NCBI GenBank assembly: GCA_964486105.1
Contig: CAZAKR010000012.1
Span: forward strand, 4,195 to 68,194
Direction of reading: 5' to 3'
DNA: 64,000 nt
Source of the DNA: an uncultured Rhodospirillaceae bacterium
Lineage (GTDB): Bacteria > Pseudomonadota > Alphaproteobacteria > UBA11136
The notes under the pieces were generated by a model. The model saw only the letters and a list, made by a program, of their open reading frames with translations. It made no database searches and was not told the DNA's origin. Both the position numbers and the translations under genes were made by a program. Below, in pieces: positions 1 to 64,000 of the stretch (positions are counted from its first letter, which is position 1; each line of letters opens with the position of its first letter).

Positions 1-1
1 C

Positions 2-598
2 ATCGACCGTTTTCTCAAAGACGTCAAAGCTGTGTACAAGCGCCTCGGGCGCTGCGTCATCGCCGTTTCGGAAGGCATCCATGACGGCCGTGGCGAGGCC
101 ATCGCCGCCAAGCTCGCCGCCAAGGGAAGCAGCAGCATTGAGCGCGACGCCCACGGCAACGTCCAGTTGTCGGGCTCCGGGGCGCTGGGCGACATGCTGG
201 CGGCCGAGATCAAGGAAAAACTGGGCATAAAGCGGGTGCGCGCCGACACGCTCGGGTATCTCCAGCGTTCCTTTTTGGGTTGTGTGTCGGATGTCGATCA
301 GCGCGAGGCCCGCAAGGCCGGCGAAATGGGAGTGATGTTCGCCCACAAGCAAAACAAGAGCGGCTCGGTGACGATCCGTCGCGGCAAGACAAAAACAGGC
401 GGCTACAGGGCCGAATACAAACTGGCCAATTTGTCATCCATCGGCGGCAAGACCCGTGTCATGCCGAAAAATTTCATCGCCAAATCCGGCAATAACGTAA
501 CGGCGGCGTTCATCGACTATTTGCAGCCCCTGATCGGCAGCGGCATGGCCGAGCCTTTTGGTCTGAAAGCAAAGAGCGTTAAGAAGATATTGGGCTAA
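2..598 (+). CDS. pfkA: 6-phosphofructokinase, probably PPi-dependent (C-terminal part; 5' end outside window)
   Basis: Frame open from base 2. Motifs VIAVSEGI, DAHGNVQLSG, RADTLGYLQRS and FIDYLQPLIG are typical of proteobacterial PPi-PFK. Confidence 0.85.
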   Translation: MDRFLKDVKAVYKRLGRCVIAVSEGIHDGRGEAIAAKLAAKGSSSIERDAHGNVQLSGSGALGDMLAAEIKEKLGIKRVRADTLGYLQRSFLGCVSDVDQREARKAGEMGVMFAHKQNKSGSVTIRRGKTKTGGYRAEYKLANLSSIGGKTRVMPKNFIAKSGNNVTAAFIDYLQPLIGSGMAEPFGLKAKSVKKILG

Positions 599-605
599 GC
601 CCGTC

Positions 606-1040
606 TCACCGCCCATCTTCGCTTGACCAGGCGGGTTGGTCACCGCTTTCGAAACCGTCAGAGAATATCTCGGAATCAGGCTCAGACCCATCACCGGCCT
701 TGGGCTCGGATTCGGCCTTGGGCGCGGACCCGTCCATATTGGATGAACCGGCCCGGCCTTCTTTTTCGGCCTCTTTCACCTCTTCCAGTGTGGGACCGAG
801 ATCAAGATCAATCTCACCTTTTTTGTCCAGGCCTAAGCGGGTACGGGCCGGGGGCGTTGCCGGGGTGGGAGTCGGTGGCGCCGGGCTCTGGGTAACGGGT
901 GCTGGTGCTGCTGGTGGAGGCGGAGGCGCTGTGGTCGTCGCCCCGGTCTGGGCAAGAACGGGAACGGCCCAGGCCCAGGCCAACACCAGAGCAAAGGTCG
1001 GCACAATTGGCGGGTAAGAAAACCGGGTAAACATCTTCAC
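606..1040 (-). CDS. Secreted Pro/Thr-rich hypothetical protein with C-terminal IFxDGFESGD..W motif
   Basis: GGGGAGG RBS before GTG; signal-peptide-like N-terminus (..AVPVLA-QT); poly-Pro linker; ends EIFSDGFESGDQPAWSSEDGR. Confidence 0.65.
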   Translation of the reverse strand: MKMFTRFSYPPIVPTFALVLAWAWAVPVLAQTGATTTAPPPPPAAPAPVTQSPAPPTPTPATPPARTRLGLDKKGEIDLDLGPTLEEVKEAEKEGRAGSSNMDGSAPKAESEPKAGDGSEPDSEIFSDGFESGDQPAWSSEDGR

Positions 1041-1167
1041 ATCCTCCCCGTTATCGAAAATCGTAAGGGCAAGGAATCGGGGCCGTATAGCGGCGGCTGT
1101 GTTTATCTTCGTTTCAGTATAAACGGAACCCCGGTTTTAACCAAAGTTTGCCTGACAAGAAGGCCTT

Positions 1168-1608
1168 TTATTCGCGGGTCAATTCCGCACAGCCCGCCGT
1201 CGCCTCGGTAAAGGCCTCCACATAACAGGCGCCGATCCGGTCGGGCCCGAGGATCCGGCCGTGGTTAAAGCCCTTAGACGGGGTCGAGACCCAGGTAAAG
1301 GAAACATTATCGGGGTATATGATTCCGAAAAAATTCTTGGTGCCGTCGGCATAGGTAAAGACGCCCCTGAACCGGCGGTCCTTTTGCTCGGTGATGCGGA
1401 CGGTCTTATCCGCCCATTCCCGATAGCCCTTGGCCTCCGATACGGTAAGATTTTCGCCGCGCCATGTGCCGACCAGATTTGGAATCTCCGTCTCCGGCGA
1501 ATTGCCCCCGTCCCTATCCAGCAGCAGAAAACCAACCCCGACACCGATCGCCAGGGTCAGGAGCCAGAGCGCCGCATATCCGGTTTTGTTGATCGTTCTT
1601 CTGGGCAT
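1168..1608 (-). CDS. Membrane-anchored hypothetical protein, probably a small beta-barrel domain
   Basis: One N-terminal TM helix, then PNLVGTW and a C-terminal Cys pair; co-oriented downstream of hom. Confidence 0.6.
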   Translation of the reverse strand: MPRRTINKTGYAALWLLTLAIGVGVGFLLLDRDGGNSPETEIPNLVGTWRGENLTVSEAKGYREWADKTVRITEQKDRRFRGVFTYADGTKNFFGIIYPDNVSFTWVSTPSKGFNHGRILGPDRIGACYVEAFTEATAGCAELTRE

Positions 1609-1628
1609 TTCTTTTCGGCCTTATCCCT

Positions 1629-2942
1629 TCAGGCCCCCTGAATGCGGATCAGCATCGGCGGTTCGGTGACCGTATCGAGGGCGGCGATTTTCGCCAATGC
1701 CCGGGACATGGCCGCTTCATCGGTCTCATGGGTGGTGAGCACGATGGAAACCGGTCCCGAGGGACTATCGGCCCGGTCATGCTGGATCATCGAGGCCAGC
1801 GAGATACCCTCGCCGGCCAGCTCCGTGGCAATGGCGGCAAGCACGCCCGGCGCATCTTTGACCGTAAAGCGCAGATAATAGGCGCCGCTATGACGCTCCA
1901 TGGGCTGGGTCGGAATATCGGCGAGCTCACCCACCGGCACGCCGAAGGCGGGCAGGCGCAGACCCCGGGCAATGTCACAGATATCGGCAACGACGGCGGA
2001 GCCCGTCGGGTGGTCCCCTGCCCCGCGGCCTTCATAGGTTGAGCGGCCGACATAATCGCCCTCAACCTCGACCGCGTTGAACACATCCTCGACATGGGCC
2101 AGGGGCGCATCGATGGGTACCAGGCAGGGATGAACCCGCTGCTCAACCCCACCTCCGGTGCGGCTGGTAATGCCGAACAGCTTGATGCGATAACCGAGCT
2201 CCCCGGCCAGGGCGATGTCGCGGGCGGAAATACTGCGAATGCCTTCCATATGGACGGCATCGAAATCGATTTTGCAGCCAAAGGCGACGCTGGTCAGGAT
2301 GGCGAGCTTATGGGCGGCGTCCACCCCATCCACATCGAAGGAGGGATCGGCCTCGGCATAGCCGAGCTTTTGGGCCTCATCAAGCACGGTGTCGAATTCC
2401 TTGCCGGTTTGGCGCATATTGGTGAGGATATAATTGCAGGTGCCGTTCAAAATACCTGTAATACGGGTGAAATTGTTCCCCGCCAGCCCCTCGCGCAGGG
2501 CCTTGATGATCGGGATGCCCCCGGCAACAGCAGCCTCAAAAGCGATAACCGCGCCGGCGGCCTCGGCCTTTTGCGCCAAATCCAGCCCGTGATGGGCGAT
2601 CAGCGCTTTATTTGCCGTCACCACATGGCGTCCGGCATCAAGGGCCGCCTCGCAGACCGCCTTGGCGATACCGTCGGAGCCGCCGATCAACTCAACCACC
2701 ACATCCGTCTCGACCTCGGCGATCATTTTCAGGGCGTCGTCATAACAAGCGATGCCCGCCATATCGACTCCGCGATCCCGGCCACAATCGAGATCGGCGA
2801 CCGCCACCACCTGCAACGGACGGCCGCATCTCTGGGCGAGAAGCGGACCTTGCGCGTCTAGCAATTGCAGGGTCCCGGTACCGACGGTACCAAGACCGGC
2901 AAGGGCGATGCGGAGCGGCGATTTATCTTCCTTACGGCTCAT
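1629..2942 (-). CDS. hom: Homoserine dehydrogenase
   Basis: GLGTVG, VVTANKA, FEAAVAGGIP, GILNGTCNYIL, GYAEADP; C-terminal ACT domain. Confidence 0.97.
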   Translation of the reverse strand: MSRKEDKSPLRIALAGLGTVGTGTLQLLDAQGPLLAQRCGRPLQVVAVADLDCGRDRGVDMAGIACYDDALKMIAEVETDVVVELIGGSDGIAKAVCEAALDAGRHVVTANKALIAHHGLDLAQKAEAAGAVIAFEAAVAGGIPIIKALREGLAGNNFTRITGILNGTCNYILTNMRQTGKEFDTVLDEAQKLGYAEADPSFDVDGVDAAHKLAILTSVAFGCKIDFDAVHMEGIRSISARDIALAGELGYRIKLFGITSRTGGGVEQRVHPCLVPIDAPLAHVEDVFNAVEVEGDYVGRSTYEGRGAGDHPTGSAVVADICDIARGLRLPAFGVPVGELADIPTQPMERHSGAYYLRFTVKDAPGVLAAIATELAGEGISLASMIQHDRADSPSGPVSIVLTTHETDEAAMSRALAKIAALDTVTEPPMLIRIQGA

Positions 2943-4165
2943 TTCCGGGCTGCCTTTTTATGATCCTTAAGCTCAACCAGATTATCAGACTTTTTAAGGA
3001 ACGTCTTGATATTCCTTACAGCCTGACGGGTTCTATGGGTGTTTTCAACAAGAGCGAAACGCACATGGTCATCGCCATATTCACCAAATCCCAACCCCGG
3101 AGCAACCGCCACCCGGGCCTCGGCCAACAGGCGCTTGGAGAAGTCAACCGACCCCATATGGGCAAAGGCGGACGGGATCGGCGCCCAGGCGAACATGGTC
3201 GCTTCCGGTGACGGCACATCCCAGCCGGCGCTGGCCAGACCGTCGATCAGAACGTCGCGGCGCTCTTTATAGAGGGCGCGGATTTCATCGACACAATCCT
3301 GGGGACCGTTGAGGGCCGCCGTCGCCGCCACCTGGACCGGGGTAAAGGCGCCATAATCGACATAGGATTTGATCCGCGCCAGGGCCGCGATCAGCTTTGG
3401 ATTGCCGGCGGCAAAGCCGATCCGCCAGCCCGGCATGGAATAGGTTTTCGACACCGAAGTGAACTCAACCGCAATATCCTTGGCGCCCGGCACCTGGAGA
3501 ATCGAGGGCGGCGGCTCATCACCGTAATATATATCCGCATAGGCGTTATCGGAGATCACGTAAAGGTTCCGTGAACGGCAGAAATCAAGGATTTCAGCGT
3601 AAAAATCGAGGCCCACAACCTCCGCCGTCGGATTGGAGGGAAAATTGACCACCAAGGCGACAGGGGCCGGCGAGCTGTTCTTTACCGCCCGTTCGATCCC
3701 GGCCATAAAGTCGATCCCCGGCCCGATCGGCACCGAACGCACCACCGCGCCGGCAATGACAAAGCCAAAAGCATGAATGGGATAGCTCGGATTGGGCACC
3801 AGAAAGACGTCACCGGGCGAGGAAATGGCCTGGGCCAGATTGGCCAGCCCCTCTTTTGAGCCAAGGGTAACGATGGCCTCATTCTCGGGATCAATCGACA
3901 CGTTGAAACGGCGCTCATAATAGCCTGAGAGCGCCTTGCGCAGGCCGGGTATCCCCCGCGACATGGAATAACGGTGGGTGCGCGGATTATTGACCGCCTC
4001 TATCAGTTTTTCGACGATATGAGGCGGCGTCGGCTGGTCCGGATTGCCCATGCCGAAATCAATGATGTCCTCGCCCCTGGCCCTTGCCTGGGCCTTCATT
4101 TCGTTTACTTCGGCAAAGACGTAAGGGGGAAGACGCTGGATACGGTGAAACTCGTGTTCGACCAT
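2939..4165 (-). CDS. Class I PLP aminotransferase (AlaC / LL-DAP aminotransferase-like)
   Basis: LPPYVFAEVN, DFGMGNPD, SKTYSMPGWRIG, KSYVDYG; ATGA overlap with hom. Confidence 0.9.
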   Translation of the reverse strand: MVEHEFHRIQRLPPYVFAEVNEMKAQARARGEDIIDFGMGNPDQPTPPHIVEKLIEAVNNPRTHRYSMSRGIPGLRKALSGYYERRFNVSIDPENEAIVTLGSKEGLANLAQAISSPGDVFLVPNPSYPIHAFGFVIAGAVVRSVPIGPGIDFMAGIERAVKNSSPAPVALVVNFPSNPTAEVVGLDFYAEILDFCRSRNLYVISDNAYADIYYGDEPPPSILQVPGAKDIAVEFTSVSKTYSMPGWRIGFAAGNPKLIAALARIKSYVDYGAFTPVQVAATAALNGPQDCVDEIRALYKERRDVLIDGLASAGWDVPSPEATMFAWAPIPSAFAHMGSVDFSKRLLAEARVAVAPGLGFGEYGDDHVRFALVENTHRTRQAVRNIKTFLKKSDNLVELKDHKKAARK

Positions 4166-4281
4166 GGTTGTGGATGCCTAGAAAAAAACCAATGCTAAGG
4201 ACGCCAGCCCCGTCTCAGGGATAGAAAAGGGGTCGGGTGCGGGCTTTCCTACCGAAAACGGTGCAAAAAAACAACCACCGG

Positions 4282-5295
4282 CTAGAAATCCAGATAAACC
4301 TCGGTACGGCGATTACCCGCCTGCCCCGCCGGCATGACCTCGTAATAGACCGGTTCGGAATCGGATTTGGCGCCGACGAAAATATCCTTCGGCGCAACGC
4401 CGTATTTCATCAGGGAGGCGGCGACAATTTGGGCCCGGCGCATGGATACGTCGAAATTGATGATCTGGTGCTTTAAGGGGTCAACATTGCCCGTATAGCT
4501 GCTGGCAAAACCGATAACCCGGACTGTGCCGCCGCTTTTCTTGTAATCATCGGCGATTTTCTTCAACTCCCGGCGATCGCCACCGGACAAATTCGCCGAC
4601 CCGTTGGCAAACAGTATCTTGCCGACCAGAACCGAAACGACGGATCTGCTGGCATCGAACTTTTCCAGGGAATTGGGGCCTAAAGCCTCATCCTCGGCAA
4701 TTTCAACCGCCTCAAGCCCCTCGGCCTCGGCCAAAGCGGCTGCCTCGCCGGTAAGTTGAGCCTCAAGCATATCGCCAACCGGGTTGGGCGGCGGCGCGGC
4801 GGCAACCATTTCCACGGTCTCTGTAGTTTCGGTGATTTCAACATCCATGCGCGGCGCCGCGGCAGGGGTTCCGTCACTGGGGAGAACCGGCTGGGCGGGG
4901 ACGATTTCGGTGACCGTTTCCTCGGCCAGGACGAAGGTCTCGCCATCGGCCTCAACCAGCTCGTCCTCATAGCGGCGATTGACCGTATCGGCGCGCAATC
5001 CCTCGGAAATCTGCTCTCTTTGCTCGGCTGAGGGGGCCTCTGGAACATCGGCCAGATTGGGAAAGGCCTTTTCCTCGCCGGGAATCGGCTGAGCCTCGGA
5101 GACAGACGAGACCTGGCTCGGCTCATCGCCAAAAATAGCCCCGACAGTCGCCTGGTACCAGTTGATCGGATTGAGCGGCGCCGGCACATAGGAACAGCCC
5201 GAAAGCGCCACAAAGGCCACAACCACAACAGGCGGGCCGAGGCGGCGGCTGGAGCAATCAAAACGAGAGGAGAAATTAGAGCAAAAGGCGATCAT
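4282..5295 (-). CDS. OmpA-family peptidoglycan-binding lipoprotein
   Basis: Lipobox ALSGC, acidic linker, C-terminal OmpA-like domain (ILFANGS..L, S.RRA..VA, GNRRTEV). Confidence 0.85.
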   Translation of the reverse strand: MIAFCSNFSSRFDCSSRRLGPPVVVVAFVALSGCSYVPAPLNPINWYQATVGAIFGDEPSQVSSVSEAQPIPGEEKAFPNLADVPEAPSAEQREQISEGLRADTVNRRYEDELVEADGETFVLAEETVTEIVPAQPVLPSDGTPAAAPRMDVEITETTETVEMVAAAPPPNPVGDMLEAQLTGEAAALAEAEGLEAVEIAEDEALGPNSLEKFDASRSVVSVLVGKILFANGSANLSGGDRRELKKIADDYKKSGGTVRVIGFASSYTGNVDPLKHQIINFDVSMRRAQIVAASLMKYGVAPKDIFVGAKSDSEPVYYEVMPAGQAGNRRTEVYLDF

Positions 5296-5554
5296 CGGTT
5301 ACATTCTCCGAAAATGGGATTAACCATCAAAATAACATCGAAATTCGAGTATATTGGGTTTGGACTAAAAATTTTAGCCTTATTTAGTGAATCTAGTGAC
5401 TTGATTTTTAGTCCCGATCCATAGTCTATTGTGCGCCGCAACATCAAAGCCCGATGAGCGCAGTAATCCAAGCCCGATGGGCGTAACTTCCAAGATGTCC
5501 CCACACGCTGTGGCTTCTATAATAAACGTCAAAAACCAACAATTGGAATACCAC

Positions 5555-7423
5555 ATGCCTGAGAAAATGGGAAAAGACGAACCGCTTAATCCGACTGAGG
5601 GCCTGCCTATTCCCGATCCGCTTCAGATCACCGAAACGGTCGGCAAAATCGCTGAAAAAAGTCAGCAGATCATTCAGACATTTCTCGATCATCAGTCAAC
5701 CAACGGTAAATCATCCGATCCCATGAATATCGGCGCGGCGTTTCTCGAGATGACCTCGAAGATGATGTCCGATCCGGAAAAAATCATCCAGGCCCAGGCC
5801 TCCCTGTGGCAGGATTACATGCAGCTATGGAGCAACGCCGCCCGCAGCTTTTCCGGCGAACAGGTTGAGCCGATGGCAACACCTGAAAAAGGCGACCGCC
5901 GCTTCAAGCATGAAGAGTGGGAAGAAAACGGCGTCTTTGATTATTTCAAGCAATCCTATCTGCTGACCTCGCGCTGGTTCGTCGATACGGTTCGCGATGT
6001 CGATGGGCTGGACGACAAAACAGCCAAAAAAGTCGATTTTTATTCCCGCCAGTTCATGGACGCCCTTTCGCCAAGCAACTTCGTCCTTACCAATCCGGAA
6101 GTCCTGCGCGCGACCCTGGAGAGCAACGGCGAGAATCTCGTCAAGGGCCTCGACAACATGATCGACGATCTTGAAAAGGGTAAAGGCAAGCTCAAGATCA
6201 GCATGACCGATCACAAGGCCTTCAAGGTCGGTGAAAATCTGGCGCTTACCCCCGGCAAGGTGGTTTACCAGAACGAATTGATGCAGCTGATCCAGTATGA
6301 GCCGACGACAAAACAGGTTCACCGCCGGCCCCTGCTCATCATGCCACCCTGGATCAACAAATATTACATCCTCGATCTGTCGCCGAAAAATTCGTTCATT
6401 CAATGGGCGGTCGGTGAAGGTCTGACGGTTTTCATTATTTCCTGGGTCAACCCGGACGAAAGATTGAGTCACAAAAGTTTCGACGACTATATGCTCGAAG
6501 GCCCCTTAGCGGCGCTCGACGCCATCGAAAAGGCGACCGGCGAACGCGAAGTCAATATGATCGGCTATTGCATCGGCGGCACCCTCCTCGCCTGCATGCT
6601 TTCATATATGAAGGCGAAGGGAGACGAGAGGGTCACTTCGGCCACCTATTTCACCACCCTGCTCGATTTTACGGATGCTGGTGAACTTTCGGTCTTCATC
6701 GACGAGGAACAGCTCGCCGCGCTTGAACACGAGATGAAGGAAAAGGGTTACCTCGAAGGCCATTCCATGGCCACCACCTTCAACATGCTGCGCGCCAACG
6801 ATCTGATCTGGTCGTTTGTCGTCAATAACTATCTTCTCGGCAAAGACCCCTTCCCCTTCGATCTGTTGTTCTGGAATTCCGATTCCACCCGGATGCCCGC
6901 CGACATGCACAGCTTTTATTTGCGCGCCATGTATCACGACAATCTGATGGTAAAGCCGGGCGGCATTACCCTGGCCGGGGTGCCTATCGATATCTCAAAA
7001 ATCGACGTGCCGAGTTTCCTTCTCTCCACCCGCGAGGATCATATCGCCCCCTGGCACTCCACCTATGCGGCGGTGAACCTGTTCAAGGGTCCGGTGAATT
7101 TCGTTCTCTCGGCTTCGGGGCATATCGCCGGGGTCATCAATCCACCCCAGGCGGGCAAATATAATTACTGGACCAACAGCCAGTCGCCGGAAGATCCCGA
7201 CGAATGGTTTGAGTTGGCAGACGCCCATGAGGGCTCGTGGTGGCCGGAATGGTCGAGATGGGTTGCCGAATTTGGCGGCGGCAAGGTTAAGGCGCGCAAA
7301 CCCGGCGACGGGAAATTGAAAGTGATCGAGGACGCGCCGGGTCATTATATCCTGCCACCCGAAGAGCAGAAAAAAACCGCCAAGGGCAAAAAAACCAAAG
7401 CGGCGAAAAAGAAAAAGAGTTAG
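5555..7423 (+). CDS. phaC: Class I poly(3-hydroxyalkanoate) synthase
   Basis: DRRF, PPWINKYYILDL, lipase-box GYCIGG, DHIAPW, SGHIAG, GSWWPEW. Start placed at MPEKM; Lys-rich C-terminal tail. Confidence 0.97.
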   Translation: MPEKMGKDEPLNPTEGLPIPDPLQITETVGKIAEKSQQIIQTFLDHQSTNGKSSDPMNIGAAFLEMTSKMMSDPEKIIQAQASLWQDYMQLWSNAARSFSGEQVEPMATPEKGDRRFKHEEWEENGVFDYFKQSYLLTSRWFVDTVRDVDGLDDKTAKKVDFYSRQFMDALSPSNFVLTNPEVLRATLESNGENLVKGLDNMIDDLEKGKGKLKISMTDHKAFKVGENLALTPGKVVYQNELMQLIQYEPTTKQVHRRPLLIMPPWINKYYILDLSPKNSFIQWAVGEGLTVFIISWVNPDERLSHKSFDDYMLEGPLAALDAIEKATGEREVNMIGYCIGGTLLACMLSYMKAKGDERVTSATYFTTLLDFTDAGELSVFIDEEQLAALEHEMKEKGYLEGHSMATTFNMLRANDLIWSFVVNNYLLGKDPFPFDLLFWNSDSTRMPADMHSFYLRAMYHDNLMVKPGGITLAGVPIDISKIDVPSFLLSTREDHIAPWHSTYAAVNLFKGPVNFVLSASGHIAGVINPPQAGKYNYWTNSQSPEDPDEWFELADAHEGSWWPEWSRWVAEFGGGKVKARKPGDGKLKVIEDAPGHYILPPEEQKKTAKGKKTKAAKKKKS

Positions 7424-7429
7424 CCCGGC

Positions 7430-7954
7430 CTAAGGCGCGGAAGCCGCATGTTCACGGGCCAGCTTTCGATAGCCCTTGGCGGCCTGACGGATAAATTCGC
7501 TTTCCTCCGCCGTCAACTCCCGCATCATCCTGGCCGGACTGCCGGCCCACAATTCACCGCTTTTTACCCGTTTGCCATTGGCGACCAGGGCGCCGGCAGC
7601 GACCATGGCCCCGGTCTCAACCACTGCCCCGTCGAGAACCGTCGAGTTCATACCGATCAGACAGTAATCCTCGACCGTACAGGCATGCACCACCGCGTTA
7701 TGGCCGATGGTGATGTTCGAACCGATAATCGCCGGAGAACCGTCCGAGGTGCCGTGGATAACCGCTCCGTCCTGGAGATTGGTGTTCTCGCCGATACGGA
7801 TGTAATTGACGTCGCCGCGCACCACGGCGTTGTACCAGATGCTCGAGCCCTGACCGATCTCGACATCGCCAATTACCGCGGCACCCGGTGCTATGAAAAC
7901 ATCCGCCGCCAGGACCGGACTGACTTTGCCATAGGGAAGAATGAGACCCGCCAT
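7430..7954 (-). CDS. Gamma carbonic anhydrase family (YrdA-like hexapeptide repeat) protein
   Basis: IGDVEIG, RGDVNYIRIG..TNLQDG..IH, GHNAVVHACT. Confidence 0.92.
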   Translation of the reverse strand: MAGLILPYGKVSPVLAADVFIAPGAAVIGDVEIGQGSSIWYNAVVRGDVNYIRIGENTNLQDGAVIHGTSDGSPAIIGSNITIGHNAVVHACTVEDYCLIGMNSTVLDGAVVETGAMVAAGALVANGKRVKSGELWAGSPARMMRELTAEESEFIRQAAKGYRKLAREHAASAP

Positions 7955-7965
7955 ACAATCGCCTC

Positions 7966-9018
7966 TTAAGGACACAAGGGCTGGGTGCCCAGGCCCATGG
8001 TCTCTTCAAGGCGGAACATCAAATTCATATTCTGTAACGCCTGACCCGACGCACCCTTGACCAGATTATCGATCACCGAAAGCACAATGGCGCGGCCCTT
8101 TACCCGGTCCTCAAAAATTGCGATATGGCAAAAATTGGAGCCCCGGACATGGCGGGTCGAAGGCGTTTGACCCGGCGGCAAAATCCGCACAAAAGCTTCA
8201 TCGGCGTAACATTCAGCCAGGGCCGAACGTAAATCGTCGATCCCCGCCCCACCTGCGAAGCGGACATAGGCGGTGGAAAATATTCCCCGGTTCATGGGAA
8301 CCAGATGAGGTGTAAAGGTCACGGTAACCGGATGACCGGCAACATTGGAAAGCCCCTGTTCGATCTCCGGCGCGTGACGATGGGCGGCAATTCCGTAAGC
8401 CTGAAAGCCGTCACTGACCTCGGCAAAAAGACTCGACTCCCTGGCCGCCCTCCCGGCGCCCGTAACCCCGGACTTGGCGTCAATGATAATCTCGTCGGAT
8501 GAGATTACCCCGGAATCGACAAGCGGGATTAGCGGCAGCAGAGCCGCCGTGGGATAGCAACCGGGATTAGCCACCAGGCGCGCATCCTTGATCGAAGAGC
8601 GCGCCAGTTCGGTCAGTCCGTAAACCGCCTTGCTTTGAAGTTTTGGCGCCCGGTGGGGATGTCCGTACCAGGTTTCATACAAGCCGGTATCGGCCAGCCT
8701 GAAATCGGCCGAGAGATCAACCACTCTCGGGCCATCGGGCAAAGCGGCGATAACTTCCTGGGTCGTACCGTGGGGCAGACAGCAAAAAACAATATCGGCC
8801 TTTGCCAGATCGGCATCCTCGGCCTTTACCATCACCGGCAGATCAAGATGGGCAAGGTGGGGATAAAGTTCGTCAAACCGCCGCCCGGCATTACGGTCGG
8901 CGGTTAAGGCCGCGATCTTTACCTGATCATGCTGGGACAGCAGGCGCACGAGCTCGGCCCCGGTGTAACCGCTGGCGCCGAGAATGACCGCCTGAATCTT
9001 CTGTGTAACCGATGACAT
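7966..9018 (-). CDS. argC: N-acetyl-gamma-glutamyl-phosphate reductase
   Basis: GASGYTG, DLSADFRL, ANPGCYPT, DNLVKGASGQA. Confidence 0.97.
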   Translation of the reverse strand: MSSVTQKIQAVILGASGYTGAELVRLLSQHDQVKIAALTADRNAGRRFDELYPHLAHLDLPVMVKAEDADLAKADIVFCCLPHGTTQEVIAALPDGPRVVDLSADFRLADTGLYETWYGHPHRAPKLQSKAVYGLTELARSSIKDARLVANPGCYPTAALLPLIPLVDSGVISSDEIIIDAKSGVTGAGRAARESSLFAEVSDGFQAYGIAAHRHAPEIEQGLSNVAGHPVTVTFTPHLVPMNRGIFSTAYVRFAGGAGIDDLRSALAECYADEAFVRILPPGQTPSTRHVRGSNFCHIAIFEDRVKGRAIVLSVIDNLVKGASGQALQNMNLMFRLEETMGLGTQPLCP

Positions 9019-9087
9019 AAAATCTACACCTTCTCCAAACAAAGAGAATAAAGCCGAAGTTGAGAGATGGAAAGCCGCCGATGAACG

Positions 9088-9117
9088 AAAAAGGGGCGTC
9101 CCACCCGGAACGCCCCT
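9088..9117 (-). terminator. Rho-independent terminator after rplM-rpsI
   Basis: AGGGGCGT..ACGCCCCT stem followed by a T-run on the minus strand. Confidence 0.75.
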
Positions 9118-9144
9118 AAGTTCATTGGAACTGGAAACGTACCT

Positions 9145-9687
9145 TTAGCGTTTCGAGAACTGATGGCTCCGGCGCGCTTTATGGCGTCCATATTTCTTAC
9201 GCTCGACAACACGGGAGTCACGGGTAAGAAAACCACCTTTTTTCAGAACCGGTCGCAATGCAGGTTCGAATTTTATCAGTGCTCTGGAAATAGCATGACG
9301 CACGGCGCCTGCCTGACCGGAAAGACCGCCGCCTGAAACCGTGCAGACGAGGTCAAACTGGTCGATGCGGGCCGCCGCCTCGAAGGGCTGGCGAATAATC
9401 ATGCGCAGCACCGGACGGGCGAAATAGGTTTCGATATCGCGGCCATTGACCGTGACCTTGCCGGCGCCGGGCTTGATCCAGACGCGGGCAACCGCATCCT
9501 TGCGCTTACCGGTGGCGTAGGAGCGGCCTTGCTCGTCGATCTGCGGCTCGGGCAGTTCTTCAGGCTCCGATACGAGATCGGGGGCCGCCTGCGCCAGATC
9601 GGGCGCAATATCGGCCAGGGTCGCTCCGCCTTCGGAAACAGTGGTCTCTGCGGCTTCCGGGGCCGTTTCCTGAATATCGTCAGCCAT
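9145..9687 (-). CDS. rpsI: 30S ribosomal protein S9
   Basis: [28 protein letters not shown]...QFSKR; acidic N-terminal extension. Confidence 0.98.
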
Positions 9688-9689
9688 GA

Positions 9690-10154
9690 TCAGGCGCTCC
9701 TCTTGTTCTTGTCATTCATTGCTCCAACGTCGAGCGTCTCTGGCTTTTGAGCCTCATGGGGATGATCGGTCCCGGCATAGATGCGGAGATTGCGCATCTG
9801 GGCGCGCCCCAACGGGCTGCGCGGAACCATGCGCTCAACCGCCTTCGACAACACCCGTTCGGGATGGGCGCCATCGAGAATGGCGCCGGCGGTAGCGGAT
9901 TTGATGCCGCCGGGATGCCCGGTGTGACGGTAATAAACTTTATCGCTAAGTTTGCGCCCGGTCAGTTTCACCTTTTCGGCGTTGATGACGACGATATTAT
10001 CGCCGCAATCCATATGCGGGGTGAACGTCGTTTTGTGCTTGCCGCGCAGCATCTTGGCAATAATCGTTGCAAGGCGGCCCAAGACCAGCCCTTCTGCATC
10101 GATGAGATACCACTTTTTGTCGATCTCGGAAGGTTTCGCGCTATAGGTTTTCAT
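9690..10154 (-). CDS. rplM: 50S ribosomal protein L13
   Basis: [32 protein letters not shown]. Confidence 0.98.
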
Positions 10155-10340
10155 CACTCGTCCATCTATCTTTTCTATCTTTCGGGTCGAATTCGGGCTG
10201 TTGGCCCAAAAAAACGCCCCAACTTCGTGAAGGCGCGGAGTATGCCATGGTTTTTTCCAGTGTCAACTCGAAATATCCATAAAATCGAATACGTTAGCTA
10301 TGCGGTATTATAGTAGTGTAAAGCCGGGCAATGAGCCTTT

Positions 10341-10655
10341 TCAGGCGGTTTCCCGGGCCAGCCAGGTCAGGTAATCGGATGAACCGTCGGTTATCGGCAA
10401 AGCGACGATACAGGGGCAGTCGTAACTGTGCAGCTCCTTTACCCTGGTCGTCAGAACCGGCAGATGACTGGCGCGGGTCTTGACGATCAGCACGGCCTCG
10501 GAGGCTTCTTCGATCTTGCCTTCCCACCAATAGAGGGATTGCATGGGCTCGATAATATTGGCACAGGCGATGAGATGGTCCTCAAGCAGGGCGCGGGCAA
10601 TCGCCTCGGCTTCCTTCTTCGATTGTGTCGTTACATAGACCAGCGAAAAATCCAT
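10341..10655 (-). CDS. cutA: Divalent-cation tolerance protein CutA
   Basis: LIACANI, SLYWWEGKIE, KELHSYDCPCI. Confidence 0.95.
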   Translation of the reverse strand: MDFSLVYVTTQSKKEAEAIARALLEDHLIACANIIEPMQSLYWWEGKIEEASEAVLIVKTRASHLPVLTTRVKELHSYDCPCIVALPITDGSSDYLTWLARETA

Positions 10656-10865
10656 AATGCCTCCAACAAACGCTTCCCGGTTGCTGCTTTGGAAAGGTAG
10701 GCCAAGAGAAACGCTCTTGGCCTGAAATCAAATTTAGCCTACCATAATTGCCGTGTCTCGACGTTGACACAAGGGAGGTGGTCCCGGGCTTTTGTCCTGT
10801 AGGCTTTTGTCTGTGGGTTTTAGTTCCGTGGATCCCATTACAAGGGACAGTCGGGGAGATTTCGT

Positions 10866-11162
10866 TTGAACACGGCACAGCCTGCGATCGACGAAAGCGA
10901 AAATAAGTCTGAAAAGCGTGTCGTGCGCATTAACTCCAAGCCGACGACGGCTCAGCACGACTGGCTGACCCGTGGCCTCGACCAGCCGGGCGGCAAGCTG
11001 CCACTCTTTGACGATCAGGGAAAGCGCATCGACTCCCGCACCATCCGCAGCTGCATCGAGCAAGGCTGGGCCGAACCCTGGTTCGCCAACCCGTTAAAGC
11101 CCGACTGGCTGGTCTGCAAATTGATGCCGCTCGGACGCGAAGTTCTGACCCGGGGCAAATAG
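10866..11162 (+). CDS. Conserved alphaproteobacterial hypothetical protein
   Basis: GGGGAG RBS before TTG. WL.RGL.QPGGKLPLFD..G and GWAEPWF.NP.KPDWLVC resemble a recurring small alphaproteobacterial family. Confidence 0.75.
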   Translation: MNTAQPAIDESENKSEKRVVRINSKPTTAQHDWLTRGLDQPGGKLPLFDDQGKRIDSRTIRSCIEQGWAEPWFANPLKPDWLVCKLMPLGREVLTRGK

Positions 11163-11189
11163 CCCCCTCTCCGCCTGAACCGGCGGTTT

Positions 11190-11642
11190 TCAATTCGGAT
11201 CGTTTAATTCGGCCAGTTCCAGGGTTATGCCTTCAGGCCCCCTGATAAAAACCAGCTTTCTGCTGTGAAAATCCATAATTTCGTTAAGAATTTCGACACC
11301 GGCGGCGCGCAGGCGGGCGACTTCTGACTCAATATCAGCGACGGCAAAACAGACATGATTGAACCCCAGCCGGTCGAGACGGGTAATATCGGAATCGGGG
11401 CTGATCTCGGGGCGATGATATTTCAACAATTGCACTTCCATCCGCGGCACCGCACCAGGAAGAACCAGAGTCACATGTTCCGCCTTGATGTCCTTGATCC
11501 CCATGAAAGCGTCGAATTTTTCGCCCTCAATGACCTTTGAAATCGTTTCTTCCAGGCCCAAAAGCGAGAAAAACGCCCTGGCTTTGTCGATATCCCGCAC
11601 AACAACGGTAACATGATCAAAGTTGCTGATCATTGCCGACAC
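11190..11642 (-). CDS. VOC (glyoxalase/bleomycin resistance) family protein
   Basis: DHVTVVV.D...A..FF, GFNHVCFAV, GPEGITLEL. Confidence 0.9.
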   Translation of the reverse strand: MSAMISNFDHVTVVVRDIDKARAFFSLLGLEETISKVIEGEKFDAFMGIKDIKAEHVTLVLPGAVPRMEVQLLKYHRPEISPDSDITRLDRLGFNHVCFAVADIESEVARLRAAGVEILNEIMDFHSRKLVFIRGPEGITLELAELNDPN

Positions 11643-11792
11643 CCCTCTGTGTAATTGTTTGTGAACTCTATACGATGCATACAGAGGTATCGATTTTAAA
11701 ATCGTGCCAGGAATTCATATCTGGAGATCGCCACTTTGGCGGTGCCGGAATCGTACAAGGGGGCAGGCTTTGCGGCCTGACCCGCAGAAACC

Positions 11793-11826
11793 AAAAAAGG
11801 AGTTAAGCCTTACGGCCTAACTCCTT
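11793..11826 (-). terminator. Rho-independent terminator after tRNA-Pro
   Basis: Minus strand reads AAGGAGTTAGGCC-GTAA-GGCTTAACTCCTT then TTTT. Confidence 0.8.
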
Positions 11827-11834
11827 AATTTTAT

Positions 11835-11911
<77 letters not shown>

Positions 11912-12120
11912 CTTGGTATGCCGCAACCCCGGTCAGGGCCTGTGCGGCGGCGCGCACTATAGCGGCAGGCTTTGTCAGAAGCAACGGCGCTCTGGCCCCC
12001 TTCCAGAGAGGGAAGAAGGGTAAAATTTAAAGGGAAAAACGCAAAAAAACGCAAAAAATACGGGAAATTACAGGAAAACGCAAAGAGCGGGCGAGGCGGT
12101 TCAGGCAGGCGCAGGACGAC

Positions 12121-12591
12121 TCAGAAGCCGGCCTTGTTCAGAAGGTCGCGCAATTCTTCCAATTCGCCAAGAACATCCTGGAGATCGGCACGCGCCCGCG
12201 AACTTAAGCCTTCGCCGCTAGAGCCCTCGCCGACGGATGGAGAAACCGCGGAACTCTTGATATTTGCCCTGCCGGTAGCCGGAGCCGAGGCCTCTTTACC
12301 AGCCGTCACGGATTTGGACCCACCCTCGCGAAGCAGGCGCTGAACCCCCTTGATCGTATAACCGTCATCATAAAGCAGGTTGCGGATCGACCGCAGCAGC
12401 CCGATATCTTCGGGCCGGTAATAACGCCGCCCACCACCGCGCTTAAGCGGTCGGACCTGGGTAAACTTGGACTCCCAGAAACGAAGAACGTGCTGAGGCA
12501 ATTCCAATTCGTTGGAGACCTCCGAGATGGTGCGAAAAGCCGATGGAGATTTCTCGGTGCCGCGGGCGGCCGAAGACGTTGAAGCAGCCAT
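12121..12591 (-). CDS. MerR-family transcriptional regulator (ihfA-linked)
   Basis: AFRTISEV...[32 protein letters not shown]. Confidence 0.93.
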
Positions 12592-12595
12592 GATT

Positions 12596-12916
12596 TTAAA
12601 GCGCCGGTCCCGGCGTGCCGCCGAGTGAACCGTTAATTCTGTTTTTCAGGACATGAGACGGGCGAAAAACAATCACCCGGCGCGGAGTGATTGTAACCTC
12701 TTCACCGGTTCTCGGATTGCGGCCAATCCGTTCGCCTTTCATGCGAACGTCGAAACTTCCGAAAGATGAAATTTTTACAGGTTCGCCACTCGATAACGTC
12801 GAGGAAATTTCCTCGAGTATCGCCTCCACCAGATCGGCGGATTCATTACGCGAAAGACCTACTTCCTGATAGACAGCTTCGGTCAAATGCGAACGTGTAA
12901 CGGTTTTATCAGCCAC
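12596..12916 (-). CDS. ihfA: Integration host factor alpha subunit
   Basis: [28 protein letters not shown]. Confidence 0.95.
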
Positions 12917-13006
12917 GCAACCCCCTTAAACCCTGGAAGAGAGCCTAACCTGCCCGACCTGACAGGTCAATTGCCTTATAAAGACAAAGGGATGGCAATA
13001 GAAGCG

Positions 13007-13981
13007 TTACCAGCGTAGCAAGCAAGCGCCCCAAGTCAGCCCACCGCCAATTCCTTCCAGAAGAATCAAATCGCCCTGGCTGAATTTCCCCGCCCCATGG
13101 GCATCGGAAATGGCCAGGGGAATCGAGGCGGCGGACGTGTTGGCATGGCGATCAATGGTGACGATCAGCTTGTCCTCGGCCATGCCCAGTTTTTTGGTGG
13201 TCCCGCGCATGATCCGAAGATTGGCCTGATGAGGAACCAGCCAGTCCAGATCGGCCCCTGTTAAGTCATTGGCATTTAAGGCTTCTTTGGCGACCTCGGC
13301 GAGCCGGGTGACGGCTTTTTTGAAAATTTCCTGGCCCTGCATCTGAACGTGACCGGTGGTGCCGGTAGAGGAAGGCCCGCCATCGACATAGAGGCAGTCA
13401 TGATCGCGGCCGTCGGAATGAAGATGGGTTGAGAGAATGCCGCGGTCGGCGATGCTCCCCTCGCCCTCGCCGGCGCGCAAAATAACCGCACCCGCCCCAT
13501 CGCCGAACAGCACGCAGGTGCCCCGGTCCTTCCAGTCGAGAATACGGGTAAAAGTTTCAGCGCCAATGACAAGCACGGTCTCCGCCTGACCGGTGCGAAT
13601 AAAATTATCGGCGATGGTAAGGGCGTAGATAAACCCGGTGCAGACCGCCTGAACATCGAAGGCGGCGCCACGGGTCATGCCGAGCTTGGCCTGAACGCTG
13701 GTCGCGGTCGATGGAAAGGTTTCGTCCGGCGTCGCCGTCGCCAGGACGATCAAATCGATCTCATCAACATCGATACCGGCATCCTTAAGCGCCGCCTTGG
13801 CGGCATTGACGGCCAGATCCGAGGTTAGCTCGCCCTCCGCCGCAATATGCCGCTGACGGATTCCCGAACGCCCGGTGATCCACTCGTCGGTGGTATCGAC
13901 AAGTTTGGATAATTCGTCATTGGTCATAATCCGGTCGGGCAGATAGCCGCCACAACCGATGATCCGGGAACGCAACACCAT
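13007..13981 (-). CDS. fabH: 3-oxoacyl-ACP synthase III
   Basis: AVCTGF, LFGDGAGA, PHQAN, ANTSAASIP, GGGLTWG. Confidence 0.97.
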   Translation of the reverse strand: MVLRSRIIGCGGYLPDRIMTNDELSKLVDTTDEWITGRSGIRQRHIAAEGELTSDLAVNAAKAALKDAGIDVDEIDLIVLATATPDETFPSTATSVQAKLGMTRGAAFDVQAVCTGFIYALTIADNFIRTGQAETVLVIGAETFTRILDWKDRGTCVLFGDGAGAVILRAGEGEGSIADRGILSTHLHSDGRDHDCLYVDGGPSSTGTTGHVQMQGQEIFKKAVTRLAEVAKEALNANDLTGADLDWLVPHQANLRIMRGTTKKLGMAEDKLIVTIDRHANTSAASIPLAISDAHGAGKFSQGDLILLEGIGGGLTWGACLLRW

Positions 13982-13983
13982 GG

Positions 13984-15033
13984 CTAGAGGATATCCTCCT
14001 GGGTCAACGATTCGGTATCCAGACTGAGCTGTTCAAACTCCGCCTTGATCGATTCGTTGAAACTGTTGGAAATCATGTCGTGGGCGACGCCGATGGCATG
14101 GGCGAACCCGATCTCGTCGGTGCCGCCATGGCTCTTGACCACGATACCGTTAAGACCAAGCAGCACGGCGCCGTTATAGGCTCTGGGATCGAGCCGTTCG
14201 CGCAGCCGGTTGAGGGCCGAACGGCTGAACAGATAGCCGAGCTTGGCAAGGATCGAACTTTTGTAGGTTTCCTTCAGATAGGTGGTGAAAAGCTTGACCA
14301 CCCCTTCGGCGGTTTTAAGGGCGATATTTCCCGAAAAGCCGTCGGTGACGATGACGTCCACGGTGCCGGCGGCGATGTCGTCGCCTTCAACAAAGCCGTG
14401 GAAACGGATCGGCAGATGTATCTTGCGCAGAATGGCGCTGGCCCGGCGCACTGAATCATGTCCTTTAAGTTCTTCCGAGCCGACGTTGAGAAGGCCGATG
14501 CTGGGCTTTTCAATCGCCTGAACCGTGCGCACGAAAACCTCGCCCATCACCGCGAACTGGACCAGATTGTCGGAATCACAATCAATGTTGGCGCCGAGAT
14601 CGAGCATCAGGGTTTCGCCGCGCATGGTCGGGAAAAAACTGGCAATCGCCGGGCGGTCGATACCGGGTAGGGTTTTCAGCACAAATTTGGCAATCGCCAT
14701 CAGCGCCCCGGTATTGCCCGCCGAGACAATGGCGTCGGCCTCGCCTTCACGCACCGCGTTGATGGCAAAGCGCATACTGGACTTACGCCCGCCGCGCAGG
14801 GCCTGAGACGGCTTGTCGCTGGAACTGATGGTATCGGGGGCATGGCGGATCGAAGCGCAGGAGCTCAATTCCGGATGGGCATCGAGAAGCGGCGTCAACC
14901 TGGCCTCATCCCCGAACAGGAGAAAATGAACCTCAGGAAAACGTTCCCGTGCGACGGCGGCGCCCCTGACCACAATATCGGGGGCGTTGTCGCCGCCCAT
15001 GGCATCAAGGGCAATGATCATGCCTTCACGCAA
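13984..15033 (-). CDS. plsX: Phosphate acyltransferase
   Basis: DAMGGDNAP, SAGNTGA, LDLGAN, DGFSGNIALK, VVKSHG. Confidence 0.97.
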   Translation of the reverse strand: MREGMIIALDAMGGDNAPDIVVRGAAVARERFPEVHFLLFGDEARLTPLLDAHPELSSCASIRHAPDTISSSDKPSQALRGGRKSSMRFAINAVREGEADAIVSAGNTGALMAIAKFVLKTLPGIDRPAIASFFPTMRGETLMLDLGANIDCDSDNLVQFAVMGEVFVRTVQAIEKPSIGLLNVGSEELKGHDSVRRASAILRKIHLPIRFHGFVEGDDIAAGTVDVIVTDGFSGNIALKTAEGVVKLFTTYLKETYKSSILAKLGYLFSRSALNRLRERLDPRAYNGAVLLGLNGIVVKSHGGTDEIGFAHAIGVAHDMISNSFNESIKAEFEQLSLDTESLTQEDIL

Positions 15034-15063
15034 TCCTGAATTCTCCCGTTAAGGAAGGAGGGC

Positions 15064-15246
15064 CTAAACAGCCTCGACTTCGGTCACTTCCCGTTCGCGG
15101 TAGTGTCCGCAGGAATCACAGACGTGGTGGGGGAGTTTGTACTCGCCGCAATTGGGACATTCATTGATCGACTTGCGCTTTAAGGCGTCGTGGGAGCGGC
15201 GCATGTTGCGTCTTGAAGTGGATATCTTTTTCTTTGGGACTGCCAT
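15064..15246 (-). CDS. rpmF: 50S ribosomal protein L32 (Zn-ribbon form)
   Basis: MAVPKKK.S..RR.MRRSH; CPNC and C..C retained. Confidence 0.97.
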
Positions 15247-15340
15247 AATTCACTCTCTATCAGGCTCAAACGTATTCAGGAAGCCCGTTTACTTAGCCAA
15301 AAAGCAAGCGCCGGGCAACCGGAATGGGGTGTTTACGCCT

Positions 15341-15904
15341 TCAGCTATCCTTTTTCAATGCTTTCAGGGCCGCAAATGGATTTTTTCCTGCGCCGTCGCC
15401 CTCCCCCGAAGGGTCTAAATAGGCCTCATCCACCCCGATTCCAGGAGCGCGGGGATAAGGATCAAGGGACAGGGAGAGATACTGAGCCACACATTCGCCG
15501 ATATCAATTTCCTCCCCAAAGAGAGGCTCGGCGTCACTTTCCACATCATCGATCAGTATTTCGCCCCGCTCAGCCTCTTCGGCCGCCGGCTCGCTTCCAG
15601 GGGCGGCGGGCTCGAAAAGAATGGTGAAATTTTCAGCGATATGCCCTGGGACCGGCTCCAGGGAGACAACACATTTTTGCACCACATCAACATCAAAACT
15701 GGCGGAGAGCCTGATCTGGGCGCCGTGTTTAATCCTTTTCAGGGTGACCCTGGCCGTCAGACCGCTGAGGTCCTGCAGATCAAAACGCTTCGAAAGGGCG
15801 AGAGATTCGCTCGTTGTGGCGGCGATTTCGTGTGTTTCCTCCTCATTGCCGAGGGCGGCAATGGAAACCATACGGGAAAACTCAGGAATCGGTAGATCGG
15901 TCAT
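15341..15904 (-). CDS. YceD/DUF177 family protein
   Basis: Q.CVVSLEP, LSLDPYPR, NPFAAL; upstream of rpmF. Confidence 0.92.
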   Translation of the reverse strand: MTDLPIPEFSRMVSIAALGNEEETHEIAATTSESLALSKRFDLQDLSGLTARVTLKRIKHGAQIRLSASFDVDVVQKCVVSLEPVPGHIAENFTILFEPAAPGSEPAAEEAERGEILIDDVESDAEPLFGEEIDIGECVAQYLSLSLDPYPRAPGIGVDEAYLDPSGEGDGAGKNPFAALKALKKDS

Positions 15905-16003
15905 GTGCTCACTGTTTGTAATGGCGGTTAATTGTTAAAAATCATTAGATTATGATTGATTGTTAAATCAAAACATCAATTTTTAAAAGGCAAAAAGACG
16001 CGA

Positions 16004-16549
16004 TCAGGATGCACTTTCGAAGGTCACTTTTCCCGACAGGAAACCTTTTAAAGGCTGGTCGGCAAGCGCGACAACCTGACGACGCAGATAATCGCTTAAA
16101 AGATCGATCGTCGCCTCGGGAACATCAAGGGCGGCGTACACGTTGCGGTTAAGCGCGCCTGACAGAAGATCCCCTCCGGCCACATCAAGCCCGCCTTTTT
16201 CCTCGGTATAAAGAGCGGCGTCATAGGCGGCGATCTGGCCGAGAAAGGACTGGGCCATCTTTTTCACATATTTGCCGACGGAAAGATCACCGACGCCCAT
16301 TTCCCGGATATTCTCGTCTATATCGGCGAAAAGCACGTCGAAAAGGGATTGAGCCAGCTCTCCCCCCTTTTCACCCTCGGGTTTCAGGCGATGGAGAACC
16401 AGAAAACAATGGAGCGCGATCATGTCGAAACGGCCTTCGACAGTATCGGGAACCTTCATCGCCGTATAAAACGCCGGCGAGCGGGCCTGGGCAACGATCG
16501 CCCCGTAAAGGGCCCTGGCCTCGCTATCATAGGGTGAACTCGAAAACAT
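16004..16549 (-). CDS. Ubiquinol-cytochrome c chaperone (Cbp3/UQCC1 family)
   Basis: QAR.P.FY...VPDT..GRFDMI.LH, REMGVGDLSV. Start uncertain (16549 or 16576). Confidence 0.9.
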   Translation of the reverse strand: MFSSSPYDSEARALYGAIVAQARSPAFYTAMKVPDTVEGRFDMIALHCFLVLHRLKPEGEKGGELAQSLFDVLFADIDENIREMGVGDLSVGKYVKKMAQSFLGQIAAYDAALYTEEKGGLDVAGGDLLSGALNRNVYAALDVPEATIDLLSDYLRRQVVALADQPLKGFLSGKVTFESAS

Positions 16550-16737
16550 TGGTGTCAGCCTTCCGGTATTGCCCATAAAAGACGGGCTCAGACGATGTTG
16601 ACAGATAGAAGCTGTCGGTGACAATTAATTGCCACAGGTTTATGTTCCCGGATCGAGCTTGTAAAGACCGGGACAGCCATTTTCCCGGATTTTCGGGAGC
16701 CGTATTTTTTAACCCCTCCTGACAGGGATGACCGTCT

Positions 16738-17220
16738 TTGAAAAACACCCTACCGCTTCTCAGTATTTGCCTTGCCGCGACGTTCCTTGTCGCCTGCAGT
16801 TCTTCAGAACATATTGACGGCCAGCTGCCCTCGCCCGACAAACTTGCCGATGTCGAGCTTGGCGTCTCGACAAGGGAGGACGTTCTTGACCTGATCGGCA
16901 CGCCTTCCACCACCCCGCCTTTCGACGACGATAACTGGTATTACATCCGCCGGGTGACCCAGACCGTCGCCTTTTTCGACCCGGTGGTCATGGAACAGCA
17001 GGTCCTCGCCATCAGCTTCGACGGTGAAGGCATAGCGGTCGATATCTATGCCTATGGCGAAGATTACGGGCGCTCCATCGAGATCAGCGATCGCGTTACC
17101 CCGACCCAGGGCAAAAAGCTGACCATCTGGGAGCAGCTGCTCTCGAGCTATGGCCGCATGCCCGACGGCTCAGGTATGAGCGGCGCCGGCATCCCCGGCA
17201 GCAGCGGCGGTGGACCATAA
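16738..17220 (+). CDS. bamE: Outer membrane assembly lipoprotein BamE (SmpA/OmlA)
   Basis: Lipobox LVAC; TREDV..LIGTPS, WYYI. Confidence 0.88.
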   Translation: MKNTLPLLSICLAATFLVACSSSEHIDGQLPSPDKLADVELGVSTREDVLDLIGTPSTTPPFDDDNWYYIRRVTQTVAFFDPVVMEQQVLAISFDGEGIAVDIYAYGEDYGRSIEISDRVTPTQGKKLTIWEQLLSSYGRMPDGSGMSGAGIPGSSGGGP

Positions 17221-17261
17221 GCGCCCTATAAACCCGGTTTTCCGGCCCTGCCATGAGTCGC

Positions 17262-17296
17262 AAAAAAGCCCCGGAGGTTTCCCGCCGGGGCTTTTT
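17262..17296. terminator. Bidirectional terminator between convergent bamE and hppA
   Basis: AAAAAAGCCCCGG...CCGGGGCTTTTT inverted repeat with A and T runs on both sides. Confidence 0.85.
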
Positions 17297-17317
17297 CGTT
17301 GATATGCCGTTAATGCT

Positions 17318-19411
17318 TTAGACCGCGAGAATGGCCAGCAGCAGAATAGCGACGATATTGGTGATCTTGATCATCGGGTTGATCGCCGGGCCCGCCGTAT
17401 CCTTGTACGGATCGCCGACGGTATCACCGGTCACCGCGGCATGGTGGGCCTCTGAGCCCTTGCCGCCTTCATGACCATCCTCGACATACTTCTTGGCGTT
17501 ATCCCAGGCGCCACCGCCCGAGGTCATCGAAATGGCAACGAACAGGCCGGTAACGATGGTGCCGAGCAGCATCGCGCCGACGGTGACCAGGGCGTTGACC
17601 TGACCGGCCACCGCATCAATGGCGAAATAGACAACCACGGGGGCCAGAACCGGCAGCAGCGAAGGCACGATCATTTCCTTGATCGCCGCCTTGGTCAGAA
17701 GATCGACGGCGCGGCTGTATTCGGGCCTCGCCGTGCCTTCCATGATGCCCTTGATCTCCCTGAACTGACGGCGAACCTCAACCACCACCGAACCGGCGGC
17801 GCGGCCAACGGCCATCATGCCCATCGAGCCAAAGAGATAAGGCAGCAGACCGCCGATAAACAGACCAATGACGACAAACGGATCCTGCAGACGGAACGTC
17901 ACCTCGAGATCAGGGAAATAGTGGTGGATGTCCTCGGTATAGGCGGCGAACAGCACTAGGGCCGCAAGACCGGCCGAGCCAATGGCATAACCCTTGGTCA
18001 CCGCCTTGGTGGTGTTGCCCACTGCATCGAGGGTATCGGTGTTGTGCCGCACCTCTTCAGGCAGATCAGCCATCTCGGCAATGCCACCGGCATTGTCGGT
18101 AACCGGTCCGTAGGCGTCCAGCGCAACAACGATCCCGGCCAGAGCCAGCATCGTGGTGGCGGCGATGGATATGCCGAAAAGACCGGCATTGGCGTAAGAG
18201 ATGACGATACCGCCGCAGATCACCAGCACCGGCAGGGTGGTGGATTCCATGGAAACCGCCAGCCCCTGGATAATGTTGGTGCCGTGTCCGGTGGTCGACG
18301 CCTTGGCGATGCTTTTAACCGGACGGTGTTCGGTGCCGGTGTAATACTCGGTGATCCAGACGATCAGCCCGGTAACCGCAAGACCGGTCAGGGCGGAATA
18401 GAAAAGATCCCGTCCGAGGAAGAAAAGACCGTCGAGGTCATAGGTTTCAGACATACCGAGCATGTGATCGGTGACGAAATAGATCAACACGGCGGCGATG
18501 ACCGCAGTGACGATAAGCGCCCGGTAGAGCGATTTCATAACCTTGTTATCAGACCCCAGACCGGCAAAGAAAGTGCCGATCACCGAGGCGACGATGCAGA
18601 CGCCGCCGATGGCCAGCGGATAGAGCATCATGTACCATTGGTCGTCGCCCATGAAGAAGATCGAGGCCAGCAGCATGGTCGCGACCACGGTCACCGCATA
18701 GGTTTCGAACAGATCAGCGGCCATACCGGCGCAATCGCCGACATTGTCGCCGACATTATCGGCGATCACAGCGGCGTTGCGGGGATCGTCCTCGGGAATT
18801 CCGGCCTCAATCTTACCAACCAGATCGGCGCCGACATCGGCCCCCTTGGTGAAGATACCGCCGCCCAGACGGGCGAAAATGGAGATCAGGGAAGCGCCGA
18901 AGCTCAAGGCCACCAGGGCCTCGATGATATTGCGCATGCCATCGGACGAACCACGGTCGAACTGCTGCATGAGAACGCCGTAATAGACGGCAACCCCGAG
19001 CAGACCGAGACCGACGACCAGCATGCCGGTCACGGCTCCGGACTTAAAGGCAATGTCGTGAGCGGGTTTAAGACCCTGACGGGCGGCTTCGGCGACACGC
19101 ACATTGGCGCGCACAGATACGTTCATGCCGATATAACCGGCAACGCCGGAAAGGATGGCGCCGATGAAATAACCGATGGCGACATGGGCGCCAAGACGCC
19201 AGCCCAGCAGCACGCCGATGATGACGCCAACAACCGCGACCGTCGCATACTGACGATTGAGATAAGCGGCGGCGCCCTCCTGAACGGCGGCGGAAATCTC
19301 CCGCATCCGGTCATTACCGGTGCCGGCAGCCATCACCGAACGAACGGCGTAAACCCCATAAACCAGCGCCAGAGCGCCACAAGAAACGATCAACCAATAA
19401 GTACCCGACAT
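17318..19411 (-). CDS. hppA: Membrane H+-translocating pyrophosphatase, K+-independent type
   Basis: [54 protein letters not shown] (Lys) is the K+-independent signature. Confidence 0.96.
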
Positions 19412-19570
19412 ACGTAAAAAACCCCCTACACGGTCCTTAAGATGAAAAAGCCGCCCGGACAAAACAGCCGGGGCTGTTAAAACGCCGTGAACATGCCAGA
19501 TTAGAGTCCGAACCGCAACACGGGGAACGCAAACGGGCCTAAAAAAGCAAAACGCCCACTCTTCAACGCT

Positions 19571-20560
19571 CTAGAAGTGGCGGTAGCCGGGAGAAGGAAT
19601 TTCAATTTCATCGCCCATTGCATCGATCACCCGAACCCCCTCGCCGGCCCGAAAATGACCGATCCGGGTCAGGGGCAAATCGAGCTTTGACGCCAATGGG
19701 CCAATTTCACCGGCGCGGTCCTGGGGCACCGCAAAAAGCAGTTCGTAATCGTCGCCGCCGGTGAGAACCGTTTCAACAAGCGCCGGATCAGCCTCCAGCG
19801 CCGCCCGCCCGCCATCGGACAGAGGCACTGCCGGGGCGGCAAGTTCAGCCGCCAGGCCCGAGGCGCGGCATATATGCATGAGGTCACTGACCAGCCCATC
19901 GGAAATGTCGATGGCGGCGCTGGCCAATCCACTCAAGGCCCGACCAAGGGCAAGGCGTGGTATTGGACGGAGATAGCGTTCAAGCAACCAGGCCCGGTCT
20001 TCATCAACAAGCCCGTCAAGCATTCCGCGACGCAGTTTTACCCCTAAAGCCGCATCACCGATGGTTCCCGACACAAAGATCAGATCACCGTCGCGGGCGC
20101 CACTGCGCCGTAATTCCCTGCCCTCGGGGATCTCGCCAAGAAGAGTCAGGGACAAGGTGAGCGGTCCGTGAGTCGATACGCTGTCACCGCCAACCAGTGT
20201 CACCCGGTATTGGCCCTGCCCCTGGGCGAGACCGCTGGAGAAAGCCTTAAGCCAATTGTCGTCGATACTGTCGGGAAGAGCGATATTGAGTAGATAGGTT
20301 TTAGGGCATGCCCCCATGGCGGCAAAATCGGAGAGATTAACCGCCAACAGTTTCAGCGCGATATCGGCAGCTGGATCATCACCGAAAAAATGCACCCCCT
20401 CGACCAGGGTATCGCTGGCGGCAACCAGCCGGTGACCGGCGCTCAGGTCAAGAACGGCCGCATCATCGCTCAGAGAAAAGGCGCCGGATTCAGGTTTGGA
20501 AAGGGGAGCGAAGAATCGGGCAATGCGCTCGAATTCACCCGTTTTCGGCTTGCCGGTCAC
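19571..20560 (-). CDS. thiL: Thiamine-monophosphate kinase
   Basis: DDAAV, VNLSD.AAMG, GGD, IDISDGL, GGDDYELLF. Confidence 0.96.
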   Translation of the reverse strand: MTGKPKTGEFERIARFFAPLSKPESGAFSLSDDAAVLDLSAGHRLVAASDTLVEGVHFFGDDPAADIALKLLAVNLSDFAAMGACPKTYLLNIALPDSIDDNWLKAFSSGLAQGQGQYRVTLVGGDSVSTHGPLTLSLTLLGEIPEGRELRRSGARDGDLIFVSGTIGDAALGVKLRRGMLDGLVDEDRAWLLERYLRPIPRLALGRALSGLASAAIDISDGLVSDLMHICRASGLAAELAAPAVPLSDGGRAALEADPALVETVLTGGDDYELLFAVPQDRAGEIGPLASKLDLPLTRIGHFRAGEGVRVIDAMGDEIEIPSPGYRHF

Positions 20561-21107
20561 TGCCGGAACTCCCCAGTTCGCCCTCTCTTAGAACCTTGGC
20601 GATGCGGTCGAGAACGGCATTGACGAATGCCGGTTCCCGGCCTTCATAAAAAGCATGGGCAAGATTGACATATTCATTGATGACTACCTTGACCGGCACA
20701 TCGGCGCATTCGAGCAACTCGAATGCCCCGGCCCGCAGCGCCGACAGCAAAAGCGGCGGCACCCGTTCAGAGGACCAGTCATCCCTGAGATTGGGGGCAA
20801 TCATCTCGTCTATTTCTTCCTGCCGGCGGCTGACGCCGGAGACAATGAGCTTGAAAAGCCCCCGCTCCTTATTGGTCAACTTGACAACCGCGCCGCCTTC
20901 GGTTCCTTCGCCGATTTGATCTAGCCGGTGAGAGGTAAACTCAAGGATAACCTGATCGCTTGATACGCCGGAGAGGATGGTTTGGTATAACGCCTGTACG
21001 GCAGCCAGCCGCGCCGCGCTCCTGCCCTTGAGCGAACCGGAGGATGTGAATTTTTTATTCTGTCGGGATTTAGCCCCTTTTCCCGGCGCACCGTTCTCGG
21101 CGGTCAT
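20535..21107 (-). CDS. nusB: Transcription antitermination factor NusB
   Basis: RSAARLAAVQALYQ, VVINEYV..A, FVNAVLD. Start placed at the ATGA overlap with ribH. Confidence 0.95.
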   Translation of the reverse strand: MTAENGAPGKGAKSRQNKKFTSSGSLKGRSAARLAAVQALYQTILSGVSSDQVILEFTSHRLDQIGEGTEGGAVVKLTNKERGLFKLIVSGVSRRQEEIDEMIAPNLRDDWSSERVPPLLLSALRAGAFELLECADVPVKVVINEYVNLAHAFYEGREPAFVNAVLDRIAKVLREGELGSSGSDRQAENG

Positions 21108-21616
21108 CTGGGAAAGAGCTTGAGCTGGCGCTTGAGTTCGATCATCTGAAGACAAGCCCGGGCGGCGCGTCCACCCTGATCACCCTTGTCAACCGCGGCC
21201 CGCGCCATCGCCTGTGCCTTGTTCTCGACGGTGAGAAGCCCAAAACCGACGGCAAGGGTACATTCCCGCGCCAGTTCCATGACCCCATGGGTCGCCTCGT
21301 GACAGACATGATCGTAATGGCTGGTTTCGCCGCGGATGACACAGCCGAGAACGACAAAACCGTCAAAGCGGCGAAACTCCTGGGAAAATTCCTTGGCCCG
21401 CAGGGCGTAGCGGATAGCGGCGGGAATTTCCAGGGCGCCGGGGACCTTCACGGAGCGATAGGGCGTATTGTTCTCTTCGAGAACCTTGACCGCCCCTTTT
21501 GACAGCTCACCGCAAATATCGGTGTAAAAAGGCGCCTCGACAATCAGGATATGAGGCTTATCCGCCTGGTCGAGTACATCACCCTCAATTTCGAAGATTG
21601 GTAAATCGTCACTCAT
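21104..21616 (-). CDS. ribH: 6,7-dimethyl-8-ribityllumazine synthase
   Basis: VPGALEIP, LGCVIRGETSHYD, FGLLT. Confidence 0.95.
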   Translation of the reverse strand: MSDDLPIFEIEGDVLDQADKPHILIVEAPFYTDICGELSKGAVKVLEENNTPYRSVKVPGALEIPAAIRYALRAKEFSQEFRRFDGFVVLGCVIRGETSHYDHVCHEATHGVMELARECTLAVGFGLLTVENKAQAMARAAVDKGDQGGRAARACLQMIELKRQLKLFPR

Positions 21617-22781
21617 CGATCTGGCCTCCCTGATATTCCTCAACGTCCCCGGCCTCAAGGGGCCGCTGTTCAACCACGCTCAGCCCATACCCGTCGAGGC
21701 CGATGATGGTGCGTCTGGTGTTCGATAGCAAGATCATATCCTTTATGCCGAGGTCCAGCAAAATTTGCGCGCCGACGCCGTAATCCCTGAGCTGGGCCGC
21801 CGGTTGATCGCTTTTCTCAACGCTCTTTTCGCCGCCTTCCACACTCTGCACCTTCAACCGCTCCAAGAGGCTGGTCGGGCGCGGTTCGCGGATAAGAACG
21901 ACCACACCGCGCCCCTCCTCACCAATCATCCGCATTGCCGATTGCAGGGCGCCGCCGTGACCGGAATGACTGTCACCCAGAACGTCTTCAAGAACGTTCA
22001 GCCCATGCATGCGCACCAGAACCGGGTCAGGGGTTGTAATATCTCCCTTCACCAGGGCGATATGTTCGGCATAGGCCACCCGGTTGACGTAAACGATCAT
22101 TCTGAAATCGCCGCCGTGAATGCTGTTAAAGCGGGTCTCCAATACCGGATCGACGACTTTTTCGGTGCGGCGGCGATATTCGATGAGATCGGAAATAGTC
22201 GCGATCTTGAGATCGTGCGCCTTGGCGAAGGTAACGAGATCGGGCAGACGGGCCATGGTGCCGTCGTCATTCATGATCTCGCAAATGACGCCGGAGGGAT
22301 CACGACCGGCCAGGCGCGCGATATCGACCGCCGCCTCGGTGTGACCGGCGCGGACCAGCACGCCGCCGTCCCGCGCCACCAGCGGAAAAACATGCCCCGG
22401 CGAAACGATATCACCGGGCTGTGAGGCCGGATCGATAGCAGCCGAGATAGTGCGGGCGCGATCGGCCGCCGAAATTCCCGTCGTCACCCCTTCGCGGGCC
22501 TCGATGGAAACCGTAAAGGCGGTTTGATGACGCGAGGCGTTTTCCGTCGACATCAGCGGCAGGCCGAGCTTGTCGATGCGCGCCGAAGTCAGCGACAGAC
22601 AGATCAGCCCGCGCCCGTGCTTGGCCATGAAGTTAACCGATTGGGCATCCGCCATGTCGGCGGGAACAACCAGATCGCCCTCATTCTCACGGTCTTCGTC
22701 ATCGACAAGAATAAACATGCGCCCGGCCCGCGCCTCGTCGATCACCTCTTCAATCTTTGAGAGATAGTCTTTGTCACTCAT
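21609..22781 (-). CDS. ribB: 3,4-dihydroxy-2-butanone-4-phosphate synthase with degenerate GTP cyclohydrolase II domain
   Basis: [26 protein letters not shown]-terminal domain keeps [10 protein letters not shown] but lacks the Zn cysteines. Confidence 0.93.
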
Positions 22782-23383
22782 CGCCGGTCCTCCTGGAGAC
22801 GTGCTTCCTCGAGGCGGGCGACATAGCGGGCCAGCATATCAATTTCAAGATTGAGGCGGTCGCCGGTTTTTAGATTGCCGAAGGTGGTGTTGTCCCGGGT
22901 ATGGCCGATAATGTTGACCCCGAAACGCTCGCCTTCGACCCAGTTGACGGTCAGGGACACCCCGTCAAGGGCCACCGATCCTTTTGTCGCGATGTAGGCC
23001 ATAAGTTCCTCGGGCGCGGTGAATGTAAAAGCCAGGCTGTCGCCCTCTTCCTCAAGACCTGAAACTTCCGCCACCCCGTCCACATGACCTGAAACGATGT
23101 GGCCGCCCATCTCGTCACCGAGCCTCAAAGAGCGCTCGAAATTTACGCGACTTCCCTCGGCCCAACTCCCCAGTGTCGTCTTTGACAGGGTTTCGGCCGA
23201 TGCGGCGACGGCGAACCAGTCCGGCCCCTTGTCGATAACCGTAAGGCAGACCCCTGAACAGGCGACAGACGCGCCAAGCTCCAGATCGCCGGTTTCAAGA
23301 CCGGTTTTGAATGTATAGGTGACGTCGCCGTTCCTCGTTATGGAACGCACCTCGCCTCTGTCTTTAACGATCCCGGTAAACAT
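22778..23383 (-). CDS. ribE: Riboflavin synthase (alpha chain)
   Basis: MFTGIV, GVCLTV, GGHIVSGHVD, GSVALDGVSLTVN. Confidence 0.96.
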   Translation of the reverse strand: MFTGIVKDRGEVRSITRNGDVTYTFKTGLETGDLELGASVACSGVCLTVIDKGPDWFAVAASAETLSKTTLGSWAEGSRVNFERSLRLGDEMGGHIVSGHVDGVAEVSGLEEEGDSLAFTFTAPEELMAYIATKGSVALDGVSLTVNWVEGERFGVNIIGHTRDNTTFGNLKTGDRLNLEIDMLARYVARLEEARLQEDRR

Positions 23384-23389
23384 GGGCGC

Positions 23390-24559
23390 TTAGTTCAATC
23401 CTCCGGTTTCAGTGCGGCGCTCAAAAACTTCCATTGTGTCCTCGCCACAAAGGACGCGTTCCACAGGGGTGAAATCGGCTGTTTGGGACAATCTGTCAAC
23501 GCCAAAGGGCGCGGTGGCGGAAATTCCATCGCCGCCCATGATCCGCGGAGAGCGGAACCAGACCAGACGGTCAACCAGATCGGCCCGGATCAGCGAGGCC
23601 GCCAGATGAGATCCACCTTCGACAAGAAGACGGGTAATACCGCGCTCACCCATCGCCTTAAGCGCCTCAACGAGATCGAGGTTACTGTCCCCGTCGGTGC
23701 CGATTTCAATAACCTCTACTCCACATTCCCGGAAGGCCTGGACGCGTGTGGGGTCGCAATCCTGCCGGGTCAGAATCCAGGTCGGGCGATCCCTGGCCGT
23801 CATAACAAGGCGGCTGGTAAGGGCCAGGCGCAAACGGGAATCGATGACGATACGCAGAGGCGAGGAATCTTCCAATCCCTCAAGGCGACAATCAAGCATC
23901 GGGTCATCGGCCAAGGCCGTGCCCGAACCGACCATCACCGCGTCGTGATCCATGCGCAAAGCCTGAACCCGGCGTCGGGAGGCCATGCCGGTGATCCAGC
24001 GGCTTTCACCCCGATGGGTGGCGATGCATCCATCAAGTGTCGTCGCCAGCTTCAGGGTGACCAGAGGGCGGCCCAGCGTAGTGGCGAGGATAAATCCGGC
24101 ATTCAGGGCCTCGGCCTCGTTCCGGCGCACGCCCATGGTGACTTCTATTCCGGCATCTTCGAGCATTGCCACTCCCTTGCCCGATACCCGCGGGTCGGGA
24201 TCGGATGCGGCGACAACGACCCGGACGACACCCGCATCGATCAAAGCCTGGGCGCAGGGCGGGGTTTCGCCAAAATGGGCGCAGGGTTCCAGAGAGACAT
24301 AAGCGGTGGCCCCTCGGGCCAGATCGCCGGCGCGGGAAAGGGCCTGGGTTTCGCCGTGGGGGCGACCAAAGGGCTGGGTCCAGCCCCGACCGACAATGCG
24401 CCCGAAAGAAGAAGACCCAAGATCGGGACGCACCAGAATGCAGCCGACAGCCGGATTTGGCCAGACACGACCAAGCCCTCGCCGGGCGAGCCTTAAACTC
24501 GCGGCGATGAGGTGGTCATCCAGGGCCTCATTCTTTGGATTCGGTTTCGCCTTCGTCAC
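23390..24559 (-). CDS. ribD: Riboflavin biosynthesis deaminase/reductase
   Basis: PNPAVGC, HGE, LEPC.H.G.TPPC, S.WITG, VEGG. Confidence 0.96.
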
Positions 24560-25001
24560 TCAGTTTACCCACGAAGTCCTCAAAATCCTTGGCCTCGCGG
24601 AAATTACGATAGACCGATGCAAACCGCACATAGGCGACCTGATCGAGCTGGGCCAGGGCGTCCATCACCATTTCACCGATTGTTTCGGTGGGAATTTCAT
24701 TCTCACCGGAACTTTCCAGACGACGCTGGATACTGTTGACCACCCGTTCGATCTGTTCTGAATCGACGGGAAGTTTCCGGCAGGAAATAGAGATGGAACG
24801 GATTAGTTTTTCACGATCGAAAGGTGCGCGCCGCCCGTTTCGTTTAAGAACCGTTAGTTCACGGATTTGAATCCGCTCGAATGTGGTGAACCTGGATCCG
24901 CAAGCCGTGCACATACGGCGACGACGGATAGCGGAATTATCCTCCGTCGGACGCGAATCCTTCACCTGAGTATCTTCGTTACCACAAAACGGACAGCGCA
25001 T
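24528..25001 (-). CDS. nrdR: Transcriptional repressor NrdR
   Basis: MRCPFC...[27 protein letters not shown]. Confidence 0.98.
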
Positions 25002-25025
25002 GTTCTTACCCCACTCTTAAAAAGT

Positions 25026-26312
25026 TTACAGTGCCTCCGGATAAATCGGGAAACGCCCGCATAGTTCTTCGACCTTGGCTTTTACCGCGCCTTCAACGGC
25101 GCTGTTATCATCCGGATTAGCCGCAAGCCCATCGAGAACGTCGCCGATCAGCTCACCGACAAGATGGAATTCTTCCTTGCCGAAGCCGCGGCTGGTCGCC
25201 GCCGGTGTGCCGAGACGCACACCCGAGGTCACCATCGGCTTTTCGGGATCGAAAGGAACACCGTTCTTGTTACAGGTAATCGCAGCGTTCTCCATGCTTG
25301 CCTCGGCGGCCTTGCCGGTCAACTTCTTGGGCCGCAGATCGACCAGCATCAGATGGGTGTCGGTACCGCCGGAAACGATATCAAGACCGCGCTCGACCAT
25401 CACCTCGGCCAGTTCGTGAGCATTATCGACCACCGACTGGATATAAGACTTGAATTGAGGCTGAAGCGCCTCGCCGAAGGCCACCGCCTTGGCGGCGATG
25501 ACGTGCATCAGTGGACCGCCCTGAAGGCCGGGGAAGATCGCCGAGTTGATCTTTTTGGCGATGTCTTCGTTATTGGTCAGCACCATGCCGCCTCTGGGAC
25601 CGCGCAGGGTCTTGTGGGTGGTGGTGGTCACCACGTCGGCAATCGGCAGCGGGCTGGGATGCAACCCGGTGGCGACGAGGCCGGCGAAATGGGCCATATC
25701 GACCATCAACAATGCGCCAACTTCGTCGGCGATGGCGCGGAATTTTTGAAAATCGATGATCCGCGGATAGGCCGAACCGCCGGCGATGATAAGTTTCGGC
25801 TTGTGTTCCCTGGCCAGCTTTTCGACTTCGTCGAAATCAATGCGGTGGTCATCCTTACGCACGCCGTACTGAACGGCGTTGAACCACTTGCCGGATTCGT
25901 TGGGCGGAGCGCCATGAGTCAGGTGACCACCGGCGGCAAGGGACATGCCCATGATGGTGTCGCCGGGCTTGATCAGGGCGAGAAACACCGACTGATTGGC
26001 CTGGGAACCGGAATGGGCCTGAACGTTAACGAAACCACAATTGAATAATTTCTTGGCGCGGTCGATGGCGAGCTGTTCGACAACATCGACATGTTCACAA
26101 CCGCCGTAATAGCGCCGGCCGGGGTACCCTTCAGCGTATTTGTTGGTCAACAGGGTGCCCTGGGCCTCCATCACCGCGCGGGAAACAATATTTTCCGAAG
26201 CGATAAGTTCGATCTGGTTACTCTGGCGCGTATATTCGTCACGAATGGCCTGGACGATATCCTGGTCGGCTTGCGTGAGATGGGTGCCAAAGAAACTGCT
26301 CTGATTAGTCAT
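25026..26312 (-). CDS. glyA: Serine hydroxymethyltransferase
   Basis: [37 protein letters not shown]. Confidence 0.98.
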
Positions 26313-26384
26313 TTGTAATTCTTTCCTTCCATAAACCCCCCTGCTCCGCGGACCACCCCGCTAAAAACAGAAGGCACAAAATAT

Positions 26385-26819
26385 TCAACCCATTTTGGCG
26401 ACACGTCGCGCATGCCGCCCGTCTTCAAATTCGGTTGCCAGAAACACCCGCAGGCAATCCTTGGCCACTTCTTCACCGATGACCCGTTCTCCCAGAACCA
26501 GGACATTGGCGTCATTGTGCTGACGCGAGAGCCGTGCCGTCAGAGCGTCATGACAGAGCGCCGCCCGAATGCCGGAATGCCGGTTGACGGCGATGCTCAT
26601 GCCGATGCCGCTTCCGCAGATCAGCACGCCTCTGGCCGATTTATCCTTCAACACTTCATCAGCAAGTGCATTGGCGTAATCTGGATAGTCCACTGATTCC
26701 GGCCCATCCGTACCAAGGTCTAGCACATCGTATCCGAGGGAGGAAAGTTCCTCCTTCAACACCGATTTAAGGCGGATACCGCCGTGATCCGAGGCAATAA
26801 CGATGCTTTTTTGACCCAT
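26385..26819 (-). CDS. rpiB: Ribose-5-phosphate isomerase B
   Basis: IASDHGG, DYPD, CGSGIGMSI..N, HNDANVL, GRH.RRV. Confidence 0.96.
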   Translation of the reverse strand: MGQKSIVIASDHGGIRLKSVLKEELSSLGYDVLDLGTDGPESVDYPDYANALADEVLKDKSARGVLICGSGIGMSIAVNRHSGIRAALCHDALTARLSRQHNDANVLVLGERVIGEEVAKDCLRVFLATEFEDGRHARRVAKMG

Positions 26820-27211
26820 GGGCGAACTCAACTGGAAAGAAACCCCAACTGGATGCCTAATAAAACGGCTGAGGTTCCAGGACAACAGAAAAACCGGCGT
26901 TCGCTTAAGAAATTAACTTCCTCCACGACCGACCCACAAATACCAGATGTCGGCAAATCATGCCACCCTCCACAAAATCTACCAAGCCGAGAGGAAATCT
27001 TCCAAAAATTGCCCCAAGATAAAGAAATACCCTCGTATGAAAGAACAAGAAGATCAGCCTGTAACCAACGGCAAATTTCCAATTAAAACATTACAAAAAA
27101 AGTGTTTAATAAGGTCTGGTCACGGGCAATATAGTTGACATGCAATAACAACAATGTATTAAATAGTTAAATCTTACTTTAACTTATTTCTTTCCCGGAA
27201 GGCTTTAGGAA

Positions 27212-27628
27212 ATGAGTGAAATTGACAGCACCAATGAAACGTTACTGGCAATTACCTCAAGCGTTGTTAGCGCCTATGTGAGCAACCACAGCCATTCATC
27301 GGCCCGGTTGCCTGAGCTTATTACGACGGTTCACAGCACATTAGCCGCATTGGGAAAAGCTGGTACCGGCAAGGGGGGCAGCGCCAAACCGGCGGTCTCG
27401 ATCCGCAAATCCATCACCCCGGCTTATCTGGTCTGCCTGGAAGACGGCAAAAGACTGAAAATGCTCAAGCGCCACCTGCGCACCGCCTATAACCTGACCC
27501 CCGATCAATACCGGGCAAAATGGGGACTCTCGGTGGATTATCCCATGGTAGCACCGAATTACGCCAAACAGCGCTCTGAATTCGCCAAAAAGATCGGCCT
27601 TGGCCGCAAAAAAGGCGCCCACCCCTAA
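27212..27628 (+). CDS. mucR: MucR/Ros family transcriptional regulator
   Basis: SAYVSN, PAVSIRKSI, CLEDGK.LKMLKRHL, YPMVAPNYA; preceded by an AT-rich intergenic region. Confidence 0.93.
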   Translation: MSEIDSTNETLLAITSSVVSAYVSNHSHSSARLPELITTVHSTLAALGKAGTGKGGSAKPAVSIRKSITPAYLVCLEDGKRLKMLKRHLRTAYNLTPDQYRAKWGLSVDYPMVAPNYAKQRSEFAKKIGLGRKKGAHP

Positions 27629-27670
27629 TTTCCAAACCGCGGAGACTGCCTGATACCAGGCTGCTTAATG

Positions 27671-29236
27671 TCAGGCAGCCCGTTTGCCGCTGATCTCGCC
27701 CGCCTTAAGGCGGCGCCAATACTCAGCCAGATCATTTTTCAGCCCCGGAGCGAGAAAAAACATGCCGATGGCGTTGGGAAAAGCCATGGCGAAAATCATC
27801 GCATCGGAAAATCCGATGACCTTGACCAGTTCCATCTCCGAGCCGAGGATGACAAAGACACAGAAGATAATCTTGAATGTATTCCCGGCAACTTTCGTCT
27901 CACCGAAAATATAGGTCCAGGATTTCAGTCCGTAATAGGACCATGTAATCAGGGTGGAAAAGGCGAAAAGAATAACCGCCACGGCGAGGATATAGGGAAA
28001 CCAGTCAAAAGCCGTGGCAAAGGCCGATGAGGTCATTTCCACCCCGCGCATGCCGCTGCCGTCCTGATAGACCCCGGAAATAATGATGACCAGCGCCGTC
28101 ATCGTACAAATGACCACCGTATCGATTATCGGCTCGAGGAGGGACAGAAAACCCACCGACAGAGGCTCATCGGTGCGCACGGCTGAATAGGCGATCGGGG
28201 CCGAGCCAATCCCAGCCTCGTTGGAAAAGGTCGCCCGCTGAAAGCCCCACATCAAAACACCGATCAAGCCGCCATAGCCGGCTTGCGGGGTGAAGGCGCC
28301 GACAAAAATCTCGCGGAAGGCAGCCGGAATATTCTCAAAATTGGTGATCAGAATAACCACCGCCGCCAGAATGTAGACACCTCCCATGAAGGGAACGATC
28401 TTTTCGGTTACCCGGGCGATGCTTTTGATCCCACCGATGATAACCAGGCCGACGATAGACGAAAGGATAAGGCCAAAAACCCAGCCATTGGCGACAAAGC
28501 CCGCGCCGTCGGTAACATTGGCGAATTGCTGAAAGGCCTGGTTGGCCTGGAACATATTTCCCGCCCCCAATGCCCCGCCAACGCACATAAAGGCGAAAAA
28601 GATCGCCAGCCCCTGGCCCAGCCTGGGAAAGCCAATCTCTGTCAGGCCACGAGAGAGATAATACATCGGCCCGCCCGATACCGATCCGTCTTCATGAACC
28701 ACCCGGTATTTGGCGCCGAGCGAACATTCGACGAATTTCGACGCCATGCCGAAAATAGCCGCCACGATCATCCACAAGGTCGCGCCGGGACCGCCCAGAG
28801 CGATGGCGGCGGCCACACCGGCGATGTTACCGAGCCCCACGGTGCCTGAAAGCGCCGCCGTAAGGGCCTGAAAGTGGGAAACCTCGCCGGGTTTTGAAGG
28901 GTCCGAATAGCGACCGCCGACGATTTGCAAGGCGTGGTGGAAACCCCAAAAGTTTATGAAACGGAAATAGAGGGTGAAAACCAGGGCGGTGAGGATCAGC
29001 CAGAGGACAACAACCGGCACCCTGGCCTCGCCATCGCCGATCTGAATGGAATAGAAAACGAAACCGCTAACCGCATCTGAAAACGGGGCCATGACTTCGT
29101 TAATTTTGTCGTCCCAGGCGGGACCGGCGGTTATTTCCGTCTCAGCCGCCCGGGCCGGATCAGTGGACATGAAAAATCCGGCCGTCATCAGACCAGTAAA
29201 AAAGATCGTAAAAATACCTCGCCGTAAATTCATCAA
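27671..29236 (-). CDS. Alanine/glycine:cation symporter (AGCS family)
   Basis: [43 protein letters not shown]. Confidence 0.93.
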
Positions 29237-29375
29237 CCTCTATACCTCGAGAGTAAAAGGAAAACAGATCAGGGAACAATAAACACCCCCCCCATCGGCG
29301 ACAAGACGGTTGCCAACAAACCGGGGAGCGATTTAAATATCCGATAACCTCAAAACATTGAAAACCGAGAATTAA

Positions 29376-29903
29376 ATGACCCCGTTTTCACGCCCTTTCG
29401 TCCTCGCCCTCGTGGTTTGCGTCCTTTGCGCCCCTGCCCTCTCATGGGCAGGCCAGGAAAAGGCGCCGCAAAAAATCCTCGTCTTCGATTTTGACCTGAT
29501 CGATTATGCCGATACCCTGAATGCGGGCCCCGACGAGGCCCATAAGAAACGCCTGCGTCTGGTTGCCGACGTCTTGCGGCAAGAACTCGAAGGATCGCCC
29601 CGTTTTGAAGTGGTTGATATCGATCTGGCCAGGGATATGCTCGAGGAAATGGGCACCCCCCCCAATTGCAGCGGCTGTGAGCTTGAGATCGCCCAGGAAC
29701 TGGGCGCAGATTTGGTTGGAATCGGTGTTGTTTCCAGGACCAGCAGCCTGATTCTGGATATCAGCTTTTACATTCTCGACGCCATGACCGGCAAGACCAT
29801 GTGGATCAAGGTCGTCGGCATCCGGGGCGATACAGACAATACCTATAGCCGTGGAATTAAATACATGGTGCGCAATTACCTGCTCAATAAAGATAAAAAA
29901 TAA
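29376..29903 (+). CDS. Periplasmic DUF3280/DUF2380-like protein
   Basis: Signal peptide; VFDFDL.D, C.GCE..IA..LGAD, IRGDTD....RG. Family assignment is from memory. Confidence 0.7.
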   Translation: MTPFSRPFVLALVVCVLCAPALSWAGQEKAPQKILVFDFDLIDYADTLNAGPDEAHKKRLRLVADVLRQELEGSPRFEVVDIDLARDMLEEMGTPPNCSGCELEIAQELGADLVGIGVVSRTSSLILDISFYILDAMTGKTMWIKVVGIRGDTDNTYSRGIKYMVRNYLLNKDKK

Positions 29904-29942
29904 ATGAAAAACCGGACGGGGCATCCGCTTAACCGGGAAAAT

Positions 29943-30149
29943 TTATTTTTTATTTTTTTTCTTTAAAACATAGTCGAGCTTTTCCACCGCCAGACGTTTG
30001 AGCGCCGGCTCGCCGCGCTTGGGGTCGCCGACAATCGATACCTCGATCAGGGAAAGAGGATCAACAGCCGAGACCTTGACGTACTTGCCGACCCGCCTGA
30101 ACTCAATCAGAACTTCACCCCCCCGTCTTTTAGGCGACATCGCCACCAA
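29943..30149 (-). CDS. Small conserved alphaproteobacterial protein (DUF6898-like)
   Basis: EV.IEF..VG.YVKVSAVDP....EVSIVG...L..LA..KL.Y pattern. Confidence 0.75.
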   Translation of the reverse strand: MVAMSPKRRGGEVLIEFRRVGKYVKVSAVDPLSLIEVSIVGDPKRGEPALKRLAVEKLDYVLKKKNKK

Positions 30150-30214
30150 CCTCTTTTATGTTCTGCTGCATCGAAGCATATTTTAACCAATTACGATGAG
30201 AGGAAAACAGCCCT

Positions 30215-30230
30215 TTAACGAGGCGTTAGC
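30215..30230. promoter_or_regulatory. CtrA-box-like site upstream of the histidine kinase
   Basis: TTAA-CGAGGCG-TTAGC against consensus TTAA-N7-TTAAC (one mismatch). Confidence 0.35.
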
Positions 30231-30378
30231 AGATCGCCCCAGCCTGCGATCCGTAATAATTACGGGAGCATCATCTAATATTCAGCTTGAGTGATTAAAA
30301 TCATATTGCTCTGGCTTCCCGGCGTTTATTTAGAAGTAACGTTAAAGGCCCTAAAGCCTGTTTTTTTGCAAAAAACCT

Positions 30379-32604
30379 ATGGACCGGATGAACCTCAAGC
30401 CACCTAATGGGATGAGCCGCCTTTGGGAAAATTTTAGCCGTGACTGGCGACAGATTCTTCCCATATCCCTGATTCTTGTTCTTGGGACCCTGTTCTCCCT
30501 TGCCGGGTATCGGTTTCTTGTCGAGAACACCCGGCAATTAAACGAAGTTGAGACCGAGCAGCATCTCCTTGCCTTTACGAATAAGTTCGAAGGGCAGTTC
30601 CATACCCACCTCCAGAGTCTCAATTTTATTCGCCAGTTGTTTTACGCCAGCGAAAGTGTCGATTCGGTAGAATTTGACATTTTTTCGAGAAATATTTTTA
30701 CCGAACTAAACGGCCTCAAGGGGCTGGCCTGGGCGCCCGTCTCAAGGAAGGATGGCGAAATCGGCAATGTCTCCCTGGCCTATGTTTATCCAAAAATGGA
30801 AAAACCCTTTATCCCGGGGTTTGATTTAAAATCCATTCCTGAACTGGCCGCCGACTTGACCAAGGCCACCCGGACAAATATCTCCGTCGTCGATATGCTG
30901 CCGGAAAGCCTTAAGGGTGAAAGATCCGGCAACATGATCTCATTCCTTCCAGTTTACGGCGGCCCAAATGCCAGCGTGGAGAAAAGGGGCAAGGAAAATC
31001 TCAACGGTTTCATCGTCGCCCTTCTTGATACAGGGCCGATTTTCAGTGGGGCCAATGCAGGACACGATCTCGACAAACGGGATTCTCTCGTTGTTGGAAA
31101 AGACAGGGATGGGACCTGGGATGATATTTTGTTCTCATACGATCCTTCGCCAATGAGTGAAACCGCCCCCCTGCAAGCCGGCCGCAAGGTAATTGAGTTT
31201 CCGCTTAATCTCGCCGACAAAAATTATTCAATCCGGTTTTATCCAGGCCCTGAAACCTTAAAACCGCATTCACTACGAAACGCGTTCTCGGCCCTTATCG
31301 GCGGCCTGTCTATCACCATTCTGATCGCCGCCTATTTCACAATCTCCACTGTGCGAAATATCGAAGTGCGTGCTCTGGCGCGGAAAATCTCGGATGCCAA
31401 CAGGGAACTGAATGCGGAAATCGACAAGGGCAGGCAAACCCGAACCGCTTTGGATGAAAGCAACCGACGTTTCCGCACCCTGGCCGACAACGCCCCCAAT
31501 ATTTTGTGGATGACCAATAAGGAGGGCACGACTACTTTCTTCAACAAGGCGTGGCTGGATTTCACCGGACGTGAAAGAGAATCTATCAACCCGGACCTCT
31601 GGCTTCACTTGCTGCATCCAGACGATCAGGAAGCCTGCCTCAATATCTTTCTCCAGGCCTTCGAGAACCACGCGAAGTTCGAGATGGAGTACAGGCTGCG
31701 CCGTCATGATGGCGAATACAGATGGATTCTCGATACCGGCTCTCCCCGGCTAACCAGTGAAGGGGATTTTTTGGGCTATATCGGTTCAGCCAGTGACATT
31801 ACCCCGCGCAAACGGGCCGAAGAGGCTCTGCGCCATACAAAAGATCTGGCCGAAAGCGCCAACCGCGCAAAATCCGCTTTCCTGGCCAACATGAGCCACG
31901 AACTTCGCACGCCGCTCAACGCGATTATCGGTTTTTCCGACTTGATGCTGAAAGAACTGTTCGGCCCCATCGAAAACGAGAAATACAGCCATTACGTCAA
32001 CGACATCAATGAAAGCGGCATCCTGCTTCTCAATGTCATCAACGATGTTCTCGACGTTTCCAAGGCTGAATCCGGCAAGCTTCAGATATCGGAAGAAAAG
32101 GTCCACATTCCCCAGGTGATCGAGGCCGCGGTCAAGATGATTGAGGTCAAGGCCAGGGATGGGGAATTAACCCTGACGCAAGACTTTCCTGAAAACCTGC
32201 CGCTCCTGCTGGCCGATGAAAGACTGGTGACCCAGATCCTCATCAACCTGCTTTCCAATGCCGTCAAATTTACACCTCAAGGCGGCGACGTCACTATCCA
32301 TGTGGAGATTGATAACGACAATCGTCTCAACCTGTCCGTTATCGACACCGGCATTGGCATCGCAAAGGAAGACATCCCCAAGGTGATGGCGTCGTTTGAA
32401 CAGTTGGATAACTGGATGTCCCGCAAGCATCAGGGAACCGGGCTTGGCCTTCCCCTGGTCAAATCCCTGATCGAGGCCCATCAGGGCGAGATCTTTATCG
32501 ACAGCGAGCCGGATCAGGGAACGACAGTGCTTGTCCGCTTTCCGGCCGCGCGGACAATTTTGGACAGCGCCAATAATAATCAGAATAATAGAAAAAGCGC
32601 CTGA
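30379..32604 (+). CDS. CHASE-PAS sensor histidine kinase of the PleC/DivJ-like group
   Basis: Two TMs around a periplasmic domain; PAS/PAC (EYRLRRHDGEYRW); H-box FLANMSHELRTPLNAIIGFS; N, G1 and G2 boxes. Confidence 0.92.
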   Translation: MDRMNLKPPNGMSRLWENFSRDWRQILPISLILVLGTLFSLAGYRFLVENTRQLNEVETEQHLLAFTNKFEGQFHTHLQSLNFIRQLFYASESVDSVEFDIFSRNIFTELNGLKGLAWAPVSRKDGEIGNVSLAYVYPKMEKPFIPGFDLKSIPELAADLTKATRTNISVVDMLPESLKGERSGNMISFLPVYGGPNASVEKRGKENLNGFIVALLDTGPIFSGANAGHDLDKRDSLVVGKDRDGTWDDILFSYDPSPMSETAPLQAGRKVIEFPLNLADKNYSIRFYPGPETLKPHSLRNAFSALIGGLSITILIAAYFTISTVRNIEVRALARKISDANRELNAEIDKGRQTRTALDESNRRFRTLADNAPNILWMTNKEGTTTFFNKAWLDFTGRERESINPDLWLHLLHPDDQEACLNIFLQAFENHAKFEMEYRLRRHDGEYRWILDTGSPRLTSEGDFLGYIGSASDITPRKRAEEALRHTKDLAESANRAKSAFLANMSHELRTPLNAIIGFSDLMLKELFGPIENEKYSHYVNDINESGILLLNVINDVLDVSKAESGKLQISEEKVHIPQVIEAAVKMIEVKARDGELTLTQDFPENLPLLLADERLVTQILINLLSNAVKFTPQGGDVTIHVEIDNDNRLNLSVIDTGIGIAKEDIPKVMASFEQLDNWMSRKHQGTGLGLPLVKSLIEAHQGEIFIDSEPDQGTTVLVRFPAARTILDSANNNQNNRKSA

Positions 32605-32609
32605 ACCGT

Positions 32610-33947
32610 TCAGGAGATGCTTGAGGCAATGACCCGGGCAACGGCATCGTAAGATTTCTCCAACGCCGCCTTGCCTATGCAATAGGGCGGCATCAGATAG
32701 ACCACGTTGCCGAGCGGCCGGATAAGATAGCCGCGCTCAATAAATTCCCGCTTCAGGGCAAGTCCGATTTCGGCCCCATAACCCTGATCCTGATCAGGGC
32801 CGACAATATTAAAGGCGGCGACGGACCCCATCAGCCGCGCCCTTTCCACCCCGGCGATATCGCTGAGTTTATTTAGCCCCTCGCGGTGAACCCCCTCGAT
32901 CATTGCCACATTCGACAAAGTGCTCTCCTGGGTGAAGAGATCAAGCGAGGCATGGGCGGCGGCGCAACCCAGCGGATTGGCTGTGAAGGAATGACCATGA
33001 GCGAAGGCGCGGGAAAAATCGTTGCCGTAAAAGGCCTTGAAAATTTCCTCGCTGCAGACTGTCGCGGCAAGAGGCAGAAAACCGCCGGTCAGGCCCTTGG
33101 CCAGACAGATAATGTCGGGAACGACATCGGCCTTTTGACAGGCGAACATCTTACCGGTGCGCCCAAAGCCGGTCATTACCTCATCAAAGATGAGCAGAAC
33201 CCCTGCATCCGTCAGACGTTGGCAAAGGGCGGCAAGAAATTCAGGCCGGCACATCCGCATGCCACTGGCCCCCTGGATCAACGGTTCGATGACAACGGCC
33301 GCCAGTTCATCGCCATGACGATCCAGACAGACATCAAGGGCGGCGAGCGACTCGGCCTCTTTTTCCGCCGATCCGTTATCGCCGATCCAGGTATCTGGAT
33401 AGGGAAGAAATTCAACATCGAGAAGCTGATCTTCAAAAGGTGCATAAAAACCCGTCGAGGCGCCAAGCGACATGGCGCCCAGAGTGTCGCCGTGATAGCC
33501 GCCGGAGAAAGACAGAAACCGCTTGCGCCCGGCCTCGCCTTTGTTGCGCCAGTACTGCCAGGCGATTTTCATCGCTATCTCGACAGAGGTCGAACCGTTA
33601 TCGGAGTAGAAGACCTTCGAGAGATCACCCGGCAAAAGTTCCGCCAGACGCGCCGCCAGACGCGCCGCCGGAGCATGGGTGAAATCGGCGAAGATAACCT
33701 GTTCAAGTTTTTCCGCCTGGGCGGATATGGCCTTTGCAATTTTAGGGTGGGCGTGGCCGTGAATCGTCACCCACCAGGAAGAAACCAGATCGATATAGGT
33801 CTTGCCGTCGGCGTCGAAAAGTTCGGCCCCCCTACCGGAAACGATTTCAATCGGCGGCGGCGCATCCTGCATCTGGGTAAAAGGATGCCAGACATGGGCC
33901 TTATCTAGAGCGGATACGTCCCTGCCCTCACCCATGGTGTGATCCAT
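32610..33947 (-). CDS. bioA: Adenosylmethionine-8-amino-7-oxononanoate aminotransferase
   Basis: WHPFTQ, SSWWV..HGH, SDNGSTSVE.AMK, DEVMTGFGRTG. Confidence 0.96.
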   Translation of the reverse strand: MDHTMGEGRDVSALDKAHVWHPFTQMQDAPPPIEIVSGRGAELFDADGKTYIDLVSSWWVTIHGHAHPKIAKAISAQAEKLEQVIFADFTHAPAARLAARLAELLPGDLSKVFYSDNGSTSVEIAMKIAWQYWRNKGEAGRKRFLSFSGGYHGDTLGAMSLGASTGFYAPFEDQLLDVEFLPYPDTWIGDNGSAEKEAESLAALDVCLDRHGDELAAVVIEPLIQGASGMRMCRPEFLAALCQRLTDAGVLLIFDEVMTGFGRTGKMFACQKADVVPDIICLAKGLTGGFLPLAATVCSEEIFKAFYGNDFSRAFAHGHSFTANPLGCAAAHASLDLFTQESTLSNVAMIEGVHREGLNKLSDIAGVERARLMGSVAAFNIVGPDQDQGYGAEIGLALKREFIERGYLIRPLGNVVYLMPPYCIGKAALEKSYDAVARVIASSIS

Positions 33948-34566
33948 CAGTAAAATGAGGGGGGGATTGGTCGGTGAAAGCGGCGAGAGTACTTTTGTCG
34001 AGGCGGGCGAAACGGGGTAAGGCGCCGATCACCGGCACCCGGCCATGGATTTGGATGGCGTCGCGATTGGCCGCGTCTTCAGGGCCGCACAGGACGATCC
34101 CGGCAAGATCAAGTCCACGGGCGCGCAACGCCTCGATCGCAAGGAGAGAATGATTGATCGTGCCGAGGGCGGTACGCGCCACCAGGATGATCGGCAGTGA
34201 CAGGCGAGCCATCAGATCGGTCATCAGCATTTCATCATTTAACGGCACCAGAACACCGCCCGCCCCTTCGACGATGAGGGGCCGTGGGGTGACAGGCAGG
34301 ATGAAATCATCCAAAGCGATTGTCACACCTTCTTTGCCTGCCGCCTCGTGGGGCGAACGCGGGGCGGAAAAAACATGAGTAGGGGCATGAAAACGCTCAT
34401 CTGAAAAACCGGTCAGCCGTTGAACGGTTTCACTATCGCCTTCGCCATCAACCAATCCGCATTGCACCGGCTTCCAGTAATCGCCATCAAGCGCTTGCAT
34501 CAGCCATGCGCTGACCACCGTCTTGCCGATATCCGTATCGGTGCCGGTAACGAAAAACCCGGTCAT
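33928..34566 (-). CDS. bioD: Dethiobiotin synthetase
   Basis: TGTDTDIGKT, WKPVQCG, VEGAGG, LGTINH. Confidence 0.96.
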   Translation of the reverse strand: MTGFFVTGTDTDIGKTVVSAWLMQALDGDYWKPVQCGLVDGEGDSETVQRLTGFSDERFHAPTHVFSAPRSPHEAAGKEGVTIALDDFILPVTPRPLIVEGAGGVLVPLNDEMLMTDLMARLSLPIILVARTALGTINHSLLAIEALRARGLDLAGIVLCGPEDAANRDAIQIHGRVPVIGALPRFARLDKSTLAAFTDQSPPHFTDGSHHG

Positions 34567-35408
34567 GAAATTTCCCCGCGCCGATATTCACCGAACAGAA
34601 TGTTATGGGTGACGTCAAACCCCTCGCCCCTTGCATCAACGTCGTCGAGACGGCGCAGAAGGGCGCGCAACTGTCCCGAAGAAAGAACCGCCTCGCCCGA
34701 TTGGGTGGTCAGCGCCCCGATATGCTTCAGGCCGCCGAGAAATTTCCTCGCCGACTCATAGCGCTCTAATTGACTCTTTTCCCGAACAACCAAACTGTCT
34801 TCCGGAAAAACGCCTTTAAGATCGGCGGCAGAAGGAAATGTCGGGATGATTTTTTCAAAATCCGCGCCCAGGGAAGATACCGCCGCGCGCCATTCGCCCA
34901 GACTGTCGGCGCCGATAGTGGCAAAGGCAAGAACGCCCTTGGGTTTTAGTAAATCGGCAAGCCGGGCCAGAGTCGTCGCCGGGTTGTCGAACCACTGAAA
35001 GGAAAGACTGCCGGTGATAAGATCAAAACGGCGATCAAGAGCCAGGTTTTCACCGTCCATGACGGCAAACTGCGCGTGCGGCAAAACCCCAGCCAGCTTG
35101 ACGCGACACTGATGAACCATATTCGGGCTGATATCGGTGAACAGAAAGCGACCCGAAGGCAATACCGAAGCCAGGGCATGGCCGAGAAAACCGGTGCCGC
35201 AACCGATTTCCAGAATCTCCGCCTCCCCATCCAGGGACAAGGCGCCAATGGAGCCTGCGAGTTCGCGGGCCGTCTCATTTTGCATATCGGCGACGCCGTC
35301 GTAACTGAGCGCCGCACGTCCAAAGTTCCGCATCACCATCTGTTTGCGCCTACTGGGCGGCGGGTAAGCACCATGAAGATTGGAAACCGGTTTTCCTTGC
35401 AGGGTCAT
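34563..35408 (-). CDS. bioC: Malonyl-ACP O-methyltransferase
   Basis: F.RAA..YD..A..Q, LEIGCGTG, FQW; position within the bio operon. Confidence 0.88.
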   Translation of the reverse strand: MTLQGKPVSNLHGAYPPPSRRKQMVMRNFGRAALSYDGVADMQNETARELAGSIGALSLDGEAEILEIGCGTGFLGHALASVLPSGRFLFTDISPNMVHQCRVKLAGVLPHAQFAVMDGENLALDRRFDLITGSLSFQWFDNPATTLARLADLLKPKGVLAFATIGADSLGEWRAAVSSLGADFEKIIPTFPSAADLKGVFPEDSLVVREKSQLERYESARKFLGGLKHIGALTTQSGEAVLSSGQLRALLRRLDDVDARGEGFDVTHNILFGEYRRGEIS

Positions 35409-36067
35409 GCCGCCCTCGCCAGAAAATTACGGATATGATCGGCGCACCATTGGGGCTGTGCATAAGGCAGGACATGTGAGCCGCCCTTGGCACAATGGAG
35501 TTCACTTAAAGGACGGTCGGCAAAAACAGATGCGCTTAAGGCCCAGGGGATTATGGAATCATTGTCTCCGGCCAAAGCGAGAACAGGTGCGGATTCATTC
35601 TTAAGGGACTCTCTAACATCCCAGTCCGATAACCAGTCCAGCCCTTGGGCAAGACGGGCCGTGTCGATGGCCGCAGGCGACACCGGGTCATCGGCCCAGC
35701 CGCAACGGGACCTGAACTCGTTGAGGGTCAAAAGCGGGTCTTCATTAAAACGGGATTTCATACGCTCCAGAAAACGCGGCGCGATGCCGTGGGGAAAATC
35801 ATCGGAACGCAGAAAGCGCGGCATACCGGAAATACTGACCAGCCCCTGCCAGGCAAAGGGCCGGTTTTTCAAAAGCCAAAGCAGGCCAAGGGAATGGCCG
35901 ATAGCAATCAGCGGGCGATCAGCAGGCGGATCGACGTCATGGGGCTTACCGAAAAACCCGAGATCGACAATTCTGGTTTCAATGTCTTTCAAGGCCGTGG
36001 CGAGCGGTGACCAGAAATCAGCGTCAAAACCCCAACCATGAACCAGAACGAGACAGGGCGACGTCAT
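35405..36067 (-). CDS. bioH: Pimeloyl-ACP methyl ester esterase (BioH-like)
   Basis: HGWG, GHSLG, D..IP and late His; lies between bioF and bioC. Confidence 0.8.
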   Translation of the reverse strand: MTSPCLVLVHGWGFDADFWSPLATALKDIETRIVDLGFFGKPHDVDPPADRPLIAIGHSLGLLWLLKNRPFAWQGLVSISGMPRFLRSDDFPHGIAPRFLERMKSRFNEDPLLTLNEFRSRCGWADDPVSPAAIDTARLAQGLDWLSDWDVRESLKNESAPVLALAGDNDSIIPWALSASVFADRPLSELHCAKGGSHVLPYAQPQWCADHIRNFLARAA

Positions 36068-37284
36068 AATGCTGTCTTTCTGGTCAGCGCGCCGTGGTCT
36101 GCTTTAAGACCCTCAGCCGCATTCTTCAGGGCTGTTAATTCGGCCTCTCCATGGACAGTGGTCAGGGAAATCCGCAGCCGCGCCGCACCCTCGGGCACGG
36201 TCGGCGGGCGGATCGCCGGGGTAAGGATGCCTTGCGTCTCAAAACTGGCGGCGGCATCCAGGGTTTCACCATCGCCCCCTAAAATAAGCGGAATGATCTG
36301 TGAGCGGGATAGGCCGCAATCAAAACCTTTGGCGTCGAGGTCTTTACGCAATGCCTCGGCATTGGAAAGCAAGCGCGCCCGATCTTCGTCCATACCGGGC
36401 AACAAATCGATCGCCGCGTCAATCGATCCGAGAACAGCCGGCGGCAGGGCGGTGGAATAGATCAGGCCCTGGCAACGGTTGATCAGGAAATCGCGCAATT
36501 TATCGGAGCAGGCGGCATAAGCGCCATAGCCTCCCAGGGCCTTGCCGAAAGTCCCCATCACCAAATGAGCGCCACCGGGATGGAGAGTGGAAAGCCCAAA
36601 CCCCTTATCGCCGAAAACACCTGTGGCATGGGCCTCGTCGAGATAAAGAAAAGCGCCATAGCGATCGGCAAGCGCCGCCAGGGCGCCGACATCGGCCAGA
36701 TCGCCATCCATGCTGAAAACGGTTTCCGAGAGGATGAAAATCGGCGGCGAATTTTCCCCCCTATCAGCCGCCGTTTTTTCCTTAAGCAGGGATTCAAGAT
36801 GATCGAGATCGTTGTGGCGATAACGGAACTGACGAACACCGGCCAGTTTGCAACCGGCATGAAGGCTGGCATGGTTGAGCCGGTCGGCGAAAACCAGCGG
36901 CGCCGTGCCGTGAACTTCCTTATCGAGAAGTGCGGCAAGAATTGTCCCATTGGCCTGAAAGCCGGAAGCCATGATCAGGGCGGCCTGCGTTTTCTTGGCC
37001 TTTGCGAGCTTGCTCTCAACCGCCTCGAAAATTTCCAGATTGCCGGACAGCAAACGCGAGGCGCGGCTGCCGGCGCCATAACGTTGCGCCCACTCCCCCG
37101 CCCGCCCGATCAACAGGGGGTGGCGGGAGAGGCCGAGATAATCGTTGGTGGAAAAATCGATCAGGCTGCGCCCGTCGCATTCAATCCGCCCAGGCTGTTG
37201 GGCAGGCGCAAAATTGCGCAGCCGACGACCGCGCCCCAGCGCCTTGAGGCCATCGCAAAACGATCCGAAAACGCGTTCGGGCAT
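36064..37284 (-). CDS. bioF: 8-amino-7-oxononanoate synthase
   Basis: NDYLGL, D.LNHAS, FSMDGD, DEAHA.G, GTFGKALG, AIRPPTVP. Confidence 0.96.
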   Translation of the reverse strand: MPERVFGSFCDGLKALGRGRRLRNFAPAQQPGRIECDGRSLIDFSTNDYLGLSRHPLLIGRAGEWAQRYGAGSRASRLLSGNLEIFEAVESKLAKAKKTQAALIMASGFQANGTILAALLDKEVHGTAPLVFADRLNHASLHAGCKLAGVRQFRYRHNDLDHLESLLKEKTAADRGENSPPIFILSETVFSMDGDLADVGALAALADRYGAFLYLDEAHATGVFGDKGFGLSTLHPGGAHLVMGTFGKALGGYGAYAACSDKLRDFLINRCQGLIYSTALPPAVLGSIDAAIDLLPGMDEDRARLLSNAEALRKDLDAKGFDCGLSRSQIIPLILGGDGETLDAAASFETQGILTPAIRPPTVPEGAARLRISLTTVHGEAELTALKNAAEGLKADHGALTRKTAL

Positions 37285-37416
37285 TAATTACGTCCCAACC
37301 TTGGAAACAGGGTTATGTTTTCTTGCTTCAGGAGATGGTTGTCAATCGGCTTGGACAGGATAAAACAGCGGAAAACCCGGCGGCAGACCGAAAAAAGAGC
37401 ACTTGGGAGGCAGAAA

Positions 37417-37926
37417 TCAGCTGCCGGCGGTGTCGGCCCGGCGATCAACCCCGCCCGGCGGGCCGGGGATCCCACGCCCCGACGAGGTCAGCGAGGTATT
37501 GAAGAAACGGCCAAGCTGGTCGAGACCGGCGGCGACGCTATTCAGCTGTTCGTCAGAAAAGGACTGGCCGTCGAGAAGCGCGATCTGACGATCGAACATG
37601 GCGACGATAACGTTACGAAGCTCAACCCCCTTATCGGAAAGGCGAACACGGACAGAGCGGCGGTCATGGGGGGAACGTTCCTGAACGAGATAACCGTTTT
37701 CAACCATCTTCTTCAGATTGTAGGAGACGTTAGACCCAAGGTAATAGCCGCGATTCGTCAGCTCACCAACGGTCACTTCCTCACCGGCTATATTGTAAAG
37801 GATGATGGCCTGGATATTATTGAGATCCTGAATGCCCAGATTATCGAGTTCAAATTTCACGACTTCGAGAAACTGGCGATGCAAACGCTCAATCAGACTG
37901 ATGACATCAAGATAGGACTCTTTCAC
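37417..37926 (-). CDS. ldtR: MarR-family regulator, LdtR-like
   Basis: ERLHRQFL.V.K.E, RGYYLGSNVSYNLKK, DRRSVRV; divergent from hemB as in other alphaproteobacteria. Confidence 0.85.
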   Translation of the reverse strand: MKESYLDVISLIERLHRQFLEVVKFELDNLGIQDLNNIQAIILYNIAGEEVTVGELTNRGYYLGSNVSYNLKKMVENGYLVQERSPHDRRSVRVRLSDKGVELRNVIVAMFDRQIALLDGQSFSDEQLNSVAAGLDQLGRFFNTSLTSSGRGIPGPPGGVDRRADTAGS

Positions 37927-38212
37927 AACCGACCCTCGCACTTATCCCGCCCGACAGGGTTATTTTTTGGATTCTTCCCGCAGGCTACGTTTCAAGATAG
38001 TTAAATATATATAATTTAAATCAGATACCTAACAATTTTTATTAATGCGCCCACAAAGGGTGTGTGCCAAGTCTTTATCCCCGGGCCATTTATATACAAA
38101 TTTTACCCAATAGAAAGGGGTAGATGCGGTGCCTGATCCGTTCCTTTATCTGCCGCCTGAACACGCCAGATGGGTTGTCCCCTCACCCGGACTCGCGCCT
38201 CTTGATAAGGGG

Positions 38213-39520
<1,308 letters not shown>

Positions 39521-39525
39521 TTTTT

Positions 39526-40401
39526 TTAAGCTGCTTGCGTCAGCCAGTCCCGGATCAGGGCAATCTGATCGGCTGCCATCAGGGATGGTGCATGGCCAAT
39601 GCCGGGAAATTCGGCGAGCTTGCAGCCGCCTCCCCGGCGTTGCATTTCCTCGACCACCTCAAGAGGCAGCACGGCGGAATCACCGCCGCGCAGGGCCAAC
39701 ACCGGACAGGTGACGGCGTCCCAAAATTTCCACAGGCGGACATCGCGCAAAATTATCCGGCCCAGGGGTTTTGAAATGCCGGGATCATAGGCCAGCCTCA
39801 AACCGCCGCTCTCGCCGGGACGGGTACCGACAGTGGCAAGATGGCGCCATTGGTCGTCACTCAAGGGGCCGATGCCGCGATAGAGGTCACGGAAGTAGGA
39901 CTCTGCGGCCTTAAGGTCGGCAAAGGAAGGATAGGCGCCGACATACCGGGCGATGCGACGCAGGGCCTTACTCGGCACCCGCCCACCGACGTCGTTAATA
40001 ACCAGGCGGCGGATAGGCGTCCCCGCCATTCCGGCCAACATCATGCCGATCACCCCGCCCATGGAGGTGCCGATCCAATCAACCTGATCTACATCCAGTC
40101 GGGCGATCAGGGTCACCATGTCGGAAATATACTGGGGAAACGTGTAGCGCCTGGGGCTGGCCAGCCAGTCGGAATCGCCGCGCCCGGGCAAATCCGGACA
40201 GATGACCCGGTACCCGGCAGCGGCAAATTCCCGCCCCAGGTGATCATAAAGGCGGCCATTACCGGTCAGGGAATGAAGGCAGATGAGCGTCCGTTCTTTA
40301 CCTTGTTCTGGACCTTCTTTGGGTGCTGTCCATTCGACATAGGAAAGCCGGTGAAGACCCTCGGGATCGGTGCAGAGAACATGAGACTGGCGCATTATCA
40401 T
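39526..40401 (-). CDS. Alpha/beta fold hydrolase
   Basis: CPDLPGRGDSDWL, GTSMGG, GHAPSL. Confidence 0.9.
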   Translation of the reverse strand: MIMRQSHVLCTDPEGLHRLSYVEWTAPKEGPEQGKERTLICLHSLTGNGRLYDHLGREFAAAGYRVICPDLPGRGDSDWLASPRRYTFPQYISDMVTLIARLDVDQVDWIGTSMGGVIGMMLAGMAGTPIRRLVINDVGGRVPSKALRRIARYVGAYPSFADLKAAESYFRDLYRGIGPLSDDQWRHLATVGTRPGESGGLRLAYDPGISKPLGRIILRDVRLWKFWDAVTCPVLALRGGDSAVLPLEVVEEMQRRGGGCKLAEFPGIGHAPSLMAADQIALIRDWLTQAA

Positions 40402-40517
40402 GGGCCCGGATCATAACCCCAGGGAGAGCGACAGAAAAGCCGGGATTGCACCGCCGGATAATCCCCTGCTAAGAACCATGGACTGCGTATTTTTGCGCCC
40501 CCCTTATGAGGCATGAA

Positions 40518-41663
40518 ATGGACAAAAAAAGTCCCCTGGACGGCATTACCGTTGTCGATCTGACCCGGATTCTCGCCGGGCCTTATTGCACCATGGTTTT
40601 GGCCGATCTCGGCGCCCGGGTGATCAAGGTTGAGGAACCCGAAAAAGGCGACGACGCACGTCATATCGGCCCCTTCATCGAGGGCAAGTCGGCCTATTTC
40701 ATGTCCTTGAACCGGGATAAGGAAAGTATCGCCCTCGACCTCAAAAACGCCGACGACAAGGCGGTTTTTGAAAAACTTCTCAAGAAGGCCGATGTGCTGG
40801 TCGAAAATTTCCGCCCCGGCACCATGGAAAAACTGGGCTATGGCTGGGAAAGACTGCACAAGGATTATCCCAGGCTGATCTTCGCCAGTGCCTCGGGCTT
40901 TGGTCAGACCGGGCCCTACAAAGACCGCGCCGCCTATGACATGGTAGTTCAGGCGATGGGCGGCATAATGAGCCTGACCGGCCATGCCGGCGCCCCGCCG
41001 ACCAGAGTCGGCACATCGGTCGGCGATATCACCGCCGGCCTGTTCACCACAATCGCCGTCAACGCGGCGCTGTTTCAACGCCACACAACCGGTATCGGCG
41101 CCAAAATCGACATCGCCATGCTCGATTGCCAGATCGCCATCCTTGAGAATGCGATCGCCCGCCATGTCGCCACCGGCGAAACGCCGCAACCGCTCGGTTC
41201 CCGCCATCCCTCGATCACGCCTTTCGACGCCTTTCACGCCGCCGACGGTTATCTGGTCATCGCGGCAGGCAACGACCGCCTGTTCGAAGCCTTGGCGCTG
41301 TCCCTGGGGCGCGCCGATCTCGTCACCAACGATTTGTTCGCCACCAACGATCTGCGCACTACCCACGCCGGCGCCCTGAAAGATGAAATCGAGATGACCC
41401 TGGGCGAAAAAAATGTCGCCCAATGGCTCGAGATTTTCACCGCCAAGGGCATCCCTTCCGGCCCCATCAACACCATCGGCGATGCCTTGAGCAACCCGCA
41501 GATACAAGCTCGCAATATGGTGATCGAAAGCGAGGATAAAATCGCCGGCACGGTGCGCATGGCCGGTAACCCGATTAAAATAGAAGGCATGCCCGACCCG
41601 GCGCAGCGCAACCCCGCCCCGGATCTCGATCAGGACGGGAAAAAAATTAAGAAAGAACTTTAA
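40518..41663 (+). CDS. Class III (CaiB/BaiF) CoA-transferase, YfdE/UctC-like
   Basis: LAGPYCT..LADLGA.VIKVE, ENFRPGTMEKLG, RVGTSVGD, GNPIKI.G..DP....AP.LDQ.G..I. The C-terminus resembles acetyl-CoA:oxalate CoA-transferases. Confidence 0.85.
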   Translation: MDKKSPLDGITVVDLTRILAGPYCTMVLADLGARVIKVEEPEKGDDARHIGPFIEGKSAYFMSLNRDKESIALDLKNADDKAVFEKLLKKADVLVENFRPGTMEKLGYGWERLHKDYPRLIFASASGFGQTGPYKDRAAYDMVVQAMGGIMSLTGHAGAPPTRVGTSVGDITAGLFTTIAVNAALFQRHTTGIGAKIDIAMLDCQIAILENAIARHVATGETPQPLGSRHPSITPFDAFHAADGYLVIAAGNDRLFEALALSLGRADLVTNDLFATNDLRTTHAGALKDEIEMTLGEKNVAQWLEIFTAKGIPSGPINTIGDALSNPQIQARNMVIESEDKIAGTVRMAGNPIKIEGMPDPAQRNPAPDLDQDGKKIKKEL

Positions 41664-41712
41664 GTTTATCTTTTAAGTTGTTGCTTTATCGTCATTTATA
41701 CTTGTGTTCAGA

Positions 41713-44283
41713 ATGAAGAAAACACACCGTCTGATCGTCCTGTTCCTTGCCTCCGTGATCGCCTGCCTCATCATTGGTGGGGTGTGGTTGCGCAGTTCCC
41801 TGCCCCAGACCAGTGGTGAAATCACCCTTCCCGGATTGACCGGGAAGGTCACCGTCAGCCGCAACGATCTTGGCATTCCGGCGATCGCTGCCGGGAGCGA
41901 AAGGGACGCCTATTTCGCGCTCGGTTTCGTCCATGCCCAGGACCGCCTTTTCCAGATGGACATGATGCGCCGAAATGGACAGGGCCGCTTGGCGGAAGTG
42001 ATCGGCGAGCCGGGATTGGTTCATGATCGCAAGAGCCGCGGTCTCGGTCTCTACGGCAATGCAAAAAAGAGTCTCGCCACTCTCCCGCCGCCGGTGCTTG
42101 AGGCACTCACCGCCTATAGTGAGGGGGTCAACGCCTATCTTGCTCATCACAGAGGCGCCCTGCCCTTGGAATTCACCGTGCTTGGTTATGAACCGGAGCA
42201 ATGGGCGCCCGTTGACAGTCTGCTCTGGGGGCGCTTGATGGCGGTCTGGCTTTCGGGCAATCATTTCGATGAACTGCGCCGCTCGATTTTAAGCAAAACC
42301 CTGACCAAATCGCAGATCGACGACCTCTGGCCACCCTATCCCGAAGATGCGATTTCCGGCGTTACCGGGGGCAAACACCTTAAAACCCGGGGGTTGCCGG
42401 ACCGTAGCCATATGGCCCCGTCCGTCTCAGCGGTGGTAGCGGCGCTCGGCAAGCGTATTCTCAACGCTTTACCCGCTCCCAAGGGGCCGGTCAGCGCCTC
42501 GAACGCCTGGGCCGTTGCAGGCGAATTGACGAGTACGGGAAAGCCTATCCTTGCCAACGATCCCCATCTCTGGCTCGCCACCCCGGGTGTCTGGTATCTG
42601 GCCCGCATCGACGCCCCGGGCCTGCATCTGGCCGGAGCGACTTCGCCGGGCGTCCCTTTCCTTATTCTCGGCCATAACGACCGCATCGCCTGGGGCATGA
42701 CCACCACCCATTCCGACACCCAGGACCTGTTTATAGAGCGTATCGATCCTGATGATCCCAACGCCTATCTCACCCCCGAAGGGTCTCGCCCGTTTGAAAT
42801 CCGCAAGGAGACAATCACCGTGCGCGGCGGTGAGCCTGTTGAGATGGTTCAACGCCTAACCCGGCACGGCCCGGTCCTTTCCGATTATCTCGATCTGCCG
42901 GAAGAAACGGACGACCTCTCTATTCTCGCCGGTGAAAACGACGAAGGTACGGGTCACGGGGACGACGGCGCCTATGTTTTGGCCCTGGCCGATCCCGCCT
43001 TAAGCGGAGTGGATATCTCGTTCACCAGCATCTATGGCATAAACCATGCTGCAAACTGGGACGAATTTACCACCGCCCTGTCCCATGGCACAGCGCCCCA
43101 GCAAAATCTCCATTACGCGGATATAGACGGCAATATCGGCTTTTACGCCCCCGCCCTGGTGCCAATCCGCAAAAAGGGCGACGGCATGGACCCGGTGCCC
43201 GGCTGGACCGGGGAATACGACTGGGCGGGGTTTATCCCTTTCGAATCCCTCCCCCATGCCTATAACCCGGCGGCGGGACGTCTGGTGTCGGCCAATCACA
43301 ATATCGTCGAAGCCGATTATCCCCATCACCTGACTCGCAGCTGGCCGAGCAGCTACCGGGTGGGGCGCATTCACAGCCTGCTTTCAGAGCACCCCCGCCA
43401 ATCAATGGAAACCATGGCGGCGATTCAAAACGATATTATTTCTCCCATGGCCCGCGATCTCCTTCCCCGTCTGCTGGAAATCGTGAACGTAGCCGGTGTG
43501 AACGACCAGGCGGCCAAAGCCCTGACCCTTCTCGGTGGCTGGGATGGAACAATGGACCGCCAGCGCCCCGAGCCGTTAATTTTTTCGTCCTGGATCAATG
43601 AAATCCAGCGCCTGATCGCCGAAGACGAACTTGGGGCTAATCATAAAGACATGTCTGGCACCCGGCCGAGGTTCATCAAAAACGTTCTGAGCGCGAATTC
43701 CATCTGGTGCGACGATGTGACCAGCGAGGAAACCGAGACCTGCGAAGAACGCCTGAAGGACGCGCTTAACGCCGCCATTGCCAATCTTGTTCGCCTCCAT
43801 GGTCAAGACATGACGACCTGGCAATGGGGGGACAGCCACACTACGGGTTTCACCCCCCGGATATTCAACCGACTGCCGCTCATCGGCGGCTGGCTGGGCA
43901 GGACAATCGCCACCGACGGGGGCAATCATACGATCAACCGGGGTACTTATATTCTTAACATTACCGGTCTCTATCCCGGCGCCAGCGATTTCCCCCACGT
44001 TCATGGCCCGACCATGCGGGCCATATACGATCTCGCCTCCCTTGATAATTCCCTGTTCATGATAACGCCGGGCCAGTCCGGCAATATTTTTTCAAGCCAT
44101 CACAATGATCTCGTCCCCGCCTGGCGCGACGGTCTTTATGTGACCCTGCCAAAACAATCGCCGAGAGAAGACGGGGAGGTGAAAAACGTCTCCGACAATG
44201 AAGTTGAAAGACCCCAAAATTCGCCTTTGATTCTTCATCTACTGCCCAAGAAAAAATTTAACAAAATGCCATCAATATATTGA
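41713..44283 (+). CDS. Penicillin acylase / AHL acylase family Ntn-hydrolase
   Basis: N-terminal TM; GFVHAQDRLFQMD; Ntn nucleophile SNAW; LANDPHL, GHN.RIAWG.T, PGQSG. Confidence 0.93.
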   Translation: MKKTHRLIVLFLASVIACLIIGGVWLRSSLPQTSGEITLPGLTGKVTVSRNDLGIPAIAAGSERDAYFALGFVHAQDRLFQMDMMRRNGQGRLAEVIGEPGLVHDRKSRGLGLYGNAKKSLATLPPPVLEALTAYSEGVNAYLAHHRGALPLEFTVLGYEPEQWAPVDSLLWGRLMAVWLSGNHFDELRRSILSKTLTKSQIDDLWPPYPEDAISGVTGGKHLKTRGLPDRSHMAPSVSAVVAALGKRILNALPAPKGPVSASNAWAVAGELTSTGKPILANDPHLWLATPGVWYLARIDAPGLHLAGATSPGVPFLILGHNDRIAWGMTTTHSDTQDLFIERIDPDDPNAYLTPEGSRPFEIRKETITVRGGEPVEMVQRLTRHGPVLSDYLDLPEETDDLSILAGENDEGTGHGDDGAYVLALADPALSGVDISFTSIYGINHAANWDEFTTALSHGTAPQQNLHYADIDGNIGFYAPALVPIRKKGDGMDPVPGWTGEYDWAGFIPFESLPHAYNPAAGRLVSANHNIVEADYPHHLTRSWPSSYRVGRIHSLLSEHPRQSMETMAAIQNDIISPMARDLLPRLLEIVNVAGVNDQAAKALTLLGGWDGTMDRQRPEPLIFSSWINEIQRLIAEDELGANHKDMSGTRPRFIKNVLSANSIWCDDVTSEETETCEERLKDALNAAIANLVRLHGQDMTTWQWGDSHTTGFTPRIFNRLPLIGGWLGRTIATDGGNHTINRGTYILNITGLYPGASDFPHVHGPTMRAIYDLASLDNSLFMITPGQSGNIFSSHHNDLVPAWRDGLYVTLPKQSPREDGEVKNVSDNEVERPQNSPLILHLLPKKKFNKMPSIY

Positions 44284-44441
44284 CCTTGGAAAAAAATCCG
44301 GAGAGGATTGATTTACTGGGGCTCAATCACTATTGTGCGTGTCGCTTTGCTCGCTAGAGCGTGCTAAAATGGAATCTAATCTTTCTAAAGATTTTCCATC
44401 GTTGTTGTGAAAATTATTTATCGATTGAAAAGGGAAGTTTA

Positions 44442-45647
44442 ATGCCTCGCACGAAAACCGGCCGCCACCATCTTTTTATCCCAGGTCCGACAAATGTTCC
44501 TGAGCCCGTACTCAATGCCTTGCACATTTCTTCGGAAGATATGCGTAGCGCTGACTTTCCCGACCTTACTCTGCCTCTGTTCAAAGACCTGAAGAAAATC
44601 TTCAAGACCACCAAGGGTAATGTTTTTGTTTTTCCCGGCTCTGGAACAGGCGCCTGGGAATCCGCCATTACCAACACCATGAATCCTGGTGAAAAGGTTC
44701 TGATTTTCCGCTTTGGCCAGTTCAGCCTTCTGTGGGCCGACATGTTCCAGCGCCTTGGCCTTGATGTCGATGTCCGCGACGTTCCCTGGGGCACCGGCAC
44801 ACCTGCTGAAAAGATCGAGAAAATCCTTAAGAAAGACAAAGACCATAAATATAAGGTCATTTGCGTCACCCAGAATGAAACCGCCACCGGCGTCTCCAGT
44901 AACGTTGCCGCCGTCCGCAAGGCGATGAACGCCGCCAAGCACCCGGCCATGCTTTTCGTCGATGGCGTCTCTTCCATCGCCAGTATTGATTTCCGGATGG
45001 ACGAGTGGGGCGTCGATTGCGCCATCTCGGGCTCGCAAAAAGGCTTCATGCTGCCTGCCGGACTGGCCATTCTCGCCGCCAGCCCGAAGGCGCTTAAAGC
45101 CCATAAAAAAGCTCAGCTGAAACGCTGCTATTATTCCTGGGAAGACATGTTGGCAACCAATGCCAGTGGTTATTTCCCCTACACACCACCGACTCCTATG
45201 CTGCGCGCATTGCGGGTATCGGTTGATATGCTTCTCGACGAAGGTCTCGAGAACGTATTTGCCCGCCACCACCGTATTGCCGAAGGCGTGCGCCGGGCTG
45301 TCAAAGACGGCTGGAAGCTCAAACTTTGCGCCAAGGGCTCAAAGTGGGAATCCGATACCGTCAGCGCGATTGTCGTTCCGAAAAATGCCGATGCACGTAA
45401 GGTAATTGCCACCGCTTATGGCAAATATAATTTGGCACTCGGAGCGGGACTTAATATTCTTGCTGGCAAGGTGTTCCGCATTGGACACCTTGGTGATCTT
45501 AATGAGCTTCAGGCAGCCGCCGCGATCACCGGTGCCGAAATGGCGATGATTGATAACGGTATTAAAGTCAAGCCTGGCAGTGGCGTCGCCGCCGCCAGTA
45601 AATATTGGTTGAAAAACATGAAGGCCCCGAAAAAGGCCAGAAAGTAG
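44442..45647 (+). CDS. sgaA: Serine-glyoxylate aminotransferase
   Basis: GRHHLFIPGPTN, RFGQFS.LW, NETATGV, SGSQKG, YFPYTP, VFRIGHLGDLNE; closely follows serine-cycle SgaA as I recall it. Confidence 0.9.
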   Translation: MPRTKTGRHHLFIPGPTNVPEPVLNALHISSEDMRSADFPDLTLPLFKDLKKIFKTTKGNVFVFPGSGTGAWESAITNTMNPGEKVLIFRFGQFSLLWADMFQRLGLDVDVRDVPWGTGTPAEKIEKILKKDKDHKYKVICVTQNETATGVSSNVAAVRKAMNAAKHPAMLFVDGVSSIASIDFRMDEWGVDCAISGSQKGFMLPAGLAILAASPKALKAHKKAQLKRCYYSWEDMLATNASGYFPYTPPTPMLRALRVSVDMLLDEGLENVFARHHRIAEGVRRAVKDGWKLKLCAKGSKWESDTVSAIVVPKNADARKVIATAYGKYNLALGAGLNILAGKVFRIGHLGDLNELQAAAAITGAEMAMIDNGIKVKPGSGVAAASKYWLKNMKAPKKARK

Positions 45648-45657
45648 TAGGCATCCA

Positions 45658-45915
45658 ATGGCGAAGAAACCGGTTAAACGCAAGACTACTGTAACCAAGA
45701 AGACGGCTGCCAAGAAGAAGCCAGCCGCCAAGAAGCGCGTGACCAAGAAGACAGCGGCGAAGAAGAAACCCGCCGCCAAAAAGAAGGTGACCAGGAAGAC
45801 GGCTGCCAAGAAGAAGCCTGCCGCCAAAAAGAAGGTGGCCAGGAAGACGGCTGCTAAGAAGAAGCCTGCCGCCAAAAAGAAGACCACCAAGAGAAAGGCG
45901 ACTAAACGGAAATGA
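45658..45915 (+). CDS. Histone H1-like Lys/Ala-rich repeat protein
   Basis: 85 aa, about 37 Lys + 6 Arg, no Asp/Glu; four 16-aa repeats V(T/A)(K/R)KTAAKKKPAAKK(K/R); differences between units are mostly synonymous. Confidence 0.8.
   Translation: MAKKPVKRKTTVTKKTAAKKKPAAKKRVTKKTAAKKKPAAKKKVTRKTAAKKKPAAKKKVARKTAAKKKPAAKKKTTKRKATKRK
45691..45882 (+). repeat. 48-bp coding tandem repeat, 4 copies
   Basis: Units start at 45691, 45739, 45787 and 45835 (GT(A/G)(A/G)CCA(A/G)GAAGAC..., ending AAGCGC or AAGAAG). Confidence 0.9.
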
Positions 45916-46973
45916 CGACAGCGCGTAAGGCTACAAAGAAAGCTCCCGCCAAGCGGAAGGTGAAAGCAAAAACAGCCGCAACCAAGAAAACTACCGTCAG
46001 ACGGGGTAAACCGACTGTTGTTGTTACCCGTAAGTGGCCCGAAGCCGTTGAAAAGGAATTAAAACGGCATTTTGACGTTCGCCTCAACAAGAGCGACAAG
46101 CCTATGTCTGTCGCCCAGTTGCAGCGGGCCTTAAGGACTGCTGACGCTCTTTTGCCAACCGTGACCGACAAGATCTCGGATGAGGTGCTTTCGGTTTCAG
46201 GTAAACGGGCGCGGATCATCGGTAACTTTGGCGTCGGCTACAACAATATCGATATCGCTGCCGCTAAAAGAGAGGGACTTGCCGTCACTAACACGCCGGA
46301 GGTTCTGACCGACTGTACTGCCGATATCGCCATGACCCTGATGCTGTCGGTTGCCCGTCGCGGCGGCGAGGGCGAACGTCATGTCCGCAACAAGAAATGG
46401 ACCGGATGGCGCCCAACCCACATGATGGGGGCCAAGGTGACCGGCAAGACCCTTGGTCTGATCGGTTTTGGCCGGATTGCCCAGGCCATGGCCCACAAGG
46501 CCCATCATGGTTTTGGCATGAAGATCGTTTTCTTTGACCCCTATCTGGCCGACAAGAAAGCCGCCAAGGCGGTTAAGGGCGTTTCCCGTTCTTCCATCGA
46601 TGCGGTTTTGAAAGAAGCGGATTTTGTTTCCCTTCACTGCCCTTCAACCCCCGAAACCCGTCGCCTCATTAATGCGACAAAACTGAAAAAGATGAAGAAG
46701 TCCGCCTTCCTCATCAATACCGCTCGGGGCGACGTTGTGGACGAAAAAGCCCTGGTCAAGGCTTTGAAAACCGGTGCAATTGCCGGTGCCGGCCTCGACG
46801 TTTTCGAAGCCGAACCAAAGGTTACAGCAGCGCTTTTGAAGATGGAGAACGCCGTTCTCTTTCCCCATCTCGGCAGCGCCACCCTTGAGACCCGCGAGGC
46901 CATGGGCTTTAGGGTTGTTGACAACATCAAGGCCTTCTTTAAAGGCAAACGGCCCAAAGACCGCGTTGCCTGA
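45912..46973 (+). CDS. Hydroxypyruvate/glyoxylate reductase (D-glycerate dehydrogenase) with histone-like N-terminal extension
   Basis: GVGYNNID, NTP.VLTD.TAD, GFGRIA, INTARG.VVDE, GLDVFE.EP, PHLGSAT. First ~32 aa are MTTARKATKKAPAKRKVKAK... Confidence 0.92.
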   Translation: MTTARKATKKAPAKRKVKAKTAATKKTTVRRGKPTVVVTRKWPEAVEKELKRHFDVRLNKSDKPMSVAQLQRALRTADALLPTVTDKISDEVLSVSGKRARIIGNFGVGYNNIDIAAAKREGLAVTNTPEVLTDCTADIAMTLMLSVARRGGEGERHVRNKKWTGWRPTHMMGAKVTGKTLGLIGFGRIAQAMAHKAHHGFGMKIVFFDPYLADKKAAKAVKGVSRSSIDAVLKEADFVSLHCPSTPETRRLINATKLKKMKKSAFLINTARGDVVDEKALVKALKTGAIAGAGLDVFEAEPKVTAALLKMENAVLFPHLGSATLETREAMGFRVVDNIKAFFKGKRPKDRVA

Positions 46974-47004
46974 TCTGCGAGGCCACACAGTGACTCTGTT
47001 TTGC

Positions 47005-47038
47005 ACCCGCTGCCGGCTCCCGGCGGCGGGTCATTTTT
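47005..47038 (+). terminator. Terminator-like hairpin between hpr and gck
   Basis: ACCCGCTGCCGG-CTC-CCGGCGGCGGGT followed by CATTTTT. Confidence 0.55.
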
Positions 47039-47078
47039 AGATAGCGTTTCACCTGCCAGAGCGAATAAAACAACAATT

Positions 47079-48455
47079 ATGACCCCAGACCAGATGACAA
47101 TCAGCCACTTGCGCGACCAGGCCAAGGCCATTTTTCAGGCCGGTGTGGATTCCGCCGACCCGGCCCGTGCCGTTGCCGGCGTTCTTTCCTGCCGCGATGG
47201 TCAGCCTGTTTTCACGCCTCATCCCCTGTCGCCGAATGAGGAAGAAAAAACCCGTAAGGGCCAGTGGGAGCGCGTTTTTATACTCTCTTTCGGCAAAGCC
47301 GCAGTCGCCATGGCCGAGGCCGCGGCAAAGATCATCCCCGACAACCTCTTCCAGGCGCCAGGCATTGTCGTCACCAATTACGAAAACGCAGATGTTTCCA
47401 TTCCCGGTTTTGAAGTTATCGCCGCCGGCCATCCCCTGCCCGATGCAAACGGCGTTAACGGCGCCGCCAGAATCGCCGAAATTGCGCGCTCGGCAACAAA
47501 GGACGATCTGGTTCTGGTGCTCGTCAGCGGTGGCGGTTCGGCCTTACTCCCCCTGCCCGCTGAGGGCTTAAGCCTTGACGACAAGATCGCCACCACAGAT
47601 CTGATGCTGGCTTGCGGCGCATCTATCAACGATATGAACTGCGTGCGTAAACATCTCTCAATGCTCAAGGGCGGTGGTCTGGCCAGCATGGCCGCACCGG
47701 CAGACCTTCATGCACTGATCCTTTCCGATGTCATCGGTGATGACCTTTCGACCATCGCCAGCGGTCCGACGGTTCCCGATATGACCACCTTCGAAGATGC
47801 GGTTGGTATCCTCAAGCAACGCGATATCTGGGAAAAAGTTCCGGCAACCGTCCGCGCTCGTTTAGAAGCCGGCATGGCGGGGGATATTCCCGATACCCCG
47901 AATGAAAAAGACCCTCTTTTCGACACCGTCAGCCATCACCTGATCGGCAGCAATACGGTCAGCGTCCACGCTCTTCTCGATGCTGCGGGCAAGGATTTCG
48001 AGGGTGAAGTGTTGAATTATCCGCTTTGCGGCGAGGCCCGCGACGCCGCGGAAACACTGGTTGATAAGGCGCTTAAATACAAACCACGAGAAGACGGCAA
48101 GCCCATTGCCATTGTCACCGGTGGCGAGACCACCGTTACCCTGAAAGGCGACGGTATGGGCGGCCGTAATCAGGAAATGGCGCTGGCCTTTGCCCTGGCG
48201 GCCGAAAAAAAGGGGCTGACCGGCAACTGGGTCTTTCTTTCCGGCGGCACCGACGGCCGCGACGGCCCCAACGACGCCGCCGGCGGAGTGGTTGATCCCG
48301 GCAGTCTCGAGCGTATGCGGGCAGAGGGGGGCGAACCGTCGGCTTTTCTCGATAATAACGATTCCTATCACGCCCTGGAGAAGGCGCAGGATTTGCTTAT
48401 GACCGGGCCAACCGGCACAAATGTCGCCGATCTTCAGATTTTTCTGCGCACTTAA
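47079..48455 (+). CDS. gck: Glycerate 2-kinase (GckA/TtuD, MOFRL domain)
   Basis: FGKAA..MA, AGHPLPD, SGGGSAL, SDV.GD.L..IASGPT, GGETTV, GGRNQE, GTDG.DG, TGTNV.D. Confidence 0.93.
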   Translation: MTPDQMTISHLRDQAKAIFQAGVDSADPARAVAGVLSCRDGQPVFTPHPLSPNEEEKTRKGQWERVFILSFGKAAVAMAEAAAKIIPDNLFQAPGIVVTNYENADVSIPGFEVIAAGHPLPDANGVNGAARIAEIARSATKDDLVLVLVSGGGSALLPLPAEGLSLDDKIATTDLMLACGASINDMNCVRKHLSMLKGGGLASMAAPADLHALILSDVIGDDLSTIASGPTVPDMTTFEDAVGILKQRDIWEKVPATVRARLEAGMAGDIPDTPNEKDPLFDTVSHHLIGSNTVSVHALLDAAGKDFEGEVLNYPLCGEARDAAETLVDKALKYKPREDGKPIAIVTGGETTVTLKGDGMGGRNQEMALAFALAAEKKGLTGNWVFLSGGTDGRDGPNDAAGGVVDPGSLERMRAEGGEPSAFLDNNDSYHALEKAQDLLMTGPTGTNVADLQIFLRT

Positions 48456-48596
48456 AAATAGCGCGAACAGAAACATCAATTAAAAAAACTGCACATTCAT
48501 GATATTGTTAGCTTAATTTTAGAGGTTAAAAACAATAAGATGTCTGGAGACAATGTTTCTTTAGGTTAACTTTCTTTTCGTGAAAGTGTAGATCGA

Positions 48597-48713
48597 ATGC
48601 TCGTAATTGTTGGTTCCATCGTTGTTATTATCTGCGTTTTCGGCGGCTATATGGGCGGCGGCGGATGTAATATCCCAGGAAAACGAAGACACGGCGAGCG
48701 AGGACACCCCTGA
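48597..48713 (+). pseudogene. motA: Truncated motA-like 5' fragment (flagellar stator)
   Basis: Not in the ORF track. Reads MLVIVGSIVVIICVFGGYMGGGG, matching MotA TM1 (..G.IVV..CVFGGY...GG); similarity stops after about codon 23 and TGA follows at 48711-48713. Confidence 0.6.
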
Positions 48714-48864
48714 TGGTGAAACGCTTGATGGTGAAACGCCTGATGGTGAAGTTCCTGATGCCGTTATCCCCGATGACGGGCAAGTCGATACCCTGCCCCC
48801 CGAGCCTTCGGCGGAACCCGAGATAAATCCCATCGCCCCCCTTGAACCGGAGACTTCGCCATGA
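48661..48864 (+). pseudogene. Orphan acidic Pro-rich 3' gene end, possibly the tail of a deleted motB
   Basis: Frame reads ADVISQENEDTASEDTPDGETLDGETPDGEVPD...PETSP*. Its stop overlaps the RDD start (ATGA), but it has no convincing start or RBS. Confidence 0.4.
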
Positions 48865-49385
48865 CCCAGACCACCGAGGTTATCCCGGTTCCAGCGACCC
48901 CGTGGCAGGGTGAACCACCCGACCCCCTCACCCATCCCGATCTCTATCGGGGCGTCATGATGCGCCGGGTGTTTGCCTATCTCGTCGATATCATCGCCAT
49001 CGCGCTGATCGCCTTTCTCACCGGCGGCATCTTCATCATCGCCGGGATCGTGACCCTGGGCCTGCTCGCCCCCCTGCTGTGGCCGATTTATGTGCTTATA
49101 CCCTTCGCCTATAACATGATCCTTATCGGCGGCGGCAGATCGGCGACCCTGGGCATGCGGCTGTTCGAGATCGAAGTGCGGAATCTCAACGACGGCAGCC
49201 GCCCCTATTACATTCAGGCGGGACTGATGACGGCGCTTTTCTATGTTTCAGTCGCCTTTACGAGCTGGCTTATCCTGCTTCTCGCCCTGTTCAACTCCCG
49301 CCATCGCACCTTGCATGATTTCTTTTCCACCACCCTTGTCGTGCGCAGTCAATCGATGGGGGAGATGGAAAACAAGACAAGCTGA
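48861..49385 (+). CDS. RDD family membrane protein
   Basis: RRVFAYLVD, SATLGMR, RTLHDF.S.T.VVR. Confidence 0.92.
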   Translation: MTQTTEVIPVPATPWQGEPPDPLTHPDLYRGVMMRRVFAYLVDIIAIALIAFLTGGIFIIAGIVTLGLLAPLLWPIYVLIPFAYNMILIGGGRSATLGMRLFEIEVRNLNDGSRPYYIQAGLMTALFYVSVAFTSWLILLLALFNSRHRTLHDFFSTTLVVRSQSMGEMENKTS

Positions 49386-49404
49386 CCGCCACAGGGTCAC
49401 TGCC

Positions 49405-50133
49405 ATGAACCGCCCGCCGATCACCCTCGATAAGCCTTTTTACCGCAGCGTCCCCCTGCCCTGCCCCTATCTCGATAATCAAACCGAACAGCGCATTTTC
49501 ACCTTTATCGACGAGAATGATTCCCCGCTGCTGGTCGATCTTTTGTCACGCTCGGGATTCAGGCGCAGCCAGAACACTATTTACCGCCCTCAATGCGAGG
49601 GCTGTTCGGCCTGTGTGCCGGTGCGTGTGAGAGTGGATGATCTCATCCCCCGTTCGAGCCTAAAGCGCATCAAAAATGCCAATAGCGACCTTACCGTCAC
49701 CCTTGTCGAAGCCAAAGCGGGAGAAGAAAATTACGCCCTTTTCTCGGCCTATGTCCGCTCCCGCCACGGTGACGGGGATATGGCGTTGATGGATTTCGGC
49801 GAATTCCAGGAGATGATTGAAATTTCCCCCGTCACGACCCGGCTGGCCGAATTCCGTGATCTTGAATACAACCTCGTCGGCGCCTGCCTGCTCGATATAA
49901 TGAGCGACGGCCTGTCTGCCGTTTACAGTTTCTTCGACCCTGAAGAGAGCCGCCGGGGACTGGGCAATTACATGATTATATGGCTGATCGAGGAAGCCCG
50001 CAGAATGGCGCTTTCCTTTGCTTATCTCGGTTACTGGATCGAAAATTGCCAAAAGATGTCCTACAAGACCCGTTTTGCTCCCCAGGAGCACCTGGTCGAG
50101 GGCCAATGGCGGCTCTGGAACGACCATAAATAG
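49405..50133 (+). CDS. bpt: Aspartate/glutamate leucyltransferase (ATE-like)
   Basis: PCPYL, GFRRSQ...YRP.C..C.ACVPVR, DGLSAVYSFFDP, YLGYWI....KM.YK. Confidence 0.95.
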   Translation: MNRPPITLDKPFYRSVPLPCPYLDNQTEQRIFTFIDENDSPLLVDLLSRSGFRRSQNTIYRPQCEGCSACVPVRVRVDDLIPRSSLKRIKNANSDLTVTLVEAKAGEENYALFSAYVRSRHGDGDMALMDFGEFQEMIEISPVTTRLAEFRDLEYNLVGACLLDIMSDGLSAVYSFFDPEESRRGLGNYMIIWLIEEARRMALSFAYLGYWIENCQKMSYKTRFAPQEHLVEGQWRLWNDHK

Positions 50134-50185
50134 CGCCCCTTGCCACTTTCCATCGGCGCTAAATAACGGCACAATCGGCCCCGTC

Positions 50186-50398
50186 ATGACAGTAAAAGCC
50201 CATATTCTGAATTTCTGGAACGGTATGCGCCATCTGACCGGCGAGGATGCCTATGAGCGCTATCTGGCCCATTGGCAGGCCGAACACGGGGATAAGAGTG
50301 CAAACGGGGATGCGGAGGCGGCTACACCCCTCGACCGCAAGGCTTTTTTCCAGCGTCACCAGGATGAGAAATGGCAAAAGATCAACCGCTGCTGCTGA
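50186..50398 (+). CDS. YbdD/YjiX family CstA-associated small protein
   Basis: L.G..AYERYLAH...H, FF, C-terminal RCC; adjacent to cstA. Confidence 0.88.
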   Translation: MTVKAHILNFWNGMRHLTGEDAYERYLAHWQAEHGDKSANGDAEAATPLDRKAFFQRHQDEKWQKINRCC

Positions 50399-50437
50399 GG
50401 TTCCGGCACCCGGCCTGAAAGACCTTAAGGGGGAAGA

Positions 50438-52546
50438 ATGAACGCCATCAATAATCTGCTCCAGGGCGGCACGAAAACCGTTCTGTGGATCGCCGTCGCA
50501 GTTCTCGGCGCGTCGGCGCTGGGCGGAATCGCCCTTAACCGCGGCGAGAGCATCAATGCCGGCTGGTTCGTTGTCGCCGCCATCTGCGTCTATGCCCTGG
50601 GCTATCGCTTTTATTCCGCCTTTATCGCCGCCAAGGTATTGGCCCTGGATGAAACCCGCGCCACCCCCGCCGAGCGTCTGGAGAACGGCCGCGATTTCAT
50701 CCCGACCAATAAGTGGATCGTCTTCGGCCATCATTTCGCCGCCATATCCGGCCCCGGCCCGCTGATCGGCCCGACATTGGCCGCCCAGTTCGGTTATCTG
50801 CCCGGCACCATCTGGATTCTGGTCGGGGCGGTGATCGGCGGCTGCGTCCAGGATTTCGTCATCCTGTTCTTTTCCATGCGCCGCAACGGCCGCTCCCTGG
50901 GCCAGATGGCCCGGGATGAACTCGGCCCCATCGGCGGCATCACGGCGCTTATCGGCGTCATGATGATCATGATTATCCTGATCGCCGTTTTAGGGCTGGT
51001 GGTCGTCAACGCCATGAAGCACAGCCCCTGGGCGACGGCGACGGTGGGGGCAACCATCCCCATCGCCATCCTGATCGGCCTCTATATGCGTAATATCCGC
51101 CCCGGACGGGTGATGGAGGCGACCCTGATCGGTGTCGCCCTGCTGATCCTCGGCGTTTTGGGGGGCGGCTGGATCGACCACCATCCCGAACTGCGCCAGT
51201 GGTTTGATTTCGGCCCCCAGGAACTGGCGATGATGGTCATCATCTATGGCTTTGCCGCCGCCACCATGCCGGTCTGGCTGTTGCTGGCGCCCCGGGACTA
51301 TCTCTCCACCTTTATGAAGCTCGGCACGATTTTCGCGCTCGCCATCTGTATCGTCATCCTCAACCCGGAAGTAAAGATGCCCGCCGTCACCCAGTTCATC
51401 GACGGCACGGGCCCGATCTTCGGCGGCAAGCTTTTCCCCTTCGTCTTTATCACCATAGCCTGCGGCGCAATTTCGGGTTTTCATTCCCTGATTTCTTCCG
51501 GTACGACGCCGAAACTTTTGATGAACGAGAAAGACGCCCGCTTTATCGGCTATGGCAGCATGATGCTTGAATCCTTTGTCGCCATCATGGCGATGATCGC
51601 CGCCACGGTGTTGGAGCCTGGTATTTTCTTCGCCATCAATTCCCCCGCCGGGATCGTCGGTATGGACCCGGCCCAGGCCGTCGCCACCATCTCATCCTGG
51701 GGCTTTCCGGTGTCATTGGCCGATATGGAAACCCTGGCCAGCAAGGTTGGCGAGACGACATTGTTCGCGCGGACCGGCGGCGCGCCCTCTCTCGCCGTCG
51801 GCATGGCGACCCTGTTCGCCGGCGCCACGTCGGACGCCATGATTGCTGTCTGGTACCACTTTGCGATCATGTTCGAAGCCCTGTTTATTCTCACCACGCT
51901 GGATGCCGGAACCCGGGTCGGGCGCTTTATGCTTCAGGATTTGCTCGGCAATGTGGTTCCCAAGCTCGGTGAAACCAGCTGGTATCCCGGGGTGCTGTTG
52001 ACCAGCTCGATCGTCGTCGGGGCGTGGGGCTATTTCCTCTATGCCGGAACCCTTGATCCCCTTGGCGGTATCAACTCTCTGTGGCCGCTGTTTGGCATAT
52101 CGAACCAGATGCTGGCCGCCATTGCGCTGTGCGTCGCCACCACCATCATCGTTAAATCCGGCAAGCTAAGATATGTCTGGGTGACCGGCATACCGCTTTC
52201 CTGGCTCCTCATCGTCACCAGCTGGGCGGCGCTGGAGAAACTGTTCTCTCCCGAACTGCGGGTCGGCTTTCTAGCCCGGGCCAATGATCTGTCCGGGAAA
52301 CTCGATGCCGGTGCGCTTTCCGGCAAGGCGCTCGAAAGCGCCCCGCAACTCATCTTCAACGCTCATCTGAACGCCGCCCTGACCGTCTTTTTCCTGGTGA
52401 TTATCTGGGTGATGGTCGCCGATACCCTGCGCGTCTGTTACAAGGTGACGACCGGGCGGCCCTATCCGCCTTCAAGCGAAACCAACTATGAGGAACGGGA
52501 AACCGGCCCCGATCTGGCGCCGATCCCCGAACCGGCCCAGCTTTAA
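50438..52546 (+). CDS. cstA: Carbon starvation protein A family transporter (CstA/BtsT-like)
   Basis: FGHHFAAISGPGPL.GP, LLAPRDYLSTF, IACGAISGFH, RTGGAP.LAVGM, LWPLFGISNQ. Confidence 0.96.
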   Translation: MNAINNLLQGGTKTVLWIAVAVLGASALGGIALNRGESINAGWFVVAAICVYALGYRFYSAFIAAKVLALDETRATPAERLENGRDFIPTNKWIVFGHHFAAISGPGPLIGPTLAAQFGYLPGTIWILVGAVIGGCVQDFVILFFSMRRNGRSLGQMARDELGPIGGITALIGVMMIMIILIAVLGLVVVNAMKHSPWATATVGATIPIAILIGLYMRNIRPGRVMEATLIGVALLILGVLGGGWIDHHPELRQWFDFGPQELAMMVIIYGFAAATMPVWLLLAPRDYLSTFMKLGTIFALAICIVILNPEVKMPAVTQFIDGTGPIFGGKLFPFVFITIACGAISGFHSLISSGTTPKLLMNEKDARFIGYGSMMLESFVAIMAMIAATVLEPGIFFAINSPAGIVGMDPAQAVATISSWGFPVSLADMETLASKVGETTLFARTGGAPSLAVGMATLFAGATSDAMIAVWYHFAIMFEALFILTTLDAGTRVGRFMLQDLLGNVVPKLGETSWYPGVLLTSSIVVGAWGYFLYAGTLDPLGGINSLWPLFGISNQMLAAIALCVATTIIVKSGKLRYVWVTGIPLSWLLIVTSWAALEKLFSPELRVGFLARANDLSGKLDAGALSGKALESAPQLIFNAHLNAALTVFFLVIIWVMVADTLRVCYKVTTGRPYPPSSETNYEERETGPDLAPIPEPAQL

Positions 52547-52575
52547 AAAGCCTTCGCCTTGAGCGGCGTCAGGCC

Positions 52576-53730
52576 TCAGCCGGTCGCTGCATTTTGCCCT
52601 TCCGCCGGCTGGGTGGAGGTGAAGATATCCTTGAAAATGGCCAGCATGTTCTGGTCGAGCTGGTTTTCCATGCTCTCGAGAATGGCAAAGGCCTTTTCAG
52701 CCGGATAGGCGGGCTTGTAAGAGCGCGCATCGGTCAACGCCCCGAAAATATCGACGATCGCCGACATCCGCGCCAGATCGTTGAGCTTGGCCCCCTTCAG
52801 GCCGCGGGGATAACCCGAGCCGTCGAGTTTTTCATGGTGCTGTTCGGCGATGATAACGGCCCCCTTGGTGACATCCTCCACATCGCCGAGAAGATCGCCC
52901 GAACGGACCACATGATTCTGCATCACCGGCCATTCATCCTCGTCGAGTTTGCCCGGCTTATCGAGAATTTCCAGCGGCGTCACCAGTTTCCCCACATCGT
53001 GCAACAGCCCGCCGGTGGAGAGAATGCGTAAATCATTGCCCTCCATGCCGATGCCGTGACCAAAGAGCGTCAACAGGGTCGCCACCCGCATCGAATGGAC
53101 ATAGGTGTAATTGTGATGGGACTGGACGGTTTTGAGAATGCCGTGATGGGCGCCGCAGCGCACCGCATCGACCTGGGGGGCGCAACTCACATTGGCCGAG
53201 CTGTAACTGATCGGCTCGCCCTTTTCGATCGCCGTGGCGATGGACAGGTATTCCTCCACCGTCATTTTCAAAGGCGCGCGCTCAACCTCGGGCAGCTTTT
53301 CCCACGACGCTTCGACAGCCTGATTAATCAGATCGGAAACCGTGGCGATCAGCGGCAGGGATGAGATCGGCCAGGTCATGTGACGGCTGGTGGCGCCGAA
53401 AAGCTGTAACATGTCCTTGCATTCGTCGCCCTTCATGCCGATCAAAAGCAGCGGCTGCTGCCTGAAATCAACCCGGGCGGCGTTCTGGGTCAGCCAGTTG
53501 ACCTCGTTCTGCCAGACACGTTCGATATCAACCACGGTGACGTCGGGGGGATTTTCGGCGATCGCCTCGCCGGCGCGGTGGGTGTCCTCAAAGGCCTTGA
53601 TATCGAAATGCCCGGTGAGCAGCGCTTTTAAGTTACGCCGATGGGCCTGATCCCGGGCGATAATAAACACACGCGGACGGGTCAGCTCGAACTCAGACGG
53701 ATCTTCTACTGCCGCACTCATCGGGACCAC
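52576..53730 (-). CDS. HD-GYP phosphodiesterase with degenerate receiver-like N-terminus
   Basis: YTYVHS, LLHDVGK, HHEKLDGSGYPRGL, D.F.ALT..R.YK. Confidence 0.92.
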   Translation of the reverse strand: MVPMSAAVEDPSEFELTRPRVFIIARDQAHRRNLKALLTGHFDIKAFEDTHRAGEAIAENPPDVTVVDIERVWQNEVNWLTQNAARVDFRQQPLLLIGMKGDECKDMLQLFGATSRHMTWPISSLPLIATVSDLINQAVEASWEKLPEVERAPLKMTVEEYLSIATAIEKGEPISYSSANVSCAPQVDAVRCGAHHGILKTVQSHHNYTYVHSMRVATLLTLFGHGIGMEGNDLRILSTGGLLHDVGKLVTPLEILDKPGKLDEDEWPVMQNHVVRSGDLLGDVEDVTKGAVIIAEQHHEKLDGSGYPRGLKGAKLNDLARMSAIVDIFGALTDARSYKPAYPAEKAFAILESMENQLDQNMLAIFKDIFTSTQPAEGQNAATG

Positions 53731-53987
53731 CTTTCAGACCCGAACGCCCCAAACCGACGCCCCGGACCGAAAAAAAGCGCACAACCACACGCCGTCCATC
53801 CCAAAGGATGAACCACTTATCATAACCCATTGATAATAGAAGTCATCTCAGAAATAGTTAACGCTAGAAATGGCCCCTAAACGAACGAGTTTCAAGGAGT
53901 AACTTGGTTGGGGAGTGTTGGGGGTGTGATGGAGGTGTGGGGTGAAGGCCACTTTATCTTTTTTCAGACAGGGTATAAGTTTCCGCC

Positions 53988-54143
53988 ACGGTCCGTGCGT
54001 GGGGAAAAGACTCTCTGAGTGACTTCACGCCGGGCTATGAGTGTCCATGGGCACGGCCCGCTCCCACATCGCTGTAAAATCGGGAAGGCGATGTGCGTAG
54101 GTGCGTCGCAGGAAAGAGGCCGGGCGCACCACCGGGAATTTTT
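53988..54143 (+). ncRNA. Unidentified structured RNA candidate
   Basis: Three consecutive stem domains with G-U pairs on the + strand; upstream TTTATC-17nt-TAAGTT; short T-run at the end. No family recognised. Confidence 0.45.
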
Positions 54144-54149
54144 ACCCCC

Positions 54150-56396
54150 CTAAAACTTATTGTTCTTCGGGAAGCCCTTCGGCGCCAGGCGTCCGGCCTG
54201 GGCGCGCTTGCCGAGCCAGTCGGTGAGCTTTGTTTCCACCGTTGTGCCGCGCCCGGTCTGCCATGAGAGGCCCTCCTTGAGGGTGAAAACCTTGGCATCG
54301 GACAGGCCGCCGTCTTTGTATTTCTGCAGCATGACGCCGCGGCCCCTTGTCATCACCGGCACCACCGCTTCCTTGCCCTCGGTCAGGGGGAAGAGGATCA
54401 GTTTATGGTTCTCGCCGATGGCAGCCACGTAATCGCCATTCTCAGGCACCGTTGAACACACATGGGCCTCTGTGTCGCCCTTGACGTTGAGAACCTGTTT
54501 GCCGTTTTTGGTCTGGGCGACCACCTCTTTTTCATCAACCATAAAGCCGCGCCCGTCAGTGGCGGCGACCAGCAGGCGGCGCGCCGGGTCGTGGATGTTG
54601 AGGGCCACGGGCGCGCTGTCGCGCCCCAGATCGATCATCATCGACAAGGGTTCACCATGGCCGCGGCCACCGGGCAGCCTGTCAACGCCGATGGTGTAAA
54701 AGCGCCCGTTGGTGGCGAAGATGATGAGCTTGTCGGTGGTCTGGGCGTGAAGAATAAAGCGGCCCTTGTCGCCTTCCTTGTATTTAAGATCATCGGTTTT
54801 TTCGAGATGGCCGCGCGCGGCGCGTATCCAGCCCTTTTCCGAACAGATGATGGTGACCGGCTCACGCTCGATCATCGCTTCCAGGGGCACCACGACATTC
54901 GCCGGGGGGGCGCCGAAATCGGAACGCCTTGCGCCGATGTCGGTTTTCTGGCCGAAGCGTTTCTTGATTTCCGCGATCTCGCCCCCGATCACCTTCCAGC
55001 GTTTCTTGGCATCTTTGAGCAGACCCTTAAGACTTTTTTCTTCCCCCTTCAGGGCATCGAATTCGGAGCGTATGGCGATCTCGTCGAGCTTGCGCAAGCG
55101 GCGCAGACGCATGTCGAGAATGGCCTCGGCCTGAATATCGGTGAGTTTGAACTTTTTGCGTAATTTGGGCTTTGGCTCATCCTCGTCGCGGATGATGCGG
55201 ATCACGGCGTCGAGATTGGCGTAAACGATCAGATAGCCGCCCAGAATCTCCAGCCGGTGGGCGATCTTCTCCAGGCGGAATTTGGTGCGCCGTTTCAAGA
55301 CCACATGGCGATGATCGAGAAAAGCCTGCAACACCTCGCGCAGGGGCATCACCCGGGGCGTGCCCTCGGCGTCGAGGACGTTGAGGTTGAGGGGGATCCG
55401 CACATCGAGATCGCTCTGGCGGTAAAGGGATTCCATCAGCAGTTCGGCATCAACGGTGCGGTTCTTGGGCTCGATCACCAGCCTGAGATCGGCCGCCGAT
55501 TCATCGCGTATATCGCCGAGCATGGCCAGTTTGCGGTCATGAAGCAGTTCGGCGATTTTCTCGATCAGGCGGGATTTCTGTACCTGATAGGGAATTTCGG
55601 TAACCACGATCTGGTACTGGCCGTGGGGCAGCTTTTCAATTTCCCACCGGGCGCGGAGACGAAAACCGCCCCGCCCTTTTGTATAGGCCTCGAGAATATT
55701 TTCTTTCGATTCAACAATGGTGCCGCCAGTGGGGAAATCCGGCCCCGGCATGAAACCAACGAGCTTGGCGATGGTCGCCCTGGGGAACTTGATCAGGTGG
55801 ATCAGGGCGTCACAGATCTCGCCGGCATTATGGGGCGGGATCGAGGTCGCCATGCCGACCGCGATACCCGTCGCGCCATTGGCCAGAAGGTTCGGGAAAC
55901 CGGCGGGGAGAACCGCGGGCTCTTCTTCCTCGCCGTCATAGGTGGCGCGGAAATCCACCGCGTCCTCGGAAATTCCCTCAAGCAGGGTTGTCGCAATCTC
56001 GGTCAGCCGGGCCTCGGTATAACGCATGGCGGCGGCGTTATCGCCGTCGATATTGCCGAAATTTCCGTGGCCCTCGACCAGCATGTAACGCTGGGCGAAA
56101 TCCTGGGCCAGACGCACCATGGCGTCATAGACCGCCACATCGCCATGGGGATGATATTTACCGATCACATCACCGACGACCCGGGCGCACTTCTTATAGC
56201 CCGATTTGGGATCGAGCTTGAGTTGCTGCATGGCGTAGAGGAGCCGCCGGTGAACCGGTTTCAGCCCGTCGCGGACATCCGGCAGGGAGCGCGAGGTGAT
56301 GGTAGAGAGCGCATAAGAGAGATATCGCTCGCCAAGGGCCTCGGCGAGGGGCGCATCACGAACATTTGCGGCGGACGCGCGGGATGTTTTCGACAT
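54150..56396 (-). CDS. parC: DNA topoisomerase IV subunit A
   Basis: [34 protein letters not shown]; short C-terminal domain with no GyrA box. Confidence 0.96.
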
Positions 56397-56423
56397 TTAC
56401 GAATTTACTCGAGAATTAGGGGT

Positions 56424-57188
56424 TCAGACACCAGATATTGTAGTTATTCCAGCCAGACGGTCAACCAGTCGATGGCGCGCCGGGGGCAGCCCCTTGTGGT
56501 GAGGGGCGAAAACATGGCGCTCGAGAAAGCTGGCGGTCAGTCTCAGCCCCTCCAGAACGGCCTCGGGGGACGCCGCGGCGGTGTCCGGGGTGTCATCCGA
56601 TGCGAGGCCGCCGGGGCGCAGGAATGGCGGCAGGGGGAGCAATTTATCGACGTAGGGCGCCCCGGCAGCGGCCGATACGGCACGGCCCGATTTGGGCGAC
56701 ACATAGACCAGGTCGTCGCTCGTCCCGGTAGCAGCACAGGTTGAGAGATCAAGGCCGAAACCGAGATCGGCGAGAAGCCCGATTTCCCAGCAGATATAAG
56801 CCTCCGCCCAGTGCTCTCCGGGCAACGCCTCAAGCAGGCCGAGGAAGTCGAGATAGATCTTTTCATGGGGCTCGCGCTCGGGCAGGGCCGCCTCGGCCAT
56901 GGCGCAGGCCGAGGTGAGTGCGGCCAGGCGGTCGGGGTCATCGAGGAAGCCGGCGCTATGGGCGCTGTCCACTTCGATCGTGTAATTGCCCAGATGCTCC
57001 TCCAGCCGTGCCCGCCAGCTTGCAGCCAGCAGATTGCCCGCCTGCAGCATGCCCCGCTTGGTGCGCGAAAAACCGCCCCGCACCAGACCGGCATGGCGGC
57101 CGTGTTCCCTGGTCAACAGGGTGAGAATGGCCGAACTGTCGCCGTGGCGGCGGGCCGAGAGAACGATGCCGCTGTCAGTCCAGTCCAT
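56424..57188 (-). CDS. recO: DNA repair protein RecO
   Basis: W.D.GIVL..R.HG, W.ARL.EHLG, GFGLDL..CAATG, YVSPKSGRAVS. Confidence 0.96.
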   Translation of the reverse strand: MDWTDSGIVLSARRHGDSSAILTLLTREHGRHAGLVRGGFSRTKRGMLQAGNLLAASWRARLEEHLGNYTIEVDSAHSAGFLDDPDRLAALTSACAMAEAALPEREPHEKIYLDFLGLLEALPGEHWAEAYICWEIGLLADLGFGLDLSTCAATGTSDDLVYVSPKSGRAVSAAAGAPYVDKLLPLPPFLRPGGLASDDTPDTAAASPEAVLEGLRLTASFLERHVFAPHHKGLPPARHRLVDRLAGITTISGV

Positions 57189-57350
57189 CTAGCGATTCTT
57201 GTGGCGCTGCATGGCTTCGGTTTCGGCGACCACCATCATCACGCTGAGAAAGATCAGAATGACGAGCCAGAAGTTGAGTGGCGAGAGAACCTTTTTATGC
57301 CAGGCGCTCACGTCGAGCTGGCGATAGATTTTATGGCGCAGATGTTTCAT
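57189..57350 (-). pseudogene. 53-aa remnant of an ion-transport (K+ channel-like) gene
   Basis: Not in the ORF track. MKHLRHKIYRQLDVSAWHKKVLSPLNFWLVILIFLSVMMVVAETE-AMQRHKNR*; GGTGAG RBS; stop abuts the recO ATG. Confidence 0.55.
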
Positions 57351-57375
57351 CGCTCACCACTCTAGACCCATTTCC

Positions 57376-58296
57376 TCAGGCGTTGTAGTCCAGCCCCAGG
57401 GCGCGGAAATAGCGCGGGTCTTCCGACCATTTATCGTGTTTCTTGACCCGCAGGAAAAGATGCACCTTGCAATCCAGCATCGCCTCCAGCTCGGCCCGGG
57501 CCTGCGCCCCGATCTCTTTTATGCGGCTACCGCCCTTACCCAGCACGATCCCCTTCTGGCTGTCGCGCTGGACATAGACCACCTGTTCGATCTTTACATC
57601 GCCGTTGTCGAAATTCTCCCAGGTCTCGGTTTCCACCGCGATGGCATAGGGCAGCTCCTGATGAAGTTGCAAAAACACCTGTTCGCGGGTGATCTCGGCG
57701 GCGAGCAGACGCTGGGGCATATCGCTCAACTGATCCTCGGGAAAAAGCCACGGCCCCTTGGGCAGACCGGGCAGGATCGTGCCCATCAGATCGTCCACCC
57801 CCTCGCCCTCCAAGGCCGAAATCATAAAGGTATGATCGAATTTTCCGGCCTCGTTAAGGCGCTGGGTAAGCTCAAGCAGCACGGAAGGTTTGACCAGATC
57901 GATCTTGTTGAGAACCAGAAAAACCGGGCGCGGTTTGCCCTCGCTTGCGTATTTGGCCAGCCCCTCGACGATATCCCTGGTGTCGGCGTCAAAGCCCTTT
58001 TTGGCATCGACCATCAGCACCACCACATCGGCCTCTTTGGCGCCGCCCCAGGCTGCAGCCACCATCGCCCGGTCAAAACGCTTCTTGGGCGTGAAAATGC
58101 CCGGCGTATCGATGAAAACGATCTGGGCGTCGCCGATCACCGCAATGCCGAGGACCCGGTTGCGGGTGGTCTGGACCTTCGGCGAGACGATTGTCACCTT
58201 GGCCCCGACCAGGCGGTTGACCAGAGTCGATTTACCGGCATTCGGCGCGCCGAGCACGGCGACATAGCCGCAACGCATGTTTTCAGGCGCACTCAT
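57376..58296 (-). CDS. era: GTPase Era
   Basis: GAPNAGKST, QTTR, DTPG, NKID, KH domain ELPY...KGIVLGKGG. Confidence 0.98.
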   Translation of the reverse strand: MSAPENMRCGYVAVLGAPNAGKSTLVNRLVGAKVTIVSPKVQTTRNRVLGIAVIGDAQIVFIDTPGIFTPKKRFDRAMVAAAWGGAKEADVVVLMVDAKKGFDADTRDIVEGLAKYASEGKPRPVFLVLNKIDLVKPSVLLELTQRLNEAGKFDHTFMISALEGEGVDDLMGTILPGLPKGPWLFPEDQLSDMPQRLLAAEITREQVFLQLHQELPYAIAVETETWENFDNGDVKIEQVVYVQRDSQKGIVLGKGGSRIKEIGAQARAELEAMLDCKVHLFLRVKKHDKWSEDPRYFRALGLDYNA

Positions 58297-58991
58297 GACC
58301 GTTTTTCCTCAATATCGCCCAAAAGCACGGCGGCGGCGGCCTGTTCGGCGGCCCGTTTGTTGGTCCCCGATCCGGTGGCCGGCGGATGGCCGGTAAGACG
58401 CGCCTCGACTGTGAATTGCGGCGCGTGGTCGGGGCCTTCGCGGTCGGTAACCGTATAGACCGGCAGGGGAAGCCCCCGCGCCATGGCCCATTCCTGAAGC
58501 GCCGTCTTGGAATCGGTCGGCGGAGCGGCGGTGATCGAGGCGATCAGACCGGCCCAGTGGGTGGAGATAAAATTTCTTGCCGCCTCCAGGCCGCCATCAA
58601 GATAAAGGGCGGCGATGACCGCTTCCAGGCAATCGGCGAGAATACCCGGATGGTCGCGTCCGCCCTGATCCACCTCACCCTGGGAAAGGGTGAGAAAACG
58701 GCCCAAATCCATATCCCTGGCGATTTCGGACAAGGCATCGCCACGAACCAGGGCGACCAGACGCCGGGAAAGATCGCCCTCATTGTCGTCGGGAAAGCGT
58801 TCCATCAGCAGATCGGCGACGACCAGCCCCAAAACCCGGTCGCCGAGAAATTCAAGCCGTTCGAAATCCTCGCCGGGCCGCGCCGCCTCACTAACGCTGG
58901 AATGGGTCAGGGCCTCGGACAAAAGGGCCGGATTGGCAAAGCCATGGCCGAGGCGGGTTTCCAGTTCCGTGCGGGGGTTGCCTGAGGTCAT
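58293..58991 (-). CDS. rnc: Ribonuclease III
   Basis: ALTHSS, ERLEFLGDRVL, D..EA.IAA.YLDGG, dsRBD KTALQEW. Confidence 0.98.
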   Translation of the reverse strand: MTSGNPRTELETRLGHGFANPALLSEALTHSSVSEAARPGEDFERLEFLGDRVLGLVVADLLMERFPDDNEGDLSRRLVALVRGDALSEIARDMDLGRFLTLSQGEVDQGGRDHPGILADCLEAVIAALYLDGGLEAARNFISTHWAGLIASITAAPPTDSKTALQEWAMARGLPLPVYTVTDREGPDHAPQFTVEARLTGHPPATGSGTNKRAAEQAAAAVLLGDIEEKRS

Positions 58992-59003
58992 CGGGGCCAA
59001 AAC

Positions 59004-59750
59004 CTAGCCGATTCCATGGAAAAGACGATCCCAGCGGATCGACTGGGGCCATTTCCATATTTCCCAGAAGCGGGCGCTGCCGTTGGTCGAGAAGAAAACC
59101 ACTTCCGCCCGGCCGACAAGATTTTCCGCCGGAATGAAACCGACACCGGTAGAAACCCGGCTATCGAGGGAATTGTCGCGGTTGTCGCCCATGGCGAAAT
59201 AATGGCCCTCAGGGATGGAAAACAAGGTCGTATTGTCTAGGGGCGAGACATCGTTCATCTCGATAATTTCATGGTCCACCCCATTCGGCAGGGTCTCGTC
59301 ATAAAGCGGCACCTGGATATAACGGCCAAAACCGTCATGGGTGGTGAATTCGCCGATACGTTGACGCTCAACCGGCTTGCCGTTGATCGACAGAATACCT
59401 TTATTCACCTGCACCGTGTCGCCGGGCAGGCCGACGATGCGCTTGATATAGTCGGTTTCGTTATCAGACGGCAGCTTGAAGACCGCCACATCGCCCCGCT
59501 GGGGGCTATCGAAGAAAATCCGCCCGGGGATCAGGGGCAAACCGAAAGGCAGGGAATAGCGGCTGTAGCCATAGGAATATTTCGAGACAAAGAGATAATC
59601 ACCGACCAGCAATGTGGGGATCATCGAGCCCGAGGGGATGTTGAACGGTTCATAAGCGAAGGTGCGGATAAAAAGGGCGATCACCACGGCCCATGAAACC
59701 GTGCGGACCATTTCCCAGAATCCACCCTCGTCTTTCTTATTATCTGACAT
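59004..59750 (-). CDS. lepB: Signal peptidase I
   Basis: IPSGSM.PTL..GD, YIKR..GLPGD, GDNRDNS.DSR. Confidence 0.98.
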   Translation of the reverse strand: MSDNKKDEGGFWEMVRTVSWAVVIALFIRTFAYEPFNIPSGSMIPTLLVGDYLFVSKYSYGYSRYSLPFGLPLIPGRIFFDSPQRGDVAVFKLPSDNETDYIKRIVGLPGDTVQVNKGILSINGKPVERQRIGEFTTHDGFGRYIQVPLYDETLPNGVDHEIIEMNDVSPLDNTTLFSIPEGHYFAMGDNRDNSLDSRVSTGVGFIPAENLVGRAEVVFFSTNGSARFWEIWKWPQSIRWDRLFHGIG

Positions 59751-59864
59751 TAATAACTGCCTTTAAGCTATTGTTTATATGGTAATTATATGGATATTGA
59801 ATATATGTGGTTGGGGGGATGAAGCCAGTTGGCGCCGGCCCTGTCAAGACGCCCGACGCCACCC

Positions 59865-60269
59865 TCAGCCATCCTTGCTTACAGCCGTGATGACGACGAT
59901 CGCCTGGGCCATCGGCGGCTCGTCGGTAATCGTCAGATCAATACTCGCCGTCATCCCCTTTGGCGTCATCTCATCGAGACGTTTTTTAGCGCCGCCGGTG
60001 AGCAGCAATGACGGTTTGCCGGAATCCTGATTAACCACCCCAAGATCATGGAAGAACACACCATCGCGGAAACCGGTGCCCAGCGCCTTTGAACAGGCCT
60101 CCTTGGCGGCAAAGCGTTTGGCGTAGCTGGCGACCCGGTTTTTGCGCCCATCGGATTTTTGCCGCTCAACCGGCGTAAACACACGCTCGATGAAGCGGTC
60201 GCCGAAACGCTCCAGGGTGCGCTCAATGCGGCGGATATCGATCAAATCGCTGCCCAGGCCCAGAATCAC
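59865..60269 (-). CDS. acpS: Holo-ACP synthase
   Basis: GLGSD, RFAAKEA..KALGTG, GKP. Confidence 0.96.
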
Positions 60270-61018
60270 GGCGTCCCCTCATTAAGCCCGGCGCGGGCTT
60301 CGTCCATACAGTCGCGCATACGTCCTATGGCCGCCTCAAGCCCGGTGAAAACCGCCTCACCGATAAGGAAATGGCCGATATTGAGTTCGCGAATATTGAT
60401 AATGGCCGCCACCGGCGCCACCGTATCGAAGGTGAGCCCGTGGCCGGCATGGCATTCCAGCCCCAACCGTTCGGCGTTGGCGGCGGCGACCTTGATGCGG
60501 GCTAGCTCCCTATCCCTGGCGGCACCCTCGGCCTCACAATAAGCGCCGGTATGGAGCTCGACCACCGGAGCGCCGAGTTCAACCGCCGCCTCCAATTGGG
60601 CGATGGCGGGGTCGATAAAGAGCGAAACCCTTATCCCGGCCTCATTGAGACGGGCGATATGGGGACCGAGCTGGTCCTTCAGGGCCAAAGCGTCCAGCCC
60701 GCCTTCGGTGGTCAGCTCGGCGCGTTTCTCCGGCACCAGACAACAGGCATGGGGGCGGTATTGAAGGGCAATTTCAACCATTTCATCGGTCGCCGCCATC
60801 TCAAGGTTTAGCGGCAGGGAAATGGTTTCCATCAGCCGCGCGATATCGTCGTCGCGGATATGGCGGCGGTCCTCGCGCAGATGGGCGGTAATCCCGTCGC
60901 CGCCCGCCGCCTCAACCAGCTTTGCGGCGCGCAGGGGATCGGGATAATCGACGCCCCGCGCATTACGCAGGGTGGCAACGTGGTCGATATTAACGCCGAG
61001 GCGCTGTTTCGCCGTCAT
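60266..61018 (-). CDS. pdxJ: Pyridoxine 5'-phosphate synthase
   Basis: [43 protein letters not shown]. Confidence 0.98.
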
Positions 61019-61022
61019 CAGC

Positions 61023-61556
61023 TTATACTTTCCGCCGCTTTTCAAGCTTCGCCTGACGGTGGCGCTGATAACCGGCAACGGCCTTTTTCAAAGGAAAATA
61101 GAAAATAATCCAGACCAGAACCGCCGTCGGCAAACTGCCCAGGAACATCGGCAGGAAAACCTCTAAGGGATGATCGAAAATGATATCCATGGTCAACGCG
61201 TCGGGCAGACCGTCATCGGCCTCACCACCGAGCATCAACTGGCCGAGCTTGTAGATCCACACCCATATAAAGGGAAAAGTCCAGGGGTTCCCCACCGCCG
61301 TGCCCAAGGCCGAAGCGATGATATGGGCATTGATGGCCCAGGCAAGAAGCGCCGCGATAATGAAATGGAACCCGATAAAAGGAGTGAAGGAAATAGCCAC
61401 ACCGCAGGCAAAGCCGGCGGCAATGCTGTATGGGCTGCCGGACAGGCGCATGATCCTGTGACCGAGATAACGGCCCGCCCGTTTCCACCCCGAACGCGGC
61501 CAGACGTATTCCCGCACCTTGTGATGCAAATGGAGTTTACGGCGACGCAGAAACAT
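61023..61556 (-). CDS. DUF2062 family membrane protein
   Basis: WPR.GW.R, SPYSIAAG.A.G, GNPWTFP. Confidence 0.9.
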   Translation of the reverse strand: MFLRRRKLHLHHKVREYVWPRSGWKRAGRYLGHRIMRLSGSPYSIAAGFACGVAISFTPFIGFHFIIAALLAWAINAHIIASALGTAVGNPWTFPFIWVWIYKLGQLMLGGEADDGLPDALTMDIIFDHPLEVFLPMFLGSLPTAVLVWIIFYFPLKKAVAGYQRHRQAKLEKRRKV

Positions 61557-63700
61557 CAGCCGCGCGCCCGCTCCACCGAATTGATCTTCGGATTGGCCCG
61601 CAGCGCGGCGATGATATCAGCCAGATGCTTGACGTCCCTGACCTCAAGATCGATCACCATCTCGAAAAAATCCGTCGACCGGTTAGTGATACGCAGGTTG
61701 GTGATGTTGCTGCGGTTCTTGCCGATGACGGTGGACAGCATGCCGAGGCTGCCGGCCTCGTTGATAAGTACGATGTTGAGCTGGCCGACATGATTTTCAA
61801 CACTGGCGGAAACCGCGTCCCAGGCCACATCGAGCCATTTCTCCGGCTCGTCGGCGAGCTTTTCAAGTGACTCGCAATCGATGGTATGGATCGTCACGCC
61901 CTTCCCGGTATTCGTAATGCCGACAATCCGGTCCCCTGGAATGGGATGGCAGCAACCGGCGAAATGCACCGCAACGCCGGGAATAAGGCCTTTGATGGGT
62001 ACCGCGAATTCCTTGCGCGAACGCTTGCCGCGAACATGGGACAGGGAGACGACCTTACCTTCATCGTCCTCATGATCCCGAAGGTCTGGAAACAGTGCCC
62101 GAATGATCTCGCGGCCCGACAAAAGGCCACTGCCGACGGCGGCATAGATATCATCGAGGGACTGATAGTCGAATTTGTCCAGAACCTCCTTTAAGGCTTT
62201 TTCGGTAAAGGCAACGTCTTCCTTGCTGAAGCTCTTGCGCAAAATGTTGCGCCCGAGATCGACAAATTCCTCACGCTGACGGTTGCGGATAAAGCGCCGG
62301 ATGCAGGCCCGCGCCTTGCCCGTCACCACCACATCTTCCCAGGCCGGGGAAGCGGTGTGATGTTTCGCCCGGATGATGTCAACCTGATCGCCATTGGACA
62401 GCCGCGCCCGCAGGGGAACCACCCGGCCGTTGACCTTGGCCCCGTTACAGGTGTTGCCGATCTCCGTGTGAACGGCATAGGCAAAATCAATCGGTGTCGC
62501 ACCCTGGGGCAAGGCGATTAAATCGCCGTGGGGGGTAAAACAGAAAACCTGATCACGGAACATCTCGAGCTTGGTGTGCTCAAGAAATTCTTCCGGTCCC
62601 GAAGCATGCTCGTGAATATCGAGAAGTTCGCGCAGCCACCGGTACTGACGGCCTTCATGGGGATTGACGTTCTGCTTGTAACACCAGTGAGCGGCGACAC
62701 CGAGTTCGGAAACTTCATCCATGTCACGGGTTCGGATCTGAAGTTCGATGCGATGCTTTTTCGGCCCGATAACGGTGGTGTGCAGCGACGAATAGCCGTT
62801 CGGTTTCGGCGTGCTGATGTAATCCTTAAAGCAGCCGGGAACAACGGAATTATGGCCGTGGATTATTCCCAGCGCCCGATAGCAATCATCAACCGAATCG
62901 ACAACGACACGAAAAGCCATGATGTCGGAAAGCTGTTCGAATTCGACGGCCTTGGTCTGCATCTTGCGCCAGATCGAGTGGGGTTTCTTCTCACGACCTG
63001 AAATCTCAACCTTAAGCTTTTCCTTTTTAAAGGTAGCCGTCAGTTCCGACAGGATCTTGCGCACAAGATCGCCGCCTTCGCCGCGTAAATAACTCAGCCG
63101 GGTAAGGATCGAATCCCGGGCGTCGGGATTGATAACGGAGAAAGCGAGATCGTCGAGTTCGTCCCGAATTTCCTGCATTCCCATGCGCTCGGCGAGCGGC
63201 GCATAGATATCCATTGTTTCCCGCGCAATGGCGAGGCGCTTTTCCTCGGACTTGATGAAATGCAGGGTGCGCATGTTATGGAGACGGTCGGCGAGCTTGA
63301 CCAGCAGGACGCGGATGTCGTCCGACATGGCAAGCACCAGTTTACGAAAATTTTCGGCCTGGGGGCTGTCCGATTGAATCTCGATCTTCGCCAGCTTGGT
63401 CACCCCATCGACCAGACGGGCGATTTCCGGGCCAGCGATTTTTTCGACATCCTCAAGGCTGCAGACCGTATCCTCGACCACATCGTGAAGAAGGGCCGTG
63501 ATAATTGAACTGGTATCCAGCCGCATGTCGGCGAGGATTCCGGCGACTTCCAGGGGATGGGAAAAATAGGGATCGCCCGATGCCCGCTTTTGCGAGCCAT
63601 GGGCCTTCATGGAAAACACATAGGCGCGGTTCAGCGCATCCTCGTCCACATTTGGATCGTAGGCCTTTACACGCTCAACCAGTTCAAATTGACGGATCAT
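61556..63700 (-). CDS. spoT: Bifunctional (p)ppGpp synthetase/hydrolase (Rel/SpoT homologue)
   Basis: HD motif LLHDVVED, KLADRLHNMRT, KDYIS.PK.NGY.SLHT, ELQIRT; TGS and ACT domains. Confidence 0.97.
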   Translation of the reverse strand: MIRQFELVERVKAYDPNVDEDALNRAYVFSMKAHGSQKRASGDPYFSHPLEVAGILADMRLDTSSIITALLHDVVEDTVCSLEDVEKIAGPEIARLVDGVTKLAKIEIQSDSPQAENFRKLVLAMSDDIRVLLVKLADRLHNMRTLHFIKSEEKRLAIARETMDIYAPLAERMGMQEIRDELDDLAFSVINPDARDSILTRLSYLRGEGGDLVRKILSELTATFKKEKLKVEISGREKKPHSIWRKMQTKAVEFEQLSDIMAFRVVVDSVDDCYRALGIIHGHNSVVPGCFKDYISTPKPNGYSSLHTTVIGPKKHRIELQIRTRDMDEVSELGVAAHWCYKQNVNPHEGRQYRWLRELLDIHEHASGPEEFLEHTKLEMFRDQVFCFTPHGDLIALPQGATPIDFAYAVHTEIGNTCNGAKVNGRVVPLRARLSNGDQVDIIRAKHHTASPAWEDVVVTGKARACIRRFIRNRQREEFVDLGRNILRKSFSKEDVAFTEKALKEVLDKFDYQSLDDIYAAVGSGLLSGREIIRALFPDLRDHEDDEGKVVSLSHVRGKRSRKEFAVPIKGLIPGVAVHFAGCCHPIPGDRIVGITNTGKGVTIHTIDCESLEKLADEPEKWLDVAWDAVSASVENHVGQLNIVLINEAGSLGMLSTVIGKNRSNITNLRITNRSTDFFEMVIDLEVRDVKHLADIIAALRANPKINSVERARG

Positions 63701-63811
63701 TCCGCCTCAACCCTTGTTCTCAGGTCCACTCAACAATTGCCCCCGTTGCCTCTGCCTGAGGCGGAAGGCTGATGACAATTACCGGGGTCGGGACCAGAGA
63801 AACCCCCGGGG

Positions 63812-64000
63812 TCAGGTTTCTTTTGTCTCTTCGGCTGCCTCTTCAGCAGAAGCCTCATCAGAGACGGGCTCTTCATTTTCTTCATGGACGGAAAGCAGGT
63901 CTTCGGCAATTTCCGCATCCACCGCCGGAGCCTCTTCGCCTTCGCCGGCGGCGGCGGCGGCCTCTTCACCAGCTTCGCCCGCTTCACCCGCCTCGGCATC
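63812..64000 (-). CDS. Acidic C-terminal tail of the upstream gene, probably RNA polymerase omega subunit (partial)
   Basis: Open frame DAEAGEAGEAGEEAAAAAGEGEE...EETKET*. The rpoZ call rests only on position before spoT. Confidence 0.5.
   Translation of the reverse strand, partial: DAEAGEAGEAGEEAAAAAGEGEEAPAVDAEIAEDLLSVHEENEEPVSDEASAEEAAEETKET

Follow-up and report, generated by a model that had tools for sequence, protein, structure and literature searches.

Charge switch in three formate-to-glycerate enzymes of a marine alphaproteobacterial genus, with a histone H1-like gene between two of them, suggests possible tethering to nucleic acid

Three enzymes of the formate-to-glycerate route, the formate-THF ligase Fhs, the D-2-hydroxyacid dehydrogenase Hpr, and the class-V aminotransferase SgaA, have had their net charge inverted by about 20 to 38 units each in a single genus of marine alphaproteobacteria, at loci that are fully conserved. 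Comparison of the predicted proteins with their orthologs demonstrated the inversion, its enzyme and genus specificity, its origin in place, and an operon architecture in which a small gene for a lysine-rich polycation stands between sgaA and hpr. The charge switch together with this histone H1-like gene suggests that the enzymes are parked on DNA or RNA, and our leading explanation, to which we assign a probability of roughly 40%, is a selected electrostatic tethering of Fhs, SgaA, and Hpr to nucleic acid polyanions. Cytoplasmic enzymes are normally neutral to acidic, one reason being the tendency of cationic proteins to adhere to ribosomes and nucleic acids, and a pathway-coherent inversion of such size needs explaining, whatever the cause. 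Our literature search recovered no earlier description of this charge pattern.

The sgaA-hpr locus (Table 1) lies in a 64,000-nucleotide window, the whole stretch of DNA that was analyzed. SgaA (K39 R18 D22 E15) has a net charge of +20 and a pI of 9.70, and Hpr (K43 R26 D17 E16) has a net charge of +36 and a pI of 10.41; the resulting K+R versus D+E counts of 57 to 37 and 69 to 33 reproduce exactly those of the initial annotation, which had also placed Hpr without its tail at about +20 (residues 33 to 353 are still at +22/+23). The other features it had described, a polycation open reading frame (ORF) of about half K/R that follows sgaA closely and is ATGA-coupled to hpr, and a hairpin ahead of an acidic gck, were found as claimed. 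This hairpin, with a 12-bp stem containing 10 G-C pairs and a subsequent T-run (CATTTTT), sets the sgaA-ORF-hpr unit apart from gck. Gck itself (pI 4.69) is unshifted, with orthologs at -19 to -23 in sister-genus-like loci, and the genes flanking the three-gene unit are acidic in this genome (G000). No shell-family match was obtained among the scanned window ORFs around the locus.

Table 1. Features of the sgaA-hpr-gck region, in window coordinates
Feature	Position	Strand	Basis or remark
sgaA, class-V aminotransferase, serine-glyoxylate type, 401 aa	44442..45647	+	
SgaA C-terminal Lys-rich tail, KNMKAPKKARK	45612..45644	+	Ortholog alignment
Spacer between sgaA and polycation ORF, 10 nt	45648..45657	+	Sequence reading
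Polycation ORF, 85 aa, H1-like by composition	45658..45915	+	Composition
Tandem repeat within polycation ORF	45694..45882	+	Tandem Repeats Finder
hpr, D-2-hydroxyacid dehydrogenase, hydroxypyruvate/glyoxylate reductase type, 353 aa	45912..46973	+	Pfam PF02826, PF00389
Hpr N-terminal Lys-rich extension, residues 1-32	45912..46007	+	Ortholog alignment, G001
Intrinsic-terminator-like hairpin	47005..47031	+	Between hpr and gck
gck, glycerate 2-kinase (DUF4147/MOFRL)	47076..48455	+	Net -25; local control

SgaA, whose ATG start at 44442 is backed by the ortholog alignment, matched Pfam PF00266 with 69.8 bits (cut-off, 21.5), and its closest solved structure is the serine-glyoxylate aminotransferase 6PK1 (447 bits over residues 6 to 389), with the PLP-lysine motif SGSQK aligned to TGSQK. 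It scored 559 bits against the NCBIfam BhcA equivalog model (cut-off, 650), and the presence of hpr and gck favors serine/hydroxypyruvate as its probable substrate pair. Hpr matched both PF02826 (207.8 bits) and PF00389 (98.3 bits) above threshold and has 5AOV, 2DBQ, and the D-glycerate dehydrogenase 1GDH as solved relatives; every NCBIfam match fell under its equivalog cut-off (the best, a glyoxylate reductase model, with 333.9 versus 455 bits), so its exact substrate is assigned from context. Both proteins carry Lys-rich tails. That of SgaA is found in G000 and in a second genome of the genus (G001), while the orthologs in G002 to G005 stop at ...EYWRNN in the alignment, and the Hpr extension is likewise genus specific; the sole alternative in-frame start of Hpr, a GTG at codon 17, would leave its K-rich tail in place.

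The charge of these enzymes stands out against the rest of the proteome. A crude call of 1,895 ORFs in G000 gave a median pI of 5.64, with a pI above 10 in only 20 of the 861 ORFs that encode 300 aa or more, which rules out a genome-wide basic bias, in agreement with the initial annotation. Across 1,191 ortholog pairs between G000 and a sister genome (G002), the charge shift had a mean of +1.0 and an SD of 5.4, and the three largest values were those of Fhs (+38), Hpr (+34), and SgaA (+30), followed by +26. With z-scores of 6.1 for Hpr (rank 2) and 5.3 for SgaA (rank 3), the charge of these two proteins is far beyond chance. The gene fhs lies on a different contig from sgaA-hpr. The check for a common pathway among basic outliers, proposed in the initial annotation, gave a positive result, with the top three of 1,191 shifts all on one route. 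A shift of the whole pathway can be rejected: FolD and GlyA stand between Fhs and SgaA but shifted by only +2 each, and Gck, Fae, and Mch are also unshifted. High-ranked shifts outside the pathway include those of LeuRS (+26), PurB (+22), and ArgB (+20), and PurB joins SgaA and Hpr in having gained a Lys-rich tail in this lineage. The genome also carries Mch of the H4MPT route, two HpcH-family genes, and two SucC-like genes.

Among the relatives compared, the charge anomaly is confined to the genus. Its second genome, G001, encodes an SgaA of +23, an Hpr of +34, and a partial Fhs of +18, whereas four sister-genus genomes have the identical gene order without the inserted ORF or the tails and encode acidic orthologs (70 to 78% identical) with charges of -9 to -14 for SgaA and -10 to -13 for Hpr. 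Orthologs of Fhs are at -18 in G002, -17 in G003, and -8 in G013. More widely, SgaA charge was between -15 and +3 at 79 of 80 species loci (-8 to +2 at Methylobacterium and Hyphomicrobium loci, where no K-rich ORF is present), and Hpr charge was between -16 and +2 in all 80 metagenome sequences from a scan with the Hpr query, which recovered no genus member and a best match of 69% identity. Measured against family medians, the charge excess shrinks to about +20 to +25 from the +30 to +38 obtained against G002. Other orthologs being acidic or neutral, the equal basicity in unrelated taxa that the initial annotation had named as a refutation was not seen. A second basic lineage (G301 and G157; GC, 38%), roughly 70 to 75% identical to G000, has an SgaA of +16/+18 and an Hpr of +25, but its neighboring genes are basic too (CoA-transferase, +33; Gck fragment, +25), which indicates that its bias is proteome-wide. 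We therefore rejected this lineage (P0013, P0242, and P0153) as an independent parallel; its basic Fhs, P0153, could not be linked to genomes G301 and G157.

The shift was built from many substitutions. Gains versus losses of K/R numbered 21 to 7 in SgaA, 28 to 7 in Hpr, and 23 to 2 in Fhs, and the gained residues are dispersed along the chains at variable alignment columns (conservation of 0.43 to 0.53 versus 0.76 to 0.81 overall), column conservation serving here as a proxy for surface location of the gained lysines. A minority of sites allowed polarization, and their counts were about +10/+11 for this branch against -6/-7 for the sister branch; by this estimate the sister-genus branch turned more acidic and contributed part of the difference. 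Third-position A was unenriched in the three genes (z of +0.7, +0.1, and -0.8; first-position A, +1.9), which excludes an A-ward mutation bias. Both loci are syntenic between G000 and G002, and fhs has a native A3 and a GC3 z-score of +0.1, although the GC3 of sgaA is somewhat low (z of -1.6). With native third-codon composition and syntenic loci, mutation bias fails to account for the shift, and so does a Lys-rich donor, of which our check found no sign. Horizontal replacement is thus unsupported by synteny and GC3, and quick-method trees of Hpr (65 rows) and Fhs (123 rows) leave the placement of G000 ambiguous, with either the second basic lineage or the sister genus.

The product of the inserted gene comprises 37 K, 6 R, and no D or E (51% K/R; net charge, +43). 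A weak AGG core resembling a Shine-Dalgarno sequence lies in the spacer that precedes the gene. The TGA of the ORF and the ATG of hpr overlap as ATGA, an arrangement that is kept in G001 along with the reading frame. Because the ORF and hpr frames differ and the overlap is retained in G001, two coupled genes are a simpler reading than a frameshifted N-terminal extension of Hpr, which we set aside. Its internal repeat consists of 3.9 copies of a 48-bp (16-aa) unit with 87% matches and no indels, and other assemblies break inside it; an antisense ORF (45339-45890, minus strand) with FFLAAGFF repeats is the mirror of this repeat, was passed over by a codon-usage gene caller, and was discarded. 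The earlier description of the product as histone H1-like holds for composition, in its K/R content, its lack of acidic residues, and its repeats, but not at the level of family membership: its match to Pfam HC2 (PF07382; E of 3.1e-4) reached 21.3 bits against a gathering threshold of 40, so the likeness is one of composition rather than of proven homology, and no NCBIfam family matched at an E value of 1e-5 or less. The ORF is missing at all 16 syntenic sgaA-hpr-gck loci from other species, and tblastn against G002 gave no match. Contigs from RNA libraries, which may contain DNA, span both the sgaA-to-ORF and ORF-to-hpr junctions; the depth of these contigs cannot rank expression, and stretches outside them carry no information. 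Further H1-like modules in the same genome are an Mdh tail, a phasin-H1 fusion, a CarD extension, and another H1-like gene.

These observations may be joined into a single account. Fhs, SgaA, and Hpr turned from acidic to strongly cationic in place, through many dispersed, presumably surface-located changes to Lys/Arg together with loss of Asp/Glu; the same lineage put Lys-rich tails on SgaA, Hpr, and PurB and placed a translationally coupled gene for a free 85-aa polycation between sgaA and hpr. The cationic enzymes would then most likely stick electrostatically to nucleoid DNA, ribosomes, or RNA and thus be slow-moving and co-localized, and the free polycation may either contribute to condensation of this phase or modulate how strongly its sites are competed for. 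The benefit could be retention of hydroxypyruvate/glyoxylate or a higher local flux; polyanion binding, co-localization, and any benefit are steps that we infer from the charge pattern. In Escherichia coli, +25 GFP attaches to ribosomes, and its movement is slowed by as much as 100-fold (PMC5726854), and the KPAA-repeat, H1-like protein AlgP is described as localizing to a polyanion granule (PMC9239181). Several points count against tethering: FolD, GlyA, and Gck are unshifted where a simple metabolon or channeling model predicts them to be shifted, the shifts of LeuRS, PurB, and ArgB are unrelated to the pathway, and on a shared polyanion the enzymes would face competition from a free polycation. 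The original rationale, that the enzymes share reactive glyoxylate/hydroxypyruvate, likewise covers neither the shift in Fhs nor the lack of one in GlyA, FolD, and Gck, and since these three are unshifted, an account based on shared intermediates is incomplete. Overall, the initial interpretation is partly supported, and none of the three sequence-based findings that it had named as refutations was obtained.

A bolder version, in which the three enzymes, the polycation, and Lys-tailed Mdh and PurB would co-condense on RNA/DNA into a charge-encoded, membrane-less and shell-less organelle that concentrates the formate-to-glycerate route and retains glyoxylate/hydroxypyruvate, is in our judgment rather unlikely; should it hold, nature would provide its own equivalent of the supercharged-protein coacervates that have been engineered.

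Of the explanations that dispense with tethering, electrostatic steering survives best, though we consider it unlikely. Here cationic surfaces would have been selected to draw small anionic substrates (formate, glyoxylate, hydroxypyruvate, polyglutamylated folate, and nucleotides) at the low metabolite concentrations of an oligotrophic marine cell, with no role in localization and an unrelated ORF. That Fhs, SgaA, and Hpr, and also PurB, ArgB, and Mdh, use anionic substrates is established biochemistry, and the dispersal of K/R gains over the surface, as judged by the conservation proxy, would fit; yet nearly all central-metabolic enzymes use anions and only three are strongly shifted, global net charge acts over a very short range at cytoplasmic ionic strength, and the Lys-rich disordered tails and the coupled in-operon polycation ORF are left unexplained. 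A role in charge balance or nucleoid organization is distinctly unlikely. Fhs, SgaA, and Hpr, presumed to be the most abundant soluble proteins of C1 growth, and the free polycation would then serve as macromolecular counter-ions that reshape nucleoid and ribosome distribution, with co-localization as a by-product, much as abundant positive proteins are reported to determine how nucleoid and ribosomes are laid out in a minimal cell (PMC12858079), and the additional H1-like modules in the genome would be in keeping with it. However, GlyA and Fae are expected to be abundant too and are unshifted, and the high abundance of the three enzymes is itself presumed, contig depths being unable to rank expression.

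An origin without specific function, either by neutral or compensatory drift or as a relic of replacement from a Lys-rich, AT-rich donor such as the second basic lineage, appears improbable. The basic SgaA and Hpr of that lineage, trees that allow a single origin with G000, and the low GC3 of sgaA would accord with replacement, but the bias of that lineage is proteome-wide whereas the G000 neighbors are acidic, synteny with G002 holds at both G000 loci and fhs is compositionally native, and replacement would have had to occur three separate times, at two loci. Nor does drift predict ranks 1 to 3 of 1,191 on one route or gain/loss ratios of 3:1 to 11:1, and the trait is kept in both species of the genus. 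Association with the membrane, in which cationic enzymes and tails would bind anionic inner-membrane phospholipids and bring C1 assimilation beside membrane-bound or periplasmic C1 oxidation, agrees with general electrostatics and with the presence of an H4MPT-linked C1 oxidation module (Mch), but is quite improbable given that K/A/P/T H1-like repeats typify nucleic acid or polyphosphate binding. Polyphosphate granules, suggested by analogy with AlgP and with the basic-pI polyphosphate kinases that localize there (PMC9239181) and named among the polyanions of the initial annotation, would be a highly improbable partner, since searches for Ppk1 (PF02503) and Ppk2 (PF03976) found neither in any of five genomes (G000, 97.8% complete, G001, G002, G003, and G301) while control genomes were positive.

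If the change in charge was selected for localization, evolution can build spatial metabolic organization from surface charge alone, and such organization could be recognized in sequences and reproduced by synthetic biology. Being acidic and 70 to 78% identical, the sister-genus orthologs make the system unusually clean and provide natural controls for the effects of charge on mobility, partitioning, and flux.

The closest known systems are AlgP, PhaF, and PhaM, whose H1-like KPAA/AAKP-repeat domains tether polyphosphate or PHA granules to the nucleoid. Like the polycation ORF product, they contain Lys/Ala/Pro-rich tandem-repeat polycations with no acidic residues, the net charge of AlgP being about +55 (PMC9239181), and G000 also encodes a true phasin-H1 fusion that combines Phasin_2 with HC2-like regions. 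Unlike these proteins, however, the ORF product is a free peptide without a globular domain and is encoded within an enzyme operon, its neighboring enzymes are charge inverted over their whole catalytic domains, and no polyphosphate kinase was found in the genomes searched. Chlamydial Hc2 (PF07382) resembles it in composition and repeat character, at a sub-threshold score. The Methylobacterium and Hyphomicrobium serine-cycle enzymes SgaA, Hpr, and FtfL (with 1GDH, and 6PK1 for plant SGAT) belong to the same families and share the sgaA-hpr adjacency and catalytic motifs, but their SgaA is not cationic, unlike that of G000. Supercharged proteins made by engineering, along with charge-driven protein-RNA condensation, offer a further comparison. 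With net charges of +20 to +36, SgaA and Hpr fall within the ribosome-binding, slow-diffusion range of engineered +25 GFP (PMC5726854); but whereas engineered supercharged proteins are artificial, the case described here is natural and involves three enzymes of one route in one genus.

A serine-glyoxylate aminotransferase-type protein (SgaA) and a hydroxypyruvate reductase-type protein (Hpr), both basic, are encoded in the source genome (2.06 Mb, 23 contigs, ~57% GC) on either side of an 85-codon ORF for a polycation, upstream of a gene for an acidic glycerate 2-kinase (Gck). The hand counts of K/R and D/E made for SgaA and Hpr in the initial annotation were exact on recount, and Hpr without its tail (residues 33-353) still has a net charge (K+R-D-E) of +22/+23. 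Because 10 nt separate the sgaA stop from the start of the 85-codon ORF, the stop of that ORF and the start of hpr overlap as ATGA, and a strong terminator-like hairpin follows hpr, these three genes look like a single transcription unit, with gck apart. An antisense ORF whose FFLAAGFF repeats mirror the Lys-rich repeat is probably not a gene. Downstream of gck, an acidic ORF with a hydrophobic N-terminus followed by a very acidic Pro/Glu/Asp-rich stretch overlaps at its 3' end the beginning of the gene for an RDD-family membrane protein; it had no tblastn match in G002, a sister-genus genome, and no Pfam family.

Features and their coordinates (window coordinates, the window being C12:4195-68194, or contig:position in the source genome where a contig is named)
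Feature	Position	Strand	Properties
Family-III CoA-transferase	40506-41663	+	385 aa; net -8; pI 5.66
Penicillin amidase	41704-44283	+	859 aa; net -22; pI 5.80
sgaA	44442-45647	+	PF00266; K39 R18 D22 E15; net +20; pI 9.70
Antisense ORF	45339-45890	-	183 aa
85-codon polycation ORF	45658-45915	+	37 K, 6 R, no D/E; net +43; pI 12.0
hpr	45912-46973	+	PF02826, PF00389; K43 R26 D17 E16; net +36; pI 10.41
Terminator-like hairpin	47005-47031		
gck	47076-48455	+	DUF4147/MOFRL; 459 aa; net -25; pI 4.69
Acidic ORF	48607-48864	+	85 aa; net -21
RDD-family membrane protein	48861-49385		
PPi-dependent phosphofructokinase	C12:3557-4792		Partly before window start; net +22; pI 9.8
Formate-THF ligase (Fhs)	C9:86014-87741		
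Adenylosuccinate lyase (PurB)	C17:7233-8612		
Malate dehydrogenase	C1:198339-199550		403 aa; enzyme domain 1-316; net +53
Phasin-H1 fusion	C2:64487-65128		
CarD	C11:88428-89177		K-rich N-extension
Further free H1-like gene	C18:1-380		Runs off contig end

The proteome as a whole is not basic; a crude codon-usage gene call (1895 ORFs, 90% of bases) gave the usual bimodal pI distribution with a median of 5.64, and pI is above 10 in only 20 of the 861 ORFs that encode 300 aa or more. We compared the 1895 ORFs by tblastn with 1.94 Mb of G002, counting charge within aligned cores and excluding pairs with identity below 45%, coverage below 70%, or a second query on one subject region, which left 1191 pairs with a mean shift (source genome minus G002) of +1.0 (SD, 5.4). 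The three largest shifts belong to Fhs, Hpr, and SgaA, with Fhs at +21 in the source genome and -17 in G002 (-17/-18 in the sister genus). The same three lead among the 684 pairs with at least 65% identity, where their shift per substitution is 0.30 to 0.35 against a mean of 0.01 (SD, 0.05). A basic PPi-dependent phosphofructokinase of the source genome has no counterpart within the examined 1.94 Mb of G002.

Largest charge shifts relative to G002, with substitutions for the leading three (acid-to-K/R changes are included in the K/R gains)
Protein	Rank	Shift	z	K/R gained/lost	D/E to neutral	D/E gained	Acid to K/R
Fhs	1	+38	6.8	23/2	15	7	9
Hpr	2	+34	6.1	28/7	10	4	7
SgaA	3	+30	5.3	21/7	8	3	10
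LeuRS	4	+26				
PurB	5	+22	3.9			
ArgB	6 (tied)	+20				
KamA-like radical-SAM protein	6 (tied)	+20				

The basic outliers therefore do fall in one pathway, as the initial annotation had proposed to check: Fhs, SgaA, and Hpr all lie on the route from formate through formyl-THF, serine, and hydroxypyruvate to glycerate. The route is only partly covered, as FolD (+2), GlyA (+2), Gck, Fae, and Mch show no charge shift against G002. The accompanying idea that the basic enzymes share glyoxylate and hydroxypyruvate fits SgaA and Hpr, but leaves the inclusion of Fhs and the exclusion of GlyA, FolD, and Gck unexplained. The genome also carries Mch (H4MPT route), two HpcH-family genes, and two SucC-like genes, a set compatible with serine-cycle methylotrophy but not proof of it.

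Orthologues elsewhere are not equally basic. A search of 41 related genomes matched SgaA in 21, and charges were read at those loci. In the same-genus genome G001, SgaA (96% identity) is at +23 and is followed by the same Lys-rich ORF, interrupted by the contig end. In the sister genus (G002 to G005; SgaA 73 to 76% identity), net charges are -9 to -14 for SgaA and -10 to -13 for Hpr, and sgaA directly adjoins hpr, with no intervening ORF and no terminal tails; two relatives further away, G013 and G022, have SgaA/Hpr charges of -6/-1 and -10/-6. The best 120 SgaA homologues in a large protein collection, all with identities of 62% or more, range from -16 to +23 (median, -1), and only two reach +15, a same-genus protein and the marine protein P0013. 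Across 80 species-representative loci, the sole basic SgaA (+21) is that of the same-genus Rhodospirillaceae bacterium isolate SI074_bin107 (L069), the remaining 79 spanning -15 to +3, and a K-rich ORF between the genes was found at none of the 16 loci with syntenic sgaA-hpr-gck order (L070 to L085). Hpr at 80 metagenome loci (52 to 69% identity) ranges from -16 to +2 (median, -4.5). The G001 copy of Fhs, which is partial, is at +18, those of G003 and G013 are at -17 and -8, and 120 Fhs homologues span -16 to +21 (median, +1). AT-rich relatives at L073 and L075 to L081, one of them titled Pelagibacteraceae TMED13, have the opposite pattern, with Gck at +17 to +42 and neutral SgaA and Hpr.

Marine data also contained a second set of basic proteins, comprising SgaA (P0013, +18), Hpr (P0242, P0248, and P0252, +24 to +26), and Fhs (P0153, +20). 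In the cluster tables, the longest contigs of SgaA and Hpr members agree exactly in length, which suggests that both genes lie on the same contigs. Among 401 genomes of the class, this lineage was found in G301 and G157, marine members of another order with genomes of ~1.1 to 1.2 Mb. We rejected it as a true parallel, since its loci (L342 and L343) have 38% GC and their neighbors are also basic (CoA-transferase, +33; Gck fragment, +25), so that its basicity looks like a proteome-wide Lys bias, unlike that of the source genome. Quick-method trees of Hpr (65 rows: 58 of 120 matches plus 7 genome-derived) and Fhs (123 rows) did not settle the position of the source genome relative to this lineage.

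Substitutions in SgaA, Hpr, and Fhs relative to G002 are strongly directional. The K/R gains are spread across all quarters of each chain and occupy alignment columns that vary (conservation there averages 0.43 to 0.53 versus 0.76 to 0.81 overall, computed without same-genus and second-lineage sequences), and SgaA retains its PLP-lysine motif. In the three genes, A is not enriched at the third codon position (z of +0.7, +0.1, and -0.8), whereas it is at the first (z of +1.9). GC3 is native in fhs (z of +0.1) and somewhat low in sgaA (z of -1.6), and synteny with G002 contigs holds at both loci; the penicillin amidase gene upstream of sgaA is also present in G004 and G005. The directional gains, codon-position A, GC3, and synteny point to a charge change that would have occurred in place at the amino acid level, and against mutation bias and import; drift or replacement is an unlikely rival explanation. 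At the minority of sites that outgroups could polarize, about +10/+11 falls on the source-genome branch and about -6/-7 on the sister branch, and the excess over family medians is about +20 to +25.

Several lines of evidence argue that the 85-codon ORF is probably a real gene. G001 keeps its frame, its C-terminal ...KRKATKRK, and the ATGA overlap, with repeat differences in-frame; 29 of the 37 Lys codons are AAG; no other ORF of the source genome that lacks a G002 counterpart is as basic; and RNA-Seq contigs (two libraries, at least 99% match) span the junctions of sgaA with the ORF (45529-45786) and of the ORF with hpr (45793-46041), although these libraries could include DNA and the contigs do not give expression level. 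The ORF contains a 48-bp tandem repeat (3.9 copies, 87% matches, no indels). Its histone-H1-like label holds in composition but not in profile score, which is under the Pfam HC2 threshold (21.3 versus 40 bits), and no NCBIfam model matched. The lineage of this genus added tails to SgaA (C-terminal), Hpr (N-terminal), and PurB (C-terminal); that of PurB is Lys-rich and genus-specific, G002 PurB ending before it. At its C terminus, malate dehydrogenase carries a KR-rich tail of 87 aa whose repeats resemble those of the 85-aa protein. G001 and G003 also have this tail, G002 has a short one, and G013 has none, a distribution that makes the tail older than the genus. K-rich segments occur in 26 ORFs, among them those for TopA, RNase-type proteins, trigger factor, the phasin-H1 fusion, CarD (in its N-extension), and a further free H1-like protein.

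At the level of sequence, these comparisons show that charge was inverted selectively, in one genus, in place, and coherently with one pathway, alongside an operon-embedded polycation. Together with the behavior of two known systems, this inversion favors electrostatic association with nucleic-acid polyanions, on which cationic Fhs, SgaA, and Hpr would be held, as both its likeliest effect and the function under selection (probability of roughly 0.4). In Escherichia coli, ribosome binding and an up to 100-fold slowing of diffusion are reported for a soluble protein of charge +25 (PMC5726854), and KPAA-type H1-like domains localize to polyanionic bodies (PMC9239181). Electrostatic steering, counter-ion or nucleoid organization, and membrane binding would be rival accounts of the same charge. 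We consider it unlikely that the charge encodes a compartment without a shell, which would be the bolder reading. Polyphosphate, one of the partners initially envisaged, is disfavored, since Ppk1 and Ppk2 were found in none of five genomes (the source genome, at 97.8% complete, G001, G002, G003, and G301), and the control genomes were positive.

In the part of the literature that our search covered, we found no account of SgaA, Hpr, or Fhs being cationic, nor of pathway-specific supercharging in nature. The phasin-H1 fusion encoded elsewhere in the genome, in which an AKKV-repeat region is joined to a Phasin_2 domain, resembles PhaF or PhaM. We file the pattern in the source genome as a variant of tethering by H1-like polycations.
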